A stretch of DNA of 64,000 nt from Prochlorococcus sp. AG-363-B04 (GTDB lineage: Bacteria; Cyanobacteriota; Cyanobacteriia; PCC-6307; Cyanobiaceae). The stretch's first letter is position 1. Each line of letters opens with the position of its first letter. The position numbers were made by a program, and so were the translations under genes. Positions 1-64,000 of the stretch are shown here, in pieces. The notes under the pieces are model-generated. The model had not been told where the DNA came from, searched no databases, and worked only from the letters and a program-made list of their open reading frames with translations. The stretch spans positions 23,865 to 87,864 of the forward strand of contig QCFC01000002.1 of assembly GCA_003278465.1 (NCBI GenBank), given 5' to 3'.

Positions 1-232
1 TTTTATAATGAATCCACGCATTAATACTCTTTCTATGGATAGGATTAGGATCACTAGTTTGCCATGAAATATTGGGAAAATTTTCTTGGAATACTACGCC
101 ATGCTCCCCACTGCCACTTGCTACTTCAAGAATAGTTCCATCTCCAGGAAGGAAATTTGAAAGGATCTCTCCTATTGGTCCTCTATTGCGTTGGGTTGCA
201 GGAAAGAACAATCTTTTATCTGATTTCTCCAT
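1..232 (-). CDS. DUF938-like SAM-dependent methyltransferase, N-terminal part (gene continues beyond window start)
   Basis: Minus frame open from ATG at 232 to the window edge (absent from ORF track because no stop in window). My translation is MEKSDKRLFFPATQRNRGPIGEILSNFLPGDGTILEVASGSGEHGVVFQENFPNISWQTSDPNP, which fits the DUF938 pattern (PAxxRN..PI, LExxSGxGxH, WxxSD). Confidence 0.6.
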   Translation of the reverse strand, partial: MEKSDKRLFFPATQRNRGPIGEILSNFLPGDGTILEVASGSGEHGVVFQENFPNISWQTSDPNPIHRKSINAWIHYK

Positions 233-452
233 ACTAATAGACCTTATTAAAACTAACGAATCTTAATAATGGTTGGATTTTAGGATTAATTTATTTAATA
301 TTTCTTCCTACAATTTACATCGAATTTTGGTCTTCTTACTTATCAATAAAATTTATTCTTCGTTAACCTACTACTATACATTTCGATTTTACCCTTTCCT
401 ATTTCTTATCCCCTTTGCTTGCTAGATTAGATTTGGTTTTGGATTAATTTAC

Positions 453-719
453 CTAGATAATATCTCTAATTTCATTTGATTGTTTTCCACCAAGTCCTGG
501 TTCAAAAGGAAAAACCAGTTCATCTCCAAATAGGTCATTATAATTTGTTTCATCTACTTTGTTTTCTCTATCATTATCTATGATTTGCTCTGGTGATATT
601 ACGCTTTCATCAGGTGGAGAATATCCTTTGATTACAGCAAAGGCACTATCCCAACCTATAAGAAGCATTACTGATATTAGGGTTACTGGAAATGCAATCT
701 TATAAATTTCTTTTAGCAT
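453..719 (-). CDS. hypothetical small secreted or membrane-anchored protein
   Basis: 88-aa ORF with an N-terminal hydrophobic segment (FPVTLISVMLLIGW) and an acidic tail; no recognisable family. Confidence 0.4.
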   Translation of the reverse strand: MLKEIYKIAFPVTLISVMLLIGWDSAFAVIKGYSPPDESVISPEQIIDNDRENKVDETNYNDLFGDELVFPFEPGLGGKQSNEIRDII

Positions 720-897
720 AGTAACCCAGGCGGAGTTACTTTATTTAAGCAGCCTTCTGGGTGACTTTAGCTTATTATTTTCATTTTTAGTCATATCACT
801 TTTTATGTACCTTCCTTAAGGTCAAGTTTTAATATGAATTAAAAGTTCTAATTGATTAAGAGATGCTTGTTTTGCCTATAAATAAATGGTTTTAGAC

Positions 898-2385
898 TTA
901 CCAAAGTCTTCTTGGATCAGCTTGTGTGATGTGATCAAGTTGAGTTATGGAGAGATTTGTTCCTATGTAGAGAGCTTCTAGTGAGTCTCCATCAAAGATT
1001 CCAATCCCTTCGTCTGATTGGTTGTAGCTGCCTTTGATCACTCTTCTAAATGAAAGATGGTCATCGCTTGTTCCAAGAATTGTGATTCGATCTTGATTAT
1101 CTAATTCGGTAATAATGTCAGCATTAATTCCCGAATGGTTTTTCCCCCATTCACTTTCATGTCCTCTTAAATCGCTAACTATAAAGAGTCGATCAATTTC
1201 TCCATCTAATTCTGATGCAAAAGTGTTTGTGCCACCTCCTCCATAAAGGACGTCACTTCCAGAGCCTCCATTCAAATAATCTTTACCAGCTCCAGCTCGG
1301 ATTTCATCGGCACCTTCATTCCCATAAAGAGAATCAGGCCCTCCTCCTCCTCCGATAAAGTCATCTCCCTCTCCACCTTTCATGTTGTCTGAGAAAGCTA
1401 AATAACCTCCAATTAAATAGTCAGCACCTGCATTACCCTCAATGGTGTCATTTCCATCTCCTCCAAAAATTGAATCCATACCAATTCCTCCAATTAGGCT
1501 ATCTCCTCCTTCATATCCATAAATAGTGTCGTTCCCTTCTCTTCCATCGATAACATCATTACCAGAATCACTTCCTGTATAACCAGCTAATTCATCATTA
1601 CCAGTACTCCCTGTTAGATTCCTATTTGAATTTTCATCATTATATATAAGAATACTTGAGTCAGAGGCAATAGCAAGACTATCTAATCCAATTGCATTAA
1701 GAGTTACGGAATTTGCCGATACATTTATTTCTTTAACTATCTCCCAATTATTATCAGCTTCATTTTTTTGATAAAGGAGTACACTAGAACCTGTGCCGAT
1801 GGCAAGTGAATTATCTCCTGCATTTTCGAAACTTATTGAGGAGGCTGATACATCAATTTGGTTGTCCAGGGTCCAGTTACTATTGATTTGTTCGTAGATA
1901 TAAACACCTGTATCTGCAGCCACAGCAAGAGAATTATCTCCGTAATTATCTAGAGAGATTGAATTTGCTGCTATTTCAATTTCAGAAGTAAGTAACCAGG
2001 TATTATTTGTAATGTCCTTTGAGTAAATTAAGACGCTTGAGTCTGTTGCGATAGCTAAGTTTTCATCTGATCCATTTTCGAAACTGATTGAGGATGCTGA
2101 TACATCAATTTGGTTGTTCAGGGTCCAGTTACTATTGATTTGTTTGTAGATATAAACACCTGTATCTGCAGCCACAGCAAGAGAATTATCTCCGTAATTA
2201 TCTAGAGAGATTGAATTTGCTGCTCTTGCAATTTCGGAATCAAGTACCCAGCTATTAGTCTGAGGGTCTTTGGAATAAATTTGGACACTACCCTCTATAG
2301 AAACGGCAAGAAGGTTATTTGCTGCATTCTCGAAACTTACTGAATTTGCAACTTCTCTTATCTCTTGATCAAGAATCCAAGGCAT
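898..2385 (-). CDS. secreted repeat protein: about six beta-propeller-like blades followed by RTX (GGxGxD) calcium-binding repeats
   Basis: The N-terminal 250 aa are about 42-aa modules (ANSISLDNYGDNSLAVAADTGVYIYxQxNSNW). The C-terminal half carries many GGxGxD nonapeptides (GGDGNDTIEG, GGEGDDFIGG, GGSGSDVLYGG). Confidence 0.8.
   Translation of the reverse strand: MPWILDQEIREVANSVSFENAANNLLAVSIEGSVQIYSKDPQTNSWVLDSEIARAANSISLDNYGDNSLAVAADTGVYIYKQINSNWTLNNQIDVSASSISFENGSDENLAIATDSSVLIYSKDITNNTWLLTSEIEIAANSISLDNYGDNSLAVAADTGVYIYEQINSNWTLDNQIDVSASSISFENAGDNSLAIGTGSSVLLYQKNEADNNWEIVKEINVSANSVTLNAIGLDSLAIASDSSILIYNDENSNRNLTGSTGNDELAGYTGSDSGNDVIDGREGNDTIYGYEGGDSLIGGIGMDSIFGGDGNDTIEGNAGADYLIGGYLAFSDNMKGGEGDDFIGGGGGPDSLYGNEGADEIRAGAGKDYLNGGSGSDVLYGGGGTNTFASELDGEIDRLFIVSDLRGHESEWGKNHSGINADIITELDNQDRITILGTSDDHLSFRRVIKGSYNQSDEGIGIFDGDSLEALYIGTNLSITQLDHITQADPRRLW
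1821..1985. repeat. internal direct repeat copy 1 (252-bp period) inside the RTX/propeller gene
   Basis: About 165 bp nearly identical to 2073-2237, with a handful of mismatches seen by eye. Confidence 0.85.
2073..2237. repeat. internal direct repeat copy 2 (252-bp period) inside the RTX/propeller gene
   Basis: Near-identical to 1821-1985. The offset of exactly 252 bp equals 84 codons, or two blades. Confidence 0.85.
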
Positions 2386-2425
2386 CTCAAATTTTAAAGC
2401 TCATGATTAGATAGAGATTATACTC

Positions 2426-2794
2426 TCAAGTTGTATCGTCTTCTGAATATAGGTTGCACTTATAATCTTTTATCGTTCCATTGGGAAGCCTTTGAGCGAG
2501 TCTTGGGCTCTCATGATGTAATCCTAGTAGATTATCTTTATAGCTCCAGAGCCATTTTGTATCAGTGAAACTTATTTCATCACTCTGAAATGAAACTGGT
2601 AGCATTAGATTAATATCTTCCCACTCTAGTGTGACAAATGCTCCTTGATCAATTTCCTCCAAATCCTTCACAAGGGCGAAGTCACCATTTAAGTTATTTC
2701 TTATAGTTGCTTTAAGAGGCTTGCCGTCACAATTAAAGGAATTTGCTGGTGTTATATTGATCAGAAGGCAAAGAATCAAAGGTAGTATTTGCAT
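2426..2794 (-). CDS. hypothetical secreted protein (possible MliC-like fold, weak)
   Basis: 122-aa ORF with a signal-peptide-like N-terminus (MQILPLILCLLINITPANS) and a Cys near each end of the mature part. Confidence 0.5.
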   Translation of the reverse strand: MQILPLILCLLINITPANSFNCDGKPLKATIRNNLNGDFALVKDLEEIDQGAFVTLEWEDINLMLPVSFQSDEISFTDTKWLWSYKDNLLGLHHESPRLAQRLPNGTIKDYKCNLYSEDDTT

Positions 2795-3003
2795 GGAAAT
2801 TAGGAAGCTTTAATGTAGGCAATGGTCATTTTCATGTGATTATTCGATTAATTGCCTGTAGCTAATTTTCTAGATTAGATAATAGGAAGATTAAAAAAAC
2901 TATCATATTACCTCTCCAAATAATAATTATTGGCTAGTTTAAGATGCATTACCATTGAAGCTTTTATTTTGAATGAAAATAATATTTTCCTATGAAACCA
3001 GAT

Positions 3004-3411
3004 TTAGTCAATTTGATCTGTAGTTAATCTATACGCTAATTCATCAACTCTTTTTTGATTTACACCATTATCTCCTGTCCCTACTCGAGATTCTGATCTG
3101 ATTTGTATTAAATGTTTTTCTGGTAAAGCTAGTATTAGAAGGTCATCTGTATATCGTCTCCATTTTGTTTTTGCTTCAGCATGAATATATGAATTGGTTT
3201 GTTCAATAATCTTGGTTCTTGGTGTGTTAGCAACAGCTGTCACAGCTTTTTTGAATGATCCTTGCACATCACTTACTTCCCAGTTTTCAAGTACACAGTG
3301 AGTAATGACGATACATTTGGGAAGTTCCTTGGAAATTGTGTCAGCATATACCGTATTGCAGTTCAGACAAAGTATTAGGAAAGAGAGGAGAGTAGCCAAT
3401 AAATGATTCAT
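3004..3411 (-). CDS. DUF1499 family protein with signal peptide
   Basis: C-terminal RSESRVGTGDNGVNQKRVDEL matches the DUF1499 signature (RSxSRxGxxDxGVNxxRVE); N-terminal signal sequence. Confidence 0.65.
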   Translation of the reverse strand: MNHLLATLLSFLILCLNCNTVYADTISKELPKCIVITHCVLENWEVSDVQGSFKKAVTAVANTPRTKIIEQTNSYIHAEAKTKWRRYTDDLLILALPEKHLIQIRSESRVGTGDNGVNQKRVDELAYRLTTDQID

Positions 3412-3909
3412 TTACTCAGATCAACCCAAATGACCCTGCTGTAAACCCCACAAAGCAAAAGAACGCAAATTCAAAAAATTCCCTAAAACCAGAAGGAATT
3501 TTATTGAAGACTATCGAAAGGAACTGAGCCATTTGAACCTTGTACTCACAGGTTTTAGAGACCCTAGTGAATTTTTTTCAAATACGTGAGTTCTAAGATC
3601 GAAATCCGATTTATTCTTTTTTTATGTTCTTATGAGAATAAATGGATTATCCTTAGAATTAGTTGTATCTATACGATAGATTTAGCCTATAGTTTTATCT
3701 GATTCGGCTTAATTCATACTATTAACTGGTGTTATAATTGCAAATTTTTCAATTTAATTAAAAAGATTAACTCTTACCCTCGAGATTTTCAGCTTTATTG
3801 AATTATTATTTTATTATTAGCTATGTATGCTAAATTCAAAGATCTTAAGTTATAATAATAATACCTCATTTTTTTGATCTACTAATAGTATTTGAAGGGG
3901 AATTCTTTT

Positions 3910-6900
3910 ATGGGATGGCGATTTTGGATTGACCGAGGAGGAACATTTACGGATTTGGTAGGCATAAGTCCCGTTGGAGAATTGGTTGTACATAAATTTC
4001 TTTCAGAACAGCCAGATCAGAAGATTGATCCTGCTGTAAAAACTATTAGGGGAATCTTGAAAATTAATGATAATATTCCTATCCCTAAAGCTATGATAAG
4101 TGAGGTTAGGATAGGAACAACTGTAGCAACAAATGCATTATTAGAGGGAACTGGAAAGCCTGTACTGCTCTTTTGCAATAAAGGATTCTCGGATGCATTA
4201 TTTATCGGAGATCAGCATCGTCAGGATTTATTTTCACTGAGGATAGTAAAGCCACCTTTCATTGCTAAATCAGTTATAGAATTAAATTGTAGGATTGATA
4301 CTAATGGTTTTGAATTGCAAAAGTTAGAACTGGAATGTCTGGTTGATAATCAAATCATTCTTAACTGCCTTAAAGAACAGACTTCATGTGCAATATCATT
4401 TCTGCACTCTTACATAAACCCTAGGCATGAAATTGCCCTGCAAAAATGGCTTAAAAGTATAGGATTTAAAAATGTAATTTGTAGTCATCAGGTTGCACCT
4501 CTTCCTAGGTTTATACCAAGAGGTCAGACTACTTTAGTAGAGGCAACTGTATCACCAATCCTATTTGAGTATTTAGTCAAGGTAAGGAAAGAATTGGGAG
4601 AGTCAACAAATTTACGTATTATGGGATCAAGTGGAACGTTGTTGCATCCAGATCTTTTGTATGCAAAAGACACCATCCTTTCTGGTCCTGCAGGAGGAAT
4701 GGTTGGAGCTGTGGCTTCTGCAAATATGTCAGGATTAAATACACATCCATTAGTTGGATTTGATATGGGTGGGACTTCAACAGATGTTTTTTATGTTCCA
4801 CCTAAGCATCTTGAGAATTTTGAACGTGATTCAGAAACTGAAATTGCTGGTTACGCACTAATTGCTCAGAGACTGCCAATTCATACTGTTGCTGCTGGTG
4901 GTGGATCAGTTATTTCTTTAAATGGTGAGAGATTACAAGTTGGTCCATTTTCTGCTGGATCTAATCCAGGACCAGCTTGTTACCGAAGGGGCGGGCCGTT
5001 AACAATTACAGATGCTAATCTTTTTCTAGGTCGAATACAAAAAAATAAATTCCCTCAGGTATTTGGTTTAGATGGTAATCAAGCTCCTGATTATTTAGTA
5101 ACGAAGAAAGGGTTCTCTAAATTGGCTAATAAACTTAGGATTTCTCCAGAGGAAGTTGCTGAGGGTGCTTTGTCTATAGCAGTTGAAAAGATGGCAGATG
5201 CTATTAAGCAGGTTTCTTTATTTAGTGGATATGATATACGCAATGGAGTCCTCTTGGCTTTTGGGGGGGCAGGAGGTCAGCATGTTTGTAGATTAGCAAG
5301 ACAGTTGGGAATTAAAAAGATCTTGCTTCATCCCTTAGCATCAGTTTTGTCTGCTTATGGTATAGGAATTGCTTGTCAAACTAAATTCATTACACTTCAT
5401 ATTAGGGAGGATCTGACGGAAGAGTTATTGTTAAAACTCAAGAGATTATGTAATGAAGAACATAGAAAAGCTGAAATTAAATTAGATGAAAGTGGTGACC
5501 TAAATGATATCCCTCAAAAGATTAAGTCTAAATGCTTGATAAAAGTTGAAATTCGTTTTAAATCTAGTGAGCAAGGGTTAATGATAGCTTTTGATAAACA
5601 ATCAAGGTTGGATGATCTGATTAAATCTTTCGAATTAGAGCATCTTAAAAGATTTTCTTATATTCCTCCTCGCAATGAACAACTAGTAATTGAGAAACTT
5701 GAAATTGAAGTTATTCCAATTACCTCTAGTCAATCTTATCCTATTTCTTATAAAGCTTCTGGGCTATTCCAGTCTCATGAATTGGCACGTGTTTACTTAT
5801 CTGAATCTGGATGGCAAGAAATCCCTTGTTACTCTAGAGAAAATCTTTCATCAGATCTTGATATTCAGGGCCCTGCTCTAATAGTAGATTCAACGAGTTC
5901 AATCTTTTTAGAAGTAGGATGGCAAGCAAAAGTAGATACCCATGGATGTCTTTTACTAGAGGCAGATTTTTCTAATCTATTGATTAAATATTATCAAGGA
6001 AGCAGTTCTATAATACAACCAGATTCAGTCTTACTAGAACTTTATAGACATCGATTTACTTCTATTGCCAAAAAAATGGGTGAACGACTAAAGAAAACAA
6101 GCCGTTCTGTAAATATTAGGGAAAGGATGGACTTTTCCTGTGCTCTTTTTGATAAGCAAGGATGCCTTGTTGCTAATGCTCCTCATATTCCCGTTCACTT
6201 AGGTTCCATGGGTGAAACAGTTGTTGAGTTGATTAGAGAAATATCAAGTGGGAAACGTCCTCCACTCCATTCAAGTGAGACAATACTTACTAATGATCCT
6301 TTTAAAGGGGGAACCCATCTTCCAGACATAACTGCAATAACCCCTGTATTTGCAGGTTCAGATGAACCTCTTTTTTATGTTGCTTGTCGTGGACATCATG
6401 AGGATATAGGTGGTATTACTCCTGGATCTATGCCACCATTTAGTAAGACTATTCATGATGAAGGCTTATTACTCTGTAATGAGACTTTTATTTTTAAAGG
6501 TAAATATAATTCTTTGTATTGGGGAAAACGTATACTCTCCTGTAAATTTCCCCCTCGAAATCCAACTGTATTAATTGCTGATCTTCATGCTCAAGTAGCT
6601 GCTAATCAACTAGGAGTAAATGAATTGGAAAATCTTGTAGAAGCCGAAGGTTATGAAGAAGTCTTTAATTATATGAATTACCTTCAAGCTAATGCATCCA
6701 GTGCTGTAAAGAAAGTCATAAAAAATCTCAAAGAAACCGCTTTTTCAGTGGATTTAGATAATGGAGCAAGACTTTTTCTGAGGATTTCTATTAACGATAA
6801 AAAAAACAAAGTAAAATTAGACTTTACCGGTACATCAAAACAAGGTCATCAGAATTTCCAGGCCCCTTTAGCAGTAACTAAGGCTGTAGTTCTATATGCT

Positions 6901-7563
6901 TTTCGTTGTTTATTAGATGAGGAAATACCATTAAATTCTGGGTGCTTTGAACCAATTGAATTGATCGTACCCAAAGGATGCTTGTTGAACCCAATTCCAC
7001 CTGCTGCTGTGGTTGCAGGAAATGTAGAAACTTCTCAGGCTATATGCAATCTTATTTTTGGAGCGATGGGTGTTTTAGCAGCCAGTCAGGGAACCATGAA
7101 TAACCTCACCTTTGGAAATAGTGACAAGCAGTATTACGAGACAATTGCTGGTGGAAGTGGAGCTGGGAACGGCTTTGATGGTTGTGATTGTATTCAGTCA
7201 CACATGACTAATTCTAGACTCACAGATCCTGAAATTATTGAGCAGAGATACCCTGTTCGTTTGGAGCACTTTGGGATTAGGAAAGGAAGTGGTGGTGAAG
7301 GTAGATGGAGAGGAGGGGAAGGGTTGTTGAGAAAGTTTCTTTTTTTGGAACCTATGAATGTATCTATTCTTTCAGGCTCTAGGCGTATCTCACCTTTTGG
7401 CTTGGCTGGTGGGAAGTCTGGAAGAAAAGGGTTAAATCAACTTCAAAGAAGTAATGGTGAGAAGTTAAACCTTGATGGTTGTTCTAGTTTTGAGGTTGAG
7501 GCAGGTGATTCAGTTTTAATCTCCACGCCAGGTGGGGGCGGATATGGGGAACCCAATTTATAA
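3910..7563 (+). CDS. 5-oxoprolinase (ATP-hydrolysing), fused hydantoinase A/B type
   Basis: N-terminus MGWRFWIDRGGTFTD is typical of oxoprolinase/HyuA, and the C-terminal half is hydantoinase-B-like. ATG at 3910 is preferred over the TTG at 3892 used in the track. Confidence 0.9.
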   Translation: MGWRFWIDRGGTFTDLVGISPVGELVVHKFLSEQPDQKIDPAVKTIRGILKINDNIPIPKAMISEVRIGTTVATNALLEGTGKPVLLFCNKGFSDALFIGDQHRQDLFSLRIVKPPFIAKSVIELNCRIDTNGFELQKLELECLVDNQIILNCLKEQTSCAISFLHSYINPRHEIALQKWLKSIGFKNVICSHQVAPLPRFIPRGQTTLVEATVSPILFEYLVKVRKELGESTNLRIMGSSGTLLHPDLLYAKDTILSGPAGGMVGAVASANMSGLNTHPLVGFDMGGTSTDVFYVPPKHLENFERDSETEIAGYALIAQRLPIHTVAAGGGSVISLNGERLQVGPFSAGSNPGPACYRRGGPLTITDANLFLGRIQKNKFPQVFGLDGNQAPDYLVTKKGFSKLANKLRISPEEVAEGALSIAVEKMADAIKQVSLFSGYDIRNGVLLAFGGAGGQHVCRLARQLGIKKILLHPLASVLSAYGIGIACQTKFITLHIREDLTEELLLKLKRLCNEEHRKAEIKLDESGDLNDIPQKIKSKCLIKVEIRFKSSEQGLMIAFDKQSRLDDLIKSFELEHLKRFSYIPPRNEQLVIEKLEIEVIPITSSQSYPISYKASGLFQSHELARVYLSESGWQEIPCYSRENLSSDLDIQGPALIVDSTSSIFLEVGWQAKVDTHGCLLLEADFSNLLIKYYQGSSSIIQPDSVLLELYRHRFTSIAKKMGERLKKTSRSVNIRERMDFSCALFDKQGCLVANAPHIPVHLGSMGETVVELIREISSGKRPPLHSSETILTNDPFKGGTHLPDITAITPVFAGSDEPLFYVACRGHHEDIGGITPGSMPPFSKTIHDEGLLLCNETFIFKGKYNSLYWGKRILSCKFPPRNPTVLIADLHAQVAANQLGVNELENLVEAEGYEEVFNYMNYLQANASSAVKKVIKNLKETAFSVDLDNGARLFLRISINDKKNKVKLDFTGTSKQGHQNFQAPLAVTKAVVLYAFRCLLDEEIPLNSGCFEPIELIVPKGCLLNPIPPAAVVAGNVETSQAICNLIFGAMGVLAASQGTMNNLTFGNSDKQYYETIAGGSGAGNGFDGCDCIQSHMTNSRLTDPEIIEQRYPVRLEHFGIRKGSGGEGRWRGGEGLLRKFLFLEPMNVSILSGSRRISPFGLAGGKSGRKGLNQLQRSNGEKLNLDGCSSFEVEAGDSVLISTPGGGGYGEPNL

Positions 7564-7712
7564 CTAAAATCAATTAGTTTCAAACCTAATCTTGTTAGAA
7601 TAGATTTTGACTTCTACGGATGAATTTATTTATTTCTAATAGGATAAGAATTAATATTATTTATAAAATAGAATCATAAAGTGTCTAGAATGAATAAAAC
7701 AACCCCTTTCTA

Positions 7713-7832
7713 ATGAAAGACCAAAAGCCTAGGACAGAGCAGAAACAAATTCGCGTGAGAACAATTTTTGCTTATTTATATATGGCCTCAGTAGCTTTAG
7801 CAGCTTTGTATTGGATTATTGGTAAATTTTGA
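7713..7832 (+). CDS. possible 39-aa single-TM mini-protein
   Basis: My translation is MKDQKPRTEQKQIRVRTIFAYLYMASVALAALYWIIGKF (basic head plus one hydrophobic helix). Below the ORF-track cutoff. Confidence 0.25.
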   Translation: MKDQKPRTEQKQIRVRTIFAYLYMASVALAALYWIIGKF

Positions 7833-8392
7833 CTAATTCATTTTTATTTATGCCCACTCTGATATTGGTTTTGAGATATGCCTTCAGTAAGTTGTGTGTT
7901 TAATTAATTCACTAAGAGTGAATATGAAGACTTATTTTAAATGAGCTTTCTAGTGATTTTTGTAGTCAACTTCCTGTTGTGAGGTCTCTTACTAATAAAA
8001 GCTTTATAAGTTGGTTCCATTTTTTTGGGAACCTCCATCTGATAAATATGCCTATGTATATAATGTAGGCACATCCCTCTACAGTGTGCTGGAAAGTGTG
8101 AAGGAATTGGTTCATGAGATTTATATTACATAATTTTGCCTTGACTAGGCTAAATTTTTAATGAAATATTAGGGAATTAATCAAAAGTGATTAAGTAGGT
8201 GCTTTTGAGAAATTTTGTTCTAACTTAGGTTTTGAATTAGTACCTTCTAAGTAAACAATTCTCTTGATATTGATAGATAATATTTTAATGAGTAAATTTT
8301 TCATTTAAAAAACCCTATTAATTTATCTGACTTCAAATTAAATAAAATCAGGAATACAAGCTGTCTAATTATTATTTATTTAGATCTGGTCA

Positions 8393-8671
8393 TTATTCCT
8401 GATAGGCATTGCCATTGATAATACAATATTCAAAGGCAAATAATTTTAGAGTATCAGGAATTTCTAGCCATTTCATCTCTTCAATCTTCTCAAGCTCATT
8501 TTCATTTAAATTATTTATCTTGGCGTATTCCTTCATCATATCATCCCATTCGTCTGAGCTTGCATCTAGAAAAAATGCCTTTTGATTCTGATTGAAAAAA
8601 TTAATTTTTCCTTTATCTGTATTGGCTAATTTGGATAGGTTCTTAAAGTATCGAAAATCTTCTGTCTTCAT
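8393..8671 (-). CDS. hypothetical acidic protein
   Basis: 92-aa ORF isolated in a very AT-rich ORF-poor tract; no recognisable motif. Confidence 0.35.
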   Translation of the reverse strand: MKTEDFRYFKNLSKLANTDKGKINFFNQNQKAFFLDASSDEWDDMMKEYAKINNLNENELEKIEEMKWLEIPDTLKLFAFEYCIINGNAYQE

Positions 8672-9255
8672 TTGGTTTTTGGATATCGATCAAAACTTAA
8701 TAGATTATAATTGACTTTATCTTTAAATGATTCAAAATTTAACTCTCTTTTAATTTTAAAAAAAAATCAGACCTAAAAATCTATCATTAAATTTAAATTA
8801 GTTTCTAGAAGGAATTGAGTCAGAATTCAAGTGAAAATTTTACAATCATCAACATGAGAGGTCCTTTTAGTGAATAGCTTGATGGGGATTTAGAAGTGAT
8901 GGATTTACATATTACTATCTAAATAAATTTTATTCAATTAGGTTAGAAATAAAATCATTAAAATCACCTCCTAAATATTTATTATGGCTATAAATTTTTC
9001 AAAAAGCTATATTTTTAAGTTTAAAAACTGCTATTAAATAGTAAATGGTCAATTTAATAGGCCTACAAAAATACAATAAAGTCTGGCCAAGATTATCTCT
9101 GCAACAGGAAAGTCCAATTTATTTTTGCCGATTTCTCCCCACTTCTTTAGCTGACCCCTTCACACTCTGCAATATTATCTGTTACAGTTCTTCACGTCGG
9201 TATCGGATTCTCCTTGCCGGCTTTGTCCCTTTCTGGTTTCCATTATCTAGATCCC

Positions 9256-9399
9256 ATGAAGCAACCCTCTAAGATTAAAACTGTTGAACCTGAAAAGATT
9301 CTTGCTGAGCGCATCAATGGATGGGCTGCAATGTTGGGTTTCTTTGCTGCAGTAGGTGCATACCTAACTACAGGTCAAATTATTCCAGGCTTTGTTTAG
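9256..9399 (+). CDS. hli: high-light-inducible protein (HLIP, one-helix CAB-like)
   Basis: ERINGWAAMLGFFAAVGAYLTTGQIIPGF matches the HLIP helix motif (ExxNGRxAMxGF). The internal ATG at 9256 (MKQPSK) is preferred. Confidence 0.9.
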   Translation: MKQPSKIKTVEPEKILAERINGWAAMLGFFAAVGAYLTTGQIIPGFV

Positions 9400-9409
9400 A
9401 GATTTTCAA

Positions 9410-9613
9410 ATGACAGGATCCTCTCTTGTATCAACTGAAGACGGCGGACGTCAAAACATTTTTGCATCCGAAGCCCGTCCACAATTGGTTGAAAATTATT
9501 CAAATGCTTCTGCCGAGGCTGAAAAAGTTAATGGCCGTTGGGCAATGATTGGATTTGTTGCTGCCATTGGTGCCTATGCAACAACTGGTCAAATCCTCCC
9601 AGGAATCTTCTGA
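9410..9613 (+). CDS. hli: high-light-inducible protein (HLIP)
   Basis: AEKVNGRWAMIGFVAAIGAYATTGQILPGIF; ATG at 9410. Confidence 0.9.
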   Translation: MTGSSLVSTEDGGRQNIFASEARPQLVENYSNASAEAEKVNGRWAMIGFVAAIGAYATTGQILPGIF

Positions 9614-9729
9614 TGGGAAGCTATTTCCAAAATTCTGAGTTAATTAACGGGCGTTTAGCCATGATTGGCTTTATTGCTGCAATACTTAATTACGGTTTTT
9701 TTGGTTGGGTAATCCCTGGATTTTTTTAA
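9613..9729 (+). CDS. hli: high-light-inducible protein (HLIP), 38 aa
   Basis: MGSYFQNSELINGRLAMIGFIAAILNYGFFGWVIPGFF. Its start overlaps the previous stop (TGATG). Confidence 0.85.
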   Translation: MGSYFQNSELINGRLAMIGFIAAILNYGFFGWVIPGFF

Positions 9730-9757
9730 ATCAAAAACATTAAACACTTTAAAAAAC

Positions 9758-9865
9758 ATGAACGAAAAAGCTGAACTTCAAAATGGCCGCTGGGCTATGG
9801 TGGGAATCTTCGCCGCTCTTAGCACCTATGCATTTACTGGGCAAATTATTCCTGGTATTTTTTAA
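9758..9865 (+). CDS. hli: high-light-inducible protein (HLIP), 35 aa, not in ORF track
   Basis: My translation is MNEKAELQNGRWAMVGIFAALSTYAFTGQIIPGIF. Confidence 0.85.
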   Translation: MNEKAELQNGRWAMVGIFAALSTYAFTGQIIPGIF

Positions 9866-10120
9866 ATCATGGAATTAAATCCCTTTAAGCCATTAAAGCA
9901 GATTACTCAGAGGATCTACATTAGATCTAATAAAACAAGTTTTTGGAATCTATTTTATTGATTTTAAAAGTAACCTCTATTAAGGATTATTTCTCACCTA
10001 GACAAATAGAATACCCTTATATCATTAGATAACTATCTGATTTTATAGGGCTTATCTCAAGAGTCATAGCAAAAAGGGACAGATTAGTCTTCTTCTTCTT
10101 TATTTATTTGGTTGAAGAGT

Positions 10121-10164
10121 AAAAAGACATGGGATCTCTTCATATGAGACCCATGTCTTTTTTT
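10121..10164 (+). terminator. intrinsic terminator-like hairpin downstream of the hli array
   Basis: AAAAAGACATGGG...CCCATGTCTTTTTTT: stem flanked by an A-run and a T-run. Confidence 0.6.
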
Positions 10165-10277
10165 AATTGTAAGGAATAACAGTTTTAGCGAATACAGAAT
10201 TGTTAAGCTATCTTTTAGTTAAAATTATACTGGGGATGGGCAATCCCTTTGGACTTATTTAATTTTTTAAGGCTAGT

Positions 10278-10706
10278 ATGACCCGAATTAACTTAGTTAG
10301 TCCAGCTGAATTATCAGATCAACATTTAGTAGCTGAGTATAGAGAAATATTTATGATAGGATCGGCCCTACAGCGTTCACTGAAGTCTAAAAATTGGCTT
10401 ATTACAAAGAAAAACTTACCTAAAGATTTTACATTAAATCGTGGCCATGTAATGTTTTTCTATGACAAAGGTGAGTATTTGCATGATAGATATTTAAAAA
10501 TCGTTGTTGAAATGAAAAATAGAGGAATGAGGCCTAACCCTAAACGTAAATTTAAAAAGGACCAATGGCCAAAGAAATTTTATAACACATGGGAGCCTAA
10601 TGATAGAGATTTGGCAATTGTTCGGGAAAGAATAAGGATGAAAATCAATCAGAAACCTGATTGGTATAAATGGAGTAATAAAGCTGACTTGATAGAAAAA
10701 AATTAG
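10278..10706 (+). CDS. denV: pyrimidine dimer DNA glycosylase / AP lyase (T4 endonuclease V family)
   Basis: MTRINLVSPAELSDQHLVAEYREI... and ...GHVMFFYDKGEYL...KPDWYKW parallel T4 DenV (MTRINL..LxDQHLxAEYREL, GHVTFFYDK, PTWYKY). Confidence 0.85.
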   Translation: MTRINLVSPAELSDQHLVAEYREIFMIGSALQRSLKSKNWLITKKNLPKDFTLNRGHVMFFYDKGEYLHDRYLKIVVEMKNRGMRPNPKRKFKKDQWPKKFYNTWEPNDRDLAIVRERIRMKINQKPDWYKWSNKADLIEKN

Positions 10707-10799
10707 AATTTACATGTATACCTAAACTGATAGATTGATCAAGAAGAGTTTTTTTATTTAATGGATTCCTTTTGTTCGTCGTGATAATGGTTTAATTTA

Positions 10800-11825
10800 T
10801 TAACTATTTATGGATGACGGTTCGTCTTCTTTGTTCCCTATCCAAGTAATCCGGCGCTTTATATCTAATCTTGCAATAACATTGGCGTCTATAGTTTGAA
10901 AACTTTTTCGTGGAATTGAGGTGCGTATCATTCTAATGAAGGAGTTTAGATCTTTTCCTTCAAGCGCATTCCCTCTAGCAAAAAGCATTTTTTGTTCTTG
11001 TTCCCTTTTCCATTTCTCGCAATAATTAAAGTTGTTTGCTTTTATATGCCAAATTCTATTGCAAAGAGACCATATCTTTTCATAATCAAGTAGAGACTCT
11101 TCAACCAGGCTTCTATATAGGATTTCTTCTTCTGTCATTCGTTCCAAAATTTCATTTTTGTTCTTCCGCATTTGTGCTGAATCTTTTATTTTCTTGCAGC
11201 CTAAAAACCAGCCTTCGATTATTAGAACCTTTGGAATGGACCTCCTCCACCCTATACGGTTTCCTCTCCCATTTCTTAATGCCTTATCAAATAACGGAGT
11301 TATTAATTCTCCGTTGACTTTCCAATTTTCTATACTCTGTTCTATTAATTCGATTGAGTGGCTTCCAGGTAAGGCTCTAGGAACATTCCAGGGATTACCA
11401 GCCATAGCTTTTTCCAATTCTTTAGCAGGAAAATAAAAATCATCCAAGGAAACAACAGTTAATGGCCAATTCAATTCAGTCGCTGCTGCTTCTAGCCATT
11501 TCCCTAGGCTTGTTTTGCCACAGCCAGGCAAACCAGAAATTCCATAGATTATTTTTTTCTGAGCAGATAAAAAATGTTGTTCAAGATCTGTAAGTAATGG
11601 GAGGCCTAGTCCCCAAATCCAGTCAGATTTGATATTAGAAGGCCAGGCATTAGAAGCAAGCTTGATTCCGCCAATCTTTTCCCAATGGACTAACCAAGCA
11701 TTAAAATCAGACCATCCCAAGTTTTTAATTAGATTTTCGTAGTCTCCTAATGGAAATAGAATATTAGGGTCACTTGGAATAGACCAAGGAGAAACTTTCT
11801 TCAAGGTGAAAAGTCTATTTTTCAA
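10800..11825 (-). CDS. P-loop kinase, plant-type D-glycerate 3-kinase (GLYK/COG4240)-like
   Basis: Walker A GISGLPGCGKTS followed by VVSLDDFYF, the pattern of GLYK-type kinases. Confidence 0.6.
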   Translation of the reverse strand: MKNRLFTLKKVSPWSIPSDPNILFPLGDYENLIKNLGWSDFNAWLVHWEKIGGIKLASNAWPSNIKSDWIWGLGLPLLTDLEQHFLSAQKKIIYGISGLPGCGKTSLGKWLEAAATELNWPLTVVSLDDFYFPAKELEKAMAGNPWNVPRALPGSHSIELIEQSIENWKVNGELITPLFDKALRNGRGNRIGWRRSIPKVLIIEGWFLGCKKIKDSAQMRKNKNEILERMTEEEILYRSLVEESLLDYEKIWSLCNRIWHIKANNFNYCEKWKREQEQKMLFARGNALEGKDLNSFIRMIRTSIPRKSFQTIDANVIARLDIKRRITWIGNKEDEPSSINS

Positions 11826-12007
11826 TTGTATAGAACACTCTATAATTGAGGTTGGATTTTTGTTAAAAAATATTCTTACTAAATTAAATTAATCTATATA
11901 ATAATGCGCAAAATGCTATTAAATCTTAACCAAAGTGGTTTTAATAATATGCTTGTTTCATATGTTATTTTTGCCTAGTCTGTTAACACCTGATCTCGTT
12001 GCTAGTC

Positions 12008-13000
12008 ATGTCCTACTCAAAGAAGGCTTACTTAATATCTTCTTTGCTTGTTATAGGTACAGGTATTAGTGCGTGTAATGTTTCAGAGTCCTCTTCTGTT
12101 GTTAGGCTAAGTGGAGCGGGAGCAACTTTTCCTGCAAAGGTTTACACGAGATGGTTTTCTGATCTTGCCAAGTCTGGGGGTCCCAAAGTTAATTATCAAG
12201 CAATAGGTTCCGGCTCAGGTCGTAAAGCTTTTATTGATGAAACAATAGATTTTGGTGCATCTGATGAGCCAATGCAAGCTAGTGATTTGGCCAAGGTGAG
12301 GCGTGGCTTGGTTCAAATACCTATGGTTGGAGGCACTATAGCTTTTGGATATAACAAGCCAGGATGTGATCTGAAACTAACCCAAAGGGAAGCAGTTCAG
12401 ATAGCCATGGGCAAAATTAAAGATTGGACTGAATTGAGATGCTCATCAGGAAAGCTAACTTGGGTTCATCGATCTGATGGCTCTGGCACTACTAAAGCTT
12501 TTACAAGTTCAATGGATGCTTTTTCAAGTGAATGGACACTTGGTAGTGGCAAGTCAGTTAAATGGCCAGCTGGGGTTGGAGGTAAAGGTAATGCTGGGGT
12601 TGCAGGCATAATCAAAAATACACCAGGTGCGATCGGCTATATCAATCAGTCATATGTCAAGGGGGTAGTCAAAGCAGCAGCTTTGCAAAACTTGTCAGGT
12701 CAGTTTTTGAAGCCTTCATCAATAAGTGGTTCTGTCGCTCTCAATAAGATTCAATTAGATCAAAATCTTGCTGGCAATGATCCCAACCCAAGTGGAAGAG
12801 ATGCTTATCCAATAGCAACGCTTACATGGATTTTGGCTTATGAAACGGAAAATGGCTCTAAAACCAAAGCCATTCAGGAGGCATTGAGCAGAGTGCTAAG
12901 TGATGAGTATCAAGAAAAAGTTTCGGGATTAGGTTTTGTTCCTTTAAAGGGTGAGATTCTTAAGAAATCGAGAGGTGCTGTTTTAAGGATTGGCGAGTAG
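12008..13000 (+). CDS. pstS: phosphate ABC transporter substrate-binding protein
   Basis: GAGATFPAKVYTRWF, GSGSGRKAFIDETIDFGASDEP and a lipoprotein-like N-terminus (ISAC). ATG at 12008 is preferred to the TTG at 11999. Confidence 0.9.
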   Translation: MSYSKKAYLISSLLVIGTGISACNVSESSSVVRLSGAGATFPAKVYTRWFSDLAKSGGPKVNYQAIGSGSGRKAFIDETIDFGASDEPMQASDLAKVRRGLVQIPMVGGTIAFGYNKPGCDLKLTQREAVQIAMGKIKDWTELRCSSGKLTWVHRSDGSGTTKAFTSSMDAFSSEWTLGSGKSVKWPAGVGGKGNAGVAGIIKNTPGAIGYINQSYVKGVVKAAALQNLSGQFLKPSSISGSVALNKIQLDQNLAGNDPNPSGRDAYPIATLTWILAYETENGSKTKAIQEALSRVLSDEYQEKVSGLGFVPLKGEILKKSRGAVLRIGE

Positions 13001-13617
13001 ATTCAATGGCATTATTATTTTAGAAATTAGCCTAATACATTAAAAAGGAAATAAGCTTCTTTGTAGTCCTTGTTTTCTTGTTGACTCTCATGAAATAGTG
13101 ATCTGGATATTTTGTTTTTTGCAATGATTTAACAGCCGCATTTTTGTGAGAGTAAGGTATGATTATTTTGTTTCTGGCTAGGTTTTTTGAGTCTTAAGTT
13201 AAAGCTGAACTCTGACTTTTGGCTTGATTAAAAAAAAGGACTCACATCACTTTAAAGCTTTATTTGCCCCTAGATTATAAAGAATTCTTGACTTATTTCT
13301 AATTCATGGGCAGCATATTATAAGTTATGTTAATTAACTTGGAAAGATGTTAGAACCGAATCTAATAATGAATTATTTTAAGCAAAATTTCTCTTCTTTT
13401 TTTGTAATCAACTGTATGTAATCTATAATCAAGCATGGGCTATTAACCTTTGATTTTGATTTAATATTAGATATCAATTTATGGTTTAGATTGATGGCTT
13501 GTTATTCGACAACAATTTAAATTTAAAATCGGATTAATCATGAATTTAGTTTAATTTAGACTCTTGTCTTGTGTTTTTTGCTTAGGATTGAAGTATTGAC
13601 TTCAAATTAATTATTCC

Positions 13618-13803
13618 ATGCCTATCATTTTTTCTACTGGTCTAGTTATGAGCCCAGTGGCTTGGGTCTTAACAGTTATTTCTGTTATTGGATTTTTAGT
13701 AATGTTTGGAATAGCTTCTTTAAAGGGAGACTATCAAGGGCTTTCTAAAAGTATCTTAGAGAATGATCGATTGAAGCGAACTCAAAGTCAACTAAAAAAA
13801 TGA
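13618..13803 (+). CDS. hypothetical small membrane protein
   Basis: 61-aa ORF with one or two hydrophobic helices. Confidence 0.35.
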   Translation: MPIIFSTGLVMSPVAWVLTVISVIGFLVMFGIASLKGDYQGLSKSILENDRLKRTQSQLKK

Positions 13804-13884
13804 TAGGACAGTTTTTATGTTGACTCTGAGATTGGTATTTTAAAATCTCTATGGGCTATAAGTGGACCTCTTTATTGATTAGAA

Positions 13885-14181
13885 ATGAAATCTGAAAATA
13901 GTTCTTCAGGAGCTCTCCTTGAGACTAGTAGGTTAAAACAGTTTTTTATCTCACAGTGGGATGCTCTTAATAAGAACCAAAAGGCTTCACTAAAAAAAGT
14001 ATGGGGAATTCTGACCTATAAGTGGAGATGGCAGATTGCTTTGAATATTCCGTATATGGCAATCTTTGCTTTAGATCGTACTATTCCTGAAGTACACAAA
14101 TTTGATATGGCTTTATTGGCATCTGTTGTTTCCAGACTCCCACTTCCAGCTTTCATCGCATCATCACTTGGAATTAGCTAG
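13885..14181 (+). CDS. hypothetical protein
   Basis: 98-aa ORF, no motif recognised. Confidence 0.35.
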   Translation: MKSENSSSGALLETSRLKQFFISQWDALNKNQKASLKKVWGILTYKWRWQIALNIPYMAIFALDRTIPEVHKFDMALLASVVSRLPLPAFIASSLGIS

Positions 14182-14319
14182 GTAATCAGTTTTAGGTTTC
14201 AGATAACTTTGGGCTTTTACAAAACTCCTAAGCAGATTAGACTACTGACCGAAAGAAACATCTATTCGTGTCATCCGTACTATTGATTTAGTTCAGACCG
14301 AACATGGTCTTCGCAAGGT

Positions 14320-14586
14320 ATGAGTCATTCTCTTTGGGTATTTAAAAAGGGTCGACTTATGCCGCAGTCAAATTTGCTGGTTGCTTTCTTAACCTTTTGC
14401 TCACTATGGTCTGTGTGGTCAATTTGGATTGCTGTCCAGCCAATCTTGAGTTTTACCCAGTTGGCCTGGTTGTTTCCCTTATTGCCTTTCTCAGCCCTTT
14501 TACTTGCCTTCTCATTCTTTGATAATGATGACGACAATGATGACGGAGGCATTGTAGAGCCTATTTATCAGAGGGTAAGATCATGA
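14320..14586 (+). CDS. hypothetical membrane protein with an acidic DDDNDD tail
   Basis: 88-aa ORF with two hydrophobic helices; the antisense ORF 14325-14552 is judged spurious. Confidence 0.35.
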   Translation: MSHSLWVFKKGRLMPQSNLLVAFLTFCSLWSVWSIWIAVQPILSFTQLAWLFPLLPFSALLLAFSFFDNDDDNDDGGIVEPIYQRVRS

Positions 14587-14720
14587 AGTGTGATGGGGTT
14601 TATAGTTTGAAAATCTGCTCCAATGCTTTATTTTCAATTGATTTCAGTCTTATTTGCTAGTAAATATACAAACATAATAAAAACTAAATCTTATAAACAT
14701 ACAAACAAACTGAATTCCAC

Positions 14721-14942
14721 ATGGATCATCAAAAATATACAGACGAAGAACTTACTGAAATTTGCGAAGATGCCTTTGTAAATGTAAAAGAGGCATGCAA
14801 ACGACTTCAAGAAAGAACAAGATGCTCAAATGATGTAGTTGTATCTATGCTTCGAAATGTAGCTGAGTTTTACATCTCTCAGGATGATCCTGACTATAGT
14901 GATGACGATGCTTTTCGTGGCATTGAAGATCTTAAAGCTTGA
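14721..14942 (+). CDS. hypothetical acidic protein
   Basis: 73-aa ORF. Confidence 0.4.
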   Translation: MDHQKYTDEELTEICEDAFVNVKEACKRLQERTRCSNDVVVSMLRNVAEFYISQDDPDYSDDDAFRGIEDLKA

Positions 14943-15102
14943 AACTAATTATCGACTCTTAAGCCCTATTAACTTAAATTTTTTAAGAATGTAGGATAAA
15001 TTTTTTTCTCAATAGATTTTATTTTTTGCTAGAGCTTTTTTTATTTATTATCTATTATGAGAAAAAGCAATACACAAGAGACCGTTATCAGAAGAACTTT
15101 AT

Positions 15103-15243
15103 ATGCCTAGGTATCGCAGCCCATACTGCGAACCTCATCGTCGCTATCCTTTGAGAAACGGAAGACGTCCAGGAATTTGTAAGCAATATGGGGAACCTTT
15201 GTTACTTATCCCATTTGTAAGGCCAATGCAGGTTTTTGCATAA
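15103..15243 (+). CDS. possible 46-aa basic mini-protein
   Basis: My translation is MPRYRSPYCEPHRRYPLRNGRRPGICKQYGEPLLLIPFVRPMQVFA; below the track cutoff. Confidence 0.25.
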   Translation: MPRYRSPYCEPHRRYPLRNGRRPGICKQYGEPLLLIPFVRPMQVFA

Positions 15244-15639
15244 ACTGTGGCCTCTTTATTATTTTGCTCCTTTGGTAGTCCAATGGTAGTCCAAATCTAT
15301 ATTTGTCCGAGATTTCCATAAGCCGTGCCCAAATAGATTTCTTTCTCCGTCCTTAGAAGGACTTTCGATATTAGAAACCGATTTGAGGTTTTTTCGCTTG
15401 GTTCATAATGATGAGCGATATGACAAGGCTTTTCTTGAAACCCATTGATAATCCTGGATTTGTTGGATAAATTTTTTACAGGAGCTCAGTGCTTAGGTTT
15501 TTTATAGGTTGAAAGTCTTAGTGGCTTTGATTATTTTCTAAGGCTTTGGCTGGCTGTATGATCTGTGAATTTTATTTGCCGGTGATGATATGAGTTAATA
15601 ATCTACTTGCCAAAAATGGATTCTGGCTTCATAATTGTT

Positions 15640-15679
15640 TTTGTAGCAGTTGCTACAAAAACGTTCACCTTGCTACAAA
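15640..15679 (+). promoter_or_regulatory. NtcA-type palindrome TGTA-N8-TACA plus a third direct half-site 20 bp downstream
   Basis: TTTGTAGCAgtTGCTACAAA (GTA 15643-45, TAC 15654-56), then TGCTACAAA again at 15671-79; about 60-100 nt upstream of the DUF4278 ORF. Confidence 0.4.
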
Positions 15680-15741
15680 GCGAGGCGCAGTTCGACCCAA
15701 GCCAAGGAACGGGGACTTGGGCAAATCTCGGACTCTGAATT

Positions 15742-15909
15742 ATGACTACTCTCCTCTATCGCGGAAAAGATTACGTTCAGCATAAAGAAGCTGTTTCTAA
15801 GCAGCCAGTTGAATTGACTTACCGTAGAACCGTTTACACAAGCAGAAAGCATATGGTGCATTCTGATCATCCTGTTTTGACTTATAGAGGTAGAAAATAT
15901 ACTAAGTAA
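15742..15909 (+). CDS. DUF4278 family small protein (55 aa), not in ORF track
   Basis: My translation is MTTLLYRGKDYVQHKEAVSKQPVELTYRRTVYTSRKHMVHSDHPVLTYRGRKYTK. The repeated YRG..Y modules are typical of cyanobacterial DUF4278. Confidence 0.6.
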   Translation: MTTLLYRGKDYVQHKEAVSKQPVELTYRRTVYTSRKHMVHSDHPVLTYRGRKYTK

Positions 15910-16902
15910 GTTAGATAAGTTCTAATGAATACAGAGTAAAGGTCTCCTCAAAGAGGCTTTTACTCTATCGTTATTTTTTTTGATGAGCTAAAAAAACTAT
16001 TAATCAAAAAAACTCTCAAAGCCAAAGTGGTCAATAGAAAATTCATCATTTTTTGCAATGTAGCCATTCTAATCACTAAGGCTGTATAGGGAGGCTATGT
16101 AATAGTAATTTATTAGAATTTAAGCATACAAAAACCACTCTTGTTCTTCTCCTGATTGGAGTCTAAGCAGAACAAATTTAGCAGGTAAGTATAAAAATCT
16201 GTGAGCTATAATCATTATTATGGGCCAATGTTGAAAGTTTATTTGTATTCTGAAACTCAGAAGATCTCTAAAATATAAAGTTGTAAGGATGTGCTTAAGC
16301 CCACAAACTAATGAGGAGCATAAAGATAAAATGCATATTTTTTTTTCTTTCTCTAAAATATGAAATCTCTTTATAATGGTTTTTTATTAATTGAGTCTAA
16401 AAGAGCTTATAAGGTAATTACGTTCTCCTGAATGATCATTAACCGATAATGCCTTTTATCTAAAGGCCTCTTTTGAGGAAGTGAAATTGTGATCCCAAAG
16501 GTAAGGTTATGAAAATTGGAGTATGTGTCGAATATGGGCTACTAAAGGATTGAACTACCCGATGTCCTATGGCTTCTTATGCCTGGGCTAGAAGCAGATC
16601 TTTTTTGTTGAGGTTCTGGCCCTTAAATAACCGATCTATTTCAAGTGAGTTGACTCATGAAAACTCTGAAAAGCACAATCAAAAATCGCCAAGGAGAAAT
16701 CATCGATATCTTTCTGCAATAGAGAATGGAGGAATTTGGCTTTCATGAATAATCAATCTGAATCTCTTCTTATTGTATCTAAGTTATTTCTGCCTTGATT
16801 TGTTAACTAAAGGTATTATTATCTGATTAAAATAATGAAGAACAAAACACCTAGATTTACCTGAATTTGTTTTGATATTGAGTCTTAAGACTTCTAATTT
16901 AC

Positions 16903-17145
16903 TTGATTAGATGCACTAAGAACTATCTGTATGGATTTAGGGGGGGGTTGGCTAAAGGCGTATCAGTGTGTTATATAGGTTGTATGAAAAGAAAAAACAA
17001 ACGAATCACTAAATTGGATTCACAGGCCAATTTTGAAGAGATTGATACTAGGTTGGCATTAGGTTGGCATCCTTCTCCTCAAGATAGTGGTCAAAGGAAA
17101 AGGTATCTGAAATCACTAAAAGCTAATTCTCAGGTAAGTATTTAA
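16903..17145 (+). CDS. hypothetical basic protein (true start may be ATG at 16984)
   Basis: 80-aa ORF; contains a perfect 11-nt tandem duplication at 17049-17070. Confidence 0.25.
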   Translation: MIRCTKNYLYGFRGGLAKGVSVCYIGCMKRKNKRITKLDSQANFEEIDTRLALGWHPSPQDSGQRKRYLKSLKANSQVSI

Positions 17146-17173
17146 GTTTATACTGCTCTGTTTTTAATTGCCT

Positions 17174-17335
17174 TTAGGCTGCGACCTTGGCATCTCTATC
17201 CTCATCAACTAGCTCTGAAATCAGCCTTGATGCAACAAGTTCTAGTGATTTCTCTTTGCTTTTATCACAGAGTGGATCTTTGTTGATGAAGCAATCATCT
17301 ACAAAATCATCAAAAGCTGCATTCCCTGAGTCCAT
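17174..17335 (-). CDS. possible 53-aa acidic mini-protein
   Basis: My translation is MDSGNAAFDDFVDDCFINKDPLCDKSKEKSLELVASRLISELVDEDRDAKVAA. Confidence 0.25.
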   Translation of the reverse strand: MDSGNAAFDDFVDDCFINKDPLCDKSKEKSLELVASRLISELVDEDRDAKVAA

Positions 17336-17676
17336 TAGGATTTAAAGTATTCTCTTTACCATCTCAACAAATACTTTGAACTTGTCAACTGAATATTAAG
17401 TAATTTTTTGCTATTTTTCTAGGGCTCTGCCATCAGTTCTTATAATTACTAATCTAATTAATATTTTAACTTAGATTATTTGTGTTTAGAAAAAACCTGA
17501 ATTAAGTTCCATTGAATATTTTTAATAGATATTGCCTTTCTTTTGAGGGGATGCTCCCTTGGTATTTATACTTGATTATTAAAAGATTCTTTTTTTTAGT
17601 TGACTTTTATGTTGTTAAAAATTATCTGTTGGTGACTAATTTAGCTTCTTTAGCTTCTAAGAACTTTCATTCTGGC

Positions 17677-17859
17677 TTAGTGATGCATAGGCTTAAACCT
17701 TCTTTTCCCGACCTTGCATACAGGACAAATCCAGTTTGGTGGAAGATTCTTAAAAGGCGTACCAGGTGGAATATTTTGACTAGGATCTCCTAGTGCTGGG
17801 TTATAGGAATAGATACAGTCTCTGCATTGGTACCTGCGTTCATTAAGAGTTACTAGCAT
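17677..17859 (-). CDS. rubredoxin
   Basis: Two CxxC knuckles (CRDCIYSY...GDP...PPGTPF..LP..W.CPVC), the classical rubredoxin pattern. Confidence 0.85.
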   Translation of the reverse strand: MLVTLNERRYQCRDCIYSYNPALGDPSQNIPPGTPFKNLPPNWICPVCKVGKRRFKPMHH

Positions 17860-18127
17860 TGATAATTACGTTACTTCTCTAAAGTTGGCGGAAAAATAGA
17901 ATATTGACTCTTTTTTTAAGACCATGTAACAACTTGATCTTTTCTTTTTGGTATTTTGTCCCACTTGAAGAAAGTATCTGTCTTACAACATTTATTGAGG
18001 ATGCGCTTATTGGATGGATATTTTTATATCTCTTTCTAGTTCAATTTATTCGTTTAAGAATGAATCCAAGTAACTTTTAAGGTGTCTTTTCCTCTGATGA
18101 AAATAGTTTATTATTTTCTGGGTTGCC

Positions 18128-18706
18128 TTAGTTATCTTCTTCAAGGAGTTGATCAGTTCCTAATAAATTTAGTTCTTCAATTGATTGCTCTGTCTGGGCT
18201 TCCTTATTAATCATGTCCTGATCACTATCCAGAAGATCTAAGCTTTGTATTCTTGGATTATTGATGGAGTCTTCACTTATTAATTCCTGATTGGATTCGG
18301 AAATCGACATGTCTTCAACTTGTGAGTTTAATATTGAGGCTTCATCTAGCAATTCTTTGCCAATTTCTGGCATATCTATGCTCTCAGTATTGGGCTGAGT
18401 TATGAAATCGGAGTCGTTTTCGATATTATCTGTTTTTTGAATAAGATCAGTATATTGATTGGAATTTATTTGATTATCCTCGTTAGGTCCTTTGAAATTC
18501 CGTTCATATATATCTTGTGCCAACAGAAATGACAGTTCTTTAACATCTCCAATAAATGCCTTCTCACTTAAATAGATATCTTTTAGAACATTTTTTATTT
18601 CTGACTCAACTGGACTTCTACTCAGGAGTGCAATTCCACTCCAGCTTGCAAGAATTATTGACAGAAAAATCAATAGGGAGATAAAGCGGCGGATTAGTTT
18701 GATCAT
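18128..18706 (-). CDS. hypothetical N-terminally anchored, highly acidic protein
   Basis: 192-aa ORF with a TM helix (ISLLIFLSIILASW) followed by a D/E/S/N-rich low-complexity region. Confidence 0.5.
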   Translation of the reverse strand: MIKLIRRFISLLIFLSIILASWSGIALLSRSPVESEIKNVLKDIYLSEKAFIGDVKELSFLLAQDIYERNFKGPNEDNQINSNQYTDLIQKTDNIENDSDFITQPNTESIDMPEIGKELLDEASILNSQVEDMSISESNQELISEDSINNPRIQSLDLLDSDQDMINKEAQTEQSIEELNLLGTDQLLEEDN

Positions 18707-19160
18707 TATTCATATTTAAAATGTAGGTTTAAAATCCCATTTAAATAAGCTGGAGTCAAGGGCTTGAAACAAGTTTGCTCTAGATGAACCTTCTAGGTCA
18801 TCAAAAATTAAATTAATCAAGTTCTAAAGAGAAATTCTTGTATGATTTGAACAAGATATATAGATCAAATACCGAAATAAGGCATTTCAAGTGTGGCTTC
18901 TAGATATTTCATAATTGGTATTAAGCGAGAGCTATATTTTGTTTGATTTTAGTTTGTAAAAATTTTTGCTCTTAAGCAATTAATAAGTATGAGTTTTAGT
19001 AATCAATGATCATAATTAATTTAAATTCAACTGATTGATCTTTTCTTGTTGCTTCTTGTTGGTAAAGACACATTTAGATTGATTTTGTATGGACTTAGTA
19101 CTCGACTTTCTTGGTGAGTCCTTTTAATTGATTTGTTTTTTAATATAGGAGCTTTCTCAA

Positions 19161-19205
19161 TTAGCAAAAAGAGTGCAGAATCTCATTCTGCACTCTTTTT
19201 GCTAA
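19161..19205 (-). terminator. 21-bp perfect hairpin, terminator of the small gene at 19247-19438
   Basis: TTAGCAAAAAGAGTGCAGAAT-ctc-ATTCTGCACTCTTTTTGCTAA. Confidence 0.65.
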
Positions 19206-19246
19206 TCCTTGAATTTTCTTGGCTAATAAAATTATAAATTTATTTA

Positions 19247-19438
19247 TTAGTCGCGCTTAGCCCAAGGATCTACCCTTTTTGAGTCGTCAGAGTAGTAGAA
19301 AAATTGTGAAGCACCGAATACTACGCCTAGTGCGCAGATAACTGGGGCCAATTCAAATCCTCCTGAGGGCTTAATTAAACCGATGTCAGATGGGTGAGGT
19401 AGTTGTGTTGCGAAATCAATGATGTGATTGATCATCAA
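19247..19438 (-). CDS. small membrane protein, paralog A of a two-member family in this window
   Basis: MMINHIIDFATQLPHPSDIGLIKPSGG... is very similar to 37225-37410 (MITHILDFATQLPHPSDIGLVKPSSG...), with one TM helix. Confidence 0.55.
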   Translation of the reverse strand: MMINHIIDFATQLPHPSDIGLIKPSGGFELAPVICALGVVFGASQFFYYSDDSKRVDPWAKRD

Positions 19439-19458
19439 TTAAAGAGCTGATCCCAGTA

Positions 19459-19509
19459 CTTATAACCCACTGGAGCATGCTTCAGGAACACACTGTTGCA
19501 CCTTGAAAA
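19459..19509 (-). promoter_or_regulatory. conserved upstream architecture (TTTTCAAGGTGCAACA-N24-TGGGTTATAAG-N23-ATG), copy A
   Basis: The same two blocks with identical spacings occur upstream of the paralog at 37434-37484. Confidence 0.5.
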
Positions 19510-20098
19510 ATGCTTGGAATAAAAAAACTTGTTTGGAAATGATTCCTTTTTACTGGGATCCCTGTGAGAGCTATGGGAGCTAATGCTTTTAGCCTCCTTC
19601 CTGATGGTTGTCATACTTTTATTTGTAGTGGGTCTTTTTTTAATTATTTATTTCTTGTCTTAGGGGGGATTCAAAGTTTTATGCAAGGAATCTCCATGGC
19701 TTTTAGCTTTGGCCGTGATCTCTGATGCAGTAGTACCTATTCCTTTGCTCATTTGTATGATTTACCATCTTATTTGAATTAAATAGAAAAGAGAAATATC
19801 TTTATCTTTCATTGTTATGATGGAATTAATCTCCCTTTTTGTCTCTAGTCGGGAATTTCCTTTTAGTTTCCTCAGCTATTACCATTCAGCTTCATTTGAT
19901 TTAAATTCTAAATTTCTTTATGCAGGGTATTGGCTTGGTTGCTTTGCTTCAAGTGCTGCCTTTGACTGCAAAGGATAAAACCATTACGCCGCAATTGATC
20001 TGGGAAACCCATGTGGCTTTTTTGGCTTGATTCAATTATCTGTACTGCATAGAGAGTTAAATCAGATTTTCCTGAATTAAGAACGCTCCCGAGGTCTC

Positions 20099-20187
20099 CT
20101 AAATAAAGACCTTTAACTATTCCGTCCATATGAATTCAGCCCCTTGTAGTGTCTGGGGGGTATTTTGCCTTTTCTCTTTTACAAATT
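20099..20187 (+). promoter_or_regulatory. pcb 5' region, duplicated copy 1
   Basis: CTAAATAAAGACCTTTAACTATTCCGTCCATATGAATT.AGCCCCTTGTAG.GTCTGGG.GGTATTTTGCCTTTTCTCT is nearly identical to 21567-21654. Confidence 0.6.
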
Positions 20188-21243
20188 ATGCAGACCTATG
20201 GAAATCCAGACGTCACCTACGGGTGGTGGGCTGGTAATTCAGGGGTCACCAACCGCTCAGGCAAATTCATTGCAGCTCATGCCGCTCATACAGGCCTGAT
20301 TTGCTTCGCGGCTGGTGGCAGCACCCTTTGGGAACTTGCACGCTTTGACCCCACGGTTCCTATGGGGCATCAGAGCTCCATATTCCTCGCCCATTTGGCG
20401 TCTATCGGAATTGGATTTGACGAAGCTGGAGTGTGGACAGGGGCAGGTGTTGCCACAATCGCCATTCTTCACCTTGTGTTCTCCATGGTTTATGGAGGCG
20501 GTGGGCTATTGCACTCAGTGCTGTTCGTTGGCGATATGCAGGATTCACAGATTATCCAAGCCAGAAAGTTCAAATTGGAATGGGATAACCCTGACAATCA
20601 AACTTTCATACTTGGACACCATTTGCTTTTCTTTGGTGTCGCGAATATCTGGTTCGTTGAATGGGCCAGGATTCACGGTATTTATGATCCCGCTGTAGAA
20701 GCTATTCGCCAGGTTGAATACAACCTTGATGTTTCAGCTATTTGGAATCATCAGTTTGATTTTCTAACCATTGACAGTCTTGAAGATGTTATGGGAGGTC
20801 ATGCTTTCCTAGCTTTCTGGCAGATCATTGGTGGAGCCTTCCATATTGCTACTAAGCAAATTGGTGAATACACCAAATTTAAGGGAGCAGGCGTTTTATC
20901 CGCTGAAGCTATCCTTTCTTGGTCTCTAGCAGGTATTGGTTGGATGGCAATTGTTGCAGCTTTCTGGTGCTCAACAAATACCACTGTTTACCCAGAAGCT
21001 TGGTATGGAGAGGTCTTACAAATTAAATTTGGTGTGGCCCCTTACTGGATTGATACCGGCAACCTTTCTGATGGAAATGCCTTCTTTGGCCATACCACTC
21101 GTGCTGCTCTAACAAACGTTCACTATTATCTTGGATTCTTCTTTATTCAGGGTCATTTGTGGCATGCATTGCGAGCAATGGGTTTTGATTTCAAACGTCT
21201 TTGGGATAGAACTGGTCCATTTGGCATTCCCAGAACCCTTTGA
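20188..21243 (+). CDS. pcb: divinyl-chlorophyll a/b light-harvesting protein Pcb (IsiA/CP43 family)
   Basis: MQTYGNPDVTYGWWAGNSGVTNRSGKFIAAH... is the canonical Pcb N-terminus, with six-helix CP43-like organisation. ATG at 20188. Confidence 0.95.
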   Translation: MQTYGNPDVTYGWWAGNSGVTNRSGKFIAAHAAHTGLICFAAGGSTLWELARFDPTVPMGHQSSIFLAHLASIGIGFDEAGVWTGAGVATIAILHLVFSMVYGGGGLLHSVLFVGDMQDSQIIQARKFKLEWDNPDNQTFILGHHLLFFGVANIWFVEWARIHGIYDPAVEAIRQVEYNLDVSAIWNHQFDFLTIDSLEDVMGGHAFLAFWQIIGGAFHIATKQIGEYTKFKGAGVLSAEAILSWSLAGIGWMAIVAAFWCSTNTTVYPEAWYGEVLQIKFGVAPYWIDTGNLSDGNAFFGHTTRAALTNVHYYLGFFFIQGHLWHALRAMGFDFKRLWDRTGPFGIPRTL

Positions 21244-21300
21244 TAGTTAGTCACTTTCTAAATTCTTCAGGAAAATAGATTGACAACTCAGTTTTTAAAA

Positions 21301-21326
21301 GCCTCGTTGAAAAACGAGGCTTTTTC
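21301..21326 (+). terminator. intrinsic terminator after the first pcb
   Basis: GCCTCGTT-gaaa-AACGAGGC followed by TTTTT. Confidence 0.7.
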
Positions 21327-21566
21327 GTGTCTTTGCTCTTCTTTTTGTTGCAGTTGACGTAAGGTTGTTATATAGAGGTCAGAATCAGGTTTTCAATTGA
21401 AACTTCGAGATAGACGGAAATTTTGATTTTTGTTTTTAATCACTAAATTCCTTGCGGTGCAGTGACTTTATTGATGTCATGTCACTCTTTTGAATTCGAT
21501 TATGACAATGGTTTCGCCAGAACTGACATCAGATTTACCAGGATTTTGGAAACCTTAGAGGGATTT

Positions 21567-21654
21567 CTAAATAAAGACCTTTAACTATTCCGTCCATATG
21601 AATTGAGCCCCTTGTAGGGTCTGGGAGGTATTTTGCCTTTTCTCTCTTAAAATT
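21567..21654 (+). promoter_or_regulatory. pcb 5' region, duplicated copy 2
   Basis: Near-identical to 20099-20187 (offset about 1468 bp, one 1-nt indel). Confidence 0.6.
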
Positions 21655-22740
21655 ATGCAGACCTATGGAAATCCAGAGGTCACCTACGGGTGGTGGGCTG
21701 GTAATTCTGTGGTCACCAATCGCTCAGGCCGATTCATTTCCTCGCATGTTGCGCATACAGGATTGATTTGCTTCGCGGCTGGTGGGAGCACCCTTTGGGA
21801 GCTAGCACGCTTTGACCCCACGGTTCCTATGGGGCATCAGAGCTCTATATTCCTCGCCCATTTGGCGTCTATCGGAATTGGATTTGATGAAGCTGGAGTA
21901 TGGACGGGGGCAGGTGTTGCCTCAATCGCCATTCTTCACCTGGTGTTCTCCATGGTTTATGGAGGCGGTGGGCTAATGCATGCCGTACTTTTTGATGAGG
22001 ACCTCCAGGACAGTGAGATTATCCAAGCCAGAAAGTTCAAACTGGAATGGAAGGACCCTGACAACCAGACTTTTATTTTGGGCCACCATTTGATTTTCTT
22101 TGGTGTTGCATGTGTTTGGTTTGTTGAATGGGCCAGGATTCACGGTATCTATGACCCTGCAGTTGGTGCTATTCGTCAGGTTAATTACAACCTTGATCTG
22201 ACAATGATTTGGCATCGCCAATTTGATTTCTTAAGTATTGACAGTCTTGAGGATGTTATGGGAGGCCATGCATTCTTAGCCTTTGCTGAAATCACTGGAG
22301 GAGCTTTTCACATTATTGCTGGATCAACTCCATGGGAAAAGAAACGTCTTGGTGAATACAGCAAGTTCAAAGGAGCTGAACTGCTTTCTGCAGAAGCTGT
22401 TCTTTCTTGGTCACTTGCTGGTATTGGCTGGATGGCAATTGTTGCAGCTTTCTGGTGTGCGACAAATACCACGGTTTATCCAGAGGCATGGTATGGAGAG
22501 CCACTTCAACTTAAGTTTGCAGTCTCGCCTTATTGGATTGATACAGGTGATTTGTCAGATGGCACAGCTTTCTTGGGTCACTCCACAAGAGCAGCTTTAA
22601 CCAATGTCCATTATTACCTTGGTTTCTTTTACCTTCAAGGTCATTTCTGGCATGCTTTGCGTGCATTGGGATTTGATTTTAAGAAAGTAACTAGTGCGAT
22701 AGGTAATCAAAAGGATGCAACTTTTACAGTTAGTGGTTGA
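21655..22740 (+). CDS. pcb: divinyl-chlorophyll a/b light-harvesting protein Pcb
   Basis: MQTYGNPEVTYGWWAGNSVVTNRSGRF...; the first 330 nt are about 90 percent identical to the upstream pcb. Confidence 0.95.
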   Translation: MQTYGNPEVTYGWWAGNSVVTNRSGRFISSHVAHTGLICFAAGGSTLWELARFDPTVPMGHQSSIFLAHLASIGIGFDEAGVWTGAGVASIAILHLVFSMVYGGGGLMHAVLFDEDLQDSEIIQARKFKLEWKDPDNQTFILGHHLIFFGVACVWFVEWARIHGIYDPAVGAIRQVNYNLDLTMIWHRQFDFLSIDSLEDVMGGHAFLAFAEITGGAFHIIAGSTPWEKKRLGEYSKFKGAELLSAEAVLSWSLAGIGWMAIVAAFWCATNTTVYPEAWYGEPLQLKFAVSPYWIDTGDLSDGTAFLGHSTRAALTNVHYYLGFFYLQGHFWHALRALGFDFKKVTSAIGNQKDATFTVSG

Positions 22741-22785
22741 TCTTTTTAGATACATCATTAATTTGTAATAAGAAAACCTTTTAAA

Positions 22786-22827
22786 CGAAAAAAAAACCTC
22801 ACTAATTTAGTTGAGGTTTTTTTTTCG
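22786..22827 (+). terminator. A9-stem-T9 bidirectional-type terminator after the second pcb
   Basis: CGAAAAAAAAACCTCA-loop-TGAGGTTTTTTTTTCG. Confidence 0.7.
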
Positions 22828-23439
22828 TTTTACCTTATTGATAGATAGGAGATTTGAAGAGCTCTTACTTGCTCTTTGGATAAAGTCTTGCAATTGCTTT
22901 CGCTTGTGCTTTATCCTTTGCAGCTTGTACTCTTTTCCTTTTTATATCTCTAAGTACGATGCCTGGAGTAAACCAAATAATTGGTATCGCCATAAGGAAG
23001 AGAAGATGGGCAATATCCAAAATAATGATTTGTATGTAGTTACAAATAAAATAATTGATTGGCCCGCTTTTCGTACTATTAAAACACCTTTTATAACCAA
23101 AGATTAACCTCTTATGATCTTTATAGATAAATTTGATGAGGGCTAAGTTGTTTTAAGTGGTTAAAATAATTTGTTGAGTCGAGTTTTTGTTGTTTCTTAT
23201 CTACTTTATTGAATTGTATTAGTTTTTTTTAATTCTTTTTGATGAGGCTTCAAAAGAGAATAAATTGTAATGATAAATTATTTTGTTGTAGGGTAAATCC
23301 TTTGTTTTTTCTATCGCTATTTACTTTTCGATTTTTTCTGATCAGAAATCAAAGGCCTTTTAGAATCATTTTGTTAAAGTTGACTGGATTTTCTCATGCT
23401 TGATGGAAAAATAGAGAAAAGTAAGATTTGATTTTTATT

Positions 23440-23658
23440 ATGGAGTTGTCATTGTCTCAGCTGCAACCTCTGAGCTTTGTAATTGGTCCAATGGTTGTTG
23501 CGACAGTTCTTTTTTCAAGACAATTACCAAAGGGGGGAAAGAAATCCCAGGAAAATCGAGTATTACTTAGGCAGCTACTTGAAAATTTTGATTTGGAAAT
23601 TCCAGATGAACTGAATGAAAGTGATGAAAATATTGTTAGACCGATTAAGACTAATTAA
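23440..23658 (+). CDS. hypothetical small membrane protein
   Basis: MELSLSQLQPLSFVIGPMVVATVLF...; ATG at 23440 is preferred to the TTG at 23428. Confidence 0.35.
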   Translation: MELSLSQLQPLSFVIGPMVVATVLFSRQLPKGGKKSQENRVLLRQLLENFDLEIPDELNESDENIVRPIKTN

Positions 23659-23766
23659 ATGGATAACGACTTATATATCCCTATTTTTTGGACATTCGTA
23701 GTTGGAATAATACTTTTTATTGGCGTTAGGAGATTAGCTAAAAAATTACCACAAGAAAAAAAATAA
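23659..23766 (+). CDS. possible 35-aa single-TM mini-protein
   Basis: My translation is MDNDLYIPIFWTFVVGIILFIGVRRLAKKLPQEKK; it starts immediately after the previous stop. Confidence 0.3.
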   Translation: MDNDLYIPIFWTFVVGIILFIGVRRLAKKLPQEKK

Positions 23767-23880
23767 GCTGGTTGAGTGTGACTAAATCTCAATCAACTTA
23801 TAAAATGACCCAAGTTATGCAGTATTTTTGATTAGCTTCTTTTGTTATCTGTAAGACAAGCCTTGATGTAATAGCTCTTT

Positions 23881-24078
23881 CTAGAACCCTTTTGATTTAG
23901 AATTTTTAGAAGTTCTTATTTTTGACTCTTTCTCTGTCCTCTTTGTAAGATTAGAGAATAAAATCGTGATTGAAATTATCATAGTAATTAAAAAAAATAT
24001 CATTGACCATATAATGGCCTTGCTTGTAGGCGTTAGTCCCTGTAGAGACAGGGACTGGATTAAAGATGAAAATTCCAT
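23881..24078 (-). CDS. hypothetical small membrane protein
   Basis: 65-aa ORF with one TM helix and a basic tail. Confidence 0.3.
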   Translation of the reverse strand: MEFSSLIQSLSLQGLTPTSKAIIWSMIFFLITMIISITILFSNLTKRTEKESKIRTSKNSKSKGF

Positions 24079-24176
24079 CTTTAAGCTTTGGTCCTCTAAG
24101 ATAACTATAAAGATAAATCTATGTTTTATGCATTATTTGTTTATATAGCTATTAATAAGTAAGTTGTATTTTATTT

Positions 24177-24329
24177 ATGAGATCAGAACGTATAGAAAAA
24201 TCTGAAGATTTTAGATATGAGTTTTTTCAACGTTTGAAGTTTATTTGGCCGTCTTTCTTGATTGTTGTTGGAATCTTCCTTTTTGTAATACTTAATGGCT
24301 TGGGACTGAAATTTGATTTTTTCAATTAA
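24177..24329 (+). CDS. possible 50-aa single-TM mini-protein
   Basis: My translation is MRSERIEKSEDFRYEFFQRLKFIWPSFLIVVGIFLFVILNGLGLKFDFFN. Confidence 0.3.
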   Translation: MRSERIEKSEDFRYEFFQRLKFIWPSFLIVVGIFLFVILNGLGLKFDFFN

Positions 24330-24486
24330 TGGCTGAATTTTAAAAAAAATCTAAAACTCCTATTCATATAGAAATTTCTCTATTGATAATTCAATAGCAT
24401 CAGGTGTAACCTAGTAATAGTTTATACTTATAGTAATTTAATAGATATGCTGAAAACTTTTTTTTATTGGGTAGGGAATAAATAAA

Positions 24487-25131
24487 GTGACTAATAAAAT
24501 TTTGCTTGATTCTCAAAGATTTAAAGAAGATAATTCTGATGATTCTATCTTTTATGCTCATCCACGTTTTGTCCATCATTTGGATGAAGGGTTCAGGCTT
24601 AGACTCACGCAGTTATATAGAGAAAGGATCCCTAGTGAATCCATAGTTCTTGATTTGATGAGTAGTTGGGTCAGTCACCTGCCAAAAGAGATTAATTATA
24701 AAAAGGTTATAGGCCATGGACTTAATCAAATAGAGTTAGAAAAAAATTATCGATTAGATGATTTCTGGATACAAGATTTTAATAAGGATCAAAGGTTCCC
24801 TTTAGAAGATCACTCTATTGACTATTGTTTGATGACTGCAGCTTGGCAATATCTACAAGAACCAGAAGAGATTGCAGTTGAAATTAAAAGGATAATTAAA
24901 CCTAGTGGAGAATTGATAGTCTCTTTTTCTAATCGTGCTTTTTGGTCTAAAGCACCAAGAATATGGACTGATGGTAGTGATTTAGATCACATTAATTATA
25001 TAAAGTCTGTTCTCATTTCTCAAGGATGGAAGAAATTAAGTCATTTGCAAGAGATAACAAAATCTCCGCGATTTTTAGGACTATATAGCAGTTATGGAGA
25101 TCCTTTTTTCTCGGTATTAGCTTCTCCTTAA
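24487..25131 (+). CDS. class I SAM-dependent methyltransferase-like protein
   Basis: VLDLMSSWVSHLP (motif I-like) and IIKPSGELIVSFSN (post-motif II-like); GTG start. Confidence 0.6.
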   Translation: MTNKILLDSQRFKEDNSDDSIFYAHPRFVHHLDEGFRLRLTQLYRERIPSESIVLDLMSSWVSHLPKEINYKKVIGHGLNQIELEKNYRLDDFWIQDFNKDQRFPLEDHSIDYCLMTAAWQYLQEPEEIAVEIKRIIKPSGELIVSFSNRAFWSKAPRIWTDGSDLDHINYIKSVLISQGWKKLSHLQEITKSPRFLGLYSSYGDPFFSVLASP

Positions 25132-25202
25132 TTGTTTTTTGGTTTAAGGATAAAAATAAAAAACTATTAAGTCTAATTTTTTGTGGAATGTCAATATCTA
25201 GG

Positions 25203-25243
25203 AAAAAAAAAGCAACACCCAAAGGTTACTAAGGGTGCTGCTG
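25203..25243 (-). terminator. intrinsic terminator of the porin gene
   Basis: Minus strand reads AGCAGCACCC-loop-GGGTGTTGCT followed by T9. Confidence 0.65.
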
Positions 25244-25287
25244 TTTTTTCTTAGCCAGAATTATCTGCTAAGTAACCTTTAGATAGA

Positions 25288-26679
25288 TCAGAAGCTAAAG
25301 GTTGTTTTTACGAGACCACCAGTGATGTCATCAGCTCCATCTTTCTCAATTGTGAAGAGAGAAGGTGTCACGGTAACGCTGTCACTTACTGCCATTGAGT
25401 AATAAACCTCGTAGGCAAGAGGATCATCGTAGCCAGAGTCGTCTCTATGGCCTTCAGCTGTGCCGACAGCAACGCCAAGGTTGTTGCCTTCAACACCGAA
25501 GTCGCTCCAAACCACTCCAATAGTCCAAGTGGTTTCATCTTCGATGTTCCCGGCGTCATCTTCCTTGTCAGGAGTTTTCCAACCCATGCCGGCACTGATG
25601 GAAACACCGTTATCGAGATCGTAAACTCCGCTTAGTCCCCAAGCGTCGTAATCGTCTTTGTTAGCTGTGTTGGTTTTGTTGCCAGCATCAGCAGAGGTGT
25701 AAGCAGCAGCAACTGTAAAGTTGTCACCAACCCAAGCAAGCTGGGCTGTTACGTCATCAGAACCTTCGTCGGTGAGAACACCTTTAGAAGCGTCAGAACC
25801 GTTTTCTGATACGAAAGCAACAGTTGCGCTGATGTTTTCGTTAGTCCAAGTCAGGCCTGCGCCAGAACCCATTGTTAGTGGATAAGCAGCACTAGCACCT
25901 GCAACGGTCAATACATCAAGAATGGCATCTCCAGGATAGGAACTTGGCCATACACCAAGCATGTCATCTTGACGTACTACTGCGCCTACAGTTGCAGTTA
26001 AAGAATCACCAACTGGGAATTGGTAAAAGCTTCTGTGGATTTCAAGATCGTTAGCAAAAGCAGTCTCAAGGAAAGCATCACCATCCTTGCCAAATGGATC
26101 GCTATTAGAGAAGTTGCCTGAGCGAATTACAGTTTTAAGGAGATCTTCGCCAGTGAAGCTTGATGTAAGAGCGATCTGGGTGTCGTAATTGAAGGTAACA
26201 GCTTCTTTGTCTGTTACTCCATCAACTCCACCGATAACAAATTTTGTAGAACCTGAAAGTTTGGTGGTTCCGGAGAATTGACCAGCTTCAAATTCGCCAA
26301 CAGTTCCTTCAAGACTGTCTACGCGACCTTTGATTACTGCAAGTTCAGGAGCGAACTCGTTGATCAAGCGACGCTCTTCCTCGGTTACCTGAGCTACTTC
26401 GCTAAGGCACTTGTTTAAAAGAGCAGCAGCTTCATAGCGGCTAATGCTTCCATTTGGGGTTGCAGCAACACAACCATGACGCTCAGCCAAGTTGGTTAAT
26501 GCTTGATATGCCCAGTCAGTTGGGTATAGATCAGAGAATTGAGAGATGCTCTTTACTTCTTCGCTAGAAGCGGAGTAGTCAGATACACCGTTGAGATTTA
26601 GGTCAGCAGCATTTGCAGCCATTGGTGCCATTAAGCCCAATGCAGCAGGTGCTACCAGCAGTTGCTGGAAGAGTTTCAT
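25288..26679 (-). CDS. outer-membrane porin, SLH domain plus OprB-like beta-barrel (Som type)
   Basis: Signal peptide, SLH motif (YPTDWAYQALTNLAERHGC), a coiled linker, then an alternating beta-strand region ending in F. Confidence 0.9.
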   Translation of the reverse strand: MKLFQQLLVAPAALGLMAPMAANAADLNLNGVSDYSASSEEVKSISQFSDLYPTDWAYQALTNLAERHGCVAATPNGSISRYEAAALLNKCLSEVAQVTEEERRLINEFAPELAVIKGRVDSLEGTVGEFEAGQFSGTTKLSGSTKFVIGGVDGVTDKEAVTFNYDTQIALTSSFTGEDLLKTVIRSGNFSNSDPFGKDGDAFLETAFANDLEIHRSFYQFPVGDSLTATVGAVVRQDDMLGVWPSSYPGDAILDVLTVAGASAAYPLTMGSGAGLTWTNENISATVAFVSENGSDASKGVLTDEGSDDVTAQLAWVGDNFTVAAAYTSADAGNKTNTANKDDYDAWGLSGVYDLDNGVSISAGMGWKTPDKEDDAGNIEDETTWTIGVVWSDFGVEGNNLGVAVGTAEGHRDDSGYDDPLAYEVYYSMAVSDSVTVTPSLFTIEKDGADDITGGLVKTTFSF

Positions 26680-26685
26680 TTAGGG

Positions 26686-26696
26686 ATTCCTCACAC
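26686..26696 (-). promoter_or_regulatory. porin 5' UTR / SD segment complementary to the Yfr1 core motif
   Basis: mRNA sense GUGUGAGGAAU lies 7-17 nt upstream of the ATG. Nine contiguous nt are complementary to the UCCUCACAC of the Yfr1 at 54998-55056. Confidence 0.5.
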
Positions 26697-27157
26697 GGAA
26701 ATGCGCAAAGCGCATACCTATAATGCACCTTAAAGGGTTTTTGGTCACTTATTAATGTGCCATTATTAACATTAGCTGTCTTGGGGAGTTTGTCTTTTTT
26801 TGACTTGAGATCGGATCTCGGGGAAGATTTTTCTTGGATTTACGTTGTATTTTTTATTCTGAATAGGCCTCTAGTAGAGGATTGGACTTAAAAGGTTGGT
26901 TTGTAGTGCCTCAAGATGATTCCTTCATTGAATAATTCAAGATTTAAAGACTTAAAGCTAAGATCTTAGTCTTGTCTTTGGTTGAATAATAGTAAATATT
27001 GACCGAATAAATTATATTTAATTGTATCTACGTCAAATTCTTTTGGATATAAATTAACATATTAGATAGATAATTATACATTTGGTTTCATCGTTGGCTA
27101 AGCAAGTTTTCTTGTTAGATTATGAATGTTTTAATTCTGCTTTCACCCAATTAAGAC

Positions 27158-27373
27158 ATGGCTTTAGATCAATTGAAATCTTTTCTGCATAAGATGCAGG
27201 AAGATAAAAATTTGAAGGATGAAGTTCTTTCTTCTTCTACTGCCGATGATGTAGCAAAAATTGCCCAGAGACTTGGTTACGATGTTTCTGGTGATGAGTT
27301 GCTTAGGTTCTCAGGAGAGAAGGTTGGGAAGGTAACCGTAAAAAAGAATGATTTGCCTGGTGAATACAATTAA
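27158..27373 (+). CDS. Nif11-domain small protein (Nif11-type leader-like peptide)
   Basis: MALDQLKSFLHKMQEDKNLKDEVLSSSTADDVAKIAQRLGYDVSGDEL matches the Nif11 N-terminal domain pattern; 20-aa tail. Confidence 0.75.
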   Translation: MALDQLKSFLHKMQEDKNLKDEVLSSSTADDVAKIAQRLGYDVSGDELLRFSGEKVGKVTVKKNDLPGEYN

Positions 27374-27520
27374 TTTTGTTCATTACTCAAATCAATACCT
27401 TTCAAAAAAGCTTGACTACTCAATGTTTCACTCACCACTTTACTTGAGAAGGGAATCACACAAAGGAAATCCACTACCTATAGTGCTTTTTTGAATATCT
27501 CATTAGGGATCAATTAGAAC

Positions 27521-27838
27521 ATGTTTCGCAAAGAAGAAAAAAAGGCACTAACCCGCCTGGCAGTTCTCTCTATTGGTTGGCCTGCTGGGCTCGATCGTTT
27601 CTACGATGGAAAAACTCGTGATGGGATTTTCTCCATTTTGGGGTGGCTTCTTGTTTTTGGAAGCATATTGTTGTTTTCTCCCTGTCCCAGTGCCTTGCAA
27701 GAGGGCGGCGGGCTTGCAGAGATTCCTTCTCCTAATCCTTTAGTAATTGTTCCATTAGCTTTTGGAGCATATGGGGCATTTTTGATCTTGCGTAAGGGTT
27801 TCCGTCTTTTGCGCCAATTTGAAACAGCCGAGGATTAA
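27521..27838 (+). CDS. TM2 domain-containing membrane protein
   Basis: GLDRFYDGKTRDGIFSILGWLLVFG resembles the TM2 motif (GxxRFYxG); two TM helices. Confidence 0.65.
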   Translation: MFRKEEKKALTRLAVLSIGWPAGLDRFYDGKTRDGIFSILGWLLVFGSILLFSPCPSALQEGGGLAEIPSPNPLVIVPLAFGAYGAFLILRKGFRLLRQFETAED

Positions 27839-28089
27839 ATTTTTACTTACTAGGAGTCTCTCAAGACTCCTAGTAAATTTTTTTAGGGGCAACTCAGAGT
27901 AATTTATTGAATAAAATCTTCTTGGAGAAAGAGTGGTTTTTTTAGTCAAAACCACTGCCTAGCAATGGTTTTCAGAGATCTTATGCCCTTGAACTTATTA
28001 GCGACAGTGTTAAACCTGGAAAAAGCTCATACTTCTAAGGCACATTTGAGTCTAGGGTGCCCTGCGTATTACGCCTTGCACTCTTAATT

Positions 28090-29151
28090 ATGCAGACCTA
28101 CGGAAATCCAAACCCCACTTATGAGTGGTGGGTTGGTAATTCTGTGGTGACCAACCGCGCAGGCCGATTTATTGGCTCGCATGTTGCGCATACAGGATTG
28201 ATTTGCTTCGCGGCTGGGGCAAACACCCTTTGGGAGGTGGCTCGTTATGACAGCTCTATCCCAATGGGCCACCAAGGAATGGTAAGCATTCCTCATTTGG
28301 CTTCTATTGGAATTGGTTTTGATGAAGCCGGAGTTTGGACAGGTGTAGGTGTTGCCACCATTGGCATCTTTCACCTGATCTTTTCAATGGTCTATGCAGG
28401 TGCAGGATTACTGCATTCTTTGCTCTTTGACCCTGACCTTAAGGAAGGACCAATTCCTACAACTAGCAAGTTCAAGCTTGAGTGGGAGAACCCAGATAAC
28501 CAGACTTTCATTCTTGGCCATCACTTGATATTTTTCGGTGTGGCTTGCATCTGGTTTGTGGAATGGGCTAGATGGCATGGTATCTATGATCCGGCCATTG
28601 GGGAAATAAGGACTGTTTTCCCTGGATATGGAGATTTCGGGAGGATATGGAACCATCAGTTCGACTTCCTTTCTATTGATAGTCTTGAAGAAGTGATGGA
28701 AGGCCATGCCTTTTTAGCTTTCCTTGAGATCACTGGTGGTGCTTGGCATATTGCTACTAGACAAATTGGTGAATACACCAGTTTTAAAGGTTCTGGTTTG
28801 CTTTCTGCAGAAGCTGTTCTTTCCTGGTCTCTTGCTGGTGTTGGCTGGATGGGAATTATTGTTGCCTTCTGGTGTGCTCAAAACACCACTGTTTATCCAC
28901 CTGAATGGTATGGAGAGCCATTAGCTTTTAAATTTGGAATCTCTCCTTATTGGGTAGAGACTGTTGACATAACAGATGCATCAGCACCTTGGGGACATAC
29001 CTCACGTGCTTGGCTTTCCAATGTTCATTATTATTTGGGATTTTTCTTAATTCAAGGTCATTTATGGCATGCACTACGTGCCATGGGTTTTGACTTTAGA
29101 AGAATCTTAAGTGCGTTAACCGCTATTGAGGCGAACTCTTCCTCTAGTTAA
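28090..29151 (+). CDS. pcb: divinyl-chlorophyll a/b light-harvesting protein Pcb (third copy, more divergent)
   Basis: MQTYGNPNPTYEWWVGNSVVTNRAGRFIGSH...; ATG at 28090. Confidence 0.95.
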   Translation: MQTYGNPNPTYEWWVGNSVVTNRAGRFIGSHVAHTGLICFAAGANTLWEVARYDSSIPMGHQGMVSIPHLASIGIGFDEAGVWTGVGVATIGIFHLIFSMVYAGAGLLHSLLFDPDLKEGPIPTTSKFKLEWENPDNQTFILGHHLIFFGVACIWFVEWARWHGIYDPAIGEIRTVFPGYGDFGRIWNHQFDFLSIDSLEEVMEGHAFLAFLEITGGAWHIATRQIGEYTSFKGSGLLSAEAVLSWSLAGVGWMGIIVAFWCAQNTTVYPPEWYGEPLAFKFGISPYWVETVDITDASAPWGHTSRAWLSNVHYYLGFFLIQGHLWHALRAMGFDFRRILSALTAIEANSSSS

Positions 29152-29192
29152 ATGGTGATTAATTTAAGAAATTAGATTAAGACCTTTTTCTT

Positions 29193-29231
29193 AAAAAAAA
29201 GCTTCTTCAAAATGAAGAAGCTTTTTTTTTT
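29193..29231 (+). terminator. A8-stem-T10 terminator after the third pcb
   Basis: AAAAAAAAGCTTCTTC-aaaat-GAAGAAGCTTTTTTTTTT. Confidence 0.7.
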
Positions 29232-29273
29232 GCCTAAGATACCTTCAGTACATGCTATAGAGATTTTTAACTT

Positions 29274-29411
29274 TTAAGATAATAATAATTGAACCAATAT
29301 AGTAAATATGATGCCTTTAAAGAATACAAGCCAAAGCAAGCCGTAATCACTTAAACCCAACTTCTTTTGATACCAAGATATTAATTTTTTATGATTCTCT
29401 ATGATTTTCAT
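29274..29411 (-). CDS. possible 45-aa mini-membrane protein
   Basis: My translation is MKIIENHKKLISWYQKKLGLSDYGLLWLVFFKGIIFTILVQLLLS; below the track cutoff. Confidence 0.35.
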   Translation of the reverse strand: MKIIENHKKLISWYQKKLGLSDYGLLWLVFFKGIIFTILVQLLLS

Positions 29412-29471
29412 GGAATTAGCTGATTTAGTTTGCTGAATGGTTGGATATTTATAGTTTGATTAAATAGTCTA

Positions 29472-30068
29472 TTATGAGAACAAGACTAGGAGCATTCTTG
29501 AAAGCTCAAACAAAGAGATGATACCAATTAATCTTAGTACAAATTTAGTATTTGTAAGCTTCTTAGAAATTAAACCTGTATAAGCATTCTGTTCTTTTCT
29601 TGTGCTTATTCTATTGATTTCTTTAAAACTATCTTTTGTTGAGACTAGGCTTTTATGTTCTTGTTTGGATTTGTACTTTTGTTCTTTTTGAAATGATTCG
29701 GTTGAGGTCTCAATAGATAAATCGTTATTCCCTTTGGTTTCTTTTGCATTCGATTCTTCTCTTCTCTTAAGTATCATTTCGGCCTCAGCTTGTGCTTCAA
29801 TTTTATTAATTTGATTTTTTATTTTCTGTGTATTTTCATTATCAATAGAATGATTTTCTTTCTGTTTTGGAGCTGAAGATAGGGCTTCTGCACAAGCATC
29901 AGCTAACTGGCTATTACCTTTCTTTTTCCATTCGAGCATTGCAGCTCGTATTCGATTTTCTTCTTCACTTTGAGAAGCTTCTTCTTTGGTTTCCTTTATG
30001 CCATCTGAAGCTCCTGATGACCAAGGGTCTTGGGAGGTCAGGTTATTTTTTTCAGAGGATTCTTCCAT
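29472..30068 (-). CDS. hypothetical K/E-rich protein with a C-terminal TM anchor
   Basis: 198-aa ORF, charged low complexity, C-terminal LRLIGIISLFELSRMLLVLF. Confidence 0.45.
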   Translation of the reverse strand: MEESSEKNNLTSQDPWSSGASDGIKETKEEASQSEEENRIRAAMLEWKKKGNSQLADACAEALSSAPKQKENHSIDNENTQKIKNQINKIEAQAEAEMILKRREESNAKETKGNNDLSIETSTESFQKEQKYKSKQEHKSLVSTKDSFKEINRISTRKEQNAYTGLISKKLTNTKFVLRLIGIISLFELSRMLLVLFS

Positions 30069-30313
30069 ACACCTACCTTATGGTGTTTTCTCCATAGGAC
30101 AACATTAGCTTAAAAAAACTAATAGAAAAACTTTTTATCTAGAGAATTCTTCTTCAGTGAGGTTGGTTTGCATTGAATTATTGCTTTTCATTGGATAATA
30201 TCTCTAGGCCTTTCAAAACATGGATTTTTCTAATGGAAATATTGATTCATTTTAAGAATTTATGGACGTGAATCTACTTTTATTCGACTTGTTTTTGTTT
30301 GAGATGTAGATTT

Positions 30314-30835
30314 CTATTTGATTAATAGAGTTATTTTCCAGAAGGCTATATTTTGAGAATCTTCTCTTGATGACGCAATAGCAAAGATAGTTCCATCTGA
30401 TTTTGTTATGCTGCATTCTCTACCTCCAATAGGTAATTTTGCAAAGTTTGATCTTGATCTGTCTGCTTCGGCAGATCTTTCAGGTCCTAGGACTTCGATA
30501 ATCTTCCCCCATATTTCGCTTTCAGATGCATTTTTGCTGATCTCGAACCCTTCAGCCAGATCAATATGTTCAGATAATGTTTGCTGCCTATTTTCTAAAG
30601 AAGTCTTATCTTCTAAAGAATATTTTGCAGGTTCCTTGGCTTCTGTAATTAATCGCATGTAACGTCTTTGGATTTTGTCAGGCATTCCAACAGCAGCTAT
30701 GAGTCCTATTGGCCCAAATATGAATCCTCCTAAACACCAGATGCCAACATTAATACCTTTGTTTTTGGCAATAGTTGCTGAGAACCCACCACAACTAATA
30801 AACATCAGCAGGAGAAGAAATAAAGGTAGATTCAT
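30314..30835 (-). CDS. hypothetical membrane protein
   Basis: 173-aa ORF with two N-terminal TM helices and a soluble C-terminal domain. Confidence 0.5.
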   Translation of the reverse strand: MNLPLFLLLLMFISCGGFSATIAKNKGINVGIWCLGGFIFGPIGLIAAVGMPDKIQRRYMRLITEAKEPAKYSLEDKTSLENRQQTLSEHIDLAEGFEISKNASESEIWGKIIEVLGPERSAEADRSRSNFAKLPIGGRECSITKSDGTIFAIASSREDSQNIAFWKITLLIK

Positions 30836-31222
30836 CTCTAACGATTGTTGTTAAACCTATGATGACGGCATTGTTTAAGATTGACAGTCTTTAGATTATT
30901 AATTTTCTATAAATTAATGTAATCTTCCTTTGATAACTCCTTGATAATGCAATTTCCTGAGCCTATATTGTTAAATGCGTTATATTAGATTGCGTACATA
31001 GATTTGCATATATATTTGTATAAGTAATTTATGTATTTATATACCTTATGAACCAGATTGACTAGTTAATTAATAGTTTACCTTTCTTTTGTCTTTAAGG
31101 GTTGGTTCATTACAGGTAACTTCTTTAGGATGGTCAGTCTTCTTAGTCGCAGATCCTTTCTGCGCGAGTTGATCTGGTCTGTTGGTTATACTCTAATTCG
31201 GAGCCCTATTGGCCTTATTTTT

Positions 31223-31555
31223 ATGTCAGAGCCTCAAGCTTTATATGTACTCTTAGCTCCTGCAGGTCAGCTTGCTGGGAATGGGCAGCTACGAGAAACT
31301 TTGAATGAACGTCGGAGCCGAAAAGGCGACAATGTACAGTTTTGGTATCTCTCTCCTGATCTTGTTCGGGAATTTAACTTGTCTGATATTGGGCATGAAG
31401 CAGTAGTTGCCGATGAAATTACTGCTATTAATTGGCTCAAGCTTCGTTTTGGAGGTAAAAGTTCAACTGTCCACCTTAATGTTGATCGGCTTAGGGAGCT
31501 TGCATCAGGACCCCCTCCAGGTCCTATTTTTAGAGACATAAGTGTTAGCGAATAA
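31223..31555 (+). CDS. ycf54: Ycf54-like protein (Mg-protoporphyrin monomethyl ester cyclase accessory factor)
   Basis: LYVLLAP...LRETLNERRSRKGDNVQFWYLSPDL...AINWLKLRF parallels the Ycf54/DUF2488 pattern (YYxxLAS..L.ERRR.Y....IDFW....P.FL....WLKLRL). ATG at 31223 is preferred. Confidence 0.7.
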   Translation: MSEPQALYVLLAPAGQLAGNGQLRETLNERRSRKGDNVQFWYLSPDLVREFNLSDIGHEAVVADEITAINWLKLRFGGKSSTVHLNVDRLRELASGPPPGPIFRDISVSE

Positions 31556-31666
31556 ATGCGATTATTAACTGCTTTAGAAGAAAACCAGACAATTTCTATT
31601 TTTTTGAAGAGCAATATTTTATTTGTTATTTAAAACCTAAAATTGCTTTATACATAGCCTAGTCAT

Positions 31667-32032
31667 ATGACAAATTTCCACAAGGTCACAGTTCATTGTC
31701 GTAAAACAGGACGAACAATGACGTCCAATGTTCCAGAGGGAGAATATATTTTGCGCAGTTTCGAGTCGGATGGAGAAAATCTACCTTTTTCTTGTCGAAA
31801 TGGTTGTTGCACTACTTGTGCTGTCCGTATCATTTCAGGCGAAATGGATCAGAAAGATGGAATTGGTCTTTCACAAGAGATGATTGATAATGGGTATGGG
31901 CTGATTTGTATTGGTAAGGCAATTGGACCATTAGAGTTAGAGACCCAGAATGAGGATGAGGTTTATGAAATTCAGTTCGGAAAGTATTTGGGGAAAGTAA
32001 AGGCTAAGAAAGGAAATCCTTTTGAGATTTAA
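31667..32032 (+). CDS. plant-type [2Fe-2S] ferredoxin with a C-terminal extension
   Basis: Cys ligand pattern SCRNGCCTTCAV...LICIG (C-x4-C-x2-C...C). Confidence 0.85.
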   Translation: MTNFHKVTVHCRKTGRTMTSNVPEGEYILRSFESDGENLPFSCRNGCCTTCAVRIISGEMDQKDGIGLSQEMIDNGYGLICIGKAIGPLELETQNEDEVYEIQFGKYLGKVKAKKGNPFEI

Positions 32033-32128
32033 CTCAAAAATAATATTTTCACTAAGGCGCTTTATATTCTAGTAATGGTTAGTTTATGTATTTTCCTTTT
32101 AGTTCTAATTCATATGCTTAATCATTTA

Positions 32129-33190
32129 TTATCCATATCTTACAGAATTAGTTTTTTCCATAGGGAGTGCAAATTGTCTCAGTATTAATGAAACAAACTT
32201 ACTTAGAGCTATTGGTTTCGCTATTCCTGAACTTTCCCTCCATTTACGAAATGCCTTAAGAATTTGAATCCTCATTTCTAGGAATTTACCATCATCAAAG
32301 TTAAAGACCCATGGGAATGCATTCCGAGAAGTGTTATTAGTTTGAATAATTACTTCTTCGTCAAATAAAACAGGATCTATCCCTAACATTGAGTAAAAGT
32401 CACCTCGTTCACAAACTGTGAGGGTATGAGTTAAAAAGACTGTCCAAAGGAAAAAGCGACTTAGTAATTTGCCACGAAAGCCTTTGGTCATTCCTGGCCA
32501 GCAACGCATCATCATATTTATGCAGTCACCATGACGATTCTCGTCTTGGCACCATGGTTCAAAGAAGTCAAATAGAGGTGCGCAGGCTTTATCAGGATTA
32601 TCTTTAAGGTGTCTATTAATAAGTATGTACCGCCAATACCCAATCTTTTCGGATAGGTATAGAGAATAGAGAACCCAACTTAGAGGGAAGAATGTTGCCG
32701 CACGCTTTTTCCCTAAGTTTGGCAGGTCAACATTTATCCCCTCTGCTTTTAAAGCCCTACCTAAGAACCCTGCATGACGTGCTTCATCTCTAGCTAAGAA
32801 TTGGAAGAATTCACCTAATTCTTTTCTCCCAGCTTTCTTAAACCGATTGGATATTTCTTTAAACAGCAAGAAACCAGAGAATTCAGAGACAACTGAACGA
32901 ACTAGGTAACTTTCATATATAGCCTTGTTTTCTGGAGAGAGCTCTTCAAGTCGCTCCAGGGAGGCTTTTCGATCAAAATGCTTGAGATTGTAGTCAGCTT
33001 CCATTTCTTTAAACATTGCTTGAAAATCTTCACGTGCGATTTCAAGGTCTGTTTTTGCTGCCTTCTCAAACTCTGTCGTATAAAAACGAGGGGTTAGGAG
33101 GTTTTCGTCGAGGTGTGGAGGAAGCTCATTCCTTCCAGCTCCTCTCATTGCAGGCGAAGTAGTAGCAGTTGCTGTCATTGCTTTCTCCAT
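32129..33190 (-). CDS. acsF: Mg-protoporphyrin IX monomethyl ester (oxidative) cyclase
   Basis: Di-iron carboxylate motifs (EFSGFLLFKE, ARDEARHAGF, DENRHGD) and N-terminus LLTPRFYTTEF, typical of AcsF/ChlE. Confidence 0.95.
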   Translation of the reverse strand: MEKAMTATATTSPAMRGAGRNELPPHLDENLLTPRFYTTEFEKAAKTDLEIAREDFQAMFKEMEADYNLKHFDRKASLERLEELSPENKAIYESYLVRSVVSEFSGFLLFKEISNRFKKAGRKELGEFFQFLARDEARHAGFLGRALKAEGINVDLPNLGKKRAATFFPLSWVLYSLYLSEKIGYWRYILINRHLKDNPDKACAPLFDFFEPWCQDENRHGDCINMMMRCWPGMTKGFRGKLLSRFFLWTVFLTHTLTVCERGDFYSMLGIDPVLFDEEVIIQTNNTSRNAFPWVFNFDDGKFLEMRIQILKAFRKWRESSGIAKPIALSKFVSLILRQFALPMEKTNSVRYG

Positions 33191-33398
33191 ACCGGTACAT
33201 AATCTTAAGGCTTTGAGTTAGGTCTTTGACGCCTTGCTTAAGTAAATACATAGATATAGATACTATTGTTTTGTGCCATTTGCACTGTGACTAGTGCTGT
33301 GAATAAAGGTTTTGAGCTTATTGGATTAACAGAATTAAGGGTAGGAAGTACGTAAAGCTCCCTCACCCCCAATCCTTAATGACTTACTTGTTTATTGT

Positions 33399-33584
33399 TT
33401 AGTGCCCACACCACATTGCACATGTGGCAGTTACAACAGCGATGATGAGCCCTCCCCATTTAAGGACATTATGTTGAGAGTTGAATGTTGTACCAATCAG
33501 GATTGCTGAAAGATTGATAACGATTAATTGGTCTGTTGAAGGTGAAATACCAAATAGACCAGTTCCGGTAGCAAGGAAGTTCAT
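33399..33584 (-). CDS. mini two-helix membrane peptide ending in a Cys motif (paralog 1)
   Basis: ...STDQLIVINLSAILIGTTFNSQHNVLKWGGLIIAVVTATCAMWCGH is a paralog of 34890-35036. Start uncertain (ATG at 33584 or 33611). Confidence 0.4.
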   Translation of the reverse strand: MNFLATGTGLFGISPSTDQLIVINLSAILIGTTFNSQHNVLKWGGLIIAVVTATCAMWCGH

Positions 33585-33924
33585 TTTGGAAATGAAATCT
33601 ATAAAGACCATAGGATGGCAGTTGGAATATTTTTTTAAAATTGAGAATTCACACCAATTTAGTAATTCATGATTTGTGAAATTTTAAAAGTAGGTTTATT
33701 GAGGCTTGTTTTTTGATTCTGTCACTTACCTAGAGCTGCAATTATTACCTTGGAGATCGATTTTGCCTGCTTTAAGAAAGTCGCATCGACCCCCCTAGGG
33801 ATAGTGTTTGTTAAAGGGGGGGGCATGCAAGAGTACTGCAGGTAGTGTTTTGTACTGATGGCAATCCTCTTGACAGTGCCTAGACTCTTGATGGTCGGGT
33901 GATGGGGACCAGTCGGCCTGTACG

Positions 33925-34008
33925 CAAGGGGTACAAACCTTCAGTTCTGCATCTGGAGGTTTTCTTCAAGGGGTACAAACCCCCAGTTCTGCGTCTGGGG
34001 GTTTTCTT
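33925..34008 (+). repeat. two tandem 42-nt hairpin-plus-U-tract modules with compensatory stem substitutions
   Basis: CAAGGGGTACAAACCTTCAGttctgcatCTGGAGGTTTTCTT / CAAGGGGTACAAACCCCCAGttctgcgtCTGGGGGTTTTCTT. Each has a 10-bp stem, and the TT to CC change on the 5' arm is matched by A to G on the 3' arm. Confidence 0.75.
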
Positions 34009-34030
34009 TAAACCATAGGAGGCTCTCGTT

Positions 34031-34132
34031 ATGACTTACCGCAGACTCTTAAGGGCAGAGGTTTTACATGGGAGATTTGCTATGGCTATGCTCGGATTAT
34101 TTGCATTATTTGAGTTGTTAAAAATGAGTTAA
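34031..34132 (+). CDS. 33-aa mini HLIP-like peptide, not in ORF track
   Basis: My translation is MTYRRLLRAEVLHGRFAMAMLGLFALFELLKMS. It keeps the AExxxGRxAMxxxG core of HLIPs, and an AGGAGG SD lies 8 nt upstream. Confidence 0.5.
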   Translation: MTYRRLLRAEVLHGRFAMAMLGLFALFELLKMS

Positions 34133-34227
34133 ATTTAATGTTCTTGCTTCGATTAGAATTAAGCATTTAATTAACTAAGATAAAGAGATAAATATCTGGG
34201 AAACTTCTTCTATATTAAATAGTTATT

Positions 34228-34515
34228 CTATTTAGGCCTAATCTTCTTCCATAATTTTCTGTGACAAATAGTCCAGAACTTATATATCAGTAGAGTACCT
34301 CCCGTAAATAGAATCACTGTTATGATTGACCTAAAAATCTGATCTCCAAGCTCATTATTTAGATATACAAACCAGATAAATAAAGTGAAGAAGGTAAGAA
34401 TTACACCCCATGCCTGACTCGAATCTTCTGCGTAAACTCCTAGTGATCCAAATTTGACAAGTTCAGAATTTGGTTTTGTTGAAGTGGTGGGTTGATCTTG
34501 TGATAATTGAGGCAT
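34228..34515 (-). CDS. hypothetical two-TM membrane protein
   Basis: 95-aa ORF. Confidence 0.45.
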   Translation of the reverse strand: MPQLSQDQPTTSTKPNSELVKFGSLGVYAEDSSQAWGVILTFFTLFIWFVYLNNELGDQIFRSIITVILFTGGTLLIYKFWTICHRKLWKKIRPK

Positions 34516-34608
34516 ATTTTTTTGAAGGCTAGAGTCTCGTCAATCTTTTCATAGCCTTTAACAAGGTTAGTTAGTTAAATGACATTTGAGGAGAAAAGTT
34601 GTCTTTAC

Positions 34609-34640
34609 AAAAAAAAGACCCAGCTAAAAGCCTGGGGTCT
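34609..34640 (-). terminator. intrinsic terminator (minus strand)
   Basis: Minus strand reads AGACCCCAG-gcttttag-CTGGGTCT followed by T8. Confidence 0.55.
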
Positions 34641-34679
34641 GGATGATGGGGAACCTACTTTCTAATAGGTATCACTTTA

Positions 34680-34711
34680 AATAAAAGCCCCTGCAGTAGT
34701 ACTGAAGGGGC
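34680..34711 (-). terminator. GC-rich intrinsic terminator (minus strand)
   Basis: Minus strand reads GCCCCT-tcagtactactgc-AGGGGC followed by TTTTATTT. Confidence 0.55.
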
Positions 34712-34803
34712 AGCTTATGATCCTATAAACCCACATATAGTGTTTTGATGGCTATAGCGTGGATTTGTTTACTGGTAGAGGTGATAGGAAAAGTAAAAGT
34801 TTG

Positions 34804-34858
34804 AAACTCATTTCCTCTATGGCCACTTTGAAAATATGACCATAGAGGAAATGAGTTT
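34804..34858. repeat. 19-bp perfect inverted repeat with a 17-nt loop
   Basis: AAACTCATTTCCTCTATGG ... CCATAGAGGAAATGAGTTT, 32 nt downstream of the stop of the mini-gene 34890-35036. Confidence 0.85.
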
Positions 34859-34889
34859 GCTTTACTTGAGTCCCTTCAGGTTCAATTGA

Positions 34890-35036
34890 CTAGCCTCCAC
34901 AATTAAGTATTGCGCAGGCTGCTGAAGCCACAGCGATGATTACACCACCCCATTTGATGACTTTTTGGTCGGCGCTAAAGGTGCTGCCTACAAGGATGGC
35001 TGCGAGGTTAATGACGATGAGCTGATCAGAGTTCAT
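34890..35036 (-). CDS. mini two-helix membrane peptide ending in a Cys motif (paralog 2), not in ORF track
   Basis: My translation is MNSDQLIVINLAAILVGSTFSADQKVIKWGGVIIAVASAACAILNCGG. Confidence 0.45.
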   Translation of the reverse strand: MNSDQLIVINLAAILVGSTFSADQKVIKWGGVIIAVASAACAILNCGG

Positions 35037-35216
35037 AGTGAACCTTTTACAACAAGCAGACCTTAAGACGATTCTCCCTTTTGAGCTCGAATTGTTAGAG
35101 AGTTGTCAAGATTCAGTAAGTAAAATTTTTCATTGATAAACAAGTAGTAAATAATGTAATAATTGATAGATTAAGAAAGGAGAGCTTGATTGGTTATGAT
35201 TTACATATTTAATTGT

Positions 35217-36605
35217 CTATAACTTAGGTGTACATATCTGAAAATAATCTGAAAAATTACAACTTATTCCTTGATCTTGTGCAGTTTTTATTACTTCTGA
35301 GATTCTATTAGACTTGGCTTTGATTTTTTGATTTTCTCTGGGATTATTTACATCACTGTTGGGCAAAATAATGTAATCATAGTTTTTCAATGGAAGATAT
35401 CTACCTGATTCAATTGTGTTTACAATTAGTCTGTTGGCAAAGTGCGCAGCATAAATTTTGTCAGTAAGTATTGATTTGTCTGATGATATTGATGATTTTA
35501 CTCTATGAAATGCAATTGCTTCTTTGAGGTTAGGGAAGTATCTTGATTTAAAGTAGCCTATGCGTGCATATCCAATAAAGGATATTATTGAAAGAATAAC
35601 AGTAAGATAATAAATAAACTTTAGGGTCTTATGAGCTATTTTTTCCCAATCTTTAATCGAATCTAGGCATGCTGTAATAATGAACGGCATTATTCCAATT
35701 GAATAATGATGATTAAGCTCTCTTTGGATTCCAGATGAGGAGATTATATTTGTAAGTAAGATAGGTAGTGTTCCTATTAATGCATTAAGTGAGTTTTTTC
35801 TAAGTATTGCCAAGAAAGGTAAGGTTAGGCCTATGACATAAAAAAGAATTGATTCTGGTGTCGCTTCACTTAAAATATACCAAGGTTTACTTAGTATTGT
35901 TATAAGTATTGCAGATTTTGTTTCTCCCAGGTATCCTAGTCTTAGATTTACATAATCTCCTCCAGCTGCTGAAAATTTTGCAGAAATTATCCACCATCCT
36001 ATTGAGATCAATAATGTAATAATTGCCTTTTTGTATTGCCTATTTGCTAATCCATATAGACTTAAACCTGCACCAAATAGTACTTGAGACTTCTTTACTA
36101 AGAGTGTAATTAGAAAGTATATAAAATAACGATTGCTTCGAGCCTTTTTAGTTTCTTGTATTGCTAATAGCATTATTGGTGCTGTTAATATCTCGGGATG
36201 AAAATCTCCTAAATTAACAAGAAAAAAATATGGGCATAGAAGAACTGCTACTAATAAGCTTGCTGTAATTGGATTAGGGCTATTCTTTTCTTTTGCGAGT
36301 TTTAATGTTAGTGCAGGTATGATTCCTAATGCTATTGATTGCAGTGCAATAAGAGTATAGGTCGTTGGGATTATTTTATAAATAAAAGCTATCGGGATGA
36401 GCAATAGAGAGAAATGGTCTTGTAGAGGTGCTATACCTCTAAGACTGCTTATTTCATTAATTTTTCCATTAGCTATAAGCCAACTGAATTGCTCAAATGT
36501 CCCAATATCTGATGCCTGACTACCTAGTAGGAAATGCTGTAAGAATGCAAAAATAAATAATGTTATTGTATAGATGAAAGATATTCTGAATGCGATGTGA
36601 TTCAT
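35217..36605 (-). CDS. DUF2079-like polytopic membrane protein (GT-C-like fold suspected)
   Basis: At least 10 TM helices; N-terminal SDIGTFEQFSWLIANG...LQDHFSLLLIPIAFIY resembles the DUF2079 signature (DLGxFxQxxW...G...LGxHFSPxL). Confidence 0.65.
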   Translation of the reverse strand: MNHIAFRISFIYTITLFIFAFLQHFLLGSQASDIGTFEQFSWLIANGKINEISSLRGIAPLQDHFSLLLIPIAFIYKIIPTTYTLIALQSIALGIIPALTLKLAKEKNSPNPITASLLVAVLLCPYFFLVNLGDFHPEILTAPIMLLAIQETKKARSNRYFIYFLITLLVKKSQVLFGAGLSLYGLANRQYKKAIITLLISIGWWIISAKFSAAGGDYVNLRLGYLGETKSAILITILSKPWYILSEATPESILFYVIGLTLPFLAILRKNSLNALIGTLPILLTNIISSSGIQRELNHHYSIGIMPFIITACLDSIKDWEKIAHKTLKFIYYLTVILSIISFIGYARIGYFKSRYFPNLKEAIAFHRVKSSISSDKSILTDKIYAAHFANRLIVNTIESGRYLPLKNYDYIILPNSDVNNPRENQKIKAKSNRISEVIKTAQDQGISCNFSDYFQICTPKL

Positions 36606-36716
36606 TCTTTAGAGGATGGTAGATTTATGTATAGAGATTTATATATAATTAAAATATATAGAAATATTTATTATTTTTATAATATTAGATAGGATTAACT
36701 ATTGGATTCTATACAA

Positions 36717-36783
36717 ATAAAATCTATCTATATTAAAATATCCCTATTAACAATAGGGATATTTTAATATAGATAGATTTTAT
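36717..36783. repeat. 31-bp perfect inverted repeat with a 5-nt loop (67 nt total)
   Basis: ATAAAATCTATCTATATTAAAATATCCCTAT-taaca-ATAGGGATATTTTAATATAGATAGATTTTAT, verified base by base. Confidence 0.9.
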
Positions 36784-36790
36784 CTATGAT

Positions 36791-36907
36791 TTATTTTAAA
36801 CCAAGTGGGAAGAAGATGATATCAGGGCCAGCTAAAATAACTGATGATCCTATTATGATTGCAAGGATTTGCACCCCAATGAACTGACGCCAACGATAAG
36901 TAAACAT
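36791..36907 (-). CDS. possible 38-aa single-TM mini-protein (weak Ycf12/Psb30-like core)
   Basis: My translation is MFTYRWRQFIGVQILAIIIGSSVILAGPDIIFFPLGLK. The LAGPxIIF core is reminiscent of Psb30, but the termini do not match. Confidence 0.3.
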   Translation of the reverse strand: MFTYRWRQFIGVQILAIIIGSSVILAGPDIIFFPLGLK

Positions 36908-37163
36908 CTTTTTTAAAAAAGGATCAACGGATAATATCACATAACTCTTATATGATACAAGTCTTGTAAGAAGATGTTATTTATTTCTGGCTTTTCGTTT
37001 ACAATGCCATATGAATGCATTTTAATTTGACCTCTCATTTGCATAATCATATAGCACATGAGCTTGGTAATTTAGTGAAGAACTCTTTTTTATAATTTTA
37101 TAGTATTTAAATCGTGGTTGCTTGATGATTAATTTAAAATATTGCTATAAATTTTTTGCATAA

Positions 37164-37194
37164 AAATGAGGCTGGGACAAATCCAACCTCATTT
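37164..37194 (-). terminator. terminator-like hairpin downstream of 37225-37410
   Basis: Minus strand reads AAATGAGG-loop-CCTCATTTTTAT. Confidence 0.5.
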
Positions 37195-37224
37195 CTTCTT
37201 ATTTAATTATTTATTTTATTTTAT

Positions 37225-37410
37225 TTATAAACCCCATCCATCTGTGGGTTCATTTTTAGCTCTTGCATACCAATGGAAACTTGACACCTGAATAATTGCC
37301 ACTAACCCAAAGATAGCAGGAACTATTGACAAACCAGATGATGGCTTGACTAAACCAATGTCAGATGGGTGAGGTAGTTGTGTTGCGAAATCTAAGATGT
37401 GAGTGATCAT
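37225..37410 (-). CDS. small membrane protein, paralog B of the 19247-19438 family
   Basis: MITHILDFATQLPHPSDIGLVKPSSG...; the first 45 nt of coding DNA are almost identical to paralog A. Confidence 0.55.
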   Translation of the reverse strand: MITHILDFATQLPHPSDIGLVKPSSGLSIVPAIFGLVAIIQVSSFHWYARAKNEPTDGWGL

Positions 37411-37433
37411 CGCTAAATAAGTTAATCCAGACC

Positions 37434-37484
37434 CTTATAACCCAAAAGCCAGCCTAAGAAGCAAATATTGTTGCACCTTGAAAA
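37434..37484 (-). promoter_or_regulatory. conserved upstream architecture, copy B
   Basis: Same blocks and same N24/N23 spacings as 19459-19509. Confidence 0.5.
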
Positions 37485-37724
37485 CTCAGGAGCGTTGTTT
37501 TCCCAAGTAGTATGGCATGTAAAATTTGATTGGATCCCTGAGACTCTTTCTGCGGGAGGAGATCTGGCGTGTCATTGCAACCAGGAGAGCTTGTTATAGT
37601 AATTCGCCTAGTTGTCGCTAGTTCCCTACGACAACGCTGACCTAAGGTGGTTATTGCTAAAGGTATGTTAGATAGGTCTATAGAAGTTATTTCTTGTTTT
37701 TTTACCCAATAATTTGGAATTATT

Positions 37725-38324
37725 GTGAACAATCAATTTAAAGGTCTTTTTTTTACCGTTCTTTTTCCTTCAATATTGGTTTATGTGATTATCTTAAGAC
37801 TTTCTATATTGGCTGATATTGAACCAGGCTTGGTATTAAGAGATTTAATCCAGACTTGTAATTATCCTATAGGTGTAGGGATGATATCAAATTTAGGTGT
37901 ATTGCTTTGGGCGGGAGCAGCTGCAGTTACTTCTTTTGTTGTTTTTTCAGGCTTGGTAAAAAATTCTAGCTGGAACTTATTTCTGAAATTTGGAGCATAT
38001 TCATCTATGTTGTTATGCTTAGATGATTTTTTTCTTCTTCATGATAGATATATAAGTCAGGATATTCTTTATTCAGCTTATGTTATATTTGGTATTTATT
38101 TATTATCTAGATTTCGTGGCTTAATACTTAGCTCCTCTTCTATATCTTTTTTAGCAGCAATATTTTTCTTAGGACTTTCTGTAATAAGTGATATATTTCA
38201 AGATTTCATGCCTGTTAGTTATGAGACAGTACAAATATTTGAGGAGGCATTTAAATTTTTAGGGATTTCATGTTGGTTATCTTTTTGGTCTTTGGCATCA
38301 TTAGCAGGGATAAAAAAAGGATAA
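37725..38324 (+). CDS. hypothetical polytopic membrane protein
   Basis: 199-aa ORF, GTG start, 5-6 TM helices. Confidence 0.5.
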   Translation: MNNQFKGLFFTVLFPSILVYVIILRLSILADIEPGLVLRDLIQTCNYPIGVGMISNLGVLLWAGAAAVTSFVVFSGLVKNSSWNLFLKFGAYSSMLLCLDDFFLLHDRYISQDILYSAYVIFGIYLLSRFRGLILSSSSISFLAAIFFLGLSVISDIFQDFMPVSYETVQIFEEAFKFLGISCWLSFWSLASLAGIKKG

Positions 38325-38426
38325 AACCTTTTGAATTGCCTTCTGTTATTGGATATGATTTTTTGTTTGCTTTAGCATATCAATCATCATTTTAACAAAT
38401 CATGACCTGTAAGATTTTTTTCTTCT

Positions 38427-38873
38427 ATGAAAATTTTAAAGTTAAGAAAGAAATCTTGTCTTTTTAGCTTAGGGATGGATATGATTTATGGATATCAAAT
38501 CAGATCTCTGAGAGTGTTTAAAGTCTTCCTTCCTTTGCTAGGCCTTCTAGCTAGCTTGCTCCTAGTTGTGACACCTTCGTTTGCAGCCGAATCTGTTCAG
38601 TCTCCAATGGCTTTCTTAGAGGCTAATACGAATGATGTCTTGGCTCCTATAAGTTTTAGACCTCCTCTCAGTAATTCAATAATATTTTTGAAGGTTGATA
38701 AAAGTAGTATGGTCAATAGGGAAAATACAATTGAAGGCAAAATAACAGACCCAAATTTTAATAAAATGAGAAACAGTACAGTTCCCAAAATCACTGCAGT
38801 GGCTTGGGTAATAGGATGCCTCAGTGTTGCTACACTTGTTCCACTAGGCACTTGGTGGTTCTTTGGCAGATAG
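38427..38873 (+). CDS. hypothetical secreted or membrane-anchored protein (start uncertain)
   Basis: Internal signal-like segment VFLPLLGLLASLLLVVTPSFAAES and a C-terminal TM helix. Confidence 0.4.
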   Translation: MKILKLRKKSCLFSLGMDMIYGYQIRSLRVFKVFLPLLGLLASLLLVVTPSFAAESVQSPMAFLEANTNDVLAPISFRPPLSNSIIFLKVDKSSMVNRENTIEGKITDPNFNKMRNSTVPKITAVAWVIGCLSVATLVPLGTWWFFGR

Positions 38874-39147
38874 AAAGTCTTTCTTTAATCAATAACTTTT
38901 AGGAAGTGATTTCTGGAAATCTTTTAAATACTATAATAAGATTTAGTATCATAACAATTGGCACGAATAGTAAGATTAAATTAATATTCTTTTTCATTGT
39001 CTTTTGTATGAGCATTAATTAAAATTTCCTTGCAGAGACCTCTTAAAACCATAGGTCTGAACTTAGATAGTTTCTTTCGTCTGCGTGCAGGTAGACTTTT
39101 AATACTGAAACCGCTTAAGTCAAACTTAAGCCATCCTCACTAAATCC

Positions 39148-39705
39148 ATGGCACGATATCCCATAGTTCATTGGTGCCTAACTCGTTTCCTGGGTTTTTC
39201 CCTTTGCCTTTTGATAGCCTTCCCGGCTTATGCGGTACTACAAGAAGGCGATGAAGTACCAAATTATGTCCGCGCAGATATAACAGGAATTGATCTTCAT
39301 GGTCAGGACCTTTCCAAATCCTCTATTGCTGGAGCAGTTGCCAGAGATGCTGATCTCAGTAATGTAGACCTTCATGGAACTGTCTTAACTCTCTCTGACT
39401 TGAAAGGGGCCAATTTAAATGGAATTGATTTAACAGACACACTTGCTGATAGAGTTAATTTTCAGAAAACTGATCTTAGAAATGCAGTTCTAATTAATAT
39501 GATTGCTTCAGGCAGTAGTTTTGCTGGTGCAAGAATTGAAGGGGCTGACTTTACATTTGCAGTTTTGGACAGTGATGACCAGAAAAACCTTTGTGAACAA
39601 GCAGACGGAGTAAATCCTACTACTGGTGTATCAACTCGGGAGAGCCTTGAATGTTCAACACAGATAGGTGGAGGTTATAAGCCAGCTCTTCCTTCAGATT
39701 ATTAA
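39148..39705 (+). CDS. pentapeptide-repeat protein with signal peptide (thylakoid-lumen type)
   Basis: Runs of A(D/N)LxX pentapeptides ([31 protein letters not shown]...). Confidence 0.85.
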
Positions 39706-39929
39706 TTTAGCATTTGAATACCAAAAAATATTCATTCACAATCTATTTAGATTGTACTAAGTAGAGGAGTAGTTGACTTTAATTAAATAAGCGAATAAAT
39801 CTTCTATTAAATCTCAACAGTTGACCAAACTCATCGATATAGAATATAGTTTGATTTAATATATTATTTATTGTTTTGAGTTAAAATTATTTTGAAATAT
39901 CCTTTTTAAATCTTTCTCTGAATTCTTTT

Positions 39930-40289
39930 ATGAACTCTCAAGTTAGCAATTATCGAAATTTTTTATGTTGGACGTATCTGAGTCTTGCTATTGTAGGAGC
40001 AATTTTCCCTACGATATCAAATATAGAATTTATAAGATTATATGGACCAGGGTTTGATGTAATGCATTTTATTGAATTAGCAAATATTAATCCAGCAGCT
40101 GAGTCTCTCTCTAGAGATCTTCTTATTGGTGCAAGTTCATTTAGTATTTGGCTCTTTGTAGAAGGAAGACGCCTTGCAATGCGCAACTTATGGGTTGTTA
40201 TATTAAGTATGTTCTTAATCGCATTTGCCTGTGCTGCTCCTTTATTTCTTTACTTACGTGAGAGGAGATTGATCGAAATTGATTCGTAG
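39930..40289 (+). CDS. DUF2834-like small membrane protein
   Basis: Four hydrophobic helices, a C-terminal PLFLYLRERRL-type end and an internal SRDLLIG..FSIWLFVEGRR. Confidence 0.5.
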   Translation: MNSQVSNYRNFLCWTYLSLAIVGAIFPTISNIEFIRLYGPGFDVMHFIELANINPAAESLSRDLLIGASSFSIWLFVEGRRLAMRNLWVVILSMFLIAFACAAPLFLYLRERRLIEIDS

Positions 40290-40345
40290 CTCTCTTCCTT
40301 TTTTGTTGTTTTTTGTATGGATCTTAAGGATAGATTTTCTATTGG

Positions 40346-41515
40346 TTAATATCTTTTCTTGACGAACCTTAATAGAGGAAGAGCTAATAGACTCAATATT
40401 GTCATTAATAACCATAGGTTTATTCCGTGCCCATTCTTGTCTAGAAAATGACCAGCTATTAATGGTGCACAAAAAGAGCTTATTGCAAAACACTGAGAAT
40501 AAAACGAGAGCGCTAACCCCTGCTTTCTAATTGGAGTTGCTTCAATGACTGCTTCCGTTGCGGTTGGAAGGAAAGAAGCAATTGCAATTGATAGTGGTAT
40601 TTGCGCAAATAAAATAGTTATGATCCCTTCTTTCCAAATCGAAGAAAGGCTCATTAATAAGGATCCCATTCCAAATGCTATAAGACTTATGGTGAGTCCA
40701 AAACTAGGCTTCTTATTAGATAACCAGTTTCCTATAGGCCATTGAATTATTAGCAGTAATCCAAGTTGAATTGAGACAAAAATTCCACTCCATGACTCCT
40801 GAATTGCAGGACGAGCTAGTCCACCCCTGACAAGTTCTAAAGGTAAAGCACTTTGTAATAATGAGAAGATAGTGGTCGCAACAAGACTTATCAAAATAAT
40901 GGGAGTTAATAAAAACAACCATTCAATATCTTGTTCTTGAGTTCCTATATGATCTCTTTTTTGAGGAATATATTTTATAGTAAACCCATTCAATAAATTG
41001 CTCGATCTTAATAACTTTATTAGAAATAGCATGCATAATATATCTACTATGTAGATTAAACGGAGTGAATTGATTGATGCTGATAATGCCCCTATAAGGG
41101 TTCCTATGCTTATTCCTAGCGCATCAGAGCTTCTCGCTAGGGCATATCCTTTACTGGATGAGAAGTTTCTGCAATTTAATGGCACTGCCAGCTCAACAGT
41201 TGGCCAGTAAATGCCAGCTGCGATCCCAAATAGTAATTGACCTTGTATATATCCGTTGTAATTATTAGCCCTAAATAATGAGAGATCGGCGAAAATTGAT
41301 ACTATTGCTGTAATGATTATAGGCCATTTGTATTCGATACCTTTATCAAGAAAATAGCCAACACAGACCCTTGCCAAAGTTCCTATAAGAGCAGCTGCTG
41401 CGAGGCCATTGCCAACTTGTGTTGCAGAGAAACTAATCTGATTGAATACCATAGGAGTCATATAGATGACTCCTCCTGCCCCAATAGATGCTAAAAACCT
41501 CAATCTACTTACCAT
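40346..41515 (-). CDS. MFS transporter
   Basis: About 12 TM helices. ATG at 41515 (MVSRLRFLASIGAGG) is preferred, because the 63-aa N-terminal extension in the track is non-membrane-like and overlaps the divergent gene. Confidence 0.8.
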   Translation of the reverse strand: MVSRLRFLASIGAGGVIYMTPMVFNQISFSATQVGNGLAAAALIGTLARVCVGYFLDKGIEYKWPIIITAIVSIFADLSLFRANNYNGYIQGQLLFGIAAGIYWPTVELAVPLNCRNFSSSKGYALARSSDALGISIGTLIGALSASINSLRLIYIVDILCMLFLIKLLRSSNLLNGFTIKYIPQKRDHIGTQEQDIEWLFLLTPIILISLVATTIFSLLQSALPLELVRGGLARPAIQESWSGIFVSIQLGLLLIIQWPIGNWLSNKKPSFGLTISLIAFGMGSLLMSLSSIWKEGIITILFAQIPLSIAIASFLPTATEAVIEATPIRKQGLALSFYSQCFAISSFCAPLIAGHFLDKNGHGINLWLLMTILSLLALPLLRFVKKRY

Positions 41516-41586
41516 TCTCAGGCCTGAGGGGAACTGATTCCACCAGTTAGAGAGATTTTGCGGTGTCGCTAGTACGTCCAAAAGGA

Positions 41587-43155
41587 ATGAAATTTGTTGT
41601 TGGCCTCTTATGCAGTCTGTTTGTTGGTGGGCTCGGTGGCATGCCTTTAAAGGCTGCTGAAAGACTAGAGGTGCAATTAGATGGCATGTTGATCCCCATT
41701 TCAATACGCGAGCTCGTTGATTGGGAATCTTCTTCAGAACGTACTAATTCTGAATTGAATGTTTGGTTGAATCTGCTTGACAGAGAGAGCAGGGTTGGAC
41801 TTTTAAAACTTTTGCAAGCTCCACTTTTAAATAAAAGAAGTATGGCTAGGCAATTGTTACGGAGCTGGGCTGGTAGACAATTGCTTGAAGATGTAAGTAA
41901 TTTAATTCGTATTGATGGAGATAGTAGTGGTACTAAGGTTTTTAATACGTTAGAAAAATTGCTTGAAAATCAGTATGAGGTTTCCACAATAGATCTTCTT
42001 CAGGCCCTTCCTGCGGAAAAGATTCGAGTTGATTTAGATGCTCTTTTGCAGGTTGCAACCCGACTAAGAAATCAATTACAGAATCAACAAAAACTTTTAT
42101 TAAGTCTAGAGGAATTTTCATTAGATTATAGGCCCTTAAATTCGATTTCCTCTTCTTACAACTCTAATCAAAAGGTTTTTCCTGAACCTTTTGTTATGAA
42201 GGTTGCACATCGATCAGTTCCTTTGACATTAGAGATTTGGAGACCTCAAAAAACTAATATTTCCCAAAATAGTTGGGTGGTTTTGATGCCTGGACTAGGC
42301 GGTAGCCCTAATCATTTTCACTGGCTTTCTCGGCGGCTCAGCCAAAATGGTTGGCCAGTTGTAGTTCTAGATCATCCTGGTAGTGACTTGAGAGCAGTTA
42401 GAGCACTTTTAGAAGGAAGAAGTCCTCTTCCTGGCGCAGAGATGTTTAGTGAAAGACTTGCAGATTTAAATTCAGTTTTTCTGGCTAAAAAGAATGGAGA
42501 ATTAGAAATCGGAGGAGATAAATTAATACTTGTGGGGCATTCTCTAGGTGCATTAACTGCTTTATTGGCTTCTGGGGCTAGACCTGAGGTTGGCCTGAAG
42601 AATAGATGCTATAAGGAGTTATCTGATCTCTCTTTGATAAACCCTTCTTTACTGTTGCAGTGTCAATTAGTAGATGTTCCTCTAGAAAAGGGTGAAATCA
42701 GCAATTCTATAAAATCAATAATAGCTTTAAATAGTTTTGGAAGTTTGTTATGGCCTTCTTATGGATCAGCAGCATTATCGGCATCAGTGTTGTTGATAGG
42801 AGGAACTTTGGATTTGATAACGCCTCCTTTGAGTGAGCAACTTAGTTTGTTAATGTCTATTAAACCAAATGTATTTAGTCGTGTTTTTCTTGTCGAAGGT
42901 GCTAGTCATTTTTCTCCCATAAGAATAGAACCAAATATAGGTAATAAAAGAACAGATGATCTATTTAAATTAGGTGAAGAGTTTGTTGGCGTGAAGCCAT
43001 TTGAAGTCCAGAATTTACTTGCAGAACAAATTATTTTCTTCTTGGAAAATATAAATAATGGTCAAGAATCTATGCAATCAGGTTATAGAGAGATGGCAGG
43101 AGTTCGTGCTTACGTGTTAGATCGTTTTAATGTTGAGAGATTGTTAACTCAATAA
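41587..43155 (+). CDS. DUF1400-domain alpha/beta hydrolase
   Basis: Signal peptide, N-terminal LEVQLDGMLIPISIRELVDW (DUF1400-like), nucleophile elbow GHSLGA. Confidence 0.75.
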   Translation: MKFVVGLLCSLFVGGLGGMPLKAAERLEVQLDGMLIPISIRELVDWESSSERTNSELNVWLNLLDRESRVGLLKLLQAPLLNKRSMARQLLRSWAGRQLLEDVSNLIRIDGDSSGTKVFNTLEKLLENQYEVSTIDLLQALPAEKIRVDLDALLQVATRLRNQLQNQQKLLLSLEEFSLDYRPLNSISSSYNSNQKVFPEPFVMKVAHRSVPLTLEIWRPQKTNISQNSWVVLMPGLGGSPNHFHWLSRRLSQNGWPVVVLDHPGSDLRAVRALLEGRSPLPGAEMFSERLADLNSVFLAKKNGELEIGGDKLILVGHSLGALTALLASGARPEVGLKNRCYKELSDLSLINPSLLLQCQLVDVPLEKGEISNSIKSIIALNSFGSLLWPSYGSAALSASVLLIGGTLDLITPPLSEQLSLLMSIKPNVFSRVFLVEGASHFSPIRIEPNIGNKRTDDLFKLGEEFVGVKPFEVQNLLAEQIIFFLENINNGQESMQSGYREMAGVRAYVLDRFNVERLLTQ

Positions 43156-44168
43156 CGTATTCGTGGATCAAAGGCTGCCACAATCAAGTCAACTAATAAA
43201 CTTATAATTACTATTAAAAAAGCTATAACAACTACAATACCTTGAACCACAGGATAGTCACGTTGATTAATTGCTTCTTGCAGTCTTAGAGCTATACCAG
43301 GCCAAGAGAAGGTTATCTCAATAAGTAAGGCACCTCCTATTAGCGATGCAATTGTGATTCCTGTAATTGTTAAAACCGGAAGTAAGGCATTTGGTAAGGC
43401 ATGGTTTAAAACAACTTGTCGCTCATTAAGACCTCTAGATCGGGCTGCTTCTATATAATCTGTTCTCAGAATTCTTTTTAGGTTTAGATGAAGTGTTCGG
43501 CTAAAAACACCACTTAGTAATATTCCTAAAGTAGTTGCTGGTAGAAATAGATATCGGATGGTGCCTTTTAATGCTGGCCAATCTGCCTTGATGAGGCTAT
43601 CAATTATCAAAAAACCACTACCTTCTGGAGGAACAAGAGCAGGAGGGAAGCGCCCACCAACAGGAAACCAGCCAAGCGCTATTGCAAAGATAAGTTGTAC
43701 TAACATAGCCACCCAAAATGGAGGAAGTGCGTAAGTGCTAATTCCGTAGAGACGACCAGTTAGGTCAACATTGCTTTCAGGTTTAGCTATACCACTTAGG
43801 CCAACGCAAATGCCAACAAGTAAAGCTATAAAAAGAGCTGTTATCACTAGCTCTAGGCTTGCTGGTAGTGCTTTTCTGACTATTGAGCTGACAGGTTCTT
43901 CGTTTATAAGGGCTGTACCTAAATCACCTTGGAAGAGTCCTCCTATGAATTTTAGATATTGATGAAATAGTGGTTGATCTAGACCTAGTTTTATGCGCAT
44001 TGCTGTTCTGGCTGCTTCAGGAGCACGAGTACCAAGTACAGCATCAACAGGATCACCAGGTGCTACACGAAGTAGCAAGAAAACCAAGCTGGAAATCATC
44101 CAGATCATGATTGGGGTTAACGCTAGCCTGACTGCGCTATAGCGAATGAGATGGTTGCCTCTACTCAT
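43149..44168 (-). CDS. ABC transporter permease, DppB/OppB family
   Basis: N-terminal LLRVAPGDPV and an EAA-loop region (DYIEAARSRGL...). Confidence 0.9.
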   Translation of the reverse strand: MSRGNHLIRYSAVRLALTPIMIWMISSLVFLLLRVAPGDPVDAVLGTRAPEAARTAMRIKLGLDQPLFHQYLKFIGGLFQGDLGTALINEEPVSSIVRKALPASLELVITALFIALLVGICVGLSGIAKPESNVDLTGRLYGISTYALPPFWVAMLVQLIFAIALGWFPVGGRFPPALVPPEGSGFLIIDSLIKADWPALKGTIRYLFLPATTLGILLSGVFSRTLHLNLKRILRTDYIEAARSRGLNERQVVLNHALPNALLPVLTITGITIASLIGGALLIEITFSWPGIALRLQEAINQRDYPVVQGIVVVIAFLIVIISLLVDLIVAAFDPRIRY

Positions 44169-45756
44169 TAGGTAATTTTTTTAAACGTTCAAGTAGAAGT
44201 AGACCGCTACCATCGAATTCTGGCTTGGTTATATGAGGTTGTGTCCATGCTCTTGGCTTTACAATCCAGATAGGAATATAAGCAGACCCTTTTGCTGCTA
44301 GCTGATTAACTTTTTTCATTTGTTTAAGTCTTTCTTCACCATTGGATTTGTCGCCGAGTTTTAGAGCCTTTTGGATTTCATTAGAAGCCCAAAAGCTTCC
44401 ACTGACATTTGCTTCCCCTTTTTCACATGTTTTTTGATTGACTTTTGCGCAGCTTAACAATGGAGATAAATATGCTTCGGGATCTGGATAAGCTCCTCTC
44501 CAATCAAGTATTACAGCCTGAAAAGCTCCTTTACCAAGTTGCCTATATACAGTGGTGGACTCAACATTGTTTAATTTTAGTGAAAGGCACTTAGAAAGAT
44601 CTTTCTCGATTTGTTCTTTCCAGGTAAGGGCAAATAATTTATCAGCAGGAACATTTGATCTATAGGTAAAGATTATTTCTAGTTTGTTTCTAGTGCAAAA
44701 ACCCTCATTTTTTAGTAATTCTTCTGCCTTAACCGGGTCATAAATTGGCCAAGGAGATTCACTTTTGCTTTCAAGAACTGGTGGAACTAAGGATCTTAAT
44801 GGTTGTCTAAGTCCATAACTGACTCTTTCAGTAATTAATTTTCGGTTAATGCTTAATGCAAGAGCTTGGCGTAATCTTTCACGATTCAAAGGAGGTATAT
44901 TGCTCAACAATGTTATGTAGCCAATTTCTAGAGGATTACCAGTACCTTCCCTTAATTTTCCTTGTTGCGACAACTTGTGTAGAGCTAGACGTTGATCTTC
45001 ATCTAGAGAATTTCCAATCAGTACATCTATCTCACCTGACCGCATTGCCCCAAAAAGTGCAGTTGAATTACTCAAATTTATAAAGTTTATCCCAGTATTA
45101 GTTATTGACTTGTCCCAATATAAAGGAAATGGTTTTAGTCTTTGTTGCTGCGTATTGAAGGCTGTAAGAATGTAAGGTCCTGTCCCAATAAATTTTTTAT
45201 TTAGAAAATTATTTTTATAGTCTTTATATGATGTTGGTGAGACTGGGGTCAGATTAACTGATGTTAAAAGACCTCTTAGAGAGGTGGATGGTCGTTTTAA
45301 CTTTATCTTTAAAAGATATTTTGAAGGGGTTTCTATACTGCTAATTCGATCATCTATTAGATATTTTAATGTCCCAATTCTCATGAATCTTTTTAGACTA
45401 AAAGACATTGCTTCTGCATCAAAGCGAGTACCGTCATGAAAAAATATGTTTTTGCGGAGAGGGATTGAGATAGTAAGACCATCTTTACTAATCAACGGTG
45501 GTTTGCTTGCTAGCCTTGGTTCAAGATCTCCATTTTTTTGAAGTCTGTAAAGTGGTTCTCCTAAAGCACTTAAGAGTTGTAATGTGTTAAATGTACTTAC
45601 CTGTGCTGGATCAATTGATTTGATCTTCCCTGCACTAGCTACAATTAGTTCAGTACTTTTTCTTGAGGAAGTGCAAGAGAGGAGGGAGAATAAAAGTAGG
45701 CAAAGTTTAAAAAAAAGCGCCCAACCTGAGTAGAGATTTCGCTTAGTTATTGTCAA
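44161..45756 (-). CDS. ABC transporter substrate-binding protein, family 5 (peptide/nickel type)
   Basis: Lipoprotein-like N-terminus (LLSC), family-5 SBP length and motifs (FHDGTRFDAEA, GTGPY). Overlaps the permease start by 8 nt. Confidence 0.85.
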   Translation of the reverse strand: MTITKRNLYSGWALFFKLCLLLFSLLSCTSSRKSTELIVASAGKIKSIDPAQVSTFNTLQLLSALGEPLYRLQKNGDLEPRLASKPPLISKDGLTISIPLRKNIFFHDGTRFDAEAMSFSLKRFMRIGTLKYLIDDRISSIETPSKYLLKIKLKRPSTSLRGLLTSVNLTPVSPTSYKDYKNNFLNKKFIGTGPYILTAFNTQQQRLKPFPLYWDKSITNTGINFINLSNSTALFGAMRSGEIDVLIGNSLDEDQRLALHKLSQQGKLREGTGNPLEIGYITLLSNIPPLNRERLRQALALSINRKLITERVSYGLRQPLRSLVPPVLESKSESPWPIYDPVKAEELLKNEGFCTRNKLEIIFTYRSNVPADKLFALTWKEQIEKDLSKCLSLKLNNVESTTVYRQLGKGAFQAVILDWRGAYPDPEAYLSPLLSCAKVNQKTCEKGEANVSGSFWASNEIQKALKLGDKSNGEERLKQMKKVNQLAAKGSAYIPIWIVKPRAWTQPHITKPEFDGSGLLLLERLKKLPNE

Positions 45757-45768
45757 AATATAGAGAGG

Positions 45769-45978
45769 CTATATCCCTTCCATAAGGGAAATTGGGTGTT
45801 TAACCTTGTCAGTGCAATGAGAAATTTGCTTAATAGATACCTCAAAAACGGGTGATCCGTTGGCCATTAATGGCCAACGCCTAATCCAACATCGATTTTG
45901 GCTATCATCAATTCCAATAACTTGGAAGAACTCTTCTTCTCCATGAAGTTGAATACAATCACCCTGATGAAGTGTCAT
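45769..45978 (-). CDS. hypothetical small protein
   Basis: 69-aa ORF, tightly packed upstream of the SBP gene. Confidence 0.45.
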   Translation of the reverse strand: MTLHQGDCIQLHGEEEFFQVIGIDDSQNRCWIRRWPLMANGSPVFEVSIKQISHCTDKVKHPISLMEGI

Positions 45979-46097
45979 GTTGTTACTTATGGGTTGGGCA
46001 AATTATTGCCTCAGAAAACCATCTGAGCTAGTTCGCCTAGAAGATGATCTGTTCAACTTTGGACCATTTTGAGTTGGTTTGCCAGTGGTTTGTTTGC

Positions 46098-47414
46098 TTA
46101 TAGACAAGCTAGGTGTGATTCGATTCCTTTGATTTCTTTAAGAGCGGTTATACGCATTAATGCTTCTTGAACTTTCCCATTACTGACTTGGTGAGTAATG
46201 ACAACTATTTCTGCTTCTTTATTTGAGGTATCAAATTGAACTATTGACTGAATTGAGACATCACATTCTCCAAAGTGACTTCCTATTTTCCCTATTACTC
46301 CTGGATTGTCTTCAGCTTTCAAGCGAATGTAATTACGTTGAATTATTTCTGAGGTTTTGACGAGGTGGCAAGTTCGCCAGCTACTAGCGGCTAAGAGAGG
46401 GTCAAGGTTCTTGTGATTGGAATTGAGTTGGCTGATGCCTGCAATATTTAGAAGATCTGCAACTACCGCTGAAGCTGTTGGTCCTGCCCCTGCTCCAGGT
46501 CCATAAAACATAACTCTTCCAACGGGATTACCTTCAATAAAGATTGCATTGTTTACCCCATGTACTCCAGCTAAAGGATGGTGGTTTGGGACAAGAGTTG
46601 GTTGAACCGAAACGGCGAGGGGCAGAGATTGCTCCTTTTGACTTCCTTTGAGTATTCGCTCTGCTATTGCAAGAAGTTTTACGCAATAACCGAGTTGGTT
46701 TGCATATGCAACATCTTGACTATTTAATTGTTTAATACCTTTGGTAAGAACCTCAGAGCGATTTATCGGACCTCCAAAAGCCAACCCAGAGAGAATAGAT
46801 ATTTTGTCGGCAGCATCCAGTCCATCAACATCTGCAGTCGGATCAGCCTCTGCGTAACCAAGATTCTGTGCGATTTTTAGGACTTCTTCACAGCTCATTC
46901 CTTCTTTGGTCATTCTGGTCAGGATGTAATTGGTGGTGCCATTAATAATTCCAGTTATTTTTTGAATCTTGTTGCCACCAAGAGATTGCTTTAACGGTTC
47001 TATTATTGGGATTCCACCTCCGACAGCTGCCTCAATTAGTACATATACGCCTGCATTAGCTGCTGCAAGAGCAATTTCCTCTCCATGTCTTGCAATGACG
47101 GCTTTGTTAGCTGTGACAACTGATTTTCCTAAGGAGATAGCTTTCATTATTAATTTCCTAGCAGGTTCAATTCCTCCTATAACTTCAATAATTACTTGAA
47201 CCTTGGGATCATCTATAACCTCCTCGAGGTTTTTCGTAAGAAGGGATTTCTTAACTTCAACTCCTCTTTTTCGCTCTGGATCCCTTACCCCAATACGTAT
47301 TAAATCTAACTCTTTAACTAGAGGATGGCGGCCTTCGGGATTTTGAAGGATTTCAACTACCCCTGTCCCTACTGTTCCTAGACCTAGTAGTCCTACTCCA
47401 ATCCTTTTGCTCAT
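46098..47414 (-). CDS. hom: homoserine dehydrogenase
   Basis: MSKRIGVGLLGLGTVGTGV (NAD fold), catalytic region, C-terminal ACT domain. ATG at 47414 is preferred. Confidence 0.9.
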   Translation of the reverse strand: MSKRIGVGLLGLGTVGTGVVEILQNPEGRHPLVKELDLIRIGVRDPERKRGVEVKKSLLTKNLEEVIDDPKVQVIIEVIGGIEPARKLIMKAISLGKSVVTANKAVIARHGEEIALAAANAGVYVLIEAAVGGGIPIIEPLKQSLGGNKIQKITGIINGTTNYILTRMTKEGMSCEEVLKIAQNLGYAEADPTADVDGLDAADKISILSGLAFGGPINRSEVLTKGIKQLNSQDVAYANQLGYCVKLLAIAERILKGSQKEQSLPLAVSVQPTLVPNHHPLAGVHGVNNAIFIEGNPVGRVMFYGPGAGAGPTASAVVADLLNIAGISQLNSNHKNLDPLLAASSWRTCHLVKTSEIIQRNYIRLKAEDNPGVIGKIGSHFGECDVSIQSIVQFDTSNKEAEIVVITHQVSNGKVQEALMRITALKEIKGIESHLACL

Positions 47415-47451
47415 GAAATTCTCTCGTTGTTTAGTTGTTTTGGAACTGACT

Positions 47452-47913
47452 CTATTGAGCAACGGGATAATCCCCTTCTGAAAGTTTTTTTGCTTGTGCT
47501 TTCATGTGGAAAAGAATATTCATAAATCCATTAGCTCTTGATGGTGTGAGGCTTACCTGTAATCCAGTTTCAGCAATGAAAGCAGGATCTATCGCTAATA
47601 CTTGTTGGGCTGTCAGATTGTTTAGTCCAACAATTAAAAGGGAAAGTAGCCCTTTAGTAATTAGTGCATCTGAGTCTCCTTTCCATAGAATACGTCCTTG
47701 GATTATTTCCCCAAGAACATAGACCTTTGATATGCATCCACGTACTTTATTTGAATCAGTTTGCAATTCTTCAGGCATTGATGGTAGTTTTTTTGCTAGC
47801 CACAATAAGTATTCATAACGTTTTCGGGGATCAGAAGTCCCTTTAAGCCTTTTTACAATTTTGTCTAGGGCTTCACTTCCAAAAGTGGTAGTTGATTGTT
47901 TAGAAGTTTCCAT
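47452..47913 (-). CDS. sufE: SufE-like cysteine desulfuration protein
   Basis: KVRGCISKVYV with the conserved acceptor Cys, and an RYEYLLWLAKKLP N-terminal helix. Confidence 0.85.
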   Translation of the reverse strand: METSKQSTTTFGSEALDKIVKRLKGTSDPRKRYEYLLWLAKKLPSMPEELQTDSNKVRGCISKVYVLGEIIQGRILWKGDSDALITKGLLSLLIVGLNNLTAQQVLAIDPAFIAETGLQVSLTPSRANGFMNILFHMKAQAKKLSEGDYPVAQ

Positions 47914-48433
47914 TATTAGACTTTTTAATGTTTTGAGGATGAGTAGAATCTAGGTTAAAGGAAAAATTAAAAAAGTTGTTTATTTGATGATGACTTAGAG
48001 ATGCTAACTTTGTAGGAAATAGATCTTCATCAACAGTCTTTACTACTTTTTCTATTTGAACTTTACCAGAGTGGAACGGAAGTAAAAGGTAGTCTCTGTG
48101 ACCAGGTCCGGCATCAACTTGAATATCTAATGAACCTTCTTTTATTTTTGGGAGAATTAAGTTTAATTTCCCTTGAGAGTTCATTTTGCCTATCTTCTGC
48201 ATTTGTTTTCCATTAGGACTAATTATTCTAACCACGGCTCCTTCTGCAGGAATACCATCTGAGAAACCACTGTAAAGCTCTAAATTGCCATTTATGTATT
48301 TAAGACTACTTTCGATTGAATGAGCATTAGTAATTCTAGGTTGCAGTATCCATGTATATCCAGTAGTTACTATTAAAAGTAGTAATCTACAAGTCAGAAT
48401 TTTTTTCTTCAGAATAGTAGAAAGTTTGATCAT
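47900..48433 (-). CDS. hypothetical secreted protein (carboxypeptidase-regulatory-like beta-sandwich suspected)
   Basis: Signal peptide plus GAVVRIISPNGKQ...SQGKLNL pattern. Confidence 0.4.
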   Translation of the reverse strand: MIKLSTILKKKILTCRLLLLIVTTGYTWILQPRITNAHSIESSLKYINGNLELYSGFSDGIPAEGAVVRIISPNGKQMQKIGKMNSQGKLNLILPKIKEGSLDIQVDAGPGHRDYLLLPFHSGKVQIEKVVKTVDEDLFPTKLASLSHHQINNFFNFSFNLDSTHPQNIKKSNNGNF

Positions 48434-48442
48434 CTTTAGGTT

Positions 48443-49057
48443 TTATATTATTGAATAATTAACTTTTTTGAAATAAGTTGGTCCTTTTTCAGTTATGAAT
48501 CCATCTAGTGGAATATCCCATTTGTCTTTCGGCAATGGGCTAATTGAAACACATGCCTGGGGGAGTATTGCTAAAGCAAGAATTGAGCGCCAGGTGGAAT
48601 TTGCCCTAAGACGGTCAAAGAATCCTCCTCCATATCCTAATCTTGTACCTAGTGTGTCGATTGCCAGAGCAGGAATAAGTAATAATTCCATAGATTTTGA
48701 TTCTAAAGGTGGTTCTTTTAGAGGGGAAGGGATTTTTTGGGCATCTTTAATTAAAGGTTTAATAGTCCATTTATGGTATCTTAGTTCACTATTTGAATAA
48801 GTAGCTGGTAGGGCTATAGGATTTTTGATTGTTGTTTTTAGAAATCTCAGGTCTATTTCCCCTTGTAGTGGCCAATAAATCCCAATATGATTATTATTTT
48901 CTTTGTTGTTTTTATTTAAAATTTTTTGCAATGTGATTAATACTTCCTCTTGGATTCTCTCCTCTAGTAATGGTGTTTGCCTAAGCCTTATGTCTCTAAA
49001 GTGAGATCGCAATTCTTCTTTCTTTAATATATTGTCCATGTTTATCTGTTGGGTCAT
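48443..49057 (-). CDS. 5-formyltetrahydrofolate cyclo-ligase
   Basis: GYGGGFFDR motif and family-typical length. Confidence 0.8.
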   Translation of the reverse strand: MTQQINMDNILKKEELRSHFRDIRLRQTPLLEERIQEEVLITLQKILNKNNKENNNHIGIYWPLQGEIDLRFLKTTIKNPIALPATYSNSELRYHKWTIKPLIKDAQKIPSPLKEPPLESKSMELLLIPALAIDTLGTRLGYGGGFFDRLRANSTWRSILALAILPQACVSISPLPKDKWDIPLDGFITEKGPTYFKKVNYSII

Positions 49058-49116
49058 TAATTTTTAGTAGTTAGATGAATTAAAAAATCTGATCATGTTT
49101 ACGTGTTTAAGAGCCT

Positions 49117-49581
49117 TTAGCGCTGAAACCATGCTGTTAAAGCTATAGCAAGTGCATCTGCTGCATCATCGGGCTTTGGAGGATTGATCAGTTCTAGTTC
49201 TCTCATTACTGCAGAAAGGACTTCGTTTTTATCCGCACGTCCTGAACCAGTTAGGGCAAGTTTTACTTGCATTGGAGGAAATTCAAGTGTAGGTATTTTG
49301 AAGCGCGCCAATGTCATCATTATTACCCCTCTCGCTTGGACCACGCTGATAGTTGTACTTGATCGATAAAAGAAGAATTTTTCAACTGCTGCTAACTGAG
49401 GTTTGCAGGATTGGATTAATTGTCGTAAATCTGATGCGATTTCAACAAGTCGATCCCCTTCGCTGTGAGATGGATCAGTGCGAATAATTCCGCAATCGAT
49501 CATTTTCTGCTGCCCTTCCATGATTTCGATAAATCCATAACCGACTCTGGCAAGGCCAGGGTCTATTCCAAGAATTTTCAA
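49117..49581 (-). CDS. ruvC: crossover junction endodeoxyribonuclease RuvC
   Basis: [16 protein letters not shown] and C-terminal [10 protein letters not shown]. Confidence 0.9.
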
Positions 49582-49584
49582 TGA

Positions 49585-50673
49585 TTATTCCGAAAGAGCT
49601 AATTCAAATGCTTTTTGGTCGGTGTCTTCGCTGCGTTCAAAAACATTGCAGAAAACCTTTACTACCCTATCGCCAGAATCGACTTGCTCTAAGGGATCTT
49701 TGCGAAGACGATGACGAAGAGAGCAGGAAATGACGCGAGCCACATCCTCTTCAGCAACTTCTGTCCTTCCTTCAAATGCAGCAAGAGCTCTGGCAGCTCT
49801 ATTTGTGACGATATCTCCTCGTAATCCATCTACATCTAGCTCCCCACAAACAGCAGATATTCTTAGGCGTAAATCATCGTCAAGGGAAACATCTGGAAGC
49901 TTTTCCTGAGCATCAATAACTTTTTTTTGCAAATTGTCTTGGTTGGGTTGGACTAAATTTGTAAATGCTTCTGGATCATTATCGAAGGCAGTACGTTGAT
50001 CTACTACTTGCACACGTTGATCAGCATCTCGAACTGTTCTTACTTCAACACTCATTCCAAATCGATCAAGAAGTTGTGGACGAAGCTCTCCTTCTTCTGG
50101 GTTCCCAGAGCCTATTAGTACGAATCTGGCAGGATGCCTAACTGAAACCCCTTCTCTTTCAACGGTATTCCAACCTGATGCTGCTGAGTCGAGTAGTACA
50201 TCTACAAGATGGTCATCAAGCAGATTTACTTCATCTACGTAAAGAAGCCCTCTATTTGCTTTTGCTAAAAGGCCAGGTTCAAAAGCTCTGACTCCTTCAC
50301 TTAATGCTTTCTCGATATCTATTGTTCCGCAGAGACGATCTTCTGTGGCACCTAGTGGAAGATCCACCATTGGAACTTGGCGTTTTTCTAGATCTAGGTT
50401 TTCTCCATTTTCCATACGAAGTCGTACTTCGGAACTTTGGAGATCTGGATCAGAGGGACTGCTGTTATAAGGATCACCAACTACTACATCAATTCCAGGC
50501 AATAGGTCTGCCAAGGCTCGGATGGTTGTGGACTTACCTGTCCCCCTGTCTCCCATAATCATCACACCACCGATCCGTGGATCGATAACATTCAGTAAGA
50601 GGGCCAGCTTCATTTCTTCTTGGCCAATTACAGCAGTAAAGGGGAATACCCTCCGTTTCCGAGGTGAACTCAC
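49585..50673 (-). CDS. chlI: magnesium chelatase ATPase subunit I
   Basis: FPFTAVIGQEEMKLALLLNVIDPRIGGVMIMGDRGTGKST; GTG start. Confidence 0.95.
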   Translation of the reverse strand: MSSPRKRRVFPFTAVIGQEEMKLALLLNVIDPRIGGVMIMGDRGTGKSTTIRALADLLPGIDVVVGDPYNSSPSDPDLQSSEVRLRMENGENLDLEKRQVPMVDLPLGATEDRLCGTIDIEKALSEGVRAFEPGLLAKANRGLLYVDEVNLLDDHLVDVLLDSAASGWNTVEREGVSVRHPARFVLIGSGNPEEGELRPQLLDRFGMSVEVRTVRDADQRVQVVDQRTAFDNDPEAFTNLVQPNQDNLQKKVIDAQEKLPDVSLDDDLRLRISAVCGELDVDGLRGDIVTNRAARALAAFEGRTEVAEEDVARVISCSLRHRLRKDPLEQVDSGDRVVKVFCNVFERSEDTDQKAFELALSE

Positions 50674-50819
50674 GGGTAGATGATTTGTGTTGATTTGGAT
50701 TGTTTGCAGGCAACATTGGAAAACCTGCCTTGGTGTTTTTTGCTAAGGGATTAGCAGTAGTGCACTTGATACCAGGTTAATACTTCGAGCAGAGATAGAC
50801 CTTTTGCGATCTTTTAGTT

Positions 50820-51929
50820 TTACTCTTGAGTTTTGGCATTTTCCTTAAGGACTGGGATCAGTTCTGATGACATTTCACGGATTAATTCTGTAGATCGTGG
50901 GTCATTAAAGGGGCCTTTAACTATGAATCCTGCTACGGCCCTGCCACCATTTGGCTGTTGAATTAAACCTGCATCCGCATAGGAGATTCCTATATCTCCA
51001 GTTTTGTTATAAACCCGAAATCCTTTTAAAAGCAGTTGGGAATCGATTTCTCTCCTCCCTCCACCAAGGCCTCTGAGTAGTCCTGCAGGAAGAAGGACGT
51101 TTGTCTCGGAAGTGCTCATTACTTCGCGGAAAAGATCTCTGCTCCGTGGACTAAGAGCTTCTCCTGTATCTACTATTGCAATAGAGCGTGCAAGATCTTG
51201 AGCACTTGTTTTGTTAGTACCTCCTAAATCTGGTAAAAGGTTGTTGAGAGTTGTTGAGGTAAGTCCAAGTAATTTAAAGCGTTGATTTAAAACTGCTATG
51301 CCTCCAATACGCTTAATTAAAATATTTGTAGCTGTATTGTCACTAACTCTGATCATTTCTTTTGTAACTTCGTAAGCAGGGAATTTTGTACCTATTCGAC
51401 TAAAAGCCATCCATCCTGCACCTCCTCCAATAACGTCCTTGGTTAATTCTAGGGGTTCATCCCATGTTAGGAGGCCAGAATCAATCATCTCCAGTGCAAC
51501 TAGGAGTATTGGGATTTTGATTGAGCTAGCTGCAGGAAGGGGTTTGTTTGGGCTTAACTTTGCATATAGTCCATTATCTAAATTTAAGAAAAAGGCACTT
51601 ACTTCTAAATCACGCTCTTTTTTTGCAAGGATTTCCCATCTATTACTTAAATCAACTATTTCTTGCCCTAATTTGTACTTACTTCTTAGTACTTGACGTT
51701 TACTTCCTGAAAATGAATTGGTAATTAATTCCTTTCTTGTTGAGTTATTGAGAATTTGTTGAGAGAAAAAAGTTTCCAGTAAATTTTTTTCCCCTTTGAG
51801 ATTATTTGACAGAGTTTTAAGAGCAGACCCACCTATTACCCCAAGTCCAATACCCATTACGCAAAGTCGTAATAGAAGTTTTAAAGGTCGAGTGAAGGTT
51901 GACCTGTTAGCTCGATTACTGCTTGACAA
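50820..51929 (-). CDS. class A beta-lactamase-fold serine hydrolase
   Basis: SxxK (ASSIKIP), SDN (VSDNTATN) and KTG (NKTGDIG) motifs; N-terminal TM or signal; TTG start in the track. Confidence 0.7.
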   Translation of the reverse strand: MSSSNRANRSTFTRPLKLLLRLCVMGIGLGVIGGSALKTLSNNLKGEKNLLETFFSQQILNNSTRKELITNSFSGSKRQVLRSKYKLGQEIVDLSNRWEILAKKERDLEVSAFFLNLDNGLYAKLSPNKPLPAASSIKIPILLVALEMIDSGLLTWDEPLELTKDVIGGGAGWMAFSRIGTKFPAYEVTKEMIRVSDNTATNILIKRIGGIAVLNQRFKLLGLTSTTLNNLLPDLGGTNKTSAQDLARSIAIVDTGEALSPRSRDLFREVMSTSETNVLLPAGLLRGLGGGRREIDSQLLLKGFRVYNKTGDIGISYADAGLIQQPNGGRAVAGFIVKGPFNDPRSTELIREMSSELIPVLKENAKTQE

Positions 51930-51959
51930 AGCAAGGAAGAAATGAATTCTTAATGGAGG

Positions 51960-52712
51960 TTAGAAGTCCTTAGTCTGAATTGCCCAACGGATTTGTCTGA
52001 GCATTCCTCTTAGTAAAGCAACTTCTCCTTCTTTAATGTTTGCTCTTTGAAGAAGTGCTCTCACTTTGGCCATTCTTGCTGTTGCCGTATGATCTAGTAG
52101 AAAACCGATTTCAAGCAAGAGATTTTGGGCGTCAGTAAGATAATCCTCTAGCTGAATTGTTTTTGGAAGTTTTGTGGGTTCAGTTTGTTTTTCGTTAAAC
52201 GCGCAATTAATTTGTGATTTACGATGTAAATCATGGAGAACAATAGCGACGGCATGGGAAAGGTTTAAAGAAGAATAAATAGGTGATGTATCAAGTCTGA
52301 TTACTTTTTGAGCTAGCAAAAGTTCATTGTTACTTAACCCTCGGTCTTCTCTTCCAAATACAAGAGCTATAGGTTCTGAATCTGTTGGTTTAGAGAACCA
52401 AGTCAAAGCTTCTTCTGATGTATGAAGTGGTATCTCTCCGTGTTCTTTTCTTCCACAGGTGGCAATAATTTTGTGGCAATCTGCAACTGCCTCTATTAGA
52501 GATGAAAATTCAATTGCATTATTTAGGATTTTTATACCTTTAACTGCCATTCGTTGTGCTAATGGATCGCAAGGGTCGCACCGAGGAGTAACTAGTCTTA
52601 ATTCTTCAATGCCAAAGTTTGCACAAAGTCTTGCAACGCTTCCCAGATTTATTGGACCTATAGGTTCAACTAATACAAGCTTTATGTTTAAAGGTGAACT
52701 AGTAATACTCAA
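51960..52712 (-). CDS. SpoU/TrmJ-family RNA 2'-O-methyltransferase
   Basis: LVLVEPIGPINLGSVARLCANFG, LVFGREDRGLSN, LNLSHAVAIV. Confidence 0.8.
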   Translation of the reverse strand: MSITSSPLNIKLVLVEPIGPINLGSVARLCANFGIEELRLVTPRCDPCDPLAQRMAVKGIKILNNAIEFSSLIEAVADCHKIIATCGRKEHGEIPLHTSEEALTWFSKPTDSEPIALVFGREDRGLSNNELLLAQKVIRLDTSPIYSSLNLSHAVAIVLHDLHRKSQINCAFNEKQTEPTKLPKTIQLEDYLTDAQNLLLEIGFLLDHTATARMAKVRALLQRANIKEGEVALLRGMLRQIRWAIQTKDF

Positions 52713-53098
52713 TTTAGGGAATGCAGATGGGCCAAAAGATCAGCCATGGCTTGTGGTTCCATTTGGAAGCTAGGCATGGGTGGAGTGTCACCACTAACAA
52801 TTTGACTTATTAGTTTGCTATCACTTTTGCGAGAACTAACTTCAAGAAGACTTGGACCTACAAGGCCCTCTGCAGTAATTCCATGGCAACTAGCACAGTT
52901 CATTCTGAAAAGCTTTGCTCCATTTTCTGGTGATCCACTCAGGTCAGCAGTTTTTTTTATGTAAGGGTCAATTTGTGTGGCTCTTAACATCCATAGAACC
53001 AAGACAATGCAGGTAGTAGCTGCAACTACAACTAATGCATTGATCAAACCACGACTTCTTTGAGGTCGATTTGTGGTGGAAGATGAAGGGATCGTCAC
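52709..53098 (-). CDS. cytM: membrane-anchored c-type cytochrome, CytM-like
   Basis: N-terminal TM helix, heme motif CASCHG, distal PPMPSF...MADLLAHL. Confidence 0.7.
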   Translation of the reverse strand: MTIPSSSTTNRPQRSRGLINALVVVAATTCIVLVLWMLRATQIDPYIKKTADLSGSPENGAKLFRMNCASCHGITAEGLVGPSLLEVSSRKSDSKLISQIVSGDTPPMPSFQMEPQAMADLLAHLHSLN

Positions 53099-53153
53099 AA
53101 TAAATTCAAGAGCATGAAAGAATTGGGCTTCGTCTGTGCATTAGATTGAGAAC

Positions 53154-53267
53154 ATGATTGAACCTCTCCTTTGTGGAATTGTGCTTGGGTTAATCCCAGT
53201 CACTCTTCTAGGTCTCTTTGTTGATGCATGGAATCAGTATCGTCGTAGTAGCTCTTTGGAGGGCTAA
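53154..53267 (+). CDS. petG: cytochrome b6f complex subunit 5 (PetG), not in ORF track
   Basis: My translation is [37 protein letters not shown], matching the PetG consensus [27 protein letters not shown]. Confidence 0.9.
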
Positions 53268-53823
53268 GAAGTACTAAGGAACTACTTCCATAACTTCTTC
53301 GATCTACTTCTTCCCAGAAATTTGGGGTGATTAATTGTCTGTGGCTATCATATTCGCAAATAACTAAAGAGTCTTTTTTAAGTAAATTACTTTTGAGAAG
53401 AGATGTAAGAACAGGGGAGTAGAGGTCTGAGTTATAGGGTGGATCAAAATAAATCAAATCAAACTCTGGTGTATGTTTATTTATCTGTAGTTCTCCTTTT
53501 AGCCAATTCAATACTTCTCGACAAAAAACCTTTGTTTGACTTTGATGTGTCAATCTGGCTGCCGTTATTGAGAGGTTCTTTTGACAAATATGAGCGGTTT
53601 TTTTATCTCTTTCAACAGCTACCACCCTTTTTGCTCCCCTCATTAATGCTTCGCATCCCATTACACCACTTCCACTGCATAGATCTAACCAATGAGAGTC
53701 CAGTAAGCGATATGCGAGAAGGTTCATAATCGCTTCTCTTACTCGACTAGATGTAGGTCTTGTGTTTTTATTTGAAGGGCTATAAAGCTTCCAACCTCCA
53801 GAAAGTCTTAAATGTCCTTTCAC
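53200..53823 (-). CDS. rsmD: 16S rRNA (guanine966-N2)-methyltransferase RsmD
   Basis: [23 protein letters not shown] and FDPPY motifs. The GTG at 53823 overlapping the hisH stop (GTGA) is preferred to the upstream ATG at 53853. Confidence 0.8.
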
Positions 53824-54461
53824 GTAATTAAATAGGCTCCTCTTTCTAGCCAATTAAGCCATCGACCAATCATTTGATGTCCAGCTTCGGCAGATTTCTC
53901 TGGGTGAAATTGACAAGCCCCTAACCTACCTTCCCAAACAATTGCCGAAACCTCACTTTTCCCGAAATTTGTAGTCGCTGCAAGATTATCTGTATCTTCT
54001 AAAATAGCAGAATATGAATGAACAAAATACATCCAATTTGTTTGATCTTTTATCTTTAACAAAGGGCATGGTTTTTTTAAATTAAGTGGTGACCAGCCCA
54101 TATGAGGAATTCTCTCTTCTTTTTCTTCAGGTAGTTTATGTATATGTCCTTTTAAAAGTCCTAAGCCTTTTGAAGTGCCTTCTTCACTTGATTCGAAAAG
54201 TAATTGCAACCCTAAACAGATTCCAAGCATTGGCTTATTGCTTGCAGCCCAGTCTTGTAGACATCTGATTAGGTTCGCTTGATTCAGGTGTTTCATTGCC
54301 GGATCAAAAGAACCGACTCCAGGCAAGATCAATGCATCACAATCTTTGATATCAGACGGATTCTTTACATTTTTGAGCACTTTCTTGTGTCTATTAAAGG
54401 CAAGCCGCACTGAATGCAGATTGCCCATGCCGTAATCAATTAGGCCAAGGGTATATCCCAC
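53820..54461 (-). CDS. hisH: imidazole glycerol phosphate synthase, glutamine amidotransferase subunit
   Basis: IDYGMGNLHSV, LPGVGSF, GICLGLQLL and VHSY motifs. Confidence 0.9.
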   Translation of the reverse strand: MGYTLGLIDYGMGNLHSVRLAFNRHKKVLKNVKNPSDIKDCDALILPGVGSFDPAMKHLNQANLIRCLQDWAASNKPMLGICLGLQLLFESSEEGTSKGLGLLKGHIHKLPEEKEERIPHMGWSPLNLKKPCPLLKIKDQTNWMYFVHSYSAILEDTDNLAATTNFGKSEVSAIVWEGRLGACQFHPEKSAEAGHQMIGRWLNWLERGAYLIT

Positions 54462-54562
54462 AAAAAAGGTGCCGAGTATTTTCTAATGACCCTCAAAGAA
54501 TAGATGAGAATCAGATTCTTTTGGAGGGGAATTTGGAAATGATTTTTCTAGGAACTAAAGAT

Positions 54563-54886
54563 TTACATGTATTTGGCGATTGTTGAGGAAAGAGTTGCTT
54601 TAGGAACTGCTCCAACAACAGTATCCACTTTTTGCCCCCCTTTGAACACCATCAGAGTAGGGATACTACGTATCCCGTACTGACTGGCAACATTTGGGTT
54701 CTCGTCGGTATTTAGCTTGAAAACCTTGATTTTCCCTTCTAGTTCTTTGGCGATTTCATCGACGATCGGAGAGACCATTCTGCATGGCCCACACCATGGT
54801 GCCCAGAAATCAACAAGAACTGGCAGGTCGCTCTGAAGGACGTCCTGTTCAAAGGAGCCGTCAGTAACGGCAGCTGCACTTGACAT
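54563..54886 (-). CDS. trxA: thioredoxin
   Basis: WAPWCGPCR active site; ATG at 54886 gives the usual 107 aa. Confidence 0.92.
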
Positions 54887-54997
54887 TCCCACAATTTTGA
54901 ACTCGTTGAAATTTAGCAACCGTTATTGCGGATTTAAAGATTTAGTCCTGATAGCTGTAGGAACTGTGACGGTCTTGTATAAATAGAGAGCAAAGAT

Positions 54998-55056
54998 AAA
55001 AGCCCGAGCGCGTCGGGCAGGTGGTGTGAGGAGTGTGTGGGCAAAAGCCCTCACAT
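54998..55056 (-). ncRNA. yfr1: Yfr1 small regulatory RNA
   Basis: Minus strand reads GUGAGGGCUUUUGCCCACAC-ACUCCUCACACCACCU-GCCCGACGCGCUCGGGCUUUUAU. That is a 5' hairpin, the single-stranded ACUCCUCACAC motif and a terminator, with a TAATAT -10 box 6 nt upstream, in the trxA-guaB spacer. Confidence 0.8.
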
Positions 55057-55114
55057 TCAGATATTAACTCTCGTTAAGGCTCTTGGATTGTCTTGCATGC
55101 TAAGGATTGTCAGG

Positions 55115-56278
55115 TTATTTGCACATACCTAAATGTTGTGCTTTTTGGTAGACCTTCCCTTCGGTCAATAGAGATGGGGCTATCACAACCTCTACTTCTT
55201 GCATTTCTCTAATAGTTCGAGCGCCAAGGGTACCCATGGATGTTTTAAGGGCCCCTAGAAGGTTATGAGTGCCGTCATCGAGTTGTGCTGGACCTCTAAG
55301 AATGCGCTCAAGGCTTCCAGTGCTACCTACATTGATTCTTGTACCCCTTGGTAAAACTGGGCTAGGCGTTGCCATGCCCCAATGAAAACCTTTACCAGGT
55401 GCCTCATCTGCTCGAGCGATAGGAGAGCCGATCATGACGGCATCTGCTCCGCAAGCTATGCATTTGCAGATATCTCCACCAGTAACAATTCCACCATCAG
55501 CAATAACGGGCACATACCTGCCGCTTTCTTTTTCATAATCTTCTCGGGCTGCCATGCAATCTGAAACTGCAGTTGCTTGAGGTATCCCTACTCCTAAGAC
55601 CCCTCTAGAAGTACAAGCTGCCCCAGGTCCTATCCCGACCATTATTCCAACTGCTCCAGCTCGCATTAATTCAATGGCAACGTCATAAGTGACGCAATTC
55701 CCTATTACAACAGGGATACCAATATCTGTGCAGAGTTTTTTTAGGTCGAGAATTTCTCGTCCGCTAGGACCAATGTGTTCGGTTGAAACAACAGTTGCTT
55801 GAACAAAGAAGAGATCTGCCCCAGCTTCTGCAATTACGTTGCTATAACGGATAGCTCCAGCAGGTGTACAACTTACTGAAGCTATTCCTCCTTGTTCTTT
55901 AATTTCTCTTATTCGTTTCTTTATTAGTTCTTCCTTTATGGGGTGGCTATAAATCTCTTGCATTAATGGGACAAATTCGTCTTTCCCAATTGAGCTGATC
56001 CTATTTAAGACTGCTTTTGTGTCCTCGTAACGGGTTTGAACCCCTTCAAGGTTAAGCACTCCAAGAGCACCAAGCTTGGAGAGAGCCACGGCCATTTGAA
56101 CATCAACAACCCCATCCATTGCACTGGCGATAATGGGAATCTCCAGTTCAATACCACCAAGACACCAACTGGTATCTGTTATTTCAGGGTCTACTGTGCG
56201 ACCTCCTGGGACAAGAGCAATCTCGTCTATGCCATAGGCCCTGCGAACGACCTTTGAGCGCCCGAACTGAATATTCAC
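55115..56278 (-). CDS. guaB: IMP dehydrogenase family protein (short cyanobacterial type without a CBS pair)
   Basis: TIM-barrel IMPDH motifs ([11 protein letters not shown] with catalytic Cys, IADGGI); GTG start. Confidence 0.88.
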
Positions 56279-56362
56279 CGCGGGAATAACAAAGTTTGGT
56301 CAAGCTAACAACTTAGATCGTCAATAGCACCAGGTTGAGGAATTTATTTTGTATATATCTAG

Positions 56363-56938
56363 TTACTCACTATCGGAAAGGAGGGATTTCCATCGATTGG
56401 TCAATGCTGAGATCAGTTCTTTTCTGTCTTTGCTACGGAGAAGGTAATTGGATGAGAACCAAATCAACCAAACAAAACCAGAGAGTTCAAAAAGTCGAGG
56501 TGCGAGTGGAACTTTGGCAATTGTCGCTAAGACAGTTGAATAAATCCTTAGAGTCAATAGAAAAATGACTAAACCAGAGAAAATAAATAATGGCTGTTTT
56601 AAACGGATCCACTGCTGTGAAAGATTTTCTTGACTTATTGCCTTTTTGATTTTTTGGACAAGTAGATCCCATTCTCCACCTTCTTCCTGATCTTTTGGCG
56701 AAGGATTTTGCTTCTCTTGATCAGTTGAAGGATTGGTTTGTTTTTCGGTGGATTTTTGTTGAAGAATGTAATTGTCAGGAATTCCTGGCTTTGATGTGCC
56801 TCCCTTGTCGTCTAATTGAGAACTCTCAAGGTTTATAGCTATCTGATCGTTATCGGACAGGTCAAGATCTTTTATGGAATCCGCGGAGGGAGGTGGAGAT
56901 GAGGCTGAATTTGTGTTTGATCCTTCCGATGAATTCAT
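56363..56938 (-). CDS. CAAD/CURT1-like domain membrane protein
   Basis: Acidic low-complexity N-terminus, then two TM helices and an amphipathic end (PLFIFSGLVIFLLTLRIY...FELSGFVWLIWF). Confidence 0.65.
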   Translation of the reverse strand: MNSSEGSNTNSASSPPPSADSIKDLDLSDNDQIAINLESSQLDDKGGTSKPGIPDNYILQQKSTEKQTNPSTDQEKQNPSPKDQEEGGEWDLLVQKIKKAISQENLSQQWIRLKQPLFIFSGLVIFLLTLRIYSTVLATIAKVPLAPRLFELSGFVWLIWFSSNYLLRSKDRKELISALTNRWKSLLSDSE

Positions 56939-57097
56939 GGATCATTTAGCACCTCAATATGCATTTTAAGGCGCCTGTCCAGGCTTAAGGTTTTTTACGC
57001 ATCACGATATAAGAGAATTTTTGACGGTTTTTGGTCCTTTAGGTCGTTCTAATTACCAGTTGCCGAGATATTCTTATGACTGGTAAACAGCTCTTTT

Positions 57098-59728
57098 ATG
57101 GCTGATCCATTGGGTTCAGGTAATTCTGGCCCAGGCGAGTCTGACGATCGGATCATCCAGACGGACCTTCGCAATGAGATGTCGCGCTCCTATTTGGAGT
57201 ATGCGATGAGTGTGATAGTTGGCCGTGCTTTGCCTGATGCACGTGATGGGTTGAAACCTGTTCATAGGCGCATTCTTTATGCGATGTATGAATTGGGCCT
57301 TACAAGTGAAAGGCCATATAGAAAGTGTGCTCGTGTGGTTGGAGAGGTCTTAGGTAAATACCACCCTCATGGGGATACAGCCGTCTATGACGCTTTAGTG
57401 AGGATGGCTCAAGATTTTTCTATGCAAATGCCCTTAATTGATGGGCATGGAAATTTTGGATCAGTTGATAACGATCCTCCTGCTGCTATGCGATATACCG
57501 AATCGCGTCTCCAGTCACTAACTACAGACAGCCTTCTTGAAGATATAGAGGCAGAAACTGTTGATTTTGCCGATAATTTTGATGGTTCTCAGCAAGAACC
57601 GACGGTTTTGCCTGCGCGTATTCCTCAGTTGCTCCTTAATGGATCTTCTGGAATTGCTGTTGGAATGGCTACAAATATTCCTCCGCATAATCTTAATGAA
57701 CTCATAGAAGGACTTCTTTCACTTATCCGGAATCCTGATTTGGGTGATAAAGAACTTATGCAGATAATTCCTGGTCCTGACTTTCCAACTGGTGGACAGA
57801 TACTTGGTCGGAGTGGGATACGAGATACATATTTAACTGGTCGAGGTTCTGTGACCATGAGAGGTGTAGCAAACATAGAGACAATTGAGTCTCCTGGAAG
57901 ACCAGATAGGGATGCCGTAATTGTCACTGAGTTGCCTTATCAGACGAATAAGGCTGCATTAATTGAGAGAATTGCAGAAATGGTTAATGATAAAAAATTG
58001 GAAGGAATCTCTGATATCCGTGACGAAAGTGATCGTGATGGGATGAGAATTGTTGTTGAATTACGACGAGATTCATACCCTCAGGTGGTTTTAAATAACT
58101 TATTTAAATTAACTCCATTACAAAGTAATTTTAGTGCAAATATGCTGGCATTGGTAAATGGAGAACCGCTAATACTTACTTTGCGTAAGATGTTACAAGT
58201 ATTCCTTGATTTCCGTATTGAAACAATTGAGAGACGTACACGTTATTTACTTCGTAAAGCACAAGAAAGAGATCATATCTTGTTAGGTCTTTTGGTTGCA
58301 TTAGATAATCTAGATCAAATTATTGCTTTGATAAGAGCAGCATCAGATACGGCTTCAGCTAAAGAAAGTCTACAGAAAAATCATGATCTTACTGAGATTC
58401 AAGCTGATTCAATTCTCCAAATGCAGTTAAGACGTTTAACTGCTTTAGAAGCTGATAAGATTCGATTAGAACATGAAGATCTTCTAAAGAAAATAGATGA
58501 TTACAACGATATTCTTAACAGGAGAGAGAGGGTTTTAAATTTAATAGAGAATGAGTTATCTAAGCTTCGTGAAAAATATAATTTACCTCGGCGTACAGAA
58601 ATTCTGGATCTAGGTGCAGGGCTTGACGATATTGATCTAATTGCAAATGAAAGATCAGTTGTTCTTCTAACTGAGGCAGGATATTTAAAGAGAATGCCTG
58701 TAAATGAGTTTGAGTCAACAAGTAGAGGAACTAGAGGCAAAGCGGGAACAAGAACACAAGGAGAAGAAGCAGTTAAACTATTTATTAGTTGTAATGATCA
58801 TGATACATTATTATTATTTAGTGACCGAGGAGTAGCCTATGCTCTACCCGCTTACCGCGTCCCACAGTGTAGTCGTGTGGCCAAGGGAACACCCGTTGTT
58901 CAGTTATTACCAATTCCTAGAGAGGAGGCGATTACCTCTCTTTTATCAGTTTCTTCTTTTGATGATGAAAAACATATTTTGATGCTTACTAAAGGAGGTC
59001 TTATAAAGAGAACTTTGCTTTCTGCTTTTGGTAAAATTAGATCGAATGGTTTAATTGCTATAGGTTTAGAGGAAGGAGATGCCTTGACATGGGTTCGTTT
59101 AGCGGTTCCTGGAGATAGTGTTCTGATAGGTTCGAAGACAGGGATGACTATTCATTTCCGACTTAATGATTCTGAGTTAAGACCTTTGGGTAGAACAGCT
59201 CGTGGAGTTAGAGCTATGAATTTACGGTCTGGTGATTCTTTAGTGAGTATGGATGTACTTTCAAGCGAGTTGGCTGATCAAGTTGATCAAAGTGTTGAAG
59301 ATGAGGAAGGGGAAGGTCCCGATTCGATTTCTATTAGTGATGGTCCTTGGGTCTTGGTTGCTTCAGCAAGTGGCTTAGGGAAAAGAGTACCTGTTACACA
59401 ATTTCGATTGCAAAAACGGGCTGGTATGGGTCTTCGTGCAATGAAATTCAGAAGAGAAGGTGATGAGTTAGTGGGTTTAAGAGTTTTGGGATATGGGGAA
59501 GAATTGCTTTTGGTCAGTGAGAGAGGAGTAATTGTTAGAACAAGTGCAGACAAGATTTCTCAACAGTCTCGTGCGGCAACTGGGGTCAGACTTCAGAAAT
59601 TGGATGATGGGGATCATCTAGCAGAAGTAGTGTTAGTGCCTCATGAGATAGATGACAAAGACCAAAAGGACCATTCAATTGATCTTGATGAGTCTCTTGA
59701 TTCAACTAACGTCTCTCCAAGTTCCTGA
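57098..59728 (+). CDS. gyrA: DNA gyrase subunit A
   Basis: [31 protein letters not shown], the catalytic-Tyr region AAMRYTE, and the C-terminal beta-pinwheel. Confidence 0.97.
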
Positions 59729-59730
59729 AA

Positions 59731-60957
59731 TTGGCCAATTGTTCGGATGTTCTGGTTATGGGGGCTGGACCAGCAGCCTTATGCATTGTCGCTGAGTTAG
59801 TAGAGCATGGCTTAAAAGTTACAGCTCTTGCATCACATACTCCAGATAAGCCTTGGCCAAATACTTATGGTATTTGGGCCGAAGAGCTGGAATCACTCGG
59901 AATGGCTTCTCTCTTAGGGCATCGTTGGAGTAATACCGTTAGTTATTTTGGTAATGGGATTGAAGAAGAGGGCAATAAACCAATTAGTCATGATTTTGAC
60001 TATGGGCTTTTTGATCAAGATGCCCTTCAAAAATCACTTTTAGATAGATGTAGGGGAATTGATTGGAGAGTTGAAACGGCTAGTGAAATTAGGGTTCTTG
60101 GAGCAGAAACTGAAGTCTTTTGTTCGTCAGGAAATTCTTATCGAGCCCGTGTGGTTATTGATGCAAGTGGACATAGGAGTCAATTTATTAAACGCCCAGA
60201 TCATGGACCAGTTGCAGAGCAGGCTGCTTATGGAGTAGTTGGTCGATTTAGTTCACCACCTGTAGATGCTGGCCAGTTTGTGCTTATGGACTTTAGGCCT
60301 AATCATCTTACTGAGTTTGAAAGGTGTCAGCCTCCCACTTTCCTCTATGCAATGGATTTTGGAGAGGGTATTTTTTTTGTTGAGGAGACTTCATTAGCAT
60401 GTTCCCCTCCTTTCCCTTCAAGCAAATTAAGAGAAAGATTGCAATCACGTTTAGCAGCTAGAGGTGTTGAAATTAGAGAAATCATTCATGAAGAACATTG
60501 CCTTTTCCCTATGAACCTTCCTCTCCCTGATCGGAGTCAGCCTTTGTTGGCATTTGGAGGTGCCGCAAGTATGGTTCATCCTGCTTCTGGATATATGGTT
60601 GGAGCCTTATTGCGCAGAGCTCCTACTTTGGCAAAGAGATTGGCTGCTGCTATGAAGCAGAAGCCTGTATTGGATTCTGCAGCTCTTTCTAGGACGGGAT
60701 GGGATGTCCTTTGGTCGAGTGAATTAGTTCAACGCCATCGACTTTATCAATTTGGGCTTAGAAGATTAATGAGTTTTGATGAGGAACGTCTTCGTAGTTT
60801 CTTTGAGACTTTCTTTCACTTGCCAAGAAAAGACTGGTCAGGATTTTTAGCTAATACTCTTCCACTTCCAAAATTATTGATAGTTATGCTTAAGCTTTTC
60901 TGGATCTCACCATGGGATGTAAGAGTTGGAATGATTTTCGGTATAAATTCTCTTTAG
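59731..60957 (+). CDS. crtL: lycopene cyclase, CrtL family
   Basis: DVLVMGAGPAALCIVAEL dinucleotide fold, FLYAMDF, GGAASMVHPASGY. Apparent TTG start 3 nt after the gyrA stop. Confidence 0.85.
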   Translation: MANCSDVLVMGAGPAALCIVAELVEHGLKVTALASHTPDKPWPNTYGIWAEELESLGMASLLGHRWSNTVSYFGNGIEEEGNKPISHDFDYGLFDQDALQKSLLDRCRGIDWRVETASEIRVLGAETEVFCSSGNSYRARVVIDASGHRSQFIKRPDHGPVAEQAAYGVVGRFSSPPVDAGQFVLMDFRPNHLTEFERCQPPTFLYAMDFGEGIFFVEETSLACSPPFPSSKLRERLQSRLAARGVEIREIIHEEHCLFPMNLPLPDRSQPLLAFGGAASMVHPASGYMVGALLRRAPTLAKRLAAAMKQKPVLDSAALSRTGWDVLWSSELVQRHRLYQFGLRRLMSFDEERLRSFFETFFHLPRKDWSGFLANTLPLPKLLIVMLKLFWISPWDVRVGMIFGINSL

Positions 60958-62540
60958 CTTTTAATTTTTTTCCAGTCTCCTATTCTGATCATGGGGAATA
61001 GATTATTTTCTGATTCGAATTTTTCTAGCCAAGATATTTTATATTTCTTGTTCTTTTTTATTACTTGAATTAGATCCCAAAAATGGTTTAAATGTTTGTG
61101 GATTCGATTCTTTGCAATGTCAGTTGTAGTTCCTGCTCTGAGAATGAAACTCCAATCTGATGACTGGGCAAGTAGAAGTTCTCTGGCGGCTTGATTTAGT
61201 AACCTTAGGTGTGATTTTACATTTGAATCTTGACTACATATTTCGATAATAGCTTTGCTTGCTCGATTCCATTCGGGAACTATCCAAGCATTGCTTTCGT
61301 TAAGCCAATAATGATGGTAACCACCTTGCCCCCAACTGGATGGGGAGGGCTCACATAATTGTATTTGAGGAGTACCAGAAAGCTTATCTCGGAGGCTTGT
61401 AAAATTAATGTTCTCTTGTTTCGCTTGTTTAAATAGTTCTGATAGAAATATAGGTCCCTCAAACCACCAGTGTCCAAATAGTTCAGCATCAAACGGTGCG
61501 ACTAACAATGGATTATTTTTCATCTCAGCTTCAAGTCTATGTAATTGAGACTTGCGATCTTGAAGATAAAGTTTTGCATGCAATTTTGCGCGAGCAATAG
61601 CTTCTGAAGGATTGTATATAGATTTATTTTCGAGATTTACTAATTGACCTGTAACGCTGTGAAGCTTTAGTCCAAGAGGCCTTTTGCTTTTAATACCAAG
61701 ATCGTTTAGTTCCTCTTCTGAAAGTTCCCATCCCAGATCTCGATGAAACTCTCGGTAAGATGGATCTCCTGGGTATCCTTCTTTTGCCGACCAGACTGGA
61801 AGGGTTGATTCACTATCTCTGCCAAAAAAAGCAATCCCTTTTTTAGTGCAAATTGGAGCATAGATTCCATAGCGTGGCCTAGGCTTTCCATGTAGAAGTC
61901 CATGCCCGTCAAGAATTGCATAACGTAGTCCTGCATCGGCAATCCAATTGTCTAGACCTTCGTAGTAGGCACATTCTGGCAACCAGATACCTAGTGGGGG
62001 TTGCCCTAATAAGCGACTGTGTTCTGTAACGGCTGTTTTTAATTGTCCTCGAATTACTTCTGGGTGCTCTCTAAGAAGAGGAAGGTATCCGTGAGTAGCT
62101 GCACATGTGAGCAAATCGACTACATTTAAATGCTGTAGGTTTGCAAAACGAGATATTATCTCTCCATCAAAATTCTCCCAGTAGTTGAGTTGAGTTTTTA
62201 TAAATTCAGATAGATATCTAGAGGCATTATTAAATTCTCTTGAGGTATTTTCTAGTAATTTTAATCTAGTAGAAATCCAATCAGGAAAACGTTTGCTTAG
62301 TTCTTTATCATTAAGAAGGGATAGCAAGGTGGGAGAAAGGCCAATTGTGATCTTTGGCGATTGTCCTTTTTCTGCTGCTTTTTCAAGAAGTTGCAGAAGT
62401 GGTAAATAGCATTCCAAGAGTGCCTGAAAAAACCAGTCCTCTTCTAAAGAACCAGAATCAGCCGATCTCACGTAAGGGAGATGGGCGTGAAGAACCAGGG
62501 CGATTTCGCCTTTGGTCTCATTTATAGAATGGATGCTCAA
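60954..62540 (-). CDS. glycoside hydrolase family 57 / DUF1957 alpha-glucan branching-type enzyme
   Basis: LVLHAHLPYVR, HGYLPLL, ECAY and ELFGHWWFEG motifs. Confidence 0.85.
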   Translation of the reverse strand: MSIHSINETKGEIALVLHAHLPYVRSADSGSLEEDWFFQALLECYLPLLQLLEKAAEKGQSPKITIGLSPTLLSLLNDKELSKRFPDWISTRLKLLENTSREFNNASRYLSEFIKTQLNYWENFDGEIISRFANLQHLNVVDLLTCAATHGYLPLLREHPEVIRGQLKTAVTEHSRLLGQPPLGIWLPECAYYEGLDNWIADAGLRYAILDGHGLLHGKPRPRYGIYAPICTKKGIAFFGRDSESTLPVWSAKEGYPGDPSYREFHRDLGWELSEEELNDLGIKSKRPLGLKLHSVTGQLVNLENKSIYNPSEAIARAKLHAKLYLQDRKSQLHRLEAEMKNNPLLVAPFDAELFGHWWFEGPIFLSELFKQAKQENINFTSLRDKLSGTPQIQLCEPSPSSWGQGGYHHYWLNESNAWIVPEWNRASKAIIEICSQDSNVKSHLRLLNQAARELLLAQSSDWSFILRAGTTTDIAKNRIHKHLNHFWDLIQVIKKNKKYKISWLEKFESENNLFPMIRIGDWKKIKS

Positions 62541-63003
62541 ATTTAGAGGGTTGTTAGAGTGCTGATAAAGCTTTCAGTATTTTAGGTTATATGAAGTGAA
62601 TAATACTTATTTCTATTTCAGTAGACCTGCTCTTTTAATTGCTTCTATCAAAAAATGAAATAATAGTATTTGAATCTTTTTGGCTTTTAAGAATTTTCGA
62701 AACAGAAGGAATATTGATTTGTTTGGTATTTGTGGATACTTTTTTTAATTCATGATGACCATTGTTTGTTTTGTTCAGAAGCAAGGTGCTTATCTAGAAG
62801 TATTTTTATAATTACTTTCTTTGGAATTTAGTAAATTATGACTTGTCTTATGTATTGATAAATTTAGTTGAAAGCTTTTAATATAGTTTAAAAACTAAAT
62901 TTAAAAGTAAAGAGATAATTCACGTTTCAATATAGTTGAAAATAAAATCTTGCTAATTGTCAAAACAGGTTTGATTTAGAATGAGTTTCTCTAGGCTGCC
63001 TTT

Positions 63004-64000
63004 ATGGCAAAGGATCCAGGTCGCATTTTGATTTTTGACACCACCCTTAGGGATGGTGAGCAATCCCCAGGTGCAAGTCTCAACCTTGAAGAAAAACTGG
63101 CTATAGCTCAGCAGCTTGCAAGGTTGGGAGTTGACATTATTGAGGCAGGGTTTCCATATGCAAGTCAGGGGGATTTTGCTGCAGTCCAACGAATTGCAGA
63201 TCATGTTGGGAGTGGAGATGGACCAGTTATTTGTGGATTAGCAAGAGCATCAAAAGCTGATATCAGAGCTTGTGCAGAAGCTGTCTCTCCAGCTTCTCAG
63301 AAACGTATTCATACTTTCATCGCTACTAGCGATATTCATCTAGAGCACAAATTGCGCAAAACCCGTTCACAGGTGCTTTCTGTAGTTCCTGAGATGGTTA
63401 GTTATGCACGTTCGTTTGTTGATGATGTCGAGTTTTCTTGTGAGGATGCAGGTAGAAGTGATCCTGAATTCCTTTATGAAGTAATAGAGGCTGCTATAGC
63501 AGCAGGTGCAAGCACGATTAATATCCCAGATACAGTTGGATACACAACCCCTTCAGAATTCGGTTTATTGATTAAGGGAATTAATGCAAATGTAACCAAT
63601 ATTGAGGATGCTGTTTTATCAGTTCATGGTCATAATGATCTCGGATTAGCTGTTGCCAATTTTCTTGAGGCAGCAAAGAATGGAGCTAGGCAGTTTGAAT
63701 GCACAATAAATGGTATAGGGGAGCGAGCTGGTAATGCTGCTCTTGAAGAATTGGTAATGGCCTTACATGTTCGAAGACGTTATTTTAACCCTTTCTTTAG
63801 TAGGAACATAGAAAGCCCAACACCCCTTACAGCAATACGAACGGAAGAGATTACTAAAACTTCTCGCTTGGTATCTAATCTAACCGGAATGGTTGTACAG
63901 CCCAATAAAGCAATTGTTGGTGCAAATGCTTTTGCTCATGAGTCTGGTATTCATCAGGATGGAGTTCTTAAAAATCGACTTACTTATGAAATTGTTGACG
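63004..64000 (+). CDS. leuA: 2-isopropylmalate synthase (5' part, runs off the window end)
   Basis: My translation is [51 protein letters not shown]...[12 protein letters not shown]...; open to the window end. Confidence 0.92.

What the first reader, a model, noticed from the sequence alone, without database searches (positions are those of the whole stretch)
26677..26730. Porin 5' UTR carries a 9-nt seed complementary to Yfr1 over its Shine-Dalgarno
The porin mRNA leader reads ...AUGCGCUUUGCGCAU-UUCC-GUGUGAGGA-AUCCCUAA-AUG.

GUGUGAGGA is perfectly complementary to the UCCUCACAC of the Yfr1 found at 54998-55056, and it overlaps the GAGGA ribosome-binding site. A perfect 6-bp palindromic hairpin (26701-26715) sits just upstream.

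As I recall, published work in Prochlorococcus MED4 reported that Yfr1 represses Som-type porin mRNAs. This window appears to contain both partners of that regulatory pair.
Basis: partly seen in the sequence, partly recalled or inferred. Interest (0 to 1): 0.6.

Follow-up and report, generated by a model that had tools for sequence, protein, structure and literature searches.

The report
Yfr1 docking box on porin leader
The leader of an outer-membrane porin gene in this low-light Prochlorococcus carries, over its ribosome-binding site, the exact 9-base docking site of the small RNA Yfr1 encoded 28 kb away; this is a clean new instance of a regulation already shown in strain MED4, so it is real but ordinary.

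Summary
The porin mRNA (minus strand, CDS 25288-26679) reads AUGCGCUUUGCGCAU-UUCC-GUGUGAGGA-AUCCCUAA-AUG. Rfam finds a full-length Yfr1 at 54999-55054 (-), in the canonical guaB-yfr1-trxA position.

The 9-mer pairs perfectly with UCCUCACAC in the single-stranded Yfr1 linker. In my accessibility-corrected prediction it is the best site among all putative ribosome-binding regions of the genome (-12.1 kcal/mol).

The only other site of this kind in the genome sits on the second porin paralogue. In 56 of 66 porin leaders from Prochlorococcus, marine Synechococcus and Cyanobium the same box lies 4-10 nt before the AUG. It is 91-100% conserved while its flanks vary.

This matches the published Yfr1 repression of the som porins PMM1119 and PMM1121 in MED4. 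The finding is therefore a new member of a known kind. This scan had already noted the box on Synechococcus porins.

The upstream hairpin is also real and covaries across relatives. Conserved -10-like signals place the transcription start at its first bases, which suggests a 5'-terminal stem-loop; this is inferred, not shown. I found no description of it in the few papers I read.

The parts
25288..26679 (-). Som/OprB-type outer-membrane porin gene (463 aa), the presumed target
   Evidence: ORF list and translation. Pfam OprB 28.1 bits. 35-75% identical to porins of Prochlorococcus, Synechococcus and Cyanobium.
26677..26679 (-). Start codon AUG
   Evidence: The homologues in 69 of the 71 leaders read start at the same MK(L/F)F position; the other two begin MT.
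26680..26687 (-). 8-nt spacer AUCCCUAA between the box and the AUG
   Evidence: Relatives have 4-10 nt here.
26688..26696 (-). Yfr1 target box GUGUGAGGA (mRNA positions -17 to -9). Its 3' part GAGGA (26688-26692) is the Shine-Dalgarno sequence.
   Evidence: Exact complement of Yfr1 nt 23-31. Duplex energy -16.3 kcal/mol, opening cost about 4, total -12.1 kcal/mol. Rank 1 among ribosome-binding-region sites. 91-100% conserved across 69 leaders.
26697..26700 (-). Pyrimidine linker UUCC. It can pair with GGAA at 26687-26690, which spans the SD's GGA and the first spacer base.
   Evidence: The MFE fold shows UUCC/GGAA pairing. The linker is U/C-rich in relatives.
26701..26715 (-). Hairpin AUGCGC-UUU-GCGCAU, inferred to be the 5'-terminal stem-loop of the mRNA
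   Evidence: MFE -9.5 kcal/mol, z = -2.25. A comparable hairpin is present in 61 of 69 leaders. 97.8% of cells pair and all 5 pairs show compensatory changes. The covariance model hits window 26677-26717 at E = 7e-7.
26720..26725 (-). Candidate -10 element CATTAT, which would place the transcription start at about 26713-26715
   Evidence: Sequence. The position matrix of 61 leaders shows A-rich -11..-8 and T at -7..-5 relative to the first hairpin base. Not found by the -35/-10 consensus scan. Inferred only.
54999..55054 (-). yfr1 gene: two stem-loops flanking the single-stranded ACUCCUCACAC (55024-55034)
   Evidence: Rfam RF01116 64.1 bits. Fold and accessibility: opening cost of the motif 0.08 kcal/mol. 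TAATAT -10 box upstream and a U-tailed terminator, read from the sequence.
54563..54919 (-). trxA (thioredoxin), downstream neighbour of yfr1
   Evidence: Pfam Thioredoxin 117 bits. Canonical synteny according to PMC6778093.
55115..56278 (-). guaB (IMP dehydrogenase), upstream neighbour of yfr1
   Evidence: Pfam IMPDH 172.6 bits.

Best explanation
The porin mRNA carries the conserved target box of the Yfr1-motif small RNAs over its Shine-Dalgarno sequence.

Yfr1 is a roughly 56-60-nt RNA with two stem-loops and an always-open linker, ACUCCUCACAC. It pairs through UCCUCACAC with GUGUGAGGA at -17 to -9 of the porin mRNA. This covers the SD (GAGGA), keeps the 30S subunit off, and lowers porin translation.

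Relief would come from the sponge RNA Yfr2 (Cyano-1), whose 5' end GGUGAGGAGU titrates Yfr1. One copy is present in this genome.

The GC-rich hairpin upstream of the box is most likely the 5'-terminal stem-loop of the mRNA. It may stabilise the message.

Shown here: the sequences, the identity and synteny of Yfr1, the energetics and genome-wide rank of the site, conservation of the box, and covariation of the hairpin.

Shown elsewhere (MED4, in an E. coli reporter): repression, and its dependence on the seed.

Inferred: that repression happens in this organism, where the transcript starts, and what the hairpin does.
For: - **Yfr1 identity:** RF01116 at 64.1 bits, full length, lying between guaB and trxA. 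The motif is fully accessible, with an opening cost of 0.08 kcal/mol.
- **Energetics:** a 9-bp perfect duplex of -16.3 kcal/mol. The mRNA opening cost is about 4 kcal/mol whichever start site is assumed, giving a net -12.1 kcal/mol.
- **Rank:** first of 65 candidate sites lying within -39..+19 of 1295 putative gene starts, with no seed requirement.
- **Seed filter:** with a Richter-type filter (at least 8 bp inside the motif, at a ribosome-binding site) only two sites in the genome pass. They are the two porin paralogues.
- **Conservation:** 56 of 66 porin leaders in relatives keep at least 9 nt of exact complement 4-10 nt before the AUG. The block GUGUGAGGA is 91-100% conserved and the flanks 46-77%.
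- **Not just an SD:** the GUGU part cannot pair with the 16S 3' tail. This is my reading of the standard anti-SD sequence, so an SD alone does not explain it.
- **Published experiments on the orthologous pair:** PMC2796815 and PMC6778093.
- **Sponge:** Yfr2/Cyano-1 is present in the genome (RF01701, 49.2 bits).
Against:
- Ranked over every position of both strands, without restricting to ribosome-binding sites, the site is only 85th of 3355 candidates.
- The second porin's site ranks 16th when long upstream context is included.
- A complete relative with no detectable yfr1 keeps the exact box on one porin. Conservation therefore does not depend on Yfr1 alone. The literature attributes this to Yfr10, which bears the same motif.
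- The genome is 78% complete, so ranks could change.
Confidence: 0.8

Rival explanations
1. The box is used mainly by the Yfr10-like small RNAs rather than by Yfr1. Three such genes in this genome carry ACUCCUCACAC in the loop of a stem, followed by a terminator. This rival uses the same mechanism with a different or additional regulator, and it is not exclusive of the best explanation.
For: Three Yfr10-like loci are at C3:32399(+), C3:39308(-) and C6:461(-). They show a motif-in-loop architecture with strong terminators, and one lies just upstream of Yfr2, as described for Yfr10. A yfr1-less complete genome keeps the box. PMC6778093 reports overlapping Yfr1 and Yfr10 targetomes.
Against: In MED4, Yfr1 itself was shown to repress both porin leaders. 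In this genome Yfr1 is intact, sits in its canonical place, and has a fully open motif. Loop-presented motifs are predicted to be less free than the Yfr1 linker.
Confidence: 0.1
2. GUGUGAGGA is only a strong ribosome-binding or translation-enhancer element of highly expressed porin genes. On this view the complementarity to Yfr1 is incidental, arising because the Yfr1 motif resembles the anti-Shine-Dalgarno sequence.
For: GAGGA is a plausible SD at a normal 8-nt spacing. Porin mRNAs are among the most abundant in MED4. Yfr1 even represses an unrelated strong RBS through a 6-nt match.
Against: The four bases GUGU are as conserved as GAGGA (94-100%), yet they lie outside any pairing with the 16S tail. 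The conserved block ends exactly where complementarity to UCCUCACAC ends. Among 1295 putative starts only the porins carry the box. Seed mutants abolish repression in MED4.
Confidence: 0.07
3. This rival concerns the hairpin only. The stem-loop followed by a U/C tract would be a transcription attenuator or terminator inside a longer leader, or a DNA-level palindrome at the promoter, rather than a 5'-terminal mRNA stem-loop.
For: In many relatives the GC-rich stem followed by U-runs looks like an intrinsic terminator. A promoter-like site lies about 390 nt upstream on the same strand (27100-27073). In MED4 PMM1121 the cloned 5' UTR is only 26 nt and has no hairpin.
Against: A -10-like signal (A-rich -11..-8, T at -7..-5) sits at a fixed distance before the first hairpin base in 61 leaders. 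The stem sequence varies freely while pairing is kept, which argues against a protein operator. In the window the tail is UUUCC, which is poor for a terminator. The upstream gap shows no conservation with relatives.
Confidence: 0.2

Closest known systems
Yfr1 repression of the som porin mRNAs PMM1119 and PMM1121 in Prochlorococcus MED4 (Richter et al. 2010, PMC2796815; Lambrecht et al. 2019, PMC6778093)
   Same: The small RNA family is the same and sits in the same guaB-trxA position. The target is the same protein family, again as two paralogues. The seed lies inside the conserved motif and covers the SD. The site takes top rank in an accessibility-based prediction, and a Yfr2 sponge is present.
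   Different: The host is a low-light-type lineage (38% GC, several pcb genes) and the only species of its GTDB genus among those sampled. The site is 9 bp here against 8 bp in the cloned PMM1121 leader. The leader carries an upstream hairpin that PMM1121 lacks. Nothing has been tested experimentally here.
Yfr1 control of outer-membrane and cell-wall genes in Nostoc sp. PCC 7120 (Brenes-Alvarez et al. 2020, PMC6974561)
   Same: The conserved Yfr1 motif is used as the seed against 5' UTRs. Porin homologues (alr0834 and OprB-like porins) are among the predicted targets.
   Different: The regulon there is centred on peptidoglycan and heterocyst envelope genes, in a distant cyanobacterial lineage.
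Enterobacterial porin-repressing small RNAs (MicF/ompF, MicA/ompA, RybB) and the ompA 5' stem-loop
   Same: A trans-acting RNA occludes the RBS of an abundant, long-lived porin mRNA. A 5' stem-loop on a porin mRNA is known to act as a stabiliser in ompA; this rests on my own knowledge.
   Different: There is no sequence relationship. Whether an Hfq partner exists in this genome was not tested. The role of the hairpin here is inferred only.

Membership tests
Yfr1 sRNA (Rfam RF01116) | Covariance-model score above the gathering threshold over the full model | tested here: met
   64.1 bits against 38, model positions 1-59 of 59.
Yfr1 sRNA (Rfam RF01116) | Invariant ACUCCUCACAC held single-stranded between two stem-loops | tested here: met
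   The MFE fold shows both stems with the linker open. Opening cost of the motif is 0.08 kcal/mol.
Yfr1 sRNA (Rfam RF01116) | Location between guaB and trxA | tested here: met
   IMPDH at 55115-56278 and thioredoxin at 54563-54919, both on the same strand. The criterion comes from PMC6778093.
Yfr1 sRNA (Rfam RF01116) | Expressed as an abundant small transcript | not testable with these tools
Yfr1-repressed som porin leader (PMM1119/PMM1121 type) | The gene encodes a Som/OprB-type outer-membrane porin | tested here: met
   Pfam OprB. Homologous over its full length to picocyanobacterial porins.
Yfr1-repressed som porin leader (PMM1119/PMM1121 type) | At least 8 consecutive base pairs with the conserved Yfr1 motif | tested here: met
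   9 bp, GUGUGAGGA with UCCUCACAC.
Yfr1-repressed som porin leader (PMM1119/PMM1121 type) | The site overlaps the SD within -39..+19 of the start codon | tested here: met
   Positions -17 to -9, with GAGGA 8 nt before the AUG.
Yfr1-repressed som porin leader (PMM1119/PMM1121 type) | Top rank in a hybridisation-plus-accessibility prediction over the genome's RBS regions | tested here: met
   Rank 1 of 65 sites across 1295 putative starts. This used my own IntaRNA-like script on a 78%-complete genome without a proper gene annotation.
Yfr1-repressed som porin leader (PMM1119/PMM1121 type) | Translation is repressed by Yfr1 and rescued by seed mutation | not testable with these tools
   Shown only for the MED4 orthologues.
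5'-terminal stabilising stem-loop of an mRNA (ompA type) | Conserved helix with compensatory changes | tested here: met
   97.8% of cells paired against 77.5% in shuffles. All 5 pairs show double changes. 0 of 500 shuffles reach the covariation score. The alignment was fitted to the model. MFE compared with controls gives p = 2e-6.
5'-terminal stabilising stem-loop of an mRNA (ompA type) | The helix starts at or within a few nt of the primary 5' end | tested here: inconclusive
   Supported only by the position of a -10-like signal. There are no 5'-end data. MED4 PMM1121 has no hairpin.
5'-terminal stabilising stem-loop of an mRNA (ompA type) | Removing the helix shortens mRNA half-life | not testable with these tools
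   The som mRNA is long-lived in MED4 (13-29 min), but that leader lacks the hairpin.

The most novel reading that the evidence does not exclude
Porin genes of marine and freshwater picocyanobacteria share a three-part leader that I did not find described. It begins with a 5'-terminal GC-rich stem-loop of free sequence at the transcription start. A pyrimidine linker follows, which can weakly pair with the SD. The invariant Yfr1/Yfr10 box comes last. The stem-loop would set the long half-life of these very abundant mRNAs, which would make translational control by the small RNAs the effective way to regulate them.
Probability: 0.4. Interest if true: 0.4.

Novelty: new member of a known kind. Interest (0 to 1): 0.25.

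Why it matters
Yfr1 is one of the few small RNAs conserved across nearly all cyanobacteria, and porins are its best-proven targets. This case shows that both partners and the exact box are kept in an uncultured low-light Prochlorococcus lineage. It also shows the box on most porin paralogues across the family. That supports porin control as the ancestral core of the Yfr1 regulon and offers a simple genomic marker for it. It does not open a new question. The only possibly new element is the covarying hairpin at the predicted 5' end.

Tried and rejected
- **Plain duplex folding without accessibility** over-extends the pairing and ranks G-rich coding sites first. I replaced it with an IntaRNA-like score.
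- **MAFFT plus RNAalifold on 40 leaders** found no consensus helix, because linker lengths put the hairpins out of register. I replaced it with a covariance model and pair counts.
- **Linking box decay to loss of yfr1** was inconclusive. Single-cell genomes are incomplete. A complete yfr1-less genome keeps the exact box on one porin and an 8-mer on the other. Yfr10 carries the same motif.
- **Consensus promoter scan:** no -35/-10 pair next to the leader.
- **ppa, another MED4 Yfr1 target,** is not in the assembled 78% of the genome.
- **The 440-nt gap upstream of the leader** shows no similarity to relatives' loci or to other parts of the genome.
- **A Yfr1-like anti-box in the porin 3' UTR,** as noted elsewhere in this scan, is absent here.
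- **Transcription-start data for a Synechococcus CC9605 porin** (PMC5069720 supplement) could not be used without that genome's sequence.

Full report
**1. What is in the sequence**

Read on the minus strand, window 26677-26730 gives ...GCAUUAUAGGU-AUGCGC-UUU-GCGCAU-UUCC-GUGUGAGGA-AUCCCUAA-AUG. The AUG at 26679-26677 opens a 463-codon frame that ends at 25288.

The product starts with a signal-peptide-like MKLFQQLLVAPAALGLMAPMAANA. It matches Pfam OprB. It is 35-75% identical over its full length to porins of Prochlorococcus, marine Synechococcus and Cyanobium.

Rfam finds a full-length Yfr1 at 54999-55054 on the minus strand, scoring 64.1 bits against a gathering score of 38. It lies between guaB (55115-56278) and trxA (54563-54919). 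That is the canonical position named in PMC6778093.

The RNA folds into two stem-loops with the linker CACUCCUCACACCACCU open. The energy needed to free the 11-nt motif is 0.08 kcal/mol.

**2. Is it more than chance?**

GTGTGAGGA occurs twice in the window: in the porin leader, and as the antisense of yfr1 itself. Shuffles give 0.27 expected.

In the 1.50-Mb, 78%-complete assembly that holds the window, it occurs ten times, against four for the reversed control. I placed all ten:

| Occurrences | Context |
|---|---|
| 2 | Directly before the start codons of the two porin paralogues of the genome. The second is at C15:32800, 5 nt before the AUG of a 469-aa porin. tblastn finds no third full-length porin gene, only a weak partial hit on C5. 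|
| 1 | Antisense of yfr1 |
| 3 | Antisense of three Yfr10-like small RNA genes |
| 2 | Antisense of coding sequence (a cpeS-like gene and gltB) |
| 2 | Sense inside coding sequence, one of them recG |

At the RNA level, therefore, the only ribosome-binding sites that carry the box are the two porins.

**3. Energetics**

No IntaRNA binary was available. I wrote an equivalent with ViennaRNA. It scores duplex energy, the cost of opening Yfr1 folded globally, and the cost of opening the mRNA folded locally (about 200-nt context, 100-nt span). These settings follow Richter et al.

- The 9-bp duplex gives -16.3 kcal/mol.
- Opening the mRNA costs about 4 kcal/mol whichever transcription start is assumed.
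- The net energy is -12.1 kcal/mol.

The rank depends on what is compared:

| Comparison set | Rank of this site |
|---|---|
| Every position of both strands | 85th of 3355 candidates. G-rich coding stretches come first, as Richter et al. also saw when site location was ignored. |
| Region -39..+19 of 1295 putative starts, no seed requirement | 1st of 65. The second porin is 16th, or about equal to the first if its 5' UTR is short. |
| Seed of at least 8 bp inside the motif, at a ribosome-binding site | Only the two porins remain. |

That criterion is not met.

**4. Comparative evidence**

I read the leaders of 66 porin genes from relatives.

- 56 have at least 9 nt of exact complement to the Yfr1 motif, ending 4-10 nt before the AUG.
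- Another ten keep 7-8 nt.
- Column by column, G-U-G-U-G-A-G-G-A is 94, 96, 100, 100, 100, 100, 100, 97 and 91% conserved.
- The neighbouring columns drop to 46-57% on the 5' side and 77/54% on the 3' side.

The conserved block therefore has the same borders as the pairing with UCCUCACAC. Its GUGU half is not explained by pairing with the 16S tail. That last point is my own reading of the anti-SD sequence.

These genes are related to one another, so the counts are not independent events. However, the proteins have diverged to 35-45% identity, and the rest of each leader is unalignable.

**5. Known biology**

- Richter et al. 2010 (PMC2796815) predicted the two som porins of MED4 as ranks 1 and 3. 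They showed 3.0- and 2.7-fold repression of leader-GFP fusions by Yfr1 in E. coli. Repression was abolished by the CC-to-GG and UCCU-to-AAAA changes.
- Lambrecht et al. 2019 (PMC6778093) confirmed both porins by pull-down.
  - They showed that Yfr2 relieves the repression.
  - They describe Yfr10 as a second RNA with the same motif.
  - They state that LLII/III strains lack yfr1 but that SS120 keeps Yfr10.
- Their primer table gives the PMM1121 5' UTR as GUCCCUAAUAUUGUGUGAGGCAAUUU-AUG. That is an 8-nt box, 12 nt from the 5' end, with no hairpin. I found this exact sequence in one genome of the family and read its promoter region.
- In Nostoc, porin homologues are again among the predicted Yfr1 targets (PMC6974561).

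The finding is thus an orthologous instance of a published regulatory pair.

**6. Test against loss of yfr1**

Rfam Yfr1 is found in 34 of 41 sampled relatives. One complete 1.8-Mb genome without it keeps the exact 9-mer on one porin leader and an 8-mer on the other. It also holds four copies of CTCCTCACAC.

This fits the published view that Yfr10 covers for Yfr1. It does mean that conservation of the box cannot be credited to Yfr1 alone.

In the window's genome three Yfr10-like genes exist. Each has a stem with ACUCCUCACAC in its loop, followed by a strong terminator. One lies just upstream of the single Cyano-1/Yfr2 gene (RF01701, 49.2 bits). This is the arrangement reported for high-light strains.

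**7. The hairpin**

- The 15-nt palindrome at 26701-26715 folds at -9.5 kcal/mol within the 28 nt before the box (z = -2.25; 7 of 200 shuffles are as stable).
- A comparable GC-rich hairpin is present in 61 of 69 leaders. Stems are 4-9 bp and loops mostly 3-6 nt, and in most leaders the hairpin ends 3-9 nt before the box.
- The median MFE is -7.5 kcal/mol. A control window 45 nt further upstream gives -3.3 and shuffles give -3.4 (Wilcoxon p = 2e-6 and 3e-9).
- A covariance model built from seven in-register leaders finds 64 sites in the loci. It finds exactly one in the window, at 26677-26717, E = 7e-7.
- On the resulting alignment 97.8% of cells pair, against 77.5% in shuffles and 30-59% when partners are slid. 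All five pairs show changes on both sides. No shuffle reaches the covariation score.

Two caveats apply. The alignment was fitted to the model, and about 40% of rows are gapped at the helix.

Aligning the 61 leaders on the first hairpin base shows A-rich columns at -11..-8 and T at -7..-5, the signature of a -10 element. In the window this element is CATTAT at 26720-26725.

This places the transcription start at the first bases of the stem, so I read the hairpin as a 5'-terminal stem-loop. That remains an inference. The consensus promoter scan saw nothing there. MED4 PMM1121 and the second porin of this genome lack a stable hairpin there. Read data were not available. An attenuator reading is kept as a rival.

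**8. Verdict**

The mechanism is occlusion of the SD by the open motif of Yfr1, probably shared with the Yfr10-like RNAs and countered by Yfr2. It rests on experiments with the MED4 orthologues, plus sequence, energy and conservation evidence here.

The finding is a new member of a known kind. This scan had already noted the same box on Synechococcus porins (e1-2656413). The covarying hairpin at the predicted 5' end is the only part I did not find described in the papers I read.

Noticed in passing
Outside the window: G000:C15:32800-32808 (+), porin CDS from 32814: The second porin paralogue (469 aa, 46% identical) carries the identical GUGUGAGGA box 5 nt before its AUG. It has no stable adjacent hairpin, so its leader resembles the short MED4 PMM1121 type.
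   Followed up: yes
Outside the window: G000:C3 about 32380-32460 (+), C3 about 39240-39320 (-), C6 about 400-470 (-): Three paralogous Yfr10-like small RNA genes. Each has a short stem with ACUCCUCACAC in its loop, followed by a strong terminator (GGGYGCYACUCGAUGAGGGYRCC plus a U-run). Rfam does not recognise them.
   Followed up: partly
Outside the window: G000:C6:246-312 (-): A single Cyano-1/Yfr2 RNA (RF01701, 49.2 bits) with the 5' end GGUGAGGAGU complementary to Yfr1. It lies directly downstream of one Yfr10-like gene, as reported for high-light Prochlorococcus.
   Followed up: partly
Outside the window: G000:C6:35380-35403 (-), inside a 118-aa ORF of unknown function: AGGUGGUGAUGAGGAGCGUG is complementary to Yfr1 nt 18-36 apart from one bulge and one mismatch. 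It is the best predicted Yfr1 partner in the whole genome (-32 kcal/mol duplex, -25 net). It lies in coding sequence (GGDEERE) and could be chance in a purine-rich stretch or a coding-region target.
   Followed up: no
window 15659-15721 (+): Glutamine-II riboswitch aptamer (RF01704, 70.4 bits, full length).
   Followed up: no
window 26687-26700 (-): The pyrimidine linker UUCC can pair with GGAA at 26687-26690, which spans the SD's GGA and the first spacer base. This would leave GUGUGA in a 6-nt loop. The linker is U/C-rich in most relatives, so a weak self-masking of the SD that presents half of the box in a loop may be conserved.
   Followed up: partly
L069, L077, L078, L040 (Synechococcus WH7803, WH 8017 and related), about 10-20 nt upstream of the box: A subgroup of porin leaders has CCCUCA upstream of the box, able to pair with UGAGG of the box itself. 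This is a built-in anti-box within the leader.
   Followed up: no
window 27158-27373 (+): The gene divergent from the porin encodes a 71-aa Nif11-domain peptide (Pfam Nif11, 57 bits). The 440-nt gap between it and the porin leader shows no similarity to relatives.
   Followed up: partly
whole genome G000: In a sample of 400 family members and 40 relatives, no other genome shares this genome's GTDB genus. The genome has 38.3% GC, several pcb genes and an intact yfr1, whereas published LLII/III strains lack yfr1.
   Followed up: no
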